From Octopus sinensis (taxonomy: Eukaryota): DNA of 64,000 nt. The notes below the pieces were generated by a model. The model made no database searches. It was not told the origin of the DNA and worked only from the letters and a program-made list of their open reading frames with translations. This document shows, one piece after another, positions 1-64,000 of this stretch. Every line of letters starts with the position of its first letter. Position 1 is the stretch's first letter. A program made the translations under genes and the position numbers. The stretch covers positions 72,664,001-72,728,000 of the forward strand of contig NC_043005.1 of NCBI RefSeq assembly GCF_006345805.1, written 5' to 3'.

Positions 1-680
1 TTAAACTCTATAACAGAAGCAAGTAAATTGGTTCATCAATTCCACAGTTTATCTCAAGATGTAGGCTTTACTCTTCTTACTTAATGCTAAGGAGCTCAAG
101 TTATTGCCACTTGAATATTACATTTGGCCACAGTAATCCTTCACATCATCTGTGACACAATCATCTGCCAACTCTTATTGTTCAATTTTATTACAGTTTG
201 ACCCTCTGCAATTTATACATATTTATATTAAAGCATGTGGAGGCATATGGCCTATTGGTTAGGGCAGCGGACTTGCAGTCGAGGGATTGTGAGTTTGAAT
301 CACAGACCAAGTGATGTGTGTGTTTATGTTTAAATGCAACCTGTTTGTAGGAATTAATAATATACCAAAATAAGTACTTCTCTGTATTTAGTGTAACCCT
401 TTTTAGATTCTGAGTTGGCTCAGTTATTTTTATCTATCGAAGATTAATAATGTAAAATAAGTATTATACTTAATCTGTCACCCAGCTTAATGAGCCTCCA
501 CTACCAGATTCAGGAGTGTCTTTATTAGAGTCTGTCTTGTTGCAAGCATTCAGAACAGGCCTCCAATTTGAGGGTAATGGTCTTGCTTCCTGCTACTAGT
601 TGCAGACCATGAAAAATAGATGCCATTGGTGTGGCCCTTCCTTACCTAAATCATCTAATAATAGAAATGATAATAAATGT

Positions 681-845
681 AGGTGCAGATGTGGCTGTGT
701 GGTAAGAATCTTGTTTCTCAACCACATAGCTCCAAGTTCAGTCCTACTGTGTGGCACTTCAGGTAACTCCTTCTACATCAGCCTTAAGCTAACCAAAACC
801 TTGTGAGTGGATTTGGTAGATGGAAAATTGAAAGAAGCCAGTCAT
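681..845 (+). mobile_element. tRNA-derived SINE family A, 5' half (3' half displaced to 2277-2500 by nested insertions)
   Basis: gtggctgtgtggtaaga...gttcagtcctactgtgtggcac...gtgagtggatttggtagatggaaa..gaaagaagcc matches the 5' half of the intact copy at 10256-10657; A/B-box-like motifs. Confidence 0.8.
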
Positions 846-852
846 GCATATA

Positions 853-995
853 CAGTTGTGGTCAAAAGTTTAGAATATTTCCTTAAAAATTAAAATTGTT
901 ATGCCCAATATATGTTCTGGCCAAACTTAACTTTAGGCATTTAATGTTAGAATTCTAATTATCAGACCTATGTTCCAAACTTTTGGCCATGACTG
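853..995. mobile_element. Tc1/mariner-type MITE (143 bp)
   Basis: TA|CAGTTGTGGTCAAAAGTTTAGAATA ... TGTTCCAAACTTTTGGCCATGACTG|TA: ~25-bp imperfect TIRs starting CAGT, TA target duplication. Confidence 0.8.
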
Positions 996-1022
996 TAATA
1001 TATAGATAGATATAGACTTATA

Positions 1023-1604
1023 CACAGACATGCAAGAAGTAAATAGACACCTTTACTTTTCAAAATCTTTTATTTGATATTAATTGGTTGAAGGATAGGT
1101 TTTCTTCTAGCTGCTCATCTATAATACCCAAGTTATGCAGATATGTAACACACATTCTTGGACTAACTTCTAGCTGTTTTACAATGTCAGAAGCCTTCAA
1201 ACAGGGTTCATTTTCCACAATTCTCTTCAAACAGTGAAGCTTCCTTTCCGAGGGCCCATGTCGGCTGGGATGAGAATCTGATCTGTTGATTCTTTTCCTT
1301 GGATTCTGAATTGCACTATGATTCTATTAACAGTAACAAGAGGAATTTGAAGATTTTCGGCAATTTTTCGCTGGCTAAGACCAGTCTCAGATTGCCCAAC
1401 AATATGATCTCTTTGAAAATCTGAGAGTTCTGCTGAATTTTTTGTGCATGTCATGGTTACTCTTCGCAAATGTTTAATATAATGGCACCTGGAATGAAAA
1501 AGTATAATTATATTGTAAATTCTACCCCGCTGAAAACATATTAAGATGCTTAGATTAGAAATTTTGAAAATTAAATGTGTCTATTTACTTCCTGCATGTC
1601 TGTG
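1023..1604 (-). mobile_element. Internally deleted Tc1-like DNA transposon retaining the transposase N-terminal HTH
   Basis: ~43-bp TIRs (cacagacatgcaagaagtaaatagacacctttacttttcaaaa / ttttgaaaattaaatgtgtctatttacttcctgcatgtctgtg) flanked by TA. Minus ORF 1227-1469 [41 protein letters not shown] resembles the Tc1 paired-like HTH. No DDE domain. Confidence 0.85.
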
Positions 1605-1608
1605 TATG

Positions 1609-1640
<32 letters not shown>

Positions 1641-1642
1641 TA

Positions 1643-2240
1643 TCATTATAGATATAGGGTAAAAAAATTATTAATTTATAATTAATAGATTTCACCAAGT
1701 AGTTTCAGAATGGAAAGGAAGCATATTCGGTAAAAACTTATACAAGAAGTTTTATATATAACTAGCAATATCGCCCGGCGTTGCTCGGGTTTGTAAGGGA
1801 AATAACTATATAAGCATTTTTAGAGATGTAAAGTATAATAGCCATCTCAATATGGTTAACTACAAAGGTGGGGGTGTTAGTGTAGCTTTATACGTTCTGA
1901 GATTTAATAATGAATTTTTAGAGAGTTACTTCCCTTATATATGCCAAAAATGCATTAAAAATGGGAAAAATTAATGGTAAATTTTTTTTTAAATCGTAGA
2001 CTCATCGTAGACATGCGCTAATACCCAGAAGGGCTCTATATGAATCACGACTATAAGATACCCGGTTTTGGTTAAACTGCACCGCAAAATGTGTGAGTAG
2101 TTAGGAATCTAAATCATAGGAGACAGACAGCACACAACCTCACTTTTATATAAAAAGATTATAACAATAATTAAGGGTTTAGCAACAAGTTGCTTAACCA
2201 CATACCGAAAAATTTAGAAATAGCAGTCAAAAGACTTGTT
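1643..2240 (+). repeat. Unclassified ~200-bp AT-rich dispersed repeat, interrupted by a Helitron
   Basis: Flanks (agggtaaaa...caccaagtagttt...ggtaaaaacttata | aattaagggtttagcaa...ccacataccgaaa..ttagaaatagcagt) align with an uninterrupted copy at 11311-11505 and a partial inverted copy at ~25772-25870. Confidence 0.7.
1762..2158 (-). mobile_element. Non-autonomous Helitron (~400 bp)
   Basis: Minus strand begins 5'-TCTTTTTATATAAAA and ends with GC hairpin cccgagcaacgccggg followed by ...CTAG. Inserted between A and T with no TSD; empty site seen in the paralogous repeat at 11311-11505. Confidence 0.8.
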
Positions 2241-2244
2241 ATAA

Positions 2245-2276
<32 letters not shown>

Positions 2277-2500
2277 GTCTATATGTGTTTGTGTTTCTCG
2301 CCCCACCACTGTTGGTTTGTTTACAACCAGTATTGGTTTGTTTGCATCTCCATAATTTAAGAAATTCAGCAGAAGAGATCAGTACAATAAGTACCAAGCT
2401 TTGAAACAAATGTCTTGGAGTATACATTTTTCAACTAAGTCTTTAAGGTAGTGCCCCAGCATGACCACAGTCCAATGACTGAAACAAGCAAACAATAAAA
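2277..2500 (+). mobile_element. SINE family A, 3' half
   Basis: tgtgtttgtg...acaaccagtattggtttgttt...aataagtacc...gtgccccagcatgaccacagtccaatgactgaaacaag matches the family A 3' end. Confidence 0.75.
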
Positions 2501-2938
2501 TTAAGCATAATAAAAAATATTGAAAAAAATTGATACCAATTGGTCACCTGACTGTAACCTTCCTCAGCAAATATTTGTTTTGAGTATAGGCAAGCTGTTG
2601 TGATGTACACATATGACTGCATATATGAAGAAATGTTTGTGTGAATCCTCGTTTAAATGAATAGCTAGGTAGAAGGAAAGATATTTAATGATGAACTAGA
2701 ATAGAAATGCTTTATTTCGGCAAACAGTTTGTCAAGTACAATAGATTTTAAATATATTGCATTCTACACAGTTTCAATTAAACAGAAATGAGAAAAAGCG
2801 AAAAAATTGCTCAATGTTATCTGAGTTCTGGAAATCAAATATATCTTTAAGTGAAATTAATAAAGGTTTATATATAGTTATATATATTTTTTATACAAGT
2901 TTGTGACTATGCACTTATCATCAATCTATCTATCTATC

Positions 2939-2986
<48 letters not shown>

Positions 2987-3184
2987 ATATGTGTGTGAGT
3001 GTGTGTGTGTGTGTACATATATACATACATATATATATATATGTGTGTAACTGTATATATCTGCGTGTGTGTATATATATATATATATGTATGAATGTAT
3101 GCATGCATGTATGTATGCATGCATGTATGCATATCATCATTAATGTCCATATTACATGCTGGCACGAAATATATATATATACAC

Positions 3185-3228
<44 letters not shown>

Positions 3229-3979
3229 ATGTTTGTGTGTTTGTATATGTGCGTGCATGTATGTATATTCTGTGAACTATTAGATGAAGTTCTTATTAAT
3301 ATTGAGAGACCTTATTGTATTGCTACTATTGGAAACTTTTAGATGATCTGCCGTATTGCTTAATGTTTAAAGAATTATAATAGCCAGAGGACAGTGAAGC
3401 ATAATGCCTAAAGTTCTATTGATTTACTTTGCACACAGCTATTGAGAAAATGCATAAGGTGCAGTGAGATTAAAATATAAAGAGGTGGGTGGGAGTAGAT
3501 CACATAAAATGCAAAGTTTTATTTCATTTTATTATTTTTTTTTGGTGTAGGGAGGATTTTTTATGTATATTAAAATCCATTGTTAATGTACATTTTTTTT
3601 TTGGTTCTCTTTGAATGGAATGACATTCCAAGAATATGCTCTGTCTAATGCTTCACCAATAAAGAAAATATTTAGCAAAATGCATCGTGCATGCAAATAA
3701 CAAGTAGTCCTTTTTCTTCTTTTTACTTTATTTTTTTTTTTGTTACAACTAAGAAAATTCAAAGAAATTTATATATTTGATGTAAGTTTTTTTTTTTTTT
3801 TTTGATTTACTAGATTATTGATATTGAATTCCTTATTTTTTTCTCCATCTTTCTAGAGTGAAGTATTCACCATGGTCTTCTATCCTTGTTGAAATAATTA
3901 AAAATTATTTAGACAAAGACTAATATATTTTTTCATTTTGTTACGGTACATTATTATTTCTAGTTAGTGTTTCTGATGT

Positions 3980-4364
3980 CGGTGCATAGTCTAGTGGCTG
4001 TGTGATAAAAAGCTTGCTTCCCAACCACATTGTCCCGGGTTCAGTCCCAATGCTTGGCACCTTGGGGAAGTGTCTTCTATTAAAGCCTCTGGCCAACCAA
4101 AACCTTGTAAGGAGCTTTGGTAGGTGGAAACTGAAAGAAGCCCGTCGTATATGTGTGTGTAGTGGGGGAGGGGATATGTATGTATTTGTGTGTCTCGCTT
4201 GACAACTGGTGTTGGTGTGTTTACGCCTCAGTAACTTAGCAGTTTGGCAAAAAAGACTGATAGAATAAGTACTAGGCTTACAAAGAATAAGTCCTGGGGT
4301 CGATTTATTTGACTACAAGTAGTGCTCCAGCATGACTGCTGTCAAATGATTGAAACAAGTAAAA
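3980..4364 (+). mobile_element. SINE family A, near full length
   Basis: Colinear with 10256-10657 from gtggctgtgtg to tgaaacaagtaaaag. Confidence 0.85.
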
Positions 4365-5189
4365 GTGTGTGTCCCTGAAGCGGTATTCTGGAGGAGTCAG
4401 GGAGTCATAGATCTAGATAGAAACCAGCTCCTTCTCAACTGGTAAGAAATCTTGAAATAAAACTGGAGATGACATACAAACGTATGGATGGGCTTCTTTC
4501 AAACAAATCTACTAAAAAGGATGTGGTTGGCTCAGGGCCATAGCAGAGTATTATTTGAGGGAAACCGGTTGCTACTTCTTGGCTGTAGAATGACCACGTA
4601 GAAGCCTTTTTATTGGCTTGCATCTATTCCTACTAGTTTTACATTAGGGTTTTAACCAAAGTGTTTGGATCGTTATATAACGAGAGATATTTTGGATGGA
4701 TTTAATTACAGTTTCTGACATTTCATAACACAATTTATTGACTGAAATGAAGGAAAAGTTTTCACATTCGTTTTATGGATTTGTTAATTTCCTTCTCCTT
4801 CTCTTCTTCCTCCTCCTCATCTTCATCGACATCATCATCATCCTCGCTTTCCCTTTTCCTTATGTTGATGTGGTTGCATCTTTTTCTTTTTTTTTTTTGT
4901 ACTTAGATTAGAACTATAAATTATATTATAGCACCACAATCTATATTTTGTCGAATTTAATTAACTCTTATCACTTCTCTTCTGATATTAGTTAGTTGCA
5001 GAAATATAGCCCATAATATTTCAGAAAACCAGCAATTAAAAGTATTAATTATACCTTAATTTCTCCTGTTGCAGTTGGTTCCTATGATGAAACTAATTTA
5101 TTACTCTGAACTGATAAGGGACATGATATGTTGTTACTTATTCTGCTAGAAATAGTAGCCATGTCATATATATACATGTCATATATACA

Positions 5190-5254
5190 AGCATGCATGC
5201 ATGCATGCATGCATACATACATACATACATACATACATACATACATGCATGCAT

Positions 5255-5293
<39 letters not shown>

Positions 5294-5392
5294 ACACACA
5301 CACACACACCACACACACACATACATACATACATACATACATACATACATACATACATACATACATACATACATCATACATACATACATACA
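5190..5392. repeat. Compound microsatellite (GCAT)n/(CATA)n/(CA)n
   Basis: Directly visible tandem units. Confidence 0.95.
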
Positions 5393-7114
5393 TGACTTGC
5401 TCACACAAGAGTTGCAATTTGCCATATTCACTCACAAAGCATCGATTGGTTCAAAGCTGAACCCAAAACAACATAGTTTCAAAGCAGATTTCTTGACCAC
5501 GAGACTATTCTTGCTCTCAGGTTCTGTCCAGTTGAACTGAATTCAAAAATTCAAATCCACATGTCTTTGAAGTGAACATTTTGAAATATCTGTATGTAAT
5601 CTGTTCCCTTCCATACTTAAAGGATAAAGCTTGTTTCTAATTTTGCTACAAAATTTCCATTGTTGCCCACTGTCATCGAAGATAACAAATTTTGAAAGAA
5701 ATCTTTGAAACTGATGATGAATACTCAGAGATTTAACTGCAACTTTTAAACAAATTTTTGTCTAATTAAAATAAGATGATGTGTATACTTACAGTGTAGT
5801 GGTTACGAGTTTAACTAACTCAGTTTACTATGAATAGACTTCATCATATTATTTCAAACACATTCAATTTAAATATTCACTTATTTGGCATTTCATCACA
5901 TATTCTTCTTAACCATTGAGTGTTATCCCAAAAGAGTTCAAGGTTAGCACTAGCAATTAGTAACCAAACTTCAGTTCTCTATAGATATAACTATATTCAT
6001 AAGGTTGGACACTGCCAATGTACCTGTCAAATGGTAAAGATTTTTAAAGAAATTGGTTCCTGAAAGCATATTAATTCTACTATATTTGATATGATGATAG
6101 TTCTCTAAGGAAAAGAACAATCCAAGACAATCAACCAAGACAGTGTATACCTCATTAGCAGTTATTCCATTGTGAATCAAAAAAGTCAATAATGAAAGAC
6201 ACCATTTTTGAGTGATATTCAGTATATTATTCAATATTATTAAATTGTATACGACTTTTCTTTCCTAAATTTCCTGAAAAGTTCATGTCTTCAGCCAAGA
6301 ACTCTAAAATCTTAAGTTGTGTTCAAGATCATAATTTTTGAATTAATTTGTCAAATTGCATAGATTTATACTCAATTACTACTGTATACAAATACCCCAA
6401 ACTCTTCTTTTGTCACGCTCTGTCCCTGTCTATGTCTCTCATCAATACATACATATATATTTTTATACATATATATATGGATGTGTGTGTATGTATGTAT
6501 GTATGTATGTATGTATGTATGTATGTATGTATGTATGTATGTATGTATGTATACAATTGAGAGTCTTCACAATTCTATGCCATATTTGCCATTACTGAAA
6601 ATGTGGATAGAAGACATACATGAATTAGGATGAGTGGTTGAAAATATGAAAAGAAAGCATGTGTTAGAAGAGGGTAGTGGCTTGATCCACTCTGTCCTAC
6701 AAGCTGGCACTGAGCTTAGGAAAGATAACAGATAACAGAAAGACATCAGAGACATGTGAAATGCATGAACTTTGAAAAAAGACCAATATATGAGATATCA
6801 GTGGTCAACCAGCCAATCTGATGCCAATCACTGGCAGAGATCAGTGTACCAACATAAATGTGAATTGCTCATATATTGATCATGTGTGCAGAAAATCTGA
6901 CCACTTGGACATCTGATAAGCAGGATCTAATTAAGCAATTTCACCTTCAGTGCACTTTTTCTGATAAGGGCATTAGCTATTTAGTGCATTTTAGCCTCTA
7001 AAGAGCAGTGTCCATAACAGTCAAGACAATGAAGGACAATGGTGATGATAGTAACAGCTAAACTACAAAGCTGTGAGAATCAATCCAATCGTTTTTATTT
7101 TTTTTGTCAAGGCA

Positions 7115-7560
7115 TCATCCAGTCAGGCTGATTGCCCAGACCAGCCTGACTACCTCTCTCCATCCCTCCCAATCTTCCATTAGTGGTTTTAGGTCTTCAA
7201 CTTGGCATCCAACATCTTCTGCAACCTGTTGTATATACGTCTTCCGTGGTCTTCCAGCTACTGTGGTACCATGATTTGGTGTCCACAGCAACATATTACT
7301 CACAAGGTCTTCTTTACTTCTCCAGCAGTGACCAACAAACCTCAATTTCCTCTCTTCTATGGTTGATGAGAAAGTTGGTACATTCCCATATAACCGTTGT
7401 TTTGTTGGGTGCTCCCTCCAAGAGATGCTGAGGACTGCATGTAGCATTCTAGTGTAGGCACCGTCCAGCATGCACTTGAGTCTCTTGGTGAGAGTCCAAA
7501 CCAAAACTCCATATACAAGCACTGCTGAACTTTTATTGCAGAATAAAATCTTGTTCCATT
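7115..7560 (-). mobile_element. RTE-clade LINE 3' fragment (ORF C-terminus)
   Basis: LVYGVLVWTLTK...LDGAYTRML..VLSISWREHPT...LYG...ERKLRFVGHCWR...LLW.P..G...GRPRKTY...MEDWEGWR: post-RT C-terminal motifs of RTE elements. Confidence 0.85.
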
Positions 7561-7664
7561 GTATGTAGTAGCAACAATATTAAGATGCAAACAATAACAA
7601 ATATTTCTGTATTAAAATCTCAAAGGAATTTGTGTTCCTTCCATTGACATAAAAAAAGAAAATA

Positions 7665-7921
7665 CATAAATGCACCCTTTTTTTAAAGCCTAGCCAGGCT
7701 CATGGGCTCGGTATCCTGGTTTCAATAGCATATGTGTTCCCTAGCTGGACGAGACGCCAGTCCATCACAGCGTTACTCATTTTTGCCAGCTGAGTGGACT
7801 AGAGCAATGTGAAATGAAGTGTTTTGCTCAAGAACACAATGCATCGCCTGGTCCAGGAATTGAAACCACAATCTTACTATCATGATGCTGACATCCTAAC
7901 CAATAAGCTACGCGCCTCCAT
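7665..7921 (-). mobile_element. tRNA-derived SINE family D
   Basis: Minus strand ggaggcgcgtagcttattggttagg...gtttcaattcc (A/B boxes), then gtgttcttgagcaaaacactt and gatggactggcgtctcgtccag. A diverged 5' head is also at ~238-330 (+). Confidence 0.8.
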
Positions 7922-9377
7922 GCCATTGACATCAACTCAACCAAACCACACAGGTGACGCACACCCAGAAATATCCTATCATTACAACATATGAAATATA
8001 CTGTTATGAGCTCAACTATTTTGATGCCAATCTTCATGAGAGTATCGCTGATTCTTTGCCAGAAAAGAGTTTGCTTTTTATGTACTCATATTTAACAGTG
8101 TAAAAGATAGTTATTTTATTAAATGCAGATAAATTTTTGATTATTTTAAAAATTTATTGAAACACCTAAGTAATGTATTTTGTGAGACATATGGTATTTT
8201 GTGAGATGTATTGAGTTAACTTTATTTAAGCAAGATACCAGCACTTACTCCAGTCTTTCTCAATACAAATAAGTTTCAGTAAGAATAGGAAAGGAATGCA
8301 AATGTACAAATACTTGTTCCAATAATCTGTAAATATTCAACAAGGAAAGCCCATCCTACTCATGCTATCATAAGAAAGAGAAAAATTGAGTTGCTGATTC
8401 TACTTGTATGTGACACAATGGTTATCAAGAATTTTTTTCCATTCCTAGTTTACTTAAAATAAAAGTAAAAGAACTGAAAAAAAAAAAAAAACTTAGTTTC
8501 ATACTGAAACTATAAAGATCTAAAATAACATTAGATATATCCTTCACCAGAGCCAGAAGGAAAAGAAATCACTAAGAAAAGAAAATAGAATATTTTTGTG
8601 TGTAAAGCCTCGAAGCCCCTTATATCACACTATTATCATGTTCATGGATATCAGAATTTGGAGCAAATGTAATTTAGTATGATTTTACAACAGTGGAATA
8701 TACAACAGCAGAACAAATAAAATATATTTAACTTTTTTTTTTCTAATTGTAGATACGGATCTGCCAACTTATTTTTTGCATTTCTGCTTCTATTCATGCT
8801 AAAATACTGCTTTTAAATTCCAGCTTTAAACATTAAAATGAATGCTTATATATGTGTGTGTGCGTGTGTGGTGCCCATATATGCATTCACTCAATTCTCT
8901 TTATATATTTATTGCATTAGAAAATCAGCTTTAATACTCCCAACTCCTTTCTACTGCATTTTATATTTTTTTTATTTTTCAAACTCTACGATGTAGTCGT
9001 GACTGTGTTGCTAAAATGTTTGCTTCACAGTCTTATAGTTCCAGATTTGGTCCTACACCAAACATCTTCTAATACAGCTTTGCTTAGATCCATGCACTTT
9101 GAGTGAAATTACGTAGAAGGAGGCCATGCAGAATCCTATCGGATTAACTGCGTCATTTCATATGGAGGTAGACCTAACTTGTTACCCTGTTTAACACCAC
9201 CAAACTCTGCTTGCAAAGACCTGTTGAGAAAAGTGAAATCGAAATCAAATTCGATGACTGGCATCCGTGCTAGTGGAGTGCTAAGAGCACTATCTGAGTG
9301 TGATTGTTGCCAGAGCAGCTAACTGGCTTCTGTGCCGGTGGAACATAAAAAGCACCATTCGAGCGTGATCATTACCT

Positions 9378-9609
9378 ACTTCTTTACTACCCACAAGGGG
9401 CTAAACACAGAGGGGACAAACAAGGACAGACATAGGTATTAAGTCGATTACATCGACCCCAGTGTGTAACTGGTACTTAATTTATCGACCCCAAAAGGAT
9501 GAAAGGCAAAGTCGACCTCGGCAGAATTTGAACTCAGAACGTAGTGGCAGACGAAATACCGATAAGCATTTTACCTGGTGCACTAACGTTTCTGCCAACT
9601 CGCTGCCTT
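9378..9609 (-). mobile_element. SINE family C
   Basis: Minus ggcagcgagttggcagaaacgttag...ttctgagttcaaattctgccgaggtcgactttgcctttcatcc...aagtaccagtt. Shared with copies at 32621-32845, 33575-33785, 41615-41855, 45335-46520 and 48110-48592. Confidence 0.85.
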
Positions 9610-10255
9610 AGACATACCAAATATTATTTTAGTCAGTTTAAGGTGATTTCGTTTGTACTGTAAACCATTTACAATTTCTATGGTGCCCTTCTTCCCTTGA
9701 TGCTCTAAGTATGTTCTTATTTTGCTTAATGGTTAATCCAGCACTGGTTGACTTGTATGTCGGAAAATAGAGTAACCCTTTAGTGCTGTCAGCAGAGCCT
9801 ACTGTGTTGCAAACATTCAAGCTAGGTGTCTGGTTAGAGAACTGCTGAATATCTTGATGCCTAGCTTCCTGTCCATAAGTAATGGATCCTATCTATATTT
9901 ACATCACCACCAGTCTTGTGGTATTGCTCTTCTCATGTCTGACTAGACCATAAAAAAAAAACTATCTTTTCTTTCCTTCCTTTCTCATTTTTTATTCACC
10001 CTCTCTCTTTTCCTGTCTCTCTCCCCTCTCACTCTCTCATAGGCTTTAGTATCTCTTTCACTTCCACCACCTAGTTATCACAGCTAATCCAGTAAGCAGA
10101 CCCCCTACAGTTGCTTGACTTGCTAGAAATGGCAACTGCAAAATCTCTCAAATCACATCACATACCATCATTTTTAGCATAACCTACCAACACAAAAAGA
10201 TACATTGAATAATGCAGTCCTAGATAAATTACCACCAAACTTTGGTGATAATTAT

Positions 10256-10657
10256 AGGCGTAGGAGTGGCTGTGTGGTAAGTAGCTTGCTTACAAACCAC
10301 ATGGTTCCGGGTTCAGTCCCACTGTGTGGCACCTTGGGCAAGTGTCTTCTACTATAGCCTCGGGCCGACCAAAGCCTTGTGAGTTGATTTGGAAGACGGA
10401 AACTGAAAGAAGCCTGTCATATATATGTATATATATGTATATGTGTGTATGTTTGTGCGTCTGTGTTTGTCCCCCCAAATCATTTGACAACTGATGCTGG
10501 TGTGTCTACATCCCTGTAACTTAGTGGTTCGGCAAAAGAAACCAATAGAATAAGTATTAGGCTTACAAAGAATAAGTCCCGGGGTCGATTTGCTCAACCA
10601 AAGGTGGTGCTCCAGCACGGCCACAGTCAAATGGACTGAAACAAGTAAAATAGTAAA
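10256..10657 (+). mobile_element. SINE family A, full length
   Basis: tRNA-like head ggcgtaggagtggctgtgtggtaag...gggttcagtccc, ccttgggcaagtg core, internal TA/TG microsatellite, 3' end tgaaacaagtaaaa. A more diverged copy follows at ~10873-11210. Confidence 0.9.
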
Positions 10658-11275
10658 CTTAAAAGGAATCATTACAAATGAAAAAGATGGGATGATTAAA
10701 GCCAGAACACCTTCGTAAGCCCTGGCGGAGGTGGGGAGGTTCAACTTCATACTTGGGGGACAAGAAGATTGCTATGAGAAATGGCAGGCAGAGCATATTT
10801 CTGCAGAGGGATTTGCATGTAGTTGTGGGGAAAAGGGGCAGGAAGAGAAAGAAAAACAGAAAATGATCAGTTCACAGGAATGGATGTGTGGTTAATAAGC
10901 TCCCATTATAACAATGGAATTTTGGGTTCAGTCACACTGTTTGGCACCTTGGTCAATGTGTCCCTACTATAACCCCAGGCCAACCAATGGATTGTGAGTG
11001 AAATTTCTTAGAGGAAAACGGTGTGGAAGTCCATCATACATGTGTATGTCTGTTTGTATTTGTTCCATCCCTTCCTCAAAATTGACAACTGGTGTTGGTT
11101 CATTTATATTCCTGTAACTTAGTGGCACAGCAAAAGGTACTGATGAAATAAATACCATACTTTAAGAACCTAAGTACAAGAGTTCAGCTGCTTATCTAAA
11201 CCCTTCAAGATTTGGTTGACAGAAACTAACCAACACCTGTTATACATATATATACATACATACATAAATACATAC

Positions 11276-11309
<34 letters not shown>

Positions 11310-11310
11310 C

Positions 11311-11505
11311 AATAATAATAAAGGGTAAAATGAATGAATTAATTAATAATTAATAATTTTACCAAGTAGTTTGTTATGTTAAAAGAGCCATTATCAGTAA
11401 ACTTATAGAAAAATTCTATAATTATGAGTATAATTATAATTAGGGTTCAGCAAAAATTTGCTTCACCACATACCGAAATTTAGAAATAGCAGTTAAAAAC
11501 TACTA
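11311..11505 (+). repeat. Uninterrupted copy of the dispersed repeat seen at 1643-2240
   Basis: Colinear similarity; embedded between (TA)n tracts. Confidence 0.7.
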
Positions 11506-11602
11506 TGTGTATATATATATATATATATATAATATATATACAAATACATATATACTTATACATATATATATGTATACAAATACATATATACTTATATATA
11601 TA

Positions 11603-11674
<72 letters not shown>

Positions 11675-11701
11675 CTATCTATATCTATATCTATCTATCT
11701 A

Positions 11702-11754
<53 letters not shown>

Positions 11755-11755
11755 T

Positions 11756-11788
<33 letters not shown>

Positions 11789-12572
11789 TTATATATATAT
11801 ATATATATATATACTATCTATATATATATGTGTGTGTGATAGTATATTGATCAATCTATCTGTCTGTCTGTCTATATATATATATATATGTATATATATA
11901 CAGGCAGGCAGACAGGTAGGTAGTCAGTCAGACAGATAGATAGATATGCTATTACTTTTTTGTTAATATTGATTTAAAGATCAAGTGAAGCATTATTCAA
12001 ATAGAACTTGATGCCTGATGTGCAATTAGGTGCAATCACTAATTCACCAGCCGAATATAGGTATCCAATATCTTTATTAATGCCAATTCCATATGAGTGT
12101 TTCAATGTCACAGAAATATGGTTAGTGTATTTGTAGCTTTCCATCTGTGGGGGACTGTCATCATACTTAGTCTAAATGTGTGAATAGGTGTGTGTGCGTG
12201 TATGTGTGTGTCCCCACGTGCACATGCACGCAAAGCTTACTTATAAGCAATCTCTTATGTAGAGAATGCAGAAATCATTAGACATGTTTGCAAAGCTCTT
12301 TCTGTCCCTGAATTTTAAAATTTTATTAATGCATATATCTCGTTTTTATTGGTAAGGGCATTGATATTCTATGAAGATTTATATGCATATTTACATGTGT
12401 GTGTGTGTGTGTGTGTGTGTATTTACTTGTGCATTTACATGTATTTGTGTGCATATATGTCAAGCTATCTCTCCCTCTGTCCACCTATGTATCGATGCAT
12501 ATATGTATATAAATCATCATCATTTAGCGTCCACTTTCCATGCTAGCATATGTATATATATATATATATGTG

Positions 12573-12621
<49 letters not shown>

Positions 12622-12746
12622 TATATATAAATACATATATATGCACACATATATATATATATACTATCTATATCTATATCTATCTATCTATATATATATA
12701 TACACTTATATATACATATACATATATATACACATACATGCACATA

Positions 12747-12785
<39 letters not shown>

Positions 12786-12860
12786 TATATATATCTATGC
12801 ATATATATATGTATATCAATAAATCTCTCTATCTATCTATCTATCTATCTATCTCTCCAT
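11506..12860. repeat. Region dominated by long degenerate (TA)n/(TCTA)n microsatellites (11506-11900, 12550-12860)
   Basis: Directly visible. Confidence 0.9.
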
Positions 12861-13861
12861 TTGTGTGTATTAAGAATATAAATATATGTGTGTGTGTGTG
12901 TTAAGAATCTCACAAGTGCTGTTGCAAAAGCCTCATGTGGATTCTTAAGCTACAGAGTAAAGCTGCGATGGTTATGATGATCATACAACAGAGGAGATCA
13001 ACAATGAGCAGACTGGCTTCTAAAAGCTAATTGATGCCAGTGCGTTGAAAAGATAATGCTAATGGTAAGAGAATAGCTGTTTGTTCTATGTGATCAACAT
13101 TTGCAATATATAGGTAATTCATGGAATCAGTAATGTAGCCTTCTTGAACCTAAGCTGCTTTTAATAGCATTTCTAAACTTAACAACAAATGGCAAACGAA
13201 AGTGACAAGCTTATTTAAAGGAAGTGAAGAAGATAGAGGTTTGGAGCAAGCTAACGAATGAAAGAACTAGAAGTGGAAGTAATTAAGAATAAATGCTCAA
13301 ATGGCTTACTTGAATTTACTTGTCCAAGAATTTGATAATGAACTTAAACCTCGACATCAGTTCATATATGTAAGTTTAGGTTGTTTAAGTACTGTATGAA
13401 TGAAAGAAAGTATTTTTCTTTAGCTATTGGCTTCATTCATACTTCCTATTAATGTAATTTCAAAGCTTCTATTGCATTCATAGAATTATAAGTTCAAAAC
13501 TTTAGTATGTATGAGTACATGCATGTATGCATTTCATCATTTAATTTAGCTAAGCAAAGGAAAATAGAGAAGTGAATGGTTAATTGTGTGTACATGTGTG
13601 TGTGTGGTGATTTGCAAGTGTTATCATGTGCAAAATAAAAGTGCTCAATATCTGTTGTAGAGTGGAATATTTGATGTGTAGCAGTAATCATAATTGACAG
13701 TAACTCAGCTAAAGTTGTTATAGCACTATACACCTCCCTGACGAACACATTCATATTCATATAGGTTGAAATGTCCAATCCATGCCAGCATGGAAAAAGG
13801 GATGTTAAATGATGATGATCTCCCACACACAAAAACACATGTGCATGTGCACATGCACAAC

Positions 13862-14960
13862 GAGAGAAACTTCTTCCAGGACAACCTGCTGAGAGCTACA
13901 GACTAAATCTATAGCTGCAGCAAAGTTCCAGCTTGACTAAAGGTGACCTGGTGGTGGAGCAGTGAAATAGACAGGGAGACAGGTTTGGAAAGGTCTGAAG
14001 AAGGGAGGCAACAGAGAACTATACCAGGTAGCTTGAACAGAAGCTTGGCGACAGGTTTATTTAGCATGAGGAAAAGCAGAAAAGAGGCTTGTCAATGTTC
14101 TGCAGTATGATGACCAGAGGTATGAGATGCTTTGGATTGCGTAGCTGTATATCTGAGAAAATCACGATGTTATCGGGTAGAAGCTTGCATAGGCCCGGGA
14201 ACAGGGGTTGCAGGTCGTGCAAGTGCACCCCCTAGAATTTTTGTGGAGTGCAGAACCAAAATTTGCAGCCCCATTTATTTTCCTCGGGTTTAGAAAATAG
14301 TAAATAAAAAGCAATGTGTAAAAAGTAGCTTGAAATTAGGTTCCTTCTCAAAGAACAAAACACAAAAATAACAAAAAAAAGACCTTTTTTGTAAATATTT
14401 TTGGACCTGGGTTTGCACCCCCTGAGCAAATTTCATTCCTGAACCAGTGGAAGCTTGTATAGATGGATAATTGTCCACTAACACTTCAGGATTCTAAAAG
14501 AGATAGAGGCATAGAAGTGCTGTTAAGAAAGGTTATTAGATATGGAAAATGAACGGGAGAAAGTCTTTCCAATGTTAAACCAGAATGGTGTACCAGCCAT
14601 TCTAGCTGACAACAGTATGGCAGACAAAGCAATAAAAGGCATAAAATCAGGAGAACTTCCTTGTGCATCAGGAATTACAGCTAAGATGCTTAAGAATATC
14701 TGGTGGAATGGGAGGTAGCCTGGTTGCCCATATTCTTAAGCAGATTGTACAGGAAGGTATCATCCCAAGTGACTGGTGTGGCAGTATCATAGTCAAATGT
14801 TACAAAGGTAAAGGAGATGACTTCATGAGAAGTATCATATCGTTTGAGTAGGTCATGAAAGTTGCTGAAAGTGTCATAACATGATTAAGTAGGAAGAGAG
14901 CTAACCTAGATGAGATACAGTTTAATACAGGGTGAAACACTTCTGTAACTTTCTTTCTAA
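13862..14960 (+). mobile_element. Decayed RTE LINE internal fragment (linker plus start of reverse transcriptase), interrupted by a MITE
   Basis: Frame-broken translation includes DNLLRATD, KVTWWWSSEIDR, and ISGGMGGSLVAHILKQIVQEGIIPSDWCGSIIVKCYKGKGD...LDEIQF, typical of the RTE RT N-terminus. Many stops and frameshifts. Confidence 0.85.
14188..14449. mobile_element. hAT-type MITE inserted in the RTE fragment
   Basis: Perfect 8-bp TSD GAAGCTTG (14180-14187, 14450-14457); degenerate ~15-bp TIRs cataggcccgggaac / attcctgaaccagtg. Confidence 0.75.
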
Positions 14961-14976
14961 TAAGGCAATTGCTGAA

Positions 14977-15163
14977 GTGTCTGGGGAGTCATTTTCTTTT
15001 TGTGCCTTATAATGTAACACACTCACCGGTAAAATTTCCACTTATTTCTTATTTTATTTTAAAATTTAAAAAAAAGTTTTTTTAAATAATAAATAAGTGG
15101 AAATTTTACTGGTGAGTGTGTTACATTATAAGACACAAAAAGAAAATGACTCTCCCCAGACAC
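14977..15163. repeat. Foldback/MITE-like long inverted repeat (~70-bp arms, ~43-bp AT spacer)
   Basis: Arm 14977-15047 is the reverse complement of 15091-15163, with 2 substitutions and a 2-nt indel. Confidence 0.9.
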
Positions 15164-15379
15164 AAAAAAATATGCTTCAACACACGAACTCATATAAAGA
15201 ATCTTGCAAACCAAATCCGAAAACGAAATTGCTGAAGTACTTAGTGTACTTAGTGTACTCCTTACTCTCTTTCCAGCTGAGGGCACCATGTATCTCCTCT
15301 CCAGCAACACATCTGTCTTTATCTTCCAACATCTGGCATCAAGCCACCTCCCTCAATACTACCTCACCCCTTCAGTTGA

Positions 15380-15600
15380 AGGGTGTTATCTTGTGAGTTA
15401 CTCGGTGACCTCACTAGTGCTAGTGCCACAAAATGGCACCCAGTGTGCTCTATAAAGTGGTTAGCATTAGAAAGGACTTCTAGTTGTAGAGAACCTGCCA
15501 AAGCAGACACTGGAGCTCGGCACAATCCTTTGGCTCGTTGGTACCCATTGAAATGCCGAACCCATGACAGCACGGAAAACAGATGTTAAGCAATGATGAT
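15380..15600 (+). mobile_element. SINE-like family B (RTE-related, (GAT)n tail), diverged
   Basis: gtggttagcattagaaaggac..tagttgtaga core and 3' cccatgacagcacggaaaacagatgttaag...atgatgat. Confidence 0.7.
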
Positions 15601-16184
15601 AACACACACACACACACACATATAAATATACAGGCTTTAATATGTTTAGAAGTGTGTGCACACATAAACATTCATGCATACAGATATATACAGATAAGTA
15701 TCCTGTTGTATATGTGTGATTAAACATGAACATGTCAGAGAAAGAGAGAGAGCGAGAGAGAGAGAACAAGAGTTAGTATTCTTAGAGACTTTACTATATT
15801 GCAATAAGCAGAGAATAACTCCAAATGGCCAAGTCAATTGTATATTTAATAACCAGCAAGAGAATCTTAGTTTGTATCCTGTCATTACAACTGCACAATT
15901 TCTGTGGCTAAGACACTTAACTCTCAAGTAGCTCAATCAACATAGCTTTAAATAATTATCTCACATTGAATAGCTGACCTCTATAATTATAATCAGTATC
16001 AGACATTAAAATTGATGTTTTATTAGTTTACAATAGTGAGTTCAAGTATTCCTCTTGGTATGGCTTTGCAATGGATGGCTTCTTTGAAGTTGACTTTTCC
16101 AGATACAATCTATAAAGTCTGAGAGTCCCTTTTGATGCACAGACCACTGACTTATGTGACCATCCTGCCTACAAAAAGTATTAT

Positions 16185-16599
16185 ACTCTTTTTTTACTCT
16201 TTTTTTACTTGTTTCAGTCATTTGACTGCGGCCATGCTGGAGCACCGCCTTTTAGTCAAGCAAATCGACCCCGGGACTTATTCTTTGTAAGCCCAGTACT
16301 TATTCTATCGTTCTCTTTTGCCGAACTGCTAAGTGATGGGGGATGTAAACACACCAGCATCGGTTGTCAAGCAATGCTAGAGGGACAAACACAGACACAC
16401 AAGCATATACACACACATACCTATATATATATACATATATACGACAGGCTTCTTTCAGTTTCCGTCTACCAAATCCACTCACAAGGCATTGGTCAGCCCG
16501 AGGCTATAGCAGAAGACACTTGCCCAAGATGCCACGCAGTGGGACTGAACCCGGAACCATGTGGCTGGTAAGCAAGCTACTTACCACACAGCCACTCCT
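16185..16599 (-). mobile_element. SINE family A, full length, relatively young (CpGs retained)
   Basis: Reverse complement of the family A consensus from aggagtggctgtgtggtaag to tgaaacaagtaaaaaaagagtaaaa. Confidence 0.9.
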
Positions 16600-17133
16600 T
16601 TCTACCACTTTATTTCACAATTTTGAGAATTGGGAGGTAAGCTGCCCTTGATGAACCTTAAAGACGGTGAAATCACTTCATATGATATTTCTCCTATGGT
16701 TGTCTTAGCTGCATTATTGGACCCCTGGACAAATCATTGCACTGATACCTATAGTATTTATTAATTGATAATAAGATAAGTCTTCTAGGTAACAGAAATA
16801 ATTACTTCCTCTAAGAATCCTTCTGGGTATTTGAAAATAATCTAAATCTGTTTACCATGTTTTCTTAGTGTTTATTGCTCCTATGCACCGGACAGAAAAC
16901 CAACTTTCTCTATAAGACAGCAAACATAGATCAGAATTGGACCCTTAGATCTGTGAGACTGCAGGGCAACACAGCTGGATGCCCTTCCTAATGCCAACCA
17001 CTCCGTGAGTGGTGTGGGTGATTTTTACATGCCACTGGCACAGAAGCTAGTCAAGGCAGCGCTGGCATCGGCCACGATCGGATGGTGCTTTTTACATGCC
17101 ACTGGCATGAAGGTGATATTAAAAGAGCTTTAA

Positions 17134-17349
17134 CCCTTTAGCATCCAGATTATTCTGTCAAATGTATAGCTGATTTATTCATATTGTTTTGAATTAATCA
17201 TACATTATCTTGTAGCTGTGAGATTTTACTGATGTGACTGTTTATTTTGAGAACGATATTGTGGAGTAGGTGTGAGAGGCCAGATCTGGTCAGCTAGAAT
17301 ATAAAACAGAACATTTCAGTTAGATATGGCCGATTTAAATGCTAAAGTG
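17134..17349. mobile_element. piggyBac-type MITE
   Basis: TTAA|CCCTTTAGCAT ... ATGCTAAAGTG|TTAA. A second, oppositely oriented diverged copy lies at 28752-28970. Confidence 0.75.
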
Positions 17350-17441
17350 TTAAAAGCGAAATGGAATGAGGCTGTGTTGGAGAGGACCTATCCAGCCTTT
17401 GAAAAAAATAGACATAATAAATTTTGATGATAATAATATAA

Positions 17442-17880
17442 TCTATTATATAAAATCCATTCTGTCTATCTGTATGTGTGTCTTCTAGGATCTCAAGCAT
17501 CCTCCATCCAATTGCACTCAAATTTGATATGTAGATACCGACGGTATCATGACGTGTATAGTCTTGAAAAAATTACAAAAATCACTTCCAGATGAGAATG
17601 TGATCGATAAAGCCATGGGAACATGCATTTGTACGTGCAAGTACATCAGCTGTTGCGATCGATACTACACGTACGCAAGAAAAATGCACTTGCAGTATAT
17701 TTAAGAGACCAAAAGAGTAAGATGCAAAAGAGATATTTTCTTCAAACTTGGCATGAAGGAAGGAAAGACTATTTGGTTTCTCAAGAAGTTTTTCTTTGCC
17801 TTAACCTTGTTTAACAAAAAAAACAAAAATTTTATTGAAATAAAGGCATGCTTAAATATTTTTTAATGAAAAGAAAACAC
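17442..17880 (+). mobile_element. Helitron-like element, 5' portion
   Basis: A|TCTATTATATAAAA...tctgtctatctgtatg start resembles non-autonomous Helitron 5' ends. No 3' hairpin/CTAG found, so the end is approximate. A similar 5' piece is at ~25871-26075. Confidence 0.5.
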
Positions 17881-19410
17881 TGATTGCTTTTTATTCAGCA
17901 GATATATTCAGCACCATCCATTTGATGGGGGGCATTTTGCTCATAATAATATAAAGGGCTACAGAAAAATTATGCTACTTTTATCAAATCTTGCGCTATA
18001 TTGCAATTTGTATTGTATAACAAAATTGGTGATGCTATTTATTTTATGCATAGGCTCTTTTCATACCAATCCACCTGAGAATATCTCTGATTTTGAGATA
18101 AAACTTCTCATTTTAAAATGTCCATGCTTAAATTAAACCCTTCCATCATAACTTTATGCATGGTTCTGTAATAAATTTAAGAATCAAAGGTTAGATTCCA
18201 TAATTTATTCCCAGATAGGAATATGTCTGAAAAAGACAAGATGATTACAACTGAAAAGCCTTTAACCATAAATATTCTTGAACAGTATTGACCAGGTCTC
18301 TACACAACAACAGCAATGCTTCTCATTGCCGATAAACTATTTTTACTATAGTTATTTATTAGTATCATTTTTAGTTGATGATAATAATTTACGCTGTAAT
18401 TTTCTGAGATATCAATTCATCTTTTGATTGTTAAATCACTGTCTTATTTTATTTATTTTTCCAAATTATATTCTTCACTTATCTCCAACTGAAAATCACT
18501 AGAATATTCTAAAAATTTTATGTGACATAGGCAGAATATATTGAAACTTCTTTACTTTACAGTACTGTGTTTAAAAACTTCTGTCATATCATTCCAGTTT
18601 GTTCAGGTGTGGTGAAATATATTTCCTCTGTAAAGAACATCATCTTTTTGGACATCTGCAGTGATTTTTCTTTCATTCTACTCAATTATGCAATAACAAA
18701 ATTGAGAAAAATGTACAACTTGCTAGAAATCAAATATTGCCAGAAGGCACAAGGAATGTCCCTGCCAACAGCAGAGAAAGTAAATACGAAAATAAATAAA
18801 TACATGAAAATTAAGTGTGAGTCTCTCAGTTTAAACAAGTGCAGTATGACATTAGCAGTAGCCATAGTGAGAGCCCTGGAAGCCTGTGTTAGTCTGCTTC
18901 CAGCAAATTTCAATTCAACAGACGACCATTTCCATGCAGGATTTGTTTTGCTATGTCTATTGAGAGATGTCAAAGTCAGTTTCTTAAAGGAATCGGTTCA
19001 AATATTGAAATGTGCTGTTTCTCATCCTCAGCTGTATTTAGACTGTTTAGCTAGAGGCTGAAAGGATAATGACTCGGTATTATACACTACCTAAATTGGA
19101 ATTAACACAAAATTTTCTTTATAGGGAATTATAAATAATTGGAGGTATCTAATTTTGACTCCTTAGTATATACCCTAAAATATTACACTGGATGTATTGG
19201 AAGAAGTTTGCTTCCCAACCATATGGTTCCAGATTCTGCCCCACCTCATGGCACTTTGGGTAAATGTCATCTACAATAGCTTTGGGCTGACCAAAGCATT
19301 GTGAATGGATTTGGGCAGAAACTGAAAGAAGCTCGTTGTATATATATATATATAACTGTATGCATGTATATATATATATAAGGAGAGTGGTCATCATTTC
19401 CCCTTCTATA

Positions 19411-19502
19411 CTGGCTGTCCCTGATGAGTTTATATTGTATAACTGGTTTGTTGCCTAATACTCCATTATATAATTTCACAAGAAACTGATTGGTAATACC
19501 AG
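19411..19502 (+). ncRNA. Degenerate type I hammerhead-ribozyme-like motif
   Basis: ctggctgtcc-CTGATGA-(long AT-rich stem II)-GAAA-ctgattgg-TA-ataccag. Stem III equals palindrome ccgatcgg after two CpG->TpG changes. Stems I and II are imperfect. Confidence 0.4.
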
Positions 19503-20019
19503 CTGTGATGAATAGTTAACACTATAAAATTCAGGCAATATATATATATATATATATACATACATGCACACACACTCACACACATACACACTCACACACA
19601 TACACACTCACACACACACACAATGTGTATGTGTGTATGTGTCTTTGTGTCTGTGTTTGTGCCCCAGCATGGCCACAAACTAATGATTGAAACAGGTAAA
19701 AAATAAAGAGATTTCACTGTTTTCAAAGAAACTCAAGTTTTAGTGTAGGTCAAATTTTAGAGGAGTAACAGACTTGAAGTAGAATATAGTTACTGTCATA
19801 ATCATACATATATACACAAAAAACTTACATATACATGCATGCACACATATATATGTGTGTGCATTCAAAATCATGTATGTATATATATATATAATTATAA
19901 CAGTGATTATACAATAAGTTGAAAAATATAGATATTTATATATACATAAGTATATGTATATATGTATGTATGTATCCCTTATAATAGGTGTGATCACAAG
20001 GGAAACACATGCTTCCTAT

Positions 20020-20089
20020 ATATTTATATATGCGTGAGTGTATCTATGTATATGTATATGCGTGTATATGTACATATATATGCACACAT

Positions 20090-20128
<39 letters not shown>

Positions 20129-20274
20129 AGCATGGAAGGCAGACATTAAATGATGATGATGTATGTATATATATGTATATATATATGTATGTATATATAT
20201 ATATTTCAACATATATGTATATGTATTTATATATATGACTATTTCTAAATGTATATAGATATATATATATTTAT

Positions 20275-20311
<37 letters not shown>

Positions 20312-21060
20312 CAAATATATATTTGTATATATGTGTATATATTTGTATATATTTGTATATATGGGTGGGGGTGTATGTACTCATGCACACAGTTTTTATT
20401 CTTTTGCTGGTTTTTTTGTCATAGACTGTAAACATGCTGAGATGCTACCATAAAGGGTTTCAGTAGATTATATCGTCTACTACATATTCTATTGATTTTG
20501 TGTTGGAGGACCTTGGCGTAAAGTGACATCACTCAGACAGAACTAAATACTGAAAGATATTTTCCTTTGAAGCACTGATTTTGTTTATCCCACACTGATA
20601 TATACAGACATTTCTCCTTCTCTCTTCCTCCCTCTGCATGTATGTGTATATATATATATATATATATATGCATATGTATATATATATATATATAAATATG
20701 TATATATGCATATATATATAAATATTATATATGCATATATATAAATATTATATATTCATGTATATATATAAATATGTACATATATATATATATAAATATA
20801 TATATTACATATATAAATATATATATATGCATGTATATATAAATATATATATATACATATATATATAGATATATATATTATATATATATATGCATATATA
20901 TATAAATATGTATATATGCATATATATATATAAATATGTATATATGCATATATATATAAATATGTATATATGCATATATATATATATAAATATGCATATA
21001 TACATATATATATATATATGCAAATGCATATATATATATATATATATTTATATTTGCATA
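20020..21060. repeat. Long degenerate (TA)n-based microsatellite/minisatellite blocks
   Basis: Directly visible; recurring aaatatgtatatatgcatatatatat units at ~20900-21000. Confidence 0.9.
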
Positions 21061-21354
21061 CATTTGTAACCAAAAAAAAGACAGACTACACACACACACA
21101 TATATGTATGTGTGTATATGAAAGGGAGATAGAGATGTATAGAGATAGGTAAGTATAGATATAATAATATATATGTTATATATATATATAAACATGAGTA
21201 TATGCTCATATACTTGCATATCCTTATATAGTGTTTATTTACATATATAAGCAGGTATATATGGTTATATACATGCATGTGATTTAAAATATATAAATAT
21301 AAGCATATATACATATGTGTATGTGTGTATACACACACACACACACACACACAC

Positions 21355-21750
21355 CTGAACATGGTCACTGCCAGAGCCCCCTGATTGGCTCCTATTTTGG
21401 TGGCACATAAAAAGCACCATGGCTCCCAAAAAGCACTAAGCAAATGTGATTGATGCCAGAGCTACCTGACTATCTCCTGTGCTGGTGGCACATAGAAATC
21501 ACTATCCAAACATGGCCAATGCCACTGCCCTTGACTGGCTCCCATGCCGGTGGCACGTAAAAGGCACTATCTGAACGTGGCCGATGCCAATGCCCTTGAC
21601 TGGCTACCATGCCTGTGGCACATAAAAAGCTGTATCCAAACGTGATCAATGCTAGGGATGCCGTGCTGGTGGAAGCTGCTGACTTTCCAGACCTCAGTCA
21701 AACCGTCCAACCCATGCCAGCATGGAAAATAGACATTAAACGATGATGAT
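21355..21750 (+). mobile_element. SINE-like family B with ~60-bp internal tandem units
   Basis: Repeated gtggcac(a/g)taaaaagcac...tgcca...gactggctcc units; 3' end aacccatgccagcatggaaaatagacattaaacgatgatgat. Confidence 0.85.
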
Positions 21751-22780
21751 ATATACAAAAAGAGACAGACAGTTAGAAAGGCAGACAGACAGACAAAGAT
21801 GTTTCAAGTTATATAATACAAACATACACATATACACACGCGTATGCATCACATACATCTATATGCATAATTTCACATAAACTTAATGTTACATGGTAAG
21901 GGATAAAATTGGCTGTAAAACATCACTTGAAGGTTGGCACCAGCTTTAAGTTGATTAAACTTCTATAATAATTCAATTCTACGGAGTTTCACAGAGTTTA
22001 TTGATAGACAGTAACTTAATACTTCTCTGGATCATTGTCCAACATGGATTTAACAGAATGAATATCAAAGCAATGCTCTTCTCCATGGAATTAAACATTA
22101 ACTTCGGTTTAACTTTGAGTCTGAAAGCTTCTATGAGGTTTCTGAGACACGTAATTAACTTTTATTCATCATATCTTCAAATTGGAAGAAATTTTGGAAT
22201 GGCTTCTACAAGAACGGCATATGAATACATAAAACACTTCATTTTTACCAATTCCCAAAATATTCTCTATTGAGATATGCACTACACAGCTACTCTATGT
22301 GTATGTGTATGTGTGTGTGTGTGTGTGCTTACGGAGTATATGCATACACACATATAAAAATGAAATAAGTAATTCGTATCGACATGTCCATGGTAATCAT
22401 GCTTTAACTATAAAATATGAACCTAAGAATGCTGTCAAATCTCCATACTAAAAGTGCATTACAAATTAACTGTATCTTACTCCCTCCTTCCCCCTCTCTT
22501 TCTCTCTCAATGTATATAAAGAAATATCTATCAATTTATTTATCTAGCTACATGTCTGTCCTTCCATCCTTCCATCCATCTATATATATATAAATATATG
22601 TATGTATATATATATATATATATATACATATATCTACACACATAATATACTCATATACACACACGCATATATATATATATACATACATTTTACACAATCA
22701 TAAAATACCTATATCTATAAAATTATATAGAATATATATTATACCTAATATACATACATACATACATATATATATATATA

Positions 22781-23016
22781 TGCTGGTGGCATGTGTAAAA
22801 GGATTCAAGCGAGGTCATTGCCAGTACCGCCTGTCTGGCGCGTAAAAAACACCCACTACACTCTCGGAATGCTTGGCGCCAGGAAGGGCAACCAGCTGTA
22901 GAAACTCTGCCAAATCAAGATTGGAGCCTGGTGCAGCCATCTGGTTCGCCAGCTCTCAGTCAAAATCGTCCAACAACCCATGCTAGCATGGAAAGTGGAC
23001 GTTAGACGATGATGAT
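22781..23016 (+). mobile_element. SINE-like family B
   Basis: ggcgccaggaagggcaaccagctgtagaaac core and gctagcatggaaagtggacgttagacgatgatgat tail; flanked by TA tracts. Confidence 0.85.
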
Positions 23017-23083
23017 ATATATATAGAAGAAATTAAAAAAGGAAAATACACACACTTTACATAGTTTTTGTATAATTTTTAAT

Positions 23084-23118
23084 ATATCTACCGGTTTCTC
23101 TTTTGCTATTCATGATAT
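23084..23118 (-). ncRNA. Minimal hammerhead-like motif with A3-U8 core variant (Penelope pLTR-type relic)
   Basis: Minus strand atatc-ATGAATA-gc aaaa ga-GAAA-ccgg-TA-gatat: perfect 5-bp stem I, palindromic CCGG stem III, GUA cleavage triplet. Stem II closing pair is broken (G·A). Confidence 0.55.
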
Positions 23119-23151
23119 CTTGGTTTACTTATTTGAATATGTATTTTCTTA

Positions 23152-23185
<34 letters not shown>

Positions 23186-23859
23186 GTATATACATACATG
23201 TATGTATGCATTTGAGAATGAATTTGGTAGATGAAATATTAAAAAATGAATCTTTGTTGTGTGTGGGTGTGTTTGAGTGACTTTTTGTATCCCTTGTATT
23301 CACATCTATTCACTGTTGGTAGACAATACTAGTGTCATTAGCTTAGGCACCTCCAAAAGCAAACCTGGCCCTTTTCACACAACTTGAAATGTTACACAAT
23401 CTTTGTAAACAAAATGCTCATTCAACTGATGTCATTTGTTCCCAGTCCCCATGCTGGTTTTTCTTTGATAGCCTGGGAAATTATTGCCGGGATTTTAAAT
23501 AAATAGGGGTTGGTAACAGGGAGGGCATCTATCCATTGAAAACTCTGCTCTATGCAAGCATGGGAAAAATATGGAGGAGCAAATTGGCTTGTTGGTTGAA
23601 AGTGATCCATAGCCAGCACATAGAGCAGCCTGATAAATGGAGTGGGTGCAAGTGTTCAATTCTTCATTCCAGCTCCATAACACAATTCACACTATTCTTC
23701 ATCTGGGCCCCTTTTAAAGAGATTTCCTCCTACATACTTTTAAGAGGTCTTGGGTTAACAGGTTTTGGGATCTGACAATACACCATAAAGCTAGACCCTT
23801 TATGGATGGGAAATCTAAGGCAATCCAATAAACTTGCCTTCCCCATTTTAAGACCTGAT

Positions 23860-24348
23860 GGGGCAAGTGAAATTGAAATTAAACCAAATTCAATGACGGG
23901 CACCCATGCCAGTGGAGCGCTAACAGCTCCATCCGAACGAAATCACTGCCAGAGCAGCTGTCTGGCCTCCATGCCGGTGGCATTTTAAAAGCAAGTGTGA
24001 TCTTTACCAGCATCACCTTACTGACACTTGTGCCAGTGGCACGTGAACAAAACATTCGAGCGAGGTCATTGCCAGTGCCACTGGACTGACTCCTGTGCAG
24101 GTGACATGTAAAAAACACCATTTGAGCTTGGCCGTTGCCAGTACTGCCAGACTGGCCCTCATGTCGGTGGCACGTAAAAGCACCCACTACACTCTCGGAG
24201 TGGTTGGCATTAGGAAGGGCATCCAGCTGTAAAAACTCTACCAGATCAGATTGGAGCCTGGCACAGCTATCTGGTTTGCCAGTCCTCAGTCAAATCGTCC
24301 AACCCATGCTAGCATGGAAAGCAGACATTAAATGATGATGATGATGAT
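23860..24348 (+). mobile_element. SINE-like family B, long copy
   Basis: Several tandem units, tcggagtggttggcattaggaagggcatccagctgtaaaaac core, (GAT)n tail. Related partial copies at 9180-9372, 16973-17108(-), 26080-26235, 32148-32497 and 33240-33507. Confidence 0.9.
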
Positions 24349-26659
24349 ACTGCTCTACATCTTAGAGTGTGCTTAGGAATTGTGTTTTTTACAGACAATG
24401 TGTGTGTGTGTGTGTGTGTCTTTGTATCTGTGTTTGTTTCTCACCATCACTTAAGAAAAGGTGTTAGTGTGTGTATGTCCTTGTAACTTAGTAGTCTAGC
24501 AAAAGAGACCAGTTGAATAAGTACCAGACTTTAAAAAAATATGAGTACTGAGATCAATCCAACTAAAATTCTTCTAGGCAGTGCCCCAGCATGGCCACAG
24601 CCTGATAAATGACACAAGTAAACGAATAAAAGAATATATATTACGCCTGAAGAGGAAAAGACCAAATTTTTGATGTAGGCATATATGTACAATGTATATA
24701 AAACATATTACTAAGCAGACAGCAGTCAAAAGATTTAAGCTGTCTTTTCTGAATGAAAAATGAATGAATTCATAATTTTGGGCAACAGCAACAGACTGGA
24801 CAATCTAATTTTTTTGTTTTGTTTCTGTTCTTTTTTTTTTTGTATTATTTCCTTAAGCCTAAAAAGCTACAGAAAGTCGAGAGATCTATTGTGTAGTGTC
24901 TTTGATATCAGATGTTTCTCATAATGTTACACACTACACATTGTTTAGCTGCTGCAGCTGTCAGGTAGGCTTAATGTAAAACTATCAATATTCTTCGAAT
25001 CTTCCACTAATATGAACTGACCAGTTGTTGTGGTTTAGCCCAAGATCATGTCAGATTAAGCAGAAATATGATCAAGTACATTCCAACCATGCCTATCCTG
25101 ACTTTTTGTGGTATATAGGATCTTGTAGTGGCTCATTATTCAACGTGTCCTTCAATTTGCAAAGATGGCAGGGTGAGATTTGACTATTCTTTCTTGTAGA
25201 TAAGCTTCCAGTTTTCTTTTGTGAATGTATTTCTGTTCTAATACACTTTATATGTCTTCATCAGTACTAAATTAACCATTAAGCTAAATAAGCATGTGCT
25301 TAGGGCTTCACAGGAAGCACAGGAACCACAGAAATGGTAAATAGTTCATGGAACAAAAGAAATCACTTTAAATCTGCTAAAATAATATTGAGGATGCCTT
25401 ATCTCTACTAAGTAGAGAAGCAGATGTGTTACATAAGATTAATTTTGAGGATCTAATCAAAGACTTTGTAATTAAAGAAAGAAAGAGAAAACATTTCAAA
25501 TATAGATAAAGAGAAAGTATACAAAAATAGACATTTTTTAACATCTTACTCTTAGTTTTGTTTCATTGTGTAAAATACAAATTTATTTCATGGTTTATTA
25601 TTGTTTATATTTAGAATTACATATATATGGGGGCACCAAAATCTTTTAAGTGCTTAAGGCCTCTATGGGTCTTATCCAGCCCTAGTCTTCTTGTATGCTA
25701 TAAGTGAAGGATACATCCATGCTTATATATATATATATATATATACATACATATATATATATATATATATTTTTTTTACCGAATATGGTCCTTTTCCATG
25801 CCAAAATTCTACTAGGTGAAATTTGTTGATTTTATTAAATTAATTATATTTCATCCTATATCTGTAATGTATATATATATATAAAGATGAGAATGCCTGT
25901 CTGTGTGAATCTCTAAAACTTAAGAACTACTCAACCGATTTCATTTAAATTTTTCACATGACTTACAGTGTCATGGGCCAAAAAAAATTTTCAACTTCTT
26001 GCCTAATACGAGCCCAGAGCAATCTCTTATCTCTTACACTATTTCAGTATTGCGTGTCAAAAGTGAAACAACATCTCTCTTGGAGTGGTTGGCATTAGGA
26101 AGGGCATCCAGCTGTAGAAACTCTGCCAGATCAGATTGGAGCCTGGTGCAGCCATCTGGCTCACCAGTCCTCAGTCAAACCATCCAACCCATGCCAGCAT
26201 GGAAGTGGATATTAAATGATGATGATCATCATGATGTTTGAGCATGAAAGTATAAGTAATTCTGAATGTATGTAGCCATGTGATATATGTGCAATGTATG
26301 CACATGGCTGCAACTTCTTAAATTCTCCAATGCTCTCCTATGTGCATACTGACATAGACTGACATTTCTAAGCTAATAAATCTATAATATATAATTTCTG
26401 TTAGAGCAACTTCCAGATTATGCTAGACTCTGGATATAAAAGATACTATTAGTTTAAACCAGTAGTATCTTTTTATATCATATTCTTTAAAAGTCGAACC
26501 AGAAAAAAGAAGTAGTTATTTCTGTCAATGGTATTGATAGATTTAGTTTCATTGATATTATTACTACATTTGTTTCGCCTTTTGTATTCAAATTATTTTA
26601 CTGCTCTTGCAGCATCAAGGAAAAATATTGCATTGCATTCTATATCTTTTATTTTTGAC

Positions 26660-27266
26660 GTTTTATTTGTTTTAGTCATTAAATTGTGGTCATGCTGGGG
26701 CACCGCATTAGTGGAATGTATCTACCCATGTGCTTATTATTTTAAAGCCTGGTGCTTATTCTATCAGTCTATTTTACCAAACTGCTACGCTATGGGTGCA
26801 TAAACACACCTGCACCAGTTGTCATGCAATGGTAGTGGCAGTGGTGGGGAACAAACACAGATATAAATACATACACACATACATGTTTATATACGATGGG
26901 TTTCTTTCCTTTTCTGTCTACCAAATCCACTCACAAGGCTTTAGTTGGCCTGAGGCTATAGAAGAATACATGCAGTGGGACAGAACCCTGAACCATGTGG
27001 CTGGAAAGCAATCTTCTTACCACACAGCTTCGCCTGCACCTAAATTCTTTACTCTCTTTCTTTTACTCTTTTACTTGTTTCAGTCATTTGACTGTGGCCA
27101 GGCTGGAGCACTGCCTTTAGTCAAACAAATCGCCCCCAGGACTTATTCTTTGTAAGCCTAGTAATTAGTCTATCTGTCTCTTTTGCCAAATCGCTAAGTT
27201 ACGGGGACGTAAACACACCAGCATCAGTTGTCAAGCAAGGTTGGGAGGACAAACACAGACACACAA

Positions 27267-27307
<41 letters not shown>

Positions 27308-27471
27308 CTATGGGCTTCTTTCAGTTTCCGTCTACCAAATCCACTCACAAGGCTTTGGTTGGCCTGAGGCTATAGAAGAATACACTTGTTCAAGGTGTCA
27401 TGCAGTGGGACTAAACCCTGAACCATGTTGTTGGAAAGCAAACTTCTTACCACACAGCCTCGCCTGCACCT
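26660..27471 (-). mobile_element. Two tandem SINE family A copies (26660-27041, 27046-27471)
   Basis: Each ends on + with ttaccacacagc(c/t)tcgcctgcaccta and carries the family A body. Confidence 0.85.
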
Positions 27472-28215
27472 ATGTATATATATATATATATATTATATAT
27501 ATATATCCAGGAGTGGGTATCCATTGCAGGCTCAATTGTGGTCAGCATTTGTGAGGGACTTGGTGAACTCATTGGTCAGAGCCAGTTCAACCCATTCCTG
27601 GTGAATACCACCATAAGTATATGTATGAAGTGTACATGCAACTTAAGACTGTTTAGGTTGGGCACTGACTGTGATTTAAAAAGCTTCTGTTATTTCATTC
27701 GTTTTGGATGACCCGGCAGTTACTCTCTTGAGGTCAACAAAACAAGCATTAAACTGCAGTTGATATCCGCATGAAAAGAAAATGGACATTAGTAAAACCT
27801 CCTTGAAGATGATTTTGTTGTATGTGTATGTGTTTAATGACTAAAACCTGTAAAAGAATATAAGTACTTGAATAATGAGTTTTGCAGCTTTATTTTTATT
27901 TTTATCTAGTATCAACAATTGTCATGATGCTCTGCGAACATCCATGATATAACAAAGCATTTATATATTTTAAGAGAGAGAGAGAGATTCTCAATCAATG
28001 TCTGGAATCTTCTTAACATTGAATATTTAATATCTGAAATGATAGCGATAAAAATCAATTTGAAGTCTACTTCTTCATGGAGCAAGTATGTAGCTGTAAA
28101 AATAGCAAAAATCTGTCTGAAGATGATAGATATTAGACCAGTTCTTGGTGTCAGTTTTAGTCATTCTTTTAGGATCATTGAAATACAGTAGCACTAATTT
28201 AAATAGATCTTTAAT

Positions 28216-28612
28216 CTTCTTTTACTTGTTTCAGTCATTGGATTGTGGCCATGCTGGGGCATTGCTTTGAAAGATTTTAGTCAAAGAAATCTACCTTAGT
28301 AGTTGATTTTAAGTTTGGTATTTATTCTATCTGGTTTTTCTTTTGTTTGGTTTTGGATTTTTTTTTTTGCTGGGCTGCTAAGTTACCCAGATGTAAACAA
28401 ATCAACACCTGTTGTCAAGTGTGGGGTGGTGACAAGCACATATATACTATGGGCTTCCACACAGTTTTTATCTACGAAATCCACTCACAAGGCATTAGTC
28501 AATTAAGGACTACAAGTAGAAGACATTTGCCCAAGGTGTTGTGCAGTTGGGCTGAACCCAAAACCACATGACAGCCAAATGTGTTCCTTAACCACACAGT
28601 CATGTTTGAGCC
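28216..28612 (-). mobile_element. SINE family A, diverged
   Basis: ttttacttgtttcagtcatt...aaatccactcacaaggc...gcccaaggtg...aaccacacag. Confidence 0.8.
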
Positions 28613-29463
28613 CATATTAAAAAAAAAAAATTCTGCAGTTTGGTCAAAGGGATAAAAGGCAAAACCCCAAATTTTTTTACTGCTGCTTCCTACACTAAGA
28701 TGGCAGTGTTAACCCATTTAATGGTTTCTGTCTCCCACAAAATAGCTTTGACCCTTTTGCATTTAAGGTGGTCATATCTGACCCAAATATGCAACCTATT
28801 TTATGTTCAAACAAACCACATCTTGCCTATTACACCTACCCATCAATGCTATTATAAAATACACGATCCCATCATAAAAATTCCAAAGCTACAAAATAAT
28901 GCATGATTAATTAAAAACAATGGGCATGAAAAATCATTACATTCGACCGAGTAATCTGAATGCTAAAGGAGTAATCTCAGTGCCACTTGTTAGAATTGCA
29001 ATTTTTCTTCACGGATATTTTCCCATCATACATCATAACACTCTTATAATAGTACGGAAAAGAAAATGTCTTAATAATTTCATATCTACTTTGAAACAGC
29101 TTTCAAAGAAATAGTTCCTTTGTTACTCGAAATGTGTAAAAATTAATTGAGTATTGCAAAGAAATAATTTTAAAACAATTTCTCAAGAATCAAGCTAAGC
29201 AGTAGTTGTACTTATTCGTTTTGTCTGACATGCATTTTGTCAACATATTTAAAATCCATCCAATTTAATAACTGGATGGATGTTATTGTATATGATATTG
29301 AAAGTATGTTAATCCCCCTGAATAATAAGATCTAAATCCCAGAAGGATTTTACATAGAAATGTAAAATAAACATGAAACATACAATGCCATAGAGAGGAA
29401 TACTACCTGCCTTCAGTGTAATAACTTTAGCAGATATTGAGTGAAGCATATCACAATACCCAG

Positions 29464-29494
<31 letters not shown>

Positions 29495-30222
29495 AATAGC
29501 TTCTAAGCTTATGTAGAGTAATGAATTTCTGTGCTGGATACTTTAATGGAAATTTGATGGAATTATTTCATGCTGTAGTAACTTGACTATCACAAGAAAT
29601 TGTTGTTTTAGGCGAAGTTACAAGCTTTATATATAAACTCTCAGTATTGATCTTAACTAGATACATTTATGATACCACACGCTACTAAATAGTTGTCATT
29701 TTGTGCAGACCACACATTAGCATGATGAATATCATTTGCTAGTTCGCATTAAAATTAGCATTATTATTTTTTATTTCAAAGTTTGTTTCCATAATGTCTA
29801 AACTACAAAATAGCCTTTTTTTCCTGAAAAATTTGATTTGACTGTGGGTGAAATATTGAAACATATCATTAAGGTAGGGCACCACCTTGTCAACATGAAT
29901 TTATTTGACTGTGGTAAAGGTTAAGCATTATAAATGAGGTAATTGAAGGCACTGTGAACCTTCAAATGTGCTAAGCAAGCATAACTCCAAATAATCCAGC
30001 GTTATACAATACCTGACATCTCTGTTTAGTAATATGCCTCCTGGTTAATCGAAATTAAATAATTATATTTGGCATTCAATAAAAAGTTTTATTGATATAT
30101 TTCAATCATATAAGCAGGCCTACCAGTATGTACAGACATAAAAATATGCTGTTAAATACACACATATACCTACAGATGTGCTCCAGCATGACCACAACCA
30201 TGTGGGTGAAACACATAAAAGA

Positions 30223-30336
30223 AATATATATATATATATAATATAAATATATATATATATAAATATATATATATAATATATATATATACATATACGTATA
30301 TATACATATATATATGTATATATGCATATATATATA

Positions 30337-30379
<43 letters not shown>

Positions 30380-30381
30380 GG

Positions 30382-30416
<35 letters not shown>

Positions 30417-31304
30417 ATGTATGTATGTAATTTCCATATTAGCAAATAGCACATTCCAAAAAGAAGTTTTCTACATTAGTCTACAGTGTGTCTGTAGGTT
30501 TGTTTATTTCAAAAAGAATTAGGTACTTTGTTTTTTTTCTATGTTAACAGAAGTGTGTTGGGTTAGTAAGTGACTGACTTAATATCAAAAAGCAAGGTCA
30601 TCAGACATACCATGATCAAAGGTTATTTTATATTAAATAAAACAAATTGCATAGAGTATAGCCAGAGATTTGGAATTAAATATATTTGATTTAAAATTAG
30701 ATATATATAAAATGGAATTAAATATACTTTATCATTAAAATTTTTTTAGTTATATTAATATTATATATATATATATACATATATATATATACCTATCATT
30801 TTTAATGAAATGTTAATATAGACCAAGAAGGATTATAGATATTAAATGTAGTCAATGACTAAATATTGAGAGCCAAGGTGTGTAGATAATGATCAATGAA
30901 CTGCAAAGGTCAATATATATTTTATACAACAAATTTGTTGCAGACAATAATTAAAATTTAACATACTCTTAATGAAAGCAAACTAATAATATTTTTTTGT
31001 TTAATTTCCAGATGCAAAAATACATTAAAAATTAATCTTCATTAAATTTTCAATTTCTATTTTCCTATCAGTATATTTAACGTGGTATGTTTATTATCTC
31101 CTGATATTTTATTTACTAGCTTACTATTCACACAAACACACACACACACATACACACATAGATATATATACATGCATATATAACTGAATGTGTGTGTATA
31201 TATTTCTATATAAATATACATACATATTTATATATAATATGTGTTTATATATATTATATATATATTTCATATATATATATATATAATATATATATATAAT
31301 ACAT

Positions 31305-31338
<34 letters not shown>

Positions 31339-31467
31339 ATACATATATATATATATATACATATATATACATATATATATATACACACATAAATATATAT
31401 ATATATTACATATATAAATATATATATATATATATATAATTATATATATATATATATATATAAACAA

Positions 31468-31506
<39 letters not shown>

Positions 31507-31507
31507 A

Positions 31508-31567
<60 letters not shown>

Positions 31568-31641
31568 ATATATATATATATAATATATATATATAATATA
31601 TATATATATATACGTATATATATATATACACACACATAAAT

Positions 31642-31683
<42 letters not shown>

Positions 31684-31700
31684 TTGTATATGTATATATG
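30223..31700. repeat. Long (TA)n/(CA)n microsatellite blocks (30223-30425, 31135-31700)
   Basis: Directly visible. Confidence 0.9.
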
Positions 31701-32525
31701 CATATTTTTTACTTCCATATCACAATTTCATTTTCAGCTCTCTCTTATACTTTATCATAATTTATAATATTTCAGCTTGTTTTTTTTTCTTTCTTCAGCT
31801 CTCCAAAATTATTTCATTAATTTATGCAGGTGCAAATATAATTAATTAACTTGTGACAGCGTCAAATTTCAGAAGATTCCTGCTAATTGCCATATCTAAA
31901 TTATATTTTCTTTTGCTATTTTCCATGTGTCTGTCTACTCTACTTTGGTCTCTATTCTGCAACCCACTCTTTTCTTTTCTGTTTTCTATTTCTTTGTCCA
32001 TTTACAGTTGAATACACATTTAAGCTCACATTTATATGCGCATGTGTCTGTGTAAGTATAATATCATGCGCACATACATGCATACACACACTCACACACA
32101 CACATATATACATACATATTTGTAAATAGAATAGTAAGCTTTCTACATGGCCAATGCTAGTATACCATGACTGGCCCCTATGCTGGTGGTATGTAAAAAA
32201 CACCAGCCGAATGCAGCAGATGCAAGTATCCTCTGACTGGCTCCCATGCCAGTTGCATGTAAAAAGCACTACCTGAATGTGATTGATGCCAGGCTCACCC
32301 GACTGGCTCCTGTGCCAGTGGCACGTAAAAAGTACCCACTACACTCTCAGAGTGGTTGGGGTTAGGAAGGGCATCCAGCTGTAGAAACATTGCCAGATCA
32401 GATTGGAGCCTGGTGTGGCCGCTGGCTCTCCAGACCTCAGTTGAACTATGCAACCCATGCCAGCATGGAAAATGGATATTATACGATGATGATGATGTTG
32501 AAAACAGTCTAATATTAGCGCTTTT

Positions 32526-32581
<56 letters not shown>

Positions 32582-33952
32582 ATATATATATATGTATATA
32601 TATATATATGTATATATATAAGGCAATGAGCTGGGAGAATCATTAGCATACTAGGCAAAATGTTTAGTGGCATTTAGTTTGTCTTTATGTTCTTAGTTCA
32701 AATACCGCTAAGGTTGGCTTTGATTTTCTTCCTTTTAGTCTCAATAGAATAAGTACCAGTTGAGCACTGAGGTCGATATAATCAATATAATCGATTTACC
32801 CCTCCCCCGATATTGCTGGCCTTGTGCTAAAATTTGAAACCAATATTAGTGCATATAAACCCCCATAAAAAATATGGGTATTAGCACATTATTTCCATTA
32901 CAGTGATGTATGTCCTTATATAAAACTATATTCTATTGTCAATATGTAGAGTTATAATTCTATTTACAAAAAATTTAATTTGCCACTATTCACTAATTCA
33001 CACAAAATTCACATATTTATAAACACACATGCACACACACATACATACTACTAAATTCATACTTTGAGGTGTCAGCGGGATACCTCTTCACTGCTGTTTA
33101 TCTCTTTGGAGATACCACCAATTCACTCTCACTCTCTCTCTTCTAAATGTTAGCAGCCATACAGTAACTCTACAGCAAGAATCCTCCTTACACCCAACCT
33201 CTTCTCTCGTGACTTAACCCCCATCCAGCATTAAGACATGTTCACCCTCCTCAGATTTTGTAGATTTGTGAGCTGCATGGCAATAGTGCTAGTAGCATGG
33301 AAAAAGCACCCAGTAAGTTGGTTCATGTTCAGAAGGACATCCAACTGTAGAAACCCTGTGAAAGCAGACACTGAAGCTCAACTGGTTGGTGTTCAGAAGG
33401 GCATCCAGTTATAGAAACCATATGAAAGCAGACACACAAGCTCATCAGACCCTTGTGAAACCATTCAATCCATGCCAGCATGAAACATGGATATTAAAGG
33501 AGGATAATTAAGATATATAATCTAATGTACACAACAAACTTCTGTCCAGTTTCCATCCATTAATATTAATCATAAGGCAGCAAAGCAAGCTAGCAGAATT
33601 ATTAGCATACCAAGCAAAATGTTTGGTGGCTCTGAGTTCAATTTCTGCCAAGGTCCACTTTGCCTTTCGTTCATTCAACGTCAATAAAAGAAGTTCCAGT
33701 TGCAGTTGAACACTGAGGTCAATGTAATCAACTTACTTCAACCCCTAAAATTACTGGCCTTGTGCCAAAATCGGAAACCAGTATTAATCACATCCAGCAA
33801 AGGTTATAGAGGTAAGCATCTGACCAAAGTGCCACTCAGTATTATAGAACATGAAACTCCATGACTGTAAAGCAAAATTCTGAACTACACAGATATGCCT
33901 TCACCTCTGTATATAAACTTCCTGTGCGAATAAATAAATAAATAAATAAATG

Positions 33953-33989
<37 letters not shown>

Positions 33990-35449
33990 TCCAAATACAT
34001 ACATAAACATTGTACATTTCACATATTTATGAATGTGTCTTGTAGAAAATATACTGATGTCGGTTTTTAACTCAAATAAAATGAAATTCCTATCTCCTCC
34101 AAATTATAGTTACAAATTTAAGTTCCTTACATTTTGAGAAATTTGGTTATAATTGCTAAGTAAGTGATTTTTTTTTGTTTTGTATTTTTCTTTTTAATTT
34201 TAATATTTATTCTCTGTTCTCGCTTCTTTGATTATTGTATTGTACCAATTCTCCTGTAACAAATCTGAACTTGGACAAAACTAACAAACCATAGAAAACA
34301 TTGAAAACACACATGTACACACACACACACCAGATACATTTATGTGCATGCCACAACTGGAATCTTTTCTGAGAGTAAACACTAATCCTCTGAAGGTATG
34401 TATGCATACATGTGCGTGTATATGTCTGCCTGTCTGGCTGGGTGGCTGTCTGCTGACCATCTTTGTATTAATTTTTATGAGTTTTCTTTGAAAATTTTAT
34501 TGATAGAATTACTTTGAAAATTCTAACGAATCTTTTCAAGGAGAATAAAATTCTGATCTATTTTTTATTAATATATTTTGTTTTGTTTTTGTTTATTTCC
34601 TTCTGTGTATATTTATTTATAATTTTTACTGTTACCATTTCCTTCATGTTATCTAATTCAAAGCATTTAACTTAAATGCATTGTTTTTATGAGAAATTCT
34701 CTTTGGTGGAAGGCTGTTTAGAAAAGAGACTGTGTTTTGTAGGAAAACTGTTATTTTCTACAAAGACATCATCTCTTATTTTTATTATTATTATTGTTGT
34801 TGTTGTTGTTATAAAATTACATTAGCCATTTCCCTTATTCTTCTTACTGTTGTTGTGATAGTGGATGATTTGGAAAAAATTACCTGTTTCTTCCATACAA
34901 AGATTCTTGTTTGTTGGCAAACTCAAAGTGCTTTGTTCAGCAAGAATTGTTTAGTTTGTTAAAATATCTTGGAAGGAAAAAAAATATTTGAAGAGGAAGT
35001 ATTTTTATTAATGCAAAAAAAACGATAAATAAAACTAAAAAAATATAAAACACTCAGTAAACTTGCAAATGTAAAATTTTAATTTTTCATGCTTTAACGG
35101 TTTTTTTTTTAGTTTTTATTTTTTCTATTCTCTCTTAAAGTTAAAAATTAAATCTTCAATAATTCCTTTCAAATTTTGACCACCAATAACAAAAAGGGTA
35201 GCCTCTAAATGGCTAATAGCAACCAAATCAACCTCAAACCAGACAATACCATAATATAAAAAAAAGAAATGTGAAACATTGAATAATAGAGTCCATGGTA
35301 CATTGTGTCATTAAATATTTTTCATCATGGGTTTATTCAGTGAGGGCTGATTTGGGGATCAGGAAAAGAGGTACTGAAATAAAATGCAAATAAATGTTTC
35401 AACACATCTATATATTTATATTTATTTATGTTTTTTTTCTCTTTTACAG

Positions 35450-35685
35450 GTCCTGCAACAGGGAGTATACAAATTCTCCATATAGCTGTAGGGACATCTA
35501 TATCATCATTCTTCTGTATAATTTTGGTGATATGTGGATTTTATCATCGGAAAAAATTTGGCGACCGCAAGCCACCTGAACAAGATCATGTGGAAGTTCG
35601 TTATGTGTCCTCATCAGGATGTAATACAACTGACAGACTCCTAACACAGGAGAGCCCTAAGTGTCAAAGGATCTCTATTGTATGA
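35450..35685 (+). CDS. Probable last coding exon of a single-pass type I membrane protein (TM helix plus ~50-aa cytoplasmic tail with C-terminal PDZ-binding-like motif)
   Basis: Strong acceptor ttttttttctcttttacAG|G (AG 35448-35449), phase 1. Translation (G)PATGSIQILHIAVGTSISSFFCIILVICGFYHRKKFGDRKPPEQDHVEVRYVSSSGCNTTDRLLTQESPKCQRISIV*: ~24-aa hydrophobic stretch, basic stop-transfer HRKK, polar tail, terminal S-I-V. Sequence is non-repetitive. Family not recognised; upstream exons not found in window. Confidence 0.8.
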
Positions 35686-36343
35686 CTAATGTTAATGTTA
35701 GCTGTTACACAAAACCAACACGACAACCTTGTGATTGAATTCCACAGGATCTGGGCAGTGATTGCATTGGCAATGATGATGATGTTGGAAAGGAAGGTCG
35801 TTTACACTGATACCACTTCTGTTAATCTCCCTTTTACTTCAGACTTGGAGCTACTTCCAGCTAAACCTTTCAGAACAGCGAAAAATATAGCATTCGTGGT
35901 CAGTACTACTAACGTCAATGCCACCACCACCACCACCACCACCATCAATCAGGCCATCTGGTATACTATGTTATTATGTACTGGAATACTAAATACATCA
36001 ACAGTTTGTTGTACACAGGCTGTGAAAATGAAACTGGGCCATTTTTTTCATCAACATTGGCGTTGTGGACAATCACTTTCTTGTTGAAAAAATCCTATTA
36101 GTGGTGGACACTGCAGATATGAAAGAACATTTCAAACTAGCCAATCAAGATGTAGGCCATGTGACAAACCCCTACCCCCTTAAAATAAAAAAAAAGATAT
36201 CACAAAAGAGAGATAAAAACAGCAACAAAACTTCTTTTTTTTTTAATTATATGACTGCTTTTGTAGTCAATGACATTTCTGACTTCAACGAGAACAGAAG
36301 GGAAAAAGAATCAGGAGAAATGATATAGAAAACATTAAAATTG

Positions 36344-36388
<45 letters not shown>

Positions 36389-36586
36389 CATACACATACA
36401 CACACACACACAGATGTTATGTCTAACCACAATATTTGAAAGAGGAGAATATGTTAAACGATAACTGGGAATCAAAGTGAAAAATCAAAATTATATATAT
36501 ACATACATATAACATATATATAAACACATACATGTATGTATTATATGTATCCATGTCTGTGCTTGTATATATTCACATACACAAAT

Positions 36587-36644
<58 letters not shown>

Positions 36645-37150
36645 ATATGTATATGTAGATACTGTTATGCATCCACATATACATATATTTATATACATAC
36701 ACATTTTTTTTTTCTTTTAGAGCTACTCCAAATATGATGTTACTAAATTACGTCACCAATAGTTATAAGTAATTAACATATAAGTAAAAAAAAAAAAATG
36801 GTTAAAAAATGCAAAAAAAAAATCACATAAAAACAACCAATCATGAACTAACAATGCCAGCAATACTGACAGAGTTAGCGTACCATTAGCAAATTGTTGT
36901 TTCAAGTAATAATAGCGAGATTGTGTCAAGGGTACCACTTTTTTTTTTTACCATTGTTATTTCTTTGCTTAATCTTTCTTCTCTAGACTTGAACCTGTGG
37001 GCTAGCAGGCTGTTTCATCAGCTCAGCTAGAAAGTATTTTTGTTGTGTATATTTTTTTTAATTTATTATTATTATATTTAATTAAACTATTTGAAATTTT
37101 TAATTAAATCAATAAATAATAATAACAATGATGATGATGATTATGATGAC

Positions 37151-37197
<47 letters not shown>

Positions 37198-37882
37198 TAA
37201 TAATAATAATAAAATTGAAAAACTGAAAGAAAAAAAATTAGCAAAATCAAATGTGTAAACAAACTGGACATTTTGGCAACAAAAGAGTAAAAAATAACAA
37301 CAAAAAAACCCTAAAAGAATGAATTTATGTGTAAAAAAGTTTAGAAAATTGTTATGGAAATAAAATAGAAAAAGAAATGGTATGAAAGTAAGCATGTTAA
37401 AGATGTTTGCGGAATAGACAGACAGGTGAACAAAAAATATCTTGACTGTATTGATTTGGCTGTTTTGCAAATCCATTATCATTTGTTTACATATGAATGA
37501 ATCTTTTATTCTGTATTGTATGTGAGTGTGTATGAGTGTGTGTGTATGTGCAAGTATGTGTTTGTTTGTGGGCATATGTGGTTGCTAGCATGTATGTGTT
37601 GTGTGTGTGTGTGCACTAACCAGTTAACATTCAAAGTTATTTGTGGTACTGTACAGGATTTTTCCCATTTGTATCCTTGTGAGCATTCAGATATTTGCCC
37701 CCGCCACCTCTTATTTTTTTTTTTTTTGTATACACAAACTTCTGATTTTTCTCTCAGTCAATCACAGCCTCCTCCTCTTCCTCATTCTCCTCCTACTTTT
37801 CTGTTCCCCATATTCTCGAAGGAAAACAAGCAAACTGAAATGCTATAAACAAAAATTTCCTCCCCACCAAGAAACAAACATG

Positions 37883-37916
<34 letters not shown>

Positions 37917-40703
37917 ATAAATAATAAAAAAAAACATGGATGAAGTAACATAACATCGATTTAACAGAATTTCATCTCATTATTATTACTAAACATCAAA
38001 TGTTATTAAAAAAGAAAACTGAACAAGTCTTTTTTTTTTATAATATACACACAAAGAGCTGAAAGATCAAGAGTATATAAGGTTTTTTTTTAAAAAAAAG
38101 AACCTGTAAAAAATAGGGGGAAACAGTTAAAGCAAATCAGCTTCAAAGCTAAACAAAAAAAAAATAATGATTGCTACAATTACATGGAGTTGTTGTTTTC
38201 CCAACTGAAAATTGTATATCCGTATTAGAAAAAAAATTGTTTGAGGTATTCCTTCTCTCTCTCTCTTATAATGTTTTGTAGTGAAATTTGAAAATAAAAT
38301 CATATAAACCAATACAAATCTAACATATCTGTAGATTTCAGATGAAGACGGTTTAGTCTGTAGTCAACTATTAATATCTAATCATAATGGTATGTTGTGC
38401 AGGTATGTTGAATAATTAATGAATGCAAGCTGCTTGGAAAGAAAAAAGAAGGAAAACTAGAGGTTATATGTGAATGCTTATGTATGCATGTTGCAATCAA
38501 ATGTGAATACATTGGTTATATGCATATGCAAATGCATGTATATGCATTTTTACATCCATGTATATATATATATGTGCATATGCATATATATATTTATACA
38601 TATATATACATACATTTATGAGTGTGTGTACATATGTATATGCATTGTCTTCCTGATCATCACATTGATTAGAATTGTGTCTACTGTATTAATACAGTAG
38701 ATATACAAACAATATGTTGAGAGAAAATGCATAGAATTACTAACAAAACATGTGACTACATGTTTGAATGTAGTGATGAACCTAGTATGTGAGCTCCTCA
38801 CTGGACCATGTGGGTACAGACAAAAAACAGATACAGTTATATGTTATTCTGTCTACTACCATGCATAAGTCTTCATGCAAACAACCTTCTGTGTATGTAT
38901 GACTGCATGTATGTATAAGTATGAGTGTAAGTATGCATGTGTGAGAGAGGTATGATATCCATTTTATCATAATTAATTTTTATTAGTTTCACTTTGTATG
39001 AGAAAAAAAAAAATAATTGTCAAAATTATGAAATTTTTAGTTGTTTTCATTTTTTAATTACTAAATTTCTAACCTTTATATCATAAAATTAAACATAAAA
39101 ATTAAACTTCATTTTTTATTTTATTTATTATTTCTGAAAAAAAAAAAAAAATTCTGAATTTTAAAAAAATAAATAATATGAATCTAACTGTTTTGTTTCT
39201 CATATCGAAAATAATTAAAAATTCTTTGTTTCATTTTATTTTGGGCAAAAATGAAGTTACTGCAAGTTCTTAACGATTTAGAACCACACCGCTGAATAGA
39301 GTAGGCCAGCTGAACAATCTTGAGAAATGAATATTTAAACTTATTAACTCATAAAATACTTTATTCTCCAGCTTACTTCATATAGTTATAAATGCTGCCA
39401 AGTAATGTGGTAATGTGTTGTATGTGTGTGTATATAAATATATATGTATACATTTATATATATCATATTATGGGTATATTTATACATATACTAGGTGCTT
39501 TTTGATTCTATCTTTATAGAATATTATTACATAAGAACTGGAGAAATATGTTTTTTTATCATTCAATTCTTGAAATAGATTTCATCTGTGTTCATTTGAT
39601 AATGGCAGGCAGAGTTCTTGTGAGAACATTGAGAACATTGAGTCTGATGAAGTTGTCAGTACTTCTTATGATTAACAAATGTTATATTTGGTATTTGCAT
39701 GATTGACTAATGTCCATGTAAGAAATTTCTGATCGAAGTATCATGTAAACAGCAAATCATCACTGCTTAATACTAATACTAAAATTTCTGGACATTCTCA
39801 ACTCTGAATAAATGGAAAGAAATCATTGAAATGGTCTGGTTGTAAGTCATTCCTGTTAACAAATACACCATATTCATTGTTATTCATTGACTTCTCACCG
39901 AAAAAAAAAAAAATGAAACAAAAACACATCCACTTACTCTGGTTCACAAACACTTCAGCTTTGGTTTAATCAGGTTCAACATTTGATGATTATACTAAAT
40001 ACTAATTAAATTAGCAACCAGCAGTTTTGTTCCTATATTCACAAGTTAAGTAATTACTTGGTTCTAAATTAGGTGAAATATATGGGAAGAAAAAGAACGA
40101 AAAAGAATTTAATTAGTCAAATCAACAAAGAAATTCATTACCTTACACTATAAATTACTTAATATCGAAAACAAAAATGTAGCAGATTACAAGAAAAAAA
40201 TCAGCAAAACAACATAGAAATTGTTATAAAAATCCAAAATATAAAGTGGAGGTGGGTGTGGGGATCATTATAAACCAATTCTAAATGTCAGTGAAACTTC
40301 TATTTCTGCCATGAAAATTTTTATTTCGTTTAGTTACATTTTTATGGAAGTTAAGTGTTTTTCTTTTAATTGCTTTTTCTTTCCTCCTTTATTTTTTTTA
40401 TTTGTGAAAGGTTAAATGCCTGCTGCTTTCAACTTTTACAAAGTGATGTTTATTAATTATTACAACAATTATTGTTTTCATCAACATGAGAAATATTAAA
40501 GCTACCCTTGTCATCATAGATAATTTTTACATCTACCCTATTATTGTTATCTTCTGTCATTATTATTATTATTGTTGTTGTTATTAGTTTTATCATTCTT
40601 CATAATGCAATATATATATATATATATATTTATATGTATATACATATATTATATATATATATATATATACTATATATATATATATATATATATACATATA
40701 TTA

Positions 40704-40735
<32 letters not shown>

Positions 40736-40748
40736 CATATATATATAC

Positions 40749-40783
<35 letters not shown>

Positions 40784-41647
40784 TATATGTATATACATAT
40801 ATACACACACACACACATAATGTTTGTATGTTCTGTTAAAAATAAATCTCAATTTATATGTATGCATAACCTTAACCCCATCTCAACCACACCATATTAA
40901 ACATTGAATATTAATACTAAAAGAAAAATGCATCGAAATATCCTGGTATGTTCATTTTAGTTTTTAAAAAAATCAATTGTCACCTGAATAAACTATGTAA
41001 CCCTGTCCCCAAAGAATTGTCTCTGTGTATATTATGTAAGTATATTAAAGCATATAATCAACTGTGTATAGAAGACATTACATAAGAAGTCTGTATACAT
41101 TGTTTTTAATCTACATACCCTCATGTATGGACACATGTTGAATCTTTGTATAATATGAGTTGGTATGAGCATATATGTATATATGTGTGAGTGTGAGTGT
41201 GTATACATGCATAGCGATATATGTATACTGACTGTGTGGCATATAAAAATTTTCTTCCTTAACATGCAACCAAGCATCTCTGAATTGATGCATGTATATA
41301 TAATTATATTGAACAGGTATCCAAACATCCATGGGGAAATTATCTTCTTCCTGAAACAGAGGAGGCTGTCTAGATTATATGTTTACAAAACCTGGTTACT
41401 TTATATATGAAGTAATTGGTGCCATCTTGTGAAATGAAGCTAGTCTATAAGAAAAACACATGAAACTTCCGCTTCCAACCTTACGGCAGTTACCCAGGTT
41501 AATAACCTGTACATTGTGATGTCTCCTATCCCAGGAAGGAGAAGAGATTCTACCTTTGTTTAGGGTAGAATTTATTTAAATAATGATAATGATGATAATG
41601 ATAATAATGCATTCTTACATTGGCACAAGATCATACATCTTTGGGAA

Positions 41648-41690
<43 letters not shown>

Positions 41691-43888
41691 ACTATGTGAA
41701 ATCAGAAGTTCACCGGTATTTATTTATTTTATTGACCCTTCAAAAGGATAAAATATAAAGTCGACCGTGGTACAATTTGAACACAAAGGGATGTGGCTAA
41801 ATACCACAAGGTATTAAATACATTGCTCCACTGATTCTGCCAATCCACTGCCCTTTGTATAATTTATGTTGATGTCTCCTATTGGCTCTTTCATTTCAAG
41901 ATCTGATCCGCCAAAGACCACTGCCTATAGTGTAAAACCAACTGTGATGATAAGGATTTACAGAAGACTAATATGGAGATTTAACACACATTCATATAGG
42001 CATAAAATAGGGAAAATATGAGTACTCATTCCCCATTTCTCAACCCTTATTCTATAGTCTTAAAATGTATTTCTATATAGGCTATATGAAGATATATTTA
42101 ATCAGTTCAGATGAAAGTATTTACATTCTTTTTCTTAGACCCTACAGTGCAATCCATTACAATACAAAACTCTAGCTCCTTAATATCTCAGCATTGAGTT
42201 TTTCTTGATAGTGATTATTTGCAGCATATAGAAACACATGCTATGCAGTAAACAAGGAAGAAACCTCAGTATTTTTCAGATCTTAGTATGTTTGTTCATA
42301 TCATTGGTGAGTTTATCAGTAAAAGTATGATATTGTATCACTGTTTGAAATATCATTAACAGTTTTATTTTGTATAAGTCATCTGGTTCGGTGTTATCTA
42401 TTCTAATCATTCTATAACTACATCAGAGCAGCAATGCTACAGTATCAAAGATGACTTATGGACTCACAGATAAACAGAGGTTACTTTGCCTTTACACTGA
42501 CAGATGCCTGTATCTACCTCAATGATGGTTAGTGGTGCAATGATCATTAGTGGTTTTACTTTTGGTTTTAATAGTTATATTACATGAGACCCAAACTATT
42601 TGTAATTCAAATTCTAAAGATTTGAAATAATTGTTGATAAGAAGTCTGCCACCATTAGAGATTCTGTGATCTGATCTCTGATTTCTATCAAGATTTCTCT
42701 AGCCACTTTTTTTCAAGAGTAACTCAGTTGACTTAAAGCAAATTTTATGTTTTCTTTCATTGTCCAGTTCTATAAAATCCTGAAGATATTCCGTTTCTGA
42801 TTGGGTTCTAAGTGAATTGAAAATCCACATTCTTAGTTGGTTTTCACCCAAGTAATACACTATATTAAGAGATAAATGCATTAAGAAAATGAATGTAATA
42901 TGAGAAATTTATAATAATAATAATAATGATAATGATAATAATAATGATGATGGTTTCATTATTTGCCAAAATGGTAACGGATAAAGGGAGTATTATAAAA
43001 ATAGTAAGGTGTGTGTAACACAGAGTTGATAATGGAAAAAAGGAGAAAAATACAAGCATGAGAAACAATAATAAAATGTACACATGCTTGCAAATAACAG
43101 TAAACATGAACATGTAAATATGTACATCGAGATAATGTTTGCAGGTATCAATCCAAACCAACAACATGAGAAGTATTAGCCCAAAGTGTGACTTCATTCT
43201 TCCCATTTGTCTCATATTATTCAACATTTCAAATTTAAGCATTTTTTTGTGTAATGTTGAAGTTCATTGTACAAACTCTAGCAGTTACAGAAGCAGTGAC
43301 CGCAGTACTTATTGTATCACTCTACACACAACAATATTCCATATATTTCTGCTGTTGGCAGTCTTAATGTTCAATCTAATTTTTTTTGTCATGTGTGAAT
43401 AAAACTTAGGTGTAAACTGCATAGTTATCACTCCTTCATACCTAATAACAATGAAGGTATTTGCCAGAATGGAAATGTATAAAATTAATTAATTGATAAA
43501 TTTAGTAAAGAACATCAAATATCATCCCTAAACTCCTTAAACATTAATTTAATTTAATAAAAAAAAAATGAATTTATTCACATAGTAACTCTTACTACCC
43601 TGTCTAGAAGGCTAAAATTTACTAGTATGGCTGTTTAGAAGAAGAAAGAGAGAAATTAATTAATACTTGAACAAATTATTATTTATATTACTAAAACATT
43701 TTTTGCTATTTTTTAATTAAACTTTCCACCTTCCCCTCACACACACATCTGTATTCCCATTATTTATTTTTATTTTTATTGTGAAAATAGGAAAATTAGT
43801 TTGATTGCTACCAATTATTTCACAAGCTTTTAGTGAATTAAAATTAATTTTTGACCTGACCACACCAAGCATATATCTTTAGATTTAG

Positions 43889-43938
<50 letters not shown>

Positions 43939-45334
43939 ATGTTTGCACTGAATATCACAAATCCAATTGGAAATGTGAGAATGACACTGATATCTTAAAT
44001 CCATTTTATCGATCTTTTCCATGGATTGCTTGATTATCAGTTTTCTGATCTCAGTTGTCCTTTCATCATTGTAAAAGTAGATAAAAAGAAATTCTAAAGT
44101 TATCAGTCCTAGGTGTAAATCTGATGTCATTCTCCTTTATCTATTGGAGAGTTTAGCAAGCAATTACTCAGATAAACAAAAAAAAACGACAAGGTATGTA
44201 AAAGGAACCTACAATTGGTTCATGTCTGTTTTGTTATTAGATTTACAAATAATAAAAAGATATTGTCTCTTTTTCAACGAATCACTATAGGTATTTGTGT
44301 GGTCATTATAAAACAAAACAACCATAACTACTCTGAAATATTTTACATATCAAGTGGGACATGATGAAGACCATTTGGTATTATGAATTACCTTGATTTA
44401 GCCAGTGACCCTTAAAAGTTCGAATATGCTCCCCAGTTTTTTTGCGGGGTTTTTTAACCATGGAAGAATGATCAGATCATTATGAAACACTATGATTTTC
44501 AGCTGTTTAAGATTCTTTGGATCCTCTGGATCAACAAGTTGCTATTTGATTATTTGTCTCTTGTCCAGGTTTCAAGATCCAGCTGTATATCAACCCGCGA
44601 GGATGTGAGAAAAATCTAAAAACTTAAAAATGATTGTGCTATTAACTGTTTGTTCACAAAGATCTTCATACTTCATTGAAGAAGCTTATCATACTTAAAG
44701 TCTGTGATCTGTGATCTTAGGTAATTTTTGCAGAGAAAATCATGCATAAATATAGAGCCAGGCATTATTAAATAGAAATCGGAGGAAGAGGTGTATGGAT
44801 CAAGGAATAAACATTGAAATGGATGAATCAAACTCAATCGAAAAATTTTAAACAAAATAAATGACGCTGAAAATACTTCAATTATTGATGCCATTTTAAT
44901 CATTAAAATAAACACCAACATCGACCTCATTGCTTTAATTATCATTATTATTCATATTTCTCTTGTTAAAAAGCAATAGAGACATTATACATTTGTTTCT
45001 ATTTACGTTGTTTAAAGTTTCAATCTGAGCCTTTTGAAACAGGACATGTTTACAGTAGTGATTTTGCATGACTGAAAGAGGATATATTATAGCAAAATGA
45101 GAAAGTAGTGGAATAAATACTGCCAATCTGAATATAAGACACAATGGTTATTGAAGATAAAGAGCTCACCTAGTGAACCTGTAGTCATAAGAACAAACCA
45201 CACTACAAGCAATATGCTGTGTCACTGAACACGTTACATGCTTCCACTTCCTTTGATTGGCTTGTCTGACTTCTACTTCGAGGTTGACTACTTTGTGGAG
45301 TTAGAAGAAATGTATCAAACATTAAAAATAAAAC

Positions 45335-45672
45335 TCTGGGTTCAAATCCAGATAAAGTTAAATTTGCTTTCCATCCTTGCAAGATAGATAAAGTACCAGT
45401 CAGATTCTGGTCCCTTCCACCTCCTCATGAATTTCTGGCTTTGTATTTTTAGTAGAAATTGTTATTAAATGACAGAAACATTTGTGCTGAACCACAATAC
45501 TTTGCAGTATTTAGGTGCATCCTTCTATATGGTGTTCAAATCATTCTCTGGTCAGATTTGCCTTTCATCTCTCCAGGGGTAATAAAATAAAGTACCAGTA
45601 TTAAATTGCATGTCTATTCATTGGATGATACTCTTTCCTCTATAAAATTGTGACCATGTGCCAATGTAAGAA

Positions 45673-45767
<95 letters not shown>

Positions 45768-46285
45768 CATTGTGTTTGTTGTCAAAACGTAGTGGAGTGG
45801 CAATAACAACAGAGTGCCATGCAAAATGTCTTACAAAATTTAATTTCATCTTTCTACATCTCGAGTTCAAATCCAACTGGAACCAACTATGCCTTTCATC
45901 CTTCTGGGTTAAAATAAAGTTGCAGGCTTGTACTAGGATCAATTCAATTCACTCCATCTTATCCCACGACTGCTTAGTTTTGTACCATTGTAAGAAATTA
46001 CCATTATGATTGTTATTATTATTATTATTATTATTAGAGATGTTGGGTTGGCTGAATGTTTTGAGCATTGGATAAAATGCCTTGTGATAGTTGTTCTAAT
46101 TCTCCATATTCTGAGTTCAAATCTCACCGGGATCAACTTTGTCTTTCATTCATCTGGGGTTGGGGTCTATATAACAAAATACCAGTCAAATCAGTACAAG
46201 TCAGGATCAATGGTATTAACTAAACTGGCTTCCCTCAAAATTGTAGGCCTTGCACCTAAATAAGAAAGGACTATTATTATTATTA

Positions 46286-46340
<55 letters not shown>

Positions 46341-46520
46341 GGGGTGGTGACTTGATAAATTCATTAGAGCTTCTTCAGACAAAATGCCTTGCAATACATG
46401 TTCTGGATCTTTATGCTCTGAGTTCAAATCCCATCAAATTCAAATTGCCTTTCATTCTTCCAGGGTCGTGACTAGCCTCTCCCCAAAATTTGAGGCATTG
46501 TGCCTATGCCAGAAATCAAT
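45335..46520 (+). mobile_element. Head-to-tail cluster of ~5 diverged family C SINEs, most separated by (ATT)n tracts
   Basis: Recurrent gttcaaat...tgcctttcatc...aagtaccagt...gccttgtgcc motif near 45340, 45535, 45865, 46112 and 46420; long (ATT)n at 45673-45770 and 46270-46338. Confidence 0.75.
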
Positions 46521-48753
46521 ATCATTATTATTGTTATTATTATTGTCTGCAGCATTGTCACATGTCTGAAGACAGAGTCTTCAGAGTCATTTAAGCTACA
46601 CCCTTTACAATAATGGCTTAATTCTTTCTGAGTCTTCCTTTGTCTCCAATTAAGTCTAATATCTTTGGTGGAGTGGGGGAGGGGCAGTTTACCTTCAGTG
46701 AAAGTATGAAAGCATTTTGAGTAAGAGGTGCCATTTTTTTTCAACCATCTACAGAATCCTTTAAATGGAAATAGAATCAAGCCATTCTGGCATGATATCC
46801 ACAAATACTTATCTTTCTTTCACCCATTGAAGTTGATAATGTTTATTATTTTAACAGTTTATGGAGATAAGGGATGTATTTCATAGTCTTACTTTAGAAA
46901 TTGGATCAATCTTCTTTGCTCAATAAAACATCTGAAGACAAGAGTTAAACATATGGTGTTCCCTGGTGGTAGCTATTATAAGGAGATAATCACTTCTAGA
47001 TTAATCATAATGGGATTAAAGGCTTGAATTTTAAATCAAGGAATATTGAAGAAGATGCACAGATTATGTATATCTAAATGTTTCTTAGTCTTTACAAAAC
47101 CTTAAATATTCTTATCACAGGAAGCCATGATAATACTATTTCATCCTTATTTGAAATCATCAGTATAACATAGTCCTGTTGATTTCTGTTAATCTTAGTT
47201 GTGTTATGAATGAATAGAATGGCATGCTACTAACTTTGCCAAAAATAATTAGCATATTTTACTTTAGAAACTACTGAAGAATTAATTTTACACATACTTA
47301 TTTCGGGCAATGGCAGAAGTAGAAAAAGATTTCTTCGGACCCTTTAATATATTCAATATCCGACTTTCTTAGAGTGAAGGTTTTTGTTATGTTACACAGA
47401 CTACTAAATTTTTCCTCAGTGAATTAGTGAATGTTCTCTTACCTCTGTAAAACAATAGAGATTTTTTTTATATACAACTACCACTTTCTGGGTTATTTTC
47501 TGGTTTGTTTTTTTTTTTTTGTTTTTGTTTTATTTCCCCAGATAATTATTATGGAATAGTTTGAGGCTTCAAGAAACATTTTTTCTTTCTTCTGATAATT
47601 TGGTAGTTGTTGAGGGAAAAGATGATGGTGGTATAAAAGTAATCTAAGCAATATCTAGCCAAAAGCAGGAAAGATACAAAAAATAGTATTAAAAACGATG
47701 CCCATGTTATAAATTGCTGGCTCAATCAAATTTATTTTAATTGTTAATTTTGTTCTCAATGTTAATTTTTTTTATATATTTTATAAACTTAATCTTTATT
47801 TCCTAAACATTACCAAACCCTTTTTAAACAATTTCAATGACTGATAAATATATCTTTTATTTTTCTTAATAATAATACATCCACTTACAACATACAGAAA
47901 TGGAATTTAAAACAAATGCTGGTTATAACTGTAATCAACATCATTGTCATTATCTTCATGAATATCATAATTGTAATCACTATTATAATTAGTTGATCAT
48001 TATGATACCTCACTTGATTGCAATATAATACCAGTTTTTTTACATCAGTCTTCGTTATCATCTCCATTACTATTCTTTTTATTTTTATTATTATTATTGT
48101 TGTTGTTGAGTGATGCAGATGGTAGATCAATGAAAGAACTTGTTGCAAATTATTACAGCCCTTTATGTTCTGAGTTCATACTCTATATCTGGGTTAACTT
48201 TACCATTCATTCCTCCAGATTCTACAAAATAAATACCAACCAAGTTCTGGGGATCAATTCTATCAAAAGTACGTCCTTCATAAAATAGGTAGCCTTGTGC
48301 TTATAGTAAAAGCTATTATTATTATTATCATTATTATTATTATTAACATTATTATTACTACTATTATTATTATGTAGGGGAATGGTAGAATTATCAGAGT
48401 GTCTCAGAAAAAATGCCTTACAGTGTTTCTTCTGGTTCTTTACATTCTGAGTTCGTATCCTGCTGAGGTCAACTTCATTCCTTCAAATCAGTAAAATACA
48501 GTACCAGTCAATTACTGGAGTTGATGATTTTGACTAAGCCCTAAATCCTACCGTCAAAATTGTTGGTCTTGTGCCTAAACCAGAAACAATTATTATTCTT
48601 ATTATCATCATTATTAAGAAATGATAATTATAGTTGATTATAATTACTAATTCTGTTGGTAAACATTCATATTCTATTCAACACATTGGAGCCTCTATGT
48701 TGTCACTTGACCTACTAGAGACAGTAGTCAAGTACCCTCACACACTATATCGA

Positions 48754-48797
<44 letters not shown>

Positions 48798-49211
48798 CAC
48801 ACCTTAAATACAGCATTATCACACTTCAAAATAAGGATATAGCAGGTTCAATTTCCATTATAGATCTTACTTATTTATATACATTAACTAAGAGCAACTG
48901 TCAGAAATTCTTTGAGATACCTCGACTTTATCATCTCATCATACACAAAAAGATAATTACCATTAATAGTTTAGTCCTAAATATTACATCTGAATTTATA
49001 TCTTGAAATAAAAACAAACCTAGAAAAAAAAAGAGAATTATGGTATGTTCCAACTAGAGTATTTGTGATCATTGAAATCAGTTTGATTAGAGTTGACTTA
49101 GGACTAAATAACCACAAATGTATATTGATTTATAAAAAAGGAAAACTGAACAAGAGAAAACCATTATAGTATCTCTATACAATATAAACTTTCACAACAC
49201 ACACTGATGTA

Positions 49212-49260
<49 letters not shown>

Positions 49261-49534
49261 GTATAAACATGCACGCCACACATACTCACACAGGGTAACA
49301 ATAAATAAATAGGTTTGTATATAATTCCAAACAAAATAATTCTTGCCAGAGGCCAAGTAAAATGTGTTTTAATGAATACATTTTTGTAAGAATTATATAC
49401 ATAAAATTACCTTTACAGGCAAACACAACTACCCACATTTATATATATATATATAATATATATATATATATATTGAATTATTCATGTTAATTATGCTTTT
49501 CCATATTATTTCTGTTATCATTATTCCTATCATC

Positions 49535-49603
<69 letters not shown>

Positions 49604-49939
49604 GAAAGAATGTAAAAGATAATCAGGTTATATGATGAACAAGTTAATGATTGGTTGTTATGGAAACGAAATTTTGGCATGGGGGAGGGGAATAGCTTTT
49701 CATTGTTGTTATGTTATTATGATTATATTTGCAGGGAGATGAGGGTCTATTTTTGTGTTTGTTTGTTTATTTTTGTTGTTGTTTGTTTGTTTTCTTCTCA
49801 GTTACATTGAAGAAGCCATTATGTATTAACTGCTCCAAGGTAAACTGGATGTGAGATGTTGATTAATTAAAAAATAATTATATTTTGACTGTTGCTAGAG
49901 AAGATAAGATCATCTCTTGTTGAAGTAATGAGGAAGCCA

Positions 49940-50125
49940 TGATGTAGTTGCTCAGCTTGTTGGAAATAGCAGCCAAATCTTCCTCAAATAATACCCTAGT
50001 TCATCTTGAAAATGAGAAGGAAGGCCAAATTAAAGATAATGTAATTCCAGATATATCTGAAAAAATGATGGATGGTCATGGATGGAACACCTTTGGCCAT
50101 AGGTCTTCTTGATCAGGACTAACGT
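49940..50125 (+). mobile_element. Dispersed repeat family E (SINE-like)
   Basis: gttgct..cttg.tagaaatagcagccaaatct..ctcaaat...ataatgta.tccaga motif shared with ~10110-10230, ~35200-35360, ~48700-48750 and inverted ~25000-25200. Confidence 0.6.
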
Positions 50126-50563
50126 AAGAGGGTGGGATGTTAAGGAGATGTCTGGGAAAATAATATTCATATATCTTTATATGATGCTGTTGCTAGCAGG
50201 AGAGTTGTATGAATTCAATTATTGAAATTACCCTTTTGGACAAGAAATATTACTTGGCATAACAAGAGTTAATTAATTTAAAATTGTTGTGGATTGATTA
50301 GTATTTGCTTGAAGGATTAGCTGAGGGAGTGGGTTATATCCTGCAGGGCGGCTTTTTTTTGGTAAGTTACAAGAGAAACAGTTAGTTAGAAAATATAATT
50401 CAGCTTCTAGAGAAAAAGTCATAGCATTGTGAAAACATGAATTTTTTGTTGGAATGCTGACTATATCTAAAAGAGTATTGTTTCTTAAATCATTGGAACT
50501 ACATATATTCCATGCTGAAGTGCAGGGATTACAGCAATTATAGAATATTCTGCAGCATATATC

Positions 50564-50606
<43 letters not shown>

Positions 50607-53600
50607 ATGGAGTGTGCCAATAAGTAAGACTTCATCGCAGTTGTAGACCTGAGATAATGAAACAATTGGTTTAATTTGTTCCCTTAATGTACCAAAAGAT
50701 ATTTCTTCCAATGGATTCCTCAGTTACATGTGATTTACTTAGATATAGAGTATTATGGCTGAGCATATTAATCTTGTTCAAAGCAATGTGACATTAAATT
50801 CTGGAGAGTAATCTGCAGTTCTGTGAAGAGAAATTGGGATTTCAATAGAATTAGGATATGTAAAGGACATTGTAATCAAGGGAAATAAACTGTCTGAGAA
50901 AAAAGCTTGGGAGTGAGCAAAAGATAGAGAAATATTTGTGAATGACTGTTTTTTTATAATTCTAAAACCCTTTTTTTAAATTAGATGCAACATATATGTG
51001 CATAGAAAATGCATATGTGCAATACTCTGATAGACTACATTTACATGGGGTGGGTGTATATGAGCAATATTAGGATTTCCAATATAAGTGGCTTAGGAGC
51101 TGTTGAAAAAGTTATGTTCCTACTATACTGTGATTGTCTGTGAGGAAACTATTGAGTAGCAAAGACTTATTTGTTAAAATGTTATTTATCCAGATAAATA
51201 TTAGCATATACCTAAACCTATGCCTATGAGATATTGGTATAAACAGATTCCAGTATCTCTTCTCTACCGAATGTATAGATGACTATTATGTCTAAATCTT
51301 GAGCCATGATTGTAAAGGTAAAATAAATAGCCTTTTTTCTCTTTTTGTGTATATGTGTAAGAATTAGCCATAGACCTAATAACAACACTGCATAGAATAT
51401 CAGAAATGATGATAATATTTAATATTATTCTACATCACTAATAAAGGGATTAATCTATGCAGATAATAATATGATACCATTGTGCAGATTCCATTATACC
51501 TTCCCTGCATCAGTATGAGCCAGAAGACTGTGATATGCTGTATCAATTTTTCAAAAAGGAAAAGCTACAAGATGTTGCTTTCAGTTAGGAAGGAATCCGA
51601 TAAAAAAATTCAACCTCGTGTTTATATATTAGTCCAGTTTCTTTTTTTTTTTCTTTTTGTGATTTTTAATTTTATATTCAGTCATCTGAAACTGAGTGTG
51701 TTGCTGTAGAGCCATAACCTTTCAGCCCAGAAGATAGGCTGATATTATTTCAGGGATGTAATTGGTTGGACTGCAGATATATGAAATCTCACAGAAAAAA
51801 ACACTGTATAAAATATTCACTCTTGATTCTGGGGTATAATTCACAGTTCTGTGAAGAGGGAAAGGATTAGTTAGGGAATAATAAGTTACAAAGTAGCAGA
51901 CGTGTTAGAGAAGAAACGGTGAGCGGAAATAGCATATGTGAAAGCTAGTGAGGGGTGGAGGCTTTTGAATAAAGGTTTTCTTATTCCCAAACCGTTTTCT
52001 TTTAAATTAGATCCAGACTATATATGCATGGTGAATGTATACAAACAATACTCTAATAGGCTGCATTTGCAACAGAAAATATCTGAATATAGGGCTCTTC
52101 ATTATATTTTCCACCCAGATGATAAATAGATATTTCCCTGTACATAATACTTTCTGAAATGGTTCTGGCTGTATTTGAACTCGAACAAAAAAAAAAGGCA
52201 CATGAGCTACCAAATTGCAAAATCAAACCTGTTTACTATATAATGACCATTGCTCTTCTCTTTTATTGAAGCTGTTTTGTTTTAGTGAAAATCATGGAGG
52301 AACAAAATGCTAAGTAACTGTAGACATTATTTAAACTACATTACTAGAGGCTCCAAACTTGTTACCACCAACTATCATTTCGGTCATGCTTGCCTCATTC
52401 AACTTTATATTCAAACATACCAGTCATCTGAAAGATTCATTTCAAAATAATCAGTGGTTTTTAATTAAAAACTGAACAAATCTCATATTCTATCATCTCT
52501 TTGATTCTCATTTAGCAAATTACTCTAGATCTCTCTAAGAGAGACATTATCATAAAAATATACATTTTATCTACCTACCCAGATCTCAATAAATTCCTTG
52601 TGTGTACGTGTGTGTATATATACACATACATATATATATATATATATATGTATGTATATGTATATATGTATATATATATTTATGTGTATATATATAATTG
52701 TTTTTTTTTTTGCATTTTAGTCATACATACTATGATTGTTGAAATTAAACTTGGAATTGTTTTCATGTGCAAATGTAAATGTATTTTCTCATTTCTCCTG
52801 TTAGATTTTTTTTTCCCTTTCATTGTCTAGAAATGTGATGGTTAAGTGATCAAAATGCTGGACAACCCAATAGTTATAGGTCACATGATCAGACTCTGTC
52901 ATAAATAATACAGTATCTTTGGCCTGTTACATTATACTTCTTGCCTCAGTCTAAATAACTGAAATATAAACGCCACCCCTATTTCATTGTTCAGTGATTG
53001 ACATTAGAAAAAGTACCCAGCCATGAAGATATCAGCTCCAACAAATAAAAGCAAATATCCAGTTCAAAAGTTTCAAGCTCATCCAACCCATGCAGGCATG
53101 GAAATGTGGATGATTAAGATAGAAATCAAATTGTTTTACAATGAAAAGAAATAAAAGTAATACATATACATATACATTTATCACAAATGACCAATACAGT
53201 ACTGGTAACTTGATCAACCCAGTGACTCAAACCTTTAAAAGAGAACATGGCTTACAAAGTGAAGAATTTTGTCATTCATTTATGTTGACGACATGATCTC
53301 CCATTTGTATAACCCCAGCCCCTTAAAAAAGAAATTATGTCCTGTTGAGAAACTGATGTAGATAAAAATTTTTGCCATGAATTGACACAGCATGGAATCT
53401 ACACCAGACCTACATGGATAAAAAGACCTATTCAACAACCCTTTTCTAGGGTATCTGGTAACCTAACAATGAAGTCAGAAGTTTGAAATTGTCATGAAAT
53501 AAATACGAATATTATGAAGAAGTAAAGACCGTAAGTCATACGAATGACTACGTAACCTCACAGAATATGTTTATCGGCTTACAGAAATTTTTTTTCTGCT

Positions 53601-56600
53601 GCAGTTATGACTAAACAAACCTGCAGGTCTATCAACAGATTTGTTGATTTTGGTGGTGTTTAGGGATAATAAAAGCATGTTGATTTGTCAAATATGTTAA
53701 GGAGAGAAATATACGAAGCAGTGTAAATTTGTTAACAGTTAAAGAGAGAAAGAAGGTGTATTGATTCTCTATGTTGATATGTTGAATGTTGATGTTAAAT
53801 ATTAAATAAACAAATGGAATTATGTTAAGGGAAAGCTATTAAACAAATATCAAATGTTTAAAGGCGAAATATTAAGCCAAGTTAAATGTTAAAAGATGAA
53901 AAGTAAACAATTGTCATATATTAAAGGGAATATATTATAAAACGAAAATTAAAGAGACATGTGTAAACAATGTAAAAATGTTGAAGATCATTATAAAATA
54001 GTGTAGAGAAGTCAAAAAATAAAAATTCAATTATTGCAGATTAAGAGATGATTATTTCTCTCCATGTGAAAATATGGTGACTGCTGCTGATAGATGTATG
54101 TAGTAGAGTACGTGTTTATGTGCATTTGGCTGTCTTTGTATATGCTTACATATACATACAAGTTTATGTGGGTTCCATGTGATATTATGTTTCCATGATG
54201 AACGATATAAATTTATATATGTAGTATATACTCTCTATGTATCCTTTACAGTTGTTTGTGTGTGTGTACATAAATGTGCATGTATGTGTGAGAGAGTATA
54301 TAAATATATATATAAACTGTGTATATGTACATATATATGTACCAAATGTATACTTTGTCACTCAAAATACATGTAAGCATATATATGCACCAATATGCAA
54401 ATATAAATTGTAAATACAAATGTGTACTGGTATATATATGAACAAACATAATTATCTATATCAACATGTCCTGACTATGTAGGTTATACATACATGTATG
54501 TACACACATTCATCTGCATCTTTTGTATGTATATCTACATACACATTAATAGAAGTATCATTTGCTCATGCATCTGTCTCAAAACACACACACATACACA
54601 CATATACATATACACATACATATCCCATGTATTAGCTTGCTAACAAGAGTGGCTCTTGTATTTTTCAATATTTTTTACACTCAGTGACCTTATTATTAAG
54701 TGCTATATGTACCTAAAAGACTGGCCACTGATATGCATATAGATTTTGACAAAATCTATTATGACATCCATCTCAATCATTATCTCAGTAATTTTGACTG
54801 GAAACCAAAATACTTCTAAAATCTTCACATTTCATGGCAAATTTGGAAAGGTTTTGCTATGTCTTTGTATAGTATATACCTATGATTGAGCTAATAAAAT
54901 CCACTTGAATACAGTTTTTTTAAAACAGGTCTCAAATAAATCCATCATTATTTTAACGTCTCAAAATAGAAACTCCATAAACCAAAATTAATTAAACTTT
55001 AATCTCAGAAATTTCTTTCAAAAAAATAAAAATAAAAAATAAAAAAATTAAAAAGTAAAAAATAAAAACAAAAAAATTTATAAGATGGTAAAGAGAGAAA
55101 ATGAAATACTTGTTTTTTTTTGGTTCTTTTTTTTTTGCTGCTGATTTTATGGAACTAATTTTAGATTCCAAATATATTGGCAAATCTGAAAAACTAATTA
55201 ATTCCTGTCCCTTATTGTTTTAATTTTAAAAGAGGATTAAACAAAAATAAATTTTGCAAAAGGGGTCTAAAATTTGAATCCAAATGTTTTCCATAATTAA
55301 GTAAAAAAAAAAAGAAGAAAATTAAATAAATAAATGAACTAACATTAATTAAAACTAATAAAACAAACTGAAGTTTTGCACTAGATGTATATAGTGTCTT
55401 TGAGCTAGCACTGTTGTTGGGTGTATGACTGTCAGCAATAATTTCAATGTTTCTTTATGTATATGGAAGTGTTATAGCCAAGACAGCTTATTAATCATAA
55501 ACTGAAGGCATTTCTAAAAATTCACTTTCATGCAGGTTTCCTATAAAAAGGGAAGAGAAGAGGGGTGAAAATAGATAACTTTTAAATGTATAAATTAATA
55601 GTTTAAATATTAGCTGTCTTTAATAAATAAACATTTTAAACAATATATTAATATATCACACTAGGAAAACAGTGAAGGTGAGAAGTTAAGTTTCTCTTGA
55701 GCTGAGTCTATCATCAGTTTTTCAATTCCCAGTTATAGATACTTTCATTTCTATCACATACACTATGGCTCTTGGGATAGACATGAACAGCAACCATTTT
55801 ATTAACATTTTTGTAAATTAATAATGACAATAATAATAATAATAATTATAATAATAATAATAATAATAAATAATTATAGTATTAATGACAAATAATAATA
55901 TTCCTATCTCTTTCATTCCTTGCTTCAACTACATAAAATGTAGATTAAGTATGTCATCACTTGGCTATTTAGCAAAATGCATGAGCTTATTATTAAGCCA
56001 TTCATTATAAGTTTATAGATATTCTTTAAACGGAAGAGTTTAAATTACATAATGAGCAAATACCATATTCTTTACACTACCCCGTTTCTTTCTTCCATAA
56101 TCAAAGTGTAGGAATTATGGTAAATTTAAATGTGTTAACGACTTTTTTTTTTTGTAATTTTTAATTAAAAGCAACTCCATGAAGGAAAATGTACTTGGTG
56201 TGTTCTCACTTTATTCTTTCTGTTCTTTTTTTTTTTTGCTCTTTTATTCTGGAACGTTTCCAAAGAATACTGAAAACAAGTAAAGTGACTAACATTTCCA
56301 ATTGTTACATTATATTACAAGACTATACCAATCTAACAAGGTGAATTAAATATCATCATCACACATTTGCTGTTCTGTGTAATTTTAACACGTTAAAGTT
56401 TGAGCCATTTATTTTCAAAATCCATCTCATATTATTAATACATAATCTAGCTTCTATCAACTCTCATTAAATTGCCACTTCTACTTTTGCATAAGCCATT
56501 TATAAGGCATGTGAAATATTGCCTCATTACAATAGCAATAGATTTATCTATAACGTTGTCATCTTTTGTTGAGCTTTCTTCATTTCATTAGAATGGAATG

Positions 56601-57830
56601 ATAAGAATAGTAATGATTTCAATGACAAATTCTATAGAACAAGCTGTAATTACCCAGTAAGCTCAGCCTGCTTTTCATCTTAGCAAAGGTATGAATTTCG
56701 TATCTTCTTAATTCTCTTGTTCATCATAATAATACAAGAATTCTATGTCTAATCAAAAATTGTAATGAATTTCATGATTGTTTGTTTGTTAACTTCTATT
56801 GCTAATTTTTTTTTTTCCATAGGAAAGAATTAGGAATGAATTGTTTATCATCAGTATATCTCAAGTAATTAGTTTATTAACCACTTGTATGGTAAACAGC
56901 TAATTTGATATTGACTGAGTTAGAATATAACACTTTGAAAGTCTCAACTAAGGTTTCATCGGCTGTTTAGTGTTACACTCAAGATGAGCTGTAATCCAAT
57001 CAGCCTAATATACAATTATTACTACTACTATTCCTCCTCCTCCTCCTCCTCCTCCTACTACTACTACTACTGTAATGATGCAATAAAAGTGACACCTATA
57101 CTGTTATATCACATACTTTTTTCTCAAGCTTAGAAAATTCAAACTATCCCATTGATTTTCTTCCGGTTTGGAGTTATGTAATCTGTTTTCATTTTTTAAC
57201 ATAAGAGACTTAAAAATGACAGGTTATTGTGTAATTAATTTTATCAAAAGCAACGATTAAAATCAGAAAGTGATGACATACTTATGATCATTGAATGTAG
57301 GCTATGACGTCTCATACTACTTGCATTTAAGCAATATTTGTATGAAGATATGCTGCAGACAAACTAACCCAGAATTATATAAATACATATATGTATGTGT
57401 GTGTGTGCATTCATACATGTATATATGTATATATCTAGCACTCTCTTTTATATGTGAGATAGAGCTAGATAGATACATGCACACATGCATGAATGCATAC
57501 ACACATACATGCATATGCACACTAGTGTTATATATATATATGCACACACTCACGCACATGTGTGTGTATGTACTTATATATATATGTGTGTGTGTGTATG
57601 TATGTATGTACATGAGCATGTGTATATGTATATGGGTGTGTGAAAATGTATTATCAATTAGGTTTCTATATCTTTATAGGATGGAGAATGGCAAGAATTA
57701 GAAGTTGCAGAATTCATGTTTATTCCAAGAGTCTAAATGCTATAAATGAAATAAGAGGTATTACTAACTCAGGAATAGAAGCCTCATGGTCAATTTGATT
57801 TAGCATCATACTACAATTTAAAATGCTTTC

Positions 57831-57865
<35 letters not shown>

Positions 57866-58879
57866 TCAGTAATAATAATGATTATAGTAATAAAGTAATT
57901 ACAGTTATTATAAATAATAGTAATAAATTAATTGTAATAATAATGATGATGATAATGATAGTTATAGGAAAAGCTAAAATGTAAAAATATTTTTTAAAAT
58001 ATAACAATTGAATATCAAAGATGCAAGAAATTTTGGACTTAGCGCTGATTGGCTGAAATTGTAAACTTCCAAGAGACTGTTAGCTAACAGCAGTGTTGGA
58101 GAAAAATTCCACAATGTATATATAGTATTACCTTTGATACTTTCAAATATCAGGCTCCCAGCCTTGGTAAAAAATAATGGTCATTTAATTTCTAAGAACT
58201 AACATATAATGAAACAAGAATATGCAAACATTCACATTCGTACACACATACAGGCGTATATGTCCCATACATAAACACAAAGGCAGTCATTTTTTTTTTC
58301 TCATTAGAAGTAAAAAAATTGAAAAACCATCTAAGAAATACATCTGTAGCTGACATTTATTAAATTAATTAGTAGGGCTTAGAGCAAATATAATACCCCC
58401 ACAACAACAATAAAAATAATAATAATAATTTATTTGATTATGGAAAAATGGTAAAAAAAATATGAAACAAAAATAAGAAAAAAAAAATAACCATAATTAG
58501 CATAAATGTAAAAATTCCTGACATGAAAACACAAAATAATTTTTAATTAATAATTTATATTTTTTTTTAAATTTGTGTTGATTTTGTAAAGAATTTTCTG
58601 TTTTGAGTCTAATTTTTTTTTCTCTTTTTAATTTTTTTTTTCAATGTTCTTTTACATCTGATCAGATCATGTACAAAGAAAACAAGAATTAACCATAGTC
58701 TTTTGTCACTGTAACTATCATGTGAGGATTTTTCTTCTTTCCCCCTTCCCCGACTGAAGATTTTTTTTTACCCTCTTCTTTTCTTTGGGTAAGTCTGAAG
58801 ACAGGACACATTTCCACCATTAGTATGTAGCATCCAGTTTATATATATAACTTACAATAACAAATGCAAACACAAACAT

Positions 58880-59052
58880 GAATATATATACACTCACATA
58901 CACACATACATATGTATATATTCATGAATATATATTTATATATATATGTTTACATACATATATATATATATATACATATATACATATGTGTATATATATA
59001 TATATATATACATTATATATATATATACATATATGTATATATATATATACAC

Positions 59053-59099
<47 letters not shown>

Positions 59100-59125
59100 A
59101 TACATATATGTATATATATATACAC

Positions 59126-59173
<48 letters not shown>

Positions 59174-59220
59174 CATATATGTATATATATATATACACAC
59201 ATATAGACTCACACTTGCAT

Positions 59221-59260
<40 letters not shown>
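58880..59260. repeat. Long degenerate (TA)n microsatellite
   Basis: Directly visible; similar blocks at 40608-40820, 61030-61218, 62192-62310 and 62497-62865. Confidence 0.95.
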
Positions 59261-59831
59261 GTACCAACATAGTTTCAACAACATTAACAAAATAATGATT
59301 TTTGGTTTGAAATTAAGGATTAAAGTTTGTTTTTATAGTTTCTTTCTTTCCACAGTCCATTCTCATTTATAAACATTTTAAGGAAATAAATTAAAATCAA
59401 AAAATAAAATTACACCAAGTTTAAAAAAAAAAGTTATATATAAATAAAGAAAGAAAAAATAAAGAAAACTTCAGATTTTTCTAGCCCTAATTGTAACAAT
59501 GTTGCATTTTGCACCTCCACACATTTTGAAATAAATGTCTGATTGCAATATTTACATTCTGGGTTGCATTGTCTCTTTGTTTATCTTCTTTTATCCTTTT
59601 ATCTTTTGTCGTTTATCCATATTGTGTGATATGAGTGTGATAGTATGTCATACCAAGAGATTATTTGTTTTTTAAGTTAAGTTGTTCAACCAGCCTCTTT
59701 TCTGTTTTGTGATGATCTTTGTTGTTTGATATTGTGGAAAATTTCACTGAGCTAATCTCTACCTGTCTGTCTCCCCGTTTTTCACTGTCTGTTTCTGTCT
59801 GTCTCTCTGTTTACCTATATATCTATCTCTC

Positions 59832-59862
<31 letters not shown>

Positions 59863-60019
59863 CTACCTTTTTTTCTCTTTTTATGATCCCTTTTGATCAA
59901 AAACCTACCCCCATTTTTATTTTTATTTCTGTTTCTTTTTTTTTCTCCCCAAAAAGAAAAGCTCTACTTTGTAATTTGTCCCTTCTGTGTTCAGCCCTGT
60001 GTGGCTAATAAAGAAACAT

Positions 60020-60026
60020 ATCTATC

Positions 60027-60101
<75 letters not shown>

Positions 60102-60545
60102 ATCTATCTATCTATCTATCTATTTGTCTGTCTGTCTGTCTATCTATCTCTCCCCCTTTAGCTCTTCCATTCTTACTCTTCCCTCCATCTCCCACACTCT
60201 CCCGTTCTCTTCTCTCTTATTCCCCTCTCTCTCAGTCCCTCCCTTCCCCCTCATAGTACCCTAATACCCTCTCTCCTCTCTCACTCCCCGTTCCTTCACT
60301 TTTCTCCACATTTGATCTCATCACCCTCTGCCTAATCCCCTTCTCTCTCTTCCCTCTCAATCTTTCTCTTTCTCACTCTCTCTCATCCCCTTTCTCTCTT
60401 TTTCTCCCTCTCCTCTCCTCCCTTTCCTTTGCCCACTTTTACCCTCTCTCTCTCTCTTCTTGTTCTTATCTCTCTCCTCTTTCTTCCCTCTCTCCTCTCT
60501 CTCTCTCTCTCTCCCACCTATCATTCTCTCTTATACTTCTTTCTA
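60020..60545 (+). repeat. (TCTA)n followed by a ~400-bp polypyrimidine (CT-rich) tract
   Basis: Directly visible; preceded by a family C 3' end (59975-60017). Confidence 0.9.
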
Positions 60546-61030
60546 TTATAATGTGATTTGATTATGAAAACCTGGTCTCATATCTAATGTTCCAAAACTG
60601 ACCAAAATGATTGGCAACTCTGATCTACAAAGGAGAACCGGAGTAATATTCACACCCTTCCCTCCATCGACACACAATCCCATGACAGAAAAACAATTAC
60701 AGACTTACTGAGCTGATGTATAAACATGTTACTGTAAGAGCTAATATTGTCACGAGAAGAATGTTAATACATTGGTACAAACACCGATATCACTTTTATC
60801 TTCTACATGTCTCAATCAATAGAATGTGGCCATGCTGGGGCACTGCCTTGAAAAGTTTAGTCGTACAAATTGTCCCCAGAATTTATTTCGGAAGTCTGAA
60901 TCTTATTCTACTGGTCTCTGATGCCAAACTGTTATGATACAGCGATTTAAACAAACCAATACTTGAAGTCAAAATATTGCTTCAAACACAAACACACAGA
61001 CACACACATGCATACACAGACACAAATATT

Positions 61031-61079
<49 letters not shown>

Positions 61080-61218
61080 TATATATATGTATATATATAT
61101 TATATATATATATGTATATATATGTATATATGTATATATATATATGTATGTATATATGTATAAATATATATATGTATATGTATATATATGTATGTATATA
61201 TGTATGTATATATATATA

Positions 61219-61569
61219 TCATCATCATCATCATCATGATCGTTTAACGTCCGCTTTCCATGCTAGCATGGGTTGGACGGTTCAACTGGGGTCTGGCAAG
61301 CCCGAAGGCTGCCCCAGGCCAGTCAGATCTGGCAGTGTTTCTACAGCTGGATGCCCTTCCTAACGCCAACCACTCCGAGAGTGTAGTGGGTGATTTTATG
61401 TGCCACCGACACAGGTGCCAGTCAAGGCTGGCAGACGGCCACGCTCGGATGGTGTTTTTTATGTGCCACCGACACAGGTGCCAGACGAGGCTGGCAGACG
61501 GCCTCGCTCGAATATGGTGTTTTCTTATGTGCCACCGACACAGGTTCCAGACGAGGCTGGCGAACGGCT
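61219..61569 (-). mobile_element. SINE-like family B, young copy with three tandem units
   Basis: (CAT)n tail on +, cgtttaacgtccgctttccatgctagcatggg, ctacagctggatgcccttcctaacgccaaccactccga, 3x tatgtgccaccgacacaggt..cag..gaggctggc. Confidence 0.9.
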
Positions 61570-62191
61570 ATTCTATTTCGTCAAAGGCTTCGAGTAGTAT
61601 GTCTCTAAATCTCTGCCCATTTGCAGGATCTTTAAGCTTCCAGACCCTTCTCCTCCAAGCAGGTCTTCTTCTGGGCAACCATTTAGCTCTGATCCTGAAG
61701 TTGCTAACTACTAATCTATGTTGAGGAGTGCATTCTTCGCCTGGAAAGGTTTTGGCATTTATAATCAGCCCCCTTTCCCTTTTTCTGGCAAGGATGTAGT
61801 CAATCTGGCTGGTGTGTCTGCCAGAACGGTAGGTGACTAGGTGAGAGGTGGGTTTCCTGAAGTTGGTATTGCAGACCATAAGGTCATTTGCATCACAGAA
61901 CTCCAGCAGCCTGGTTCCCTCCTCATTACGAGAGCCGAAACCGTAGCCTCCATGGACGCCATGGAAGCCCCCGACATGCCGTCCGACATGTCCATTGAAA
62001 TCACCTGCCACGAAGAGAAGGTCACTGTCATTTGTCAACGAGGTAGTTCGCAATAGGGTGTCATAGAATTGGTCATTTTGTCCTTGCGGTAGCCCTGGTT
62101 GAGGGGCATATGCCGAGATGATGGTAGCTGTCCTGTGGTGAAGGACTAATCTAATTTTAATTACTCTGTCACTTACTCTGACTACCTCGAT
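61570..62191 (-). mobile_element. RTE LINE AP-endonuclease fragment, open frame of ~207 codons
   Basis: [15 protein letters not shown]...ISAYAPQ...FY...GDFNGHVG...[20 protein letters not shown]...NTNFRK...TY.SG...QIDYIL...QHRLVV: APE endonuclease motifs of RTE ORF; no internal stops. Confidence 0.95.
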
Positions 62192-62224
<33 letters not shown>

Positions 62225-62310
62225 ATATATATATGTATATATATATATGTATATGTATATATATATGTATATATATACATATGTATATATATATATGTAT
62301 GTATATATAT

Positions 62311-62492
62311 CATCATCATCATCATCGTCGTTTAACGTCCGTTCTCCATGCTAGCATGGGTTGGACGGTTCGACCGGGGTTCTGGGAAGCCAGAAGGCTG
62401 CACCAGGCTCCAGTCTAATTTGGCAATGTTTCTACAGCTGGATGCCCTTCCTAACGCCAACCACTCCGTGAGTGTAGTGGGTGCTTTTTACG

Positions 62493-62496
<4 letters not shown>
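62311..62496 (-). mobile_element. SINE-like family B, 5'-truncated, inside (TA)n
   Basis: (CAT)n tail and gatgcccttcctaacgccaacc core. Confidence 0.85.
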
Positions 62497-62548
<52 letters not shown>

Positions 62549-62620
62549 GTATGTATATATATATGTATGTATATAATATATATATATGTATATATATATA
62601 TATGTATATATATATGTATG

Positions 62621-62658
<38 letters not shown>

Positions 62659-62818
62659 ATATATATATATATATGTATGTATATACATATATATATATGT
62701 ATATATGTATATATATAAATGTATATATATATATATATATGTAATATATATATGTATATATATATATATGTTATATGTAATATATATATATGTATATATA
62801 TATGTATATATATATATG

Positions 62819-62865
<47 letters not shown>

Positions 62866-62868
<3 letters not shown>

Positions 62869-63580
62869 CTTCCGGAAGAAAAGTTCTGCAGTAGGTCTCA
62901 AGATGAACCGCATGAAAACAAAGTTCATGCGGTCAGACAACGTACCAACAGGTCGAATGGTGATCGGCAGTGATGAAATAGGGGAGGTGAGAGAATATGT
63001 CTACCTGGGACAGGAAGTAAATATGTGCCGGGATATCAAAAAGGAGATCTCACGGAAAGTAAGGGCCAGATGGAAGGCATTCAATGGCATAAGGGATGTG
63101 CTCAAGGGAAGGTTGGACAGGACCACCCACGCCAACCTCATTAACAGTGCAGTTCTGCCTGCAATGTTATATGGTAGTGAAACATTGGCTACCACAAAGA
63201 GAGAAGAGCAAAGACTGATAACGGCTCAAAGAGCCATGGAAAGGTCAATGCTTGGTATCTCATTGAGAGAGCACATAAATAGCAACATCATCAGAAAGAA
63301 GTCCGGCGTGAGAGATGTCATCGCAGAGTATACTCGCAGCAAGTGTAGATGGGCTGGACACGTCGCCCGGCTCACCGATAATTGGTGGACGCACGCAGTT
63401 GTCGAGTAGTACCCGCGTGAGCAGAAAAGACCTCCACGACGGTGGAGTGATGAGTTCAAGAGGACGATTGGGATCACGTGGATGAGAAAGGCACGATCCA
63501 GAGAGGAGTGGACAGTGTGCTGTGACCAGCGGTGTCAAATGGACGCCTAACGGACTGGTCGGTCAAAATGATCAAAGTGA
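62866..63580 (+). mobile_element. 5'-truncated RTE LINE (end of RT plus C-terminus, short 3' repeat tail) inserted in (TA)n
   Basis: [12 protein letters not shown]...EYVYLG...VLPAMLYGSET...QRAMERSMLG...WAGHVARLTDNWWT; one premature TAG (63407-63409) at an expected Trp, then YPREQKRPPRRWSD; tail tcaaaatga-tcaaagtga; TA arrays on both sides. Confidence 0.92.
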
Positions 63581-63789
63581 TATATATATATATATGTTAT
63601 ATGTATATATATATATATATATATATGTATTATATATATTATATATATAGAAAATAGTAAAAAGTGAAAAAACTACAGAAGGCTTAAATGTTAAAAAATA
63701 TATATTTGCGTCAATATGTGTGAAGAATATTAAAAAATTTTTTGAAGAATATTAAAAAAATTTTTTTCTCTTATAATGACATAATTTAG

Positions 63790-63828
63790 AAGAAAGACCG
63801 GTTTCGCGTTTAGCTTTTCAAATTTCTT
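63790..63828 (-). ncRNA. Minimal hammerhead-like motif with U3-A8 core variant in a Penelope pseudo-LTR
   Basis: Minus strand aagaaa-t-TTGAAAA-gc taaac gc-GAAA-ccgg-TC-tttctt: 6-bp stem I with one unpaired U, 2-bp stem II, palindromic stem III, GUC triplet. Adjacent to Penelope coding sequence. Confidence 0.6.
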
Positions 63829-63875
63829 GCGACGTTATGTTTATGTTGAACAGGGTTATCGTTATGTTTATGTTC

Positions 63876-64000
63876 AAAAGAAGGATATGCACAATAGTGT
63901 CAGAACAAAATACCAGGAACTTTAGACTGCAAGAACTCAAAAACACCCTAATTGACAGACATTACCCAGCTCAACTCATAGAGGATGGGATCAGACGTGC
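63876..64000 (+). mobile_element. Penelope-like element coding fragment (RT C-terminal/thumb region), runs off window
   Basis: KRRICTIVSEQNTRNFRLQELKNTLIDRHYPAQLIEDGIRR matches the PLE pattern RRICS...RL.EL...L..RGYP..LI...I.RA. Confidence 0.8.

What the first reader, a model, noticed from the sequence alone, without database searches (positions are those of the whole stretch)
35680..36087. Candidate stop-codon readthrough: TGA-CTA followed by 133 in-frame sense codons that would mask a PDZ-binding terminus
Seen: the exon's stop is TGA (35683-35685) followed by CTA ATG, and the same frame stays open to TGA 36085-36087 (LMLMLAVTQNQHDNLVIEFHRIW...GQSLSC). The other two frames close within ~20 codons. 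Established: UGA followed by CUA is the leakiest known stop context in animals and viruses, and neural readthrough is common in invertebrates. Inference: at roughly 6% stops per codon for this composition, such an extension arises by chance at about 1e-3 to 1e-4 (rough estimate). Readthrough would bury the ...SIV PDZ ligand and act as a scaffold-binding switch.
Basis: partly seen in the sequence, partly recalled or inferred. Interest (0 to 1): 0.75.

Follow-up and report, generated by a model that had tools for sequence, protein, structure and literature searches.

The report
Octopus leaky stop, long conserved tail
An octopus gene for a cell-surface protein built like the worm synapse organiser LEV-10 ends at a leaky-type stop codon followed by 133 more readable codons that a related octopus has kept almost unchanged; this is most likely a conserved regulatory tail of the mRNA whose open frame is chance, but real readthrough into a longer protein is nearly as likely and remains untested.

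Summary
Observation confirmed: TGA-CTA at 35683-88, then 133 sense codons to TGA 36085-87. The exon is the transmembrane/PDZ-ligand last exon of a 5xCUB-LDLa (LEV-10-like) octopus gene. 30 of 37 mollusc homologues end in S-I/M-V, so the TGA is the ancestral stop.

For readthrough: chance about 1e-3 per locus; CDS-like GC (0.41); a weak in-frame codon signal (p=0.04 in one model, opposite sign in another); only 1 substitution in 358 covered nt in the most distant organism, against 6 plus 2 indels in the next 243 nt.

Against: that change is non-synonymous, with none synonymous; the GC-rich conserved block runs about 100 nt past the second stop; no stem-loop; a hydrophobic, not disordered, tail; no homologue; a bivalve orthologue has TGA-TGA-TAA; a PDZ-less isoform already arises from an upstream alternative last exon.

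Verdict: conserved regulatory 3'UTR with basal leak 0.48; selected octopus-restricted readthrough 0.38. A PDZ 'switch' is not supported. Squid and cuttlefish DNA and ribosome profiling would decide. The scan noted TGA-CTA readthrough before only in two fungal genomes.

The parts
35429..35449 (+). 3' splice site (pyrimidine tract + CAG) of the last exon; phase 1, completing the last Cys of the LDLa module
   Evidence: sequence; upstream exon ends CAA T|GTGAGT; contigs of X8 and X19 begin at 35450
35450..35685 (+). coding part of the TM/PDZ last exon of the 5xCUB-LDLa gene (residues 778-854 of P0001)
   Evidence: 100% identity over 77 aa to P0001; 13 upstream exons on the same strand and contig
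35473..35544 (+). transmembrane helix (approximate limits, read from the hydrophobic run)
   Evidence: translation; conserved in homologues
35674..35682 (+). C-terminal S-I-V, class I PDZ-type ligand (motif class recalled)
   Evidence: 30 of 37 homologues end S-I/M-V
35683..35688 (+). ancestral stop TGA in leaky-type context CTA
   Evidence: unchanged in 4 of 4 runs
35685..35696 (+). ACTAAT-GT-TAAT, a match to the bipartite QKI/STAR response element, overlapping the stop context
   Evidence: consensus from PMC2697983; 0.16 such matches per kb in the window, binding untested
35686..36084 (+). 133-codon open frame after the stop (candidate readthrough extension)
35731..35787 (+). most hydrophobic stretch of the extension (codons 16-34, mean Kyte-Doolittle 1.75)
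35822..35842 (+). acceptor-like site inside the extension (15 of 18 pyrimidines + CAG), phase 1 to the open frame; use not seen
   Evidence: no joint
35921..35944 (+). (CCA)8 repeat giving the Thr run; bridged only in run X1
36085..36087 (+). second in-frame stop TGA
   Evidence: unchanged in 4 of 4 runs
35450..36185 (+). GC-rich (0.40) low-divergence block: coding exon + extension + about 100 nt beyond the second stop
36184..36189 (+). AATAAA, first candidate poly(A) signal; use not shown

Best explanation
The TGA is the ancestral stop of a LEV-10-like CUB/LDLa membrane protein and leaves its PDZ-type tail free, and the 400 bases after it are most likely a 3'UTR block conserved for its RNA sequence, in which the open frame is probably a chance by-product that ribosomes would enter only at a basal leak of a percent or two. 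Shown: exon identity, ancestral stop, low divergence of the block in one related organism, and an upstream alternative last exon that encodes a PDZ-less form. Inferred: the constraint acts on RNA (protein- or microRNA-binding sites; a QKI/STAR-type element overlaps the stop and would explain the CTA), and any leaked product, with its hydrophobic tail, would be unstable.
For: Organism D shows 0 synonymous changes in about 75 synonymous sites and 1 non-synonymous change (35740 T>A, Phe>Ile) in the covered extension; coding constraint alone predicts 1.9-5.3 synonymous changes at 2.5-7% divergence, P(0)=0.15-0.005. GC stays at 0.40 for 98 nt past the second stop, and divergence there (1 of 98) does not differ from the extension (1 of 358; Fisher p=0.38). 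No enrichment of Q/E/D/G/A (25 vs 23.3 expected) or depletion of L/K/N/I/F (41 vs 41.7), GRAVY +0.33, unlike top-tier fly extensions (PMC13278127). No stem-loop after the stop (z=+1.15; lowest z -1.22 in 17 windows). No homologue of the extension and no fused form among 37 hits or 22 listed members of the two cephalopod clusters. Bivalve orthologue L002 ends GTA TGA TGA TAA. Alternative last exon without PDZ ligand at G000:C9:72635418-72635501. ACTAAT-GT-TAAT overlaps the stop.
Against: It needs two coincidences, a 1-in-300 to 1-in-900 open frame and CTA after TGA (about 1.8% of TGA triplets in the window). The extension is far more conserved than the next 243 nt (Fisher p=0.019, 0.004 with indels) and has no indel where covered. 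With the broader codon model the open frame scores best of the three (margin 0.08; 3 of 84 real UTR frames reach it; p=0.042 against an open-frame null; 12 of 48 true CDS chunks score lower or equal). GC 0.41 is reached by only 3 of 28 real octopus 3' flanks. No binding protein or microRNA was shown; the neutral divergence of organism D was not calibrated.
Confidence: 0.48

Rival explanations
1. Selected, lineage-restricted stop-codon readthrough: a near-cognate tRNA decodes UGA in the CUA context and a few percent of chains gain 134 residues, which bury the PDZ ligand and would add one or two hydrophobic segments around a Thr-rich loop, giving a differently anchored or faster-degraded isoform.
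For: UGA-CUA is among the strongest autonomous signals (PMC5868278); open-frame chance 1.1e-3; 1 substitution and no indel in 358 covered nt in organism D, both stops intact in 4 of 4 runs; CDS-like GC and 3-base periodicity (chi-square p=0.004; 0.038 without the CCA repeat); broader codon model favours this frame. Lead only: two insect genes I recall as CUB proteins are listed readthrough genes with TGA-C (CG42402 44 codons / AGAP003572 104 codons; AGAP006444 18 codons), but their orthology to this gene was not established.
Against: No synonymous change and one non-synonymous change; periodicity not significant against an open-frame null (p=0.085); a codon model from this gene's own exons gave the opposite sign (z=-2.1); block extends past the second stop; no structure; hydrophobic composition; absent in the bivalve and, if W stands for TGA in P0003, P0006 and P0036, the next codon does not start with C in three more molluscs; abundant readthrough not found outside Pancrustacea.
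Confidence: 0.38
2. Alternative splicing uses the acceptor at 35843: from the upstream LDLa exon or a donor at 35621 (both phase 1) it would enter the open frame and translate its last 80 codons without readthrough.
For: Acceptor has 15 of 18 pyrimidines, like the main one (16 of 18), and the right phase; the family varies its C-terminus by splicing in molluscs and insects.
Against: No joint and no contig break at 35843 in 4 runs (contigs drop rare forms); such sites occur about once per kb here; joining from the upstream exon would replace the last LDLa Cys by Tyr; it leaves the first 52 codons unexplained.
Confidence: 0.05
3. A-to-I editing turns UGA into UGG (Trp) and opens the extension, a cephalopod-style stop-loss; the conservation would protect an editing duplex.
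For: Recoding is abundant in coleoid neural tissue and stop-loss editing is handled in cephalopod pipelines (PMC8382921).
Against: No A>G at 35685 in 4 of 4 runs (contigs show only common variants); no local duplex; stop-to-Trp editing reported as non-existent in squid RNA/proteome ranking (10.64898/2025.12.15.694494); a 5' G neighbour is disfavoured by ADAR (recalled).
Confidence: 0.05
4. The ATG at 35689 starts a separate 132-codon downstream ORF by reinitiation after termination.
For: ATG is the second codon after the stop and is in frame.
Against: No such protein predicted in the protein collection; same lack of protein-level signature as above.
Confidence: 0.02

Closest known systems
Vertebrate UGA-CUAG readthrough genes (AQP4, OPRL1, OPRK1, MAPK10, VDR; PMC5868278, passages)
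   Same: UGA followed by CUA; no structure needed; VDR is a precedent for a lineage-restricted 67-aa extension with only weak coding signal
   Different: fourth base is A, not G; extension twice as long; readthrough not measured; context not kept in other molluscs
Abundant insect readthrough (PMC5100048 passages, section 17, supplement rows; PMC13278127 section 7)
   Same: TGA-C, long extension, long multi-exon gene, raised nucleotide conservation after the stop
   Different: no synonymous excess, no Q/E/D/G/A enrichment, hydrophobic rather than disordered; species outside Pancrustacea
C. elegans LEV-10 (PMC9083331 and PMC7173930, passages)
   Same: five CUB + one LDLa + one transmembrane helix; nematode and insect proteins align over nearly the whole ectodomain
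   Different: orthology not tested by a tree that includes LEV-10 itself; mollusc tail ends in a conserved PDZ-type ligand; receptor clustering untested
QKI/STAR response element (PMC2697983, passages)
   Same: NACUAAY core with neighbouring UAAY half-site
   Different: overlaps the stop codon; binding and conservation beyond octopus untested

Membership tests
Programmed UGA-CUA readthrough genes | UGA followed by CUA(G) | tested here: met
   UGA-CUA-A; the G of CUAG is missing
Programmed UGA-CUA readthrough genes | stop, context and frame conserved in relatives | tested here: inconclusive
Programmed UGA-CUA readthrough genes | protein-coding substitution pattern in the extension | tested here: inconclusive
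   0 synonymous, 1 non-synonymous change; too few changes
Programmed UGA-CUA readthrough genes | coding-like codon use in the read frame | tested here: inconclusive
   z=-2.1 with a 749-codon model; p=0.042 in favour with a 9,138-codon model
Programmed UGA-CUA readthrough genes | 3' stimulatory RNA structure (common, not obligatory) | tested here: not met
Programmed UGA-CUA readthrough genes | ribosome footprints, peptides or reporter activity past the stop | not testable with these tools
   only assembled contigs were available
LEV-10-like CUB/LDLa membrane proteins | five CUB domains | tested here: met
   PF00431, 5 stretches, E 1e-88
LEV-10-like CUB/LDLa membrane proteins | one LDLa module before a single transmembrane helix | tested here: met
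   PF00057 at 738-775, E 0.0043, below the curated cut-off; hydrophobic run in this exon
LEV-10-like CUB/LDLa membrane proteins | orthology to C. elegans LEV-10 | not tested
   LEV-10 sequence not retrieved; nematode full-length relatives found
LEV-10-like CUB/LDLa membrane proteins | clusters acetylcholine receptors | not testable with these tools
   needs experiment
Selenoprotein (UGA = Sec) | SECIS element in the 3'UTR and Cys homologues | tested here: not met
   no SECIS among 46 weak Rfam matches in 35400-38600; homologues stop here
Stop-loss A-to-I editing | A>G at the stop in RNA | tested here: inconclusive
   none in 4 runs, but contigs drop rare variants

The most novel reading that the evidence does not exclude
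Octopuses have evolved programmed readthrough of the ancestral stop of a LEV-10-like synaptic organiser, producing a 134-residue longer, re-anchored isoform that lacks the free PDZ ligand: a first mollusc case in the papers searched, and a hint that cephalopods add readthrough to RNA editing as a way to diversify neural proteins, perhaps in parallel with readthrough of insect CUB genes.
Probability: 0.35. Interest if true: 0.65.

Novelty: new member of a known kind. Interest (0 to 1): 0.42.

Why it matters
Functional readthrough is thought to be abundant only in insects and crustaceans. Three paper searches turned up no report for an octopus or other mollusc gene. A real case would extend the phenomenon to cephalopods and justify a genome-wide three-frame test there. 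If it is only a conserved UTR, it still marks a tightly constrained regulatory block on a likely synaptic gene and warns that long open frames behind leaky stops can be passengers of RNA-level constraint.

Tried and rejected
Assembly error or premature stop: rejected. Selenocysteine: rejected. Pfam DUF1475 match to the extension (E 4e-4, 20.7 bits, under the 22.3 cut-off): taken as a hydrophobicity effect, not controlled. Decayed ORF in the +2 frame (His run), suggested by the small codon model: not upheld by the larger model, no Pfam match. Homologue searches with the extension (0 of 2 candidates; 3 of 15, all exon-only gastropod pieces) are length-limited, so weak. The protein atlas could not read the extension. 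Sequencing runs: no RNA holder listed on record, so 'RNA' is a guess. A second laying on 36655-37125 to calibrate divergence gave only repeat noise and no cover of 36720-37030, so no calibration. Inverted-repeat scan returned only TA repeats among the 25 longest of 354 pairs. Metagenome scan gave 1 locus from 54 pattern matches. Three of 32 control loci were dropped by eye before counting (L025, L043, L047: ORF ran into an intron or wrong frame), and loci on small unplaced contigs were left out (32 of 60 used). Attempts to tie CG42402 or CG32432 to this orthogroup through papers failed. The Zolotarov data supplement was too large to read, one Jungreis supplement file was not searchable, the Shoshan supplement was listed but not read, and PMC5499236 was not held; these may hold species lists, editing sites or UTR divergence that bear on the claims. 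Earlier-findings look-ups by place, sequence and mollusc words were empty.

Full report
Observation. The sequence is as described...ATT GTA TGA CTA ATG..., TGA at 35683-35685, 133 sense codons, TGA at 36085-36087. The other two frames close after 0 and 16 codons. Of 40,000 dinucleotide shuffles 44 are stop-free (1.1e-3). In the window, 24 of 7,547 stops are followed by 133 or more sense codons, 10 of 7,547 when low in repeats, and 5 of 1,197 when also matched for GC; each count includes this locus. Among 29 real octopus ORF ends the median second ORF is 10 codons and one reaches 139, in a simple repeat. The feature is therefore unusual at about 1-3 in 1,000 per locus.

The gene. The 77 residues before the stop are identical to the end of P0001, named tolloid-like protein 2 of Octopus bimaculoides. 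It has five CUB domains and a weak LDLa match, and 13 further exons lie upstream on the same strand over about 880 kb of G000:C9. This is the layout of C. elegans LEV-10, which clusters acetylcholine receptors (PMC9083331, passages). Full-length relatives occur in other molluscs, insects, a tardigrade and nematodes; I did not test orthology to LEV-10 itself. Of 37 homologues of the exon, 30 end in S-I/M-V, 3 show the motif followed by W, 2 diverge at the last Val and 2 are partial. The TGA is thus the ancestral stop and the PDZ-type end (motif class recalled) is conserved. The gene has a second, upstream last exon encoding a short hydrophobic tail with no PDZ ligand (G000:C9:72635418-72635501), matching isoforms in cuttlefish, abalone and Pomacea and similar alternative ends in flies and mosquitoes. 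A PDZ-less form is therefore already available by splicing.

Conservation near the species. Twenty rows from 9 studies and four organism labels hold the stretch. I laid 4 of them on 35380-36330 (assembled contigs, RNA status guessed). Organisms A, B and C show no difference in the extension where covered. Organism D shows one substitution in 358 covered nt (35740 T>A, Phe to Ile) and no indel, against 6 substitutions and two 2-nt insertions in the next 243 nt (Fisher p=0.019; 0.004 with indels). Both stops and the CTA are intact in all four; 35910-35953 is bridged only in X1. So the region is constrained. What kind of constraint is open. There are no synonymous changes in about 75 synonymous sites, where coding constraint alone predicts 1.9 at 2.5% divergence (P(0)=0.15) or 3.8 at 5% (P(0)=0.02). 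The 98 nt after the second stop have the same GC (0.40) and 1 substitution (p=0.38 against the extension); the sharp rise in divergence begins near 36186, in A/T-rich sequence that may simply mutate faster. The neutral rate for D was not calibrated: the attempt found no cover. P0001 differs from the G000 exons at 12 of 749 residues, but I did not establish which organism D is.

Conservation further out. One bivalve-type orthologue from a metagenome contig ends KVSIV GTA TGA TGA TAA (L002), which excludes a useful extension there. In P0003, P0006 and P0036 the W after the terminal Val probably reflects gene calling with TGA read as Trp (inference); the next residues, W, K and Y, cannot begin with C. 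No protein resembling the extension, alone or fused, was found. Squid and cuttlefish DNA, the decisive comparison, could not be reached. If readthrough exists it is confined to cephalopods or to octopuses.

Coding signal. A codon model from this gene's own exons (749 codons) scored the open frame as non-coding (z=-2.1). A broader model (9,138 codons from 29 receptor and homeobox ORFs plus those exons) reversed this: the open frame is best of three, margin 0.08, reached by 3 of 84 real 3'-flank frames, p=0.042 against an open-frame null, with 12 of 48 true CDS chunks at or below it. The synonymous-only score is flat, but so is that of the true last exon. Three-base periodicity is significant raw (p=0.004) but not against the open-frame null (p=0.085). 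GC of 0.41 is matched by 3 of 28 real flanks. The peptide is hydrophobic (GRAVY +0.33), with no Q/E/D/G/A excess, unlike high-confidence fly extensions (PMC13278127, section 7). No stem-loop follows the stop and no SECIS was found. ACTAAT-GT-TAAT at 35685-35696 fits the QKI/STAR element NACUAAY + UAAY (PMC2697983, passages) and offers another reason for the CTA; such matches occur at 0.16 per kb in this window, so it is a lead only.

Literature. UGA-CUA alone supports about 1.5% readthrough and UGA-CUAG genes 1.3-17% in human cells (PMC5868278, passages). Abundant readthrough was found only in Pancrustacea (PMC5100048, section 17); I saw no mollusc named in its text or searchable supplements. 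Searches for readthrough with octopus, cephalopod or mollusc (listings only) showed no report on this gene or on molluscan nuclear readthrough. The same supplement lists TGA-C readthrough for CG42402/AGAP003572 and AGAP006444; I searched those names from memory as CUB genes, one paper links CG32432 to sol-1 (PMC13123972, passages), and I could not show that either is this gene's orthologue. Stop-to-Trp editing was reported as non-existent in a squid RNA and proteome ranking (10.64898/2025.12.15.694494, passages), and no A>G appears at 35685. Octopus 3'UTRs are long and carry conserved microRNA sites (PMC9699675, passages).

Weighing. My rough estimate (judgement, not a computed result): prior for functional readthrough at a TGA-ending octopus gene 0.3-0.9%; likelihood ratio about 12 for CTA, 40 for the length, and about 0.3 for the rest combined. 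That gives odds between about 1:2 and 1.3:1. I put a conserved regulatory 3'UTR with basal leak at 0.48, selected readthrough at 0.38, splicing into the acceptor at 35843 at 0.05, stop-loss editing at 0.05 and reinitiation at 0.02. In either main case most protein keeps its PDZ ligand, so 'switch' overstates it. The finding is a good, cheap-to-test candidate, not an established case. Two earlier scan notes describe TGA-CTA readthrough in fungi; they concern other DNA and were not checked.

Noticed in passing
G000:C9:72635418-72635501 (L016:1502-1589): Alternative last exon of the same gene, about 64 kb upstream of the TM exon, encoding a short hydrophobic, possibly GPI-type tail; it also ends in TGA-C. 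Equivalent isoforms exist in cuttlefish, abalone, Pomacea and insects.
   Followed up: partly
window 35680-35685; L002:717-722: Last Val codon plus stop read GTATGA in both octopus and the bivalve; Pomacea models (P0013, P0068, P0069) continue KVSM-ENGHHH..., as if the GT of this codon were a splice donor that swaps the PDZ end.
   Followed up: partly
window 35450-35685: This exon is 99-100% identical in protein between octopus and the squid/cuttlefish-type P0002, while the whole protein is 88% identical.
   Followed up: partly
window 38335-38391 and 51487-51585: An O. vulgaris gene model (P0042) splices from inside the TM exon to these two stretches; probably a prediction artefact, no RNA support checked.
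   Followed up: no
window 35913-36098, + strand, +2 frame: 62-codon stop-free stretch with a His run overlapping the extension; no Pfam match.
   Followed up: partly
window 18531-19058 (+): 176-codon non-repetitive open frame inside the large intron, no Pfam match; overlaps a 103-codon frame on the minus strand.
   Followed up: partly
window 1063-1580 (-), 7118-7579 (-), 61571-62350 (-), 62867-63406 (+): Transposon remnants: Sleeping-Beauty-type HTH and an endonuclease-reverse-transcriptase match by Pfam; the other two look like LINE fragments by eye.
   Followed up: partly
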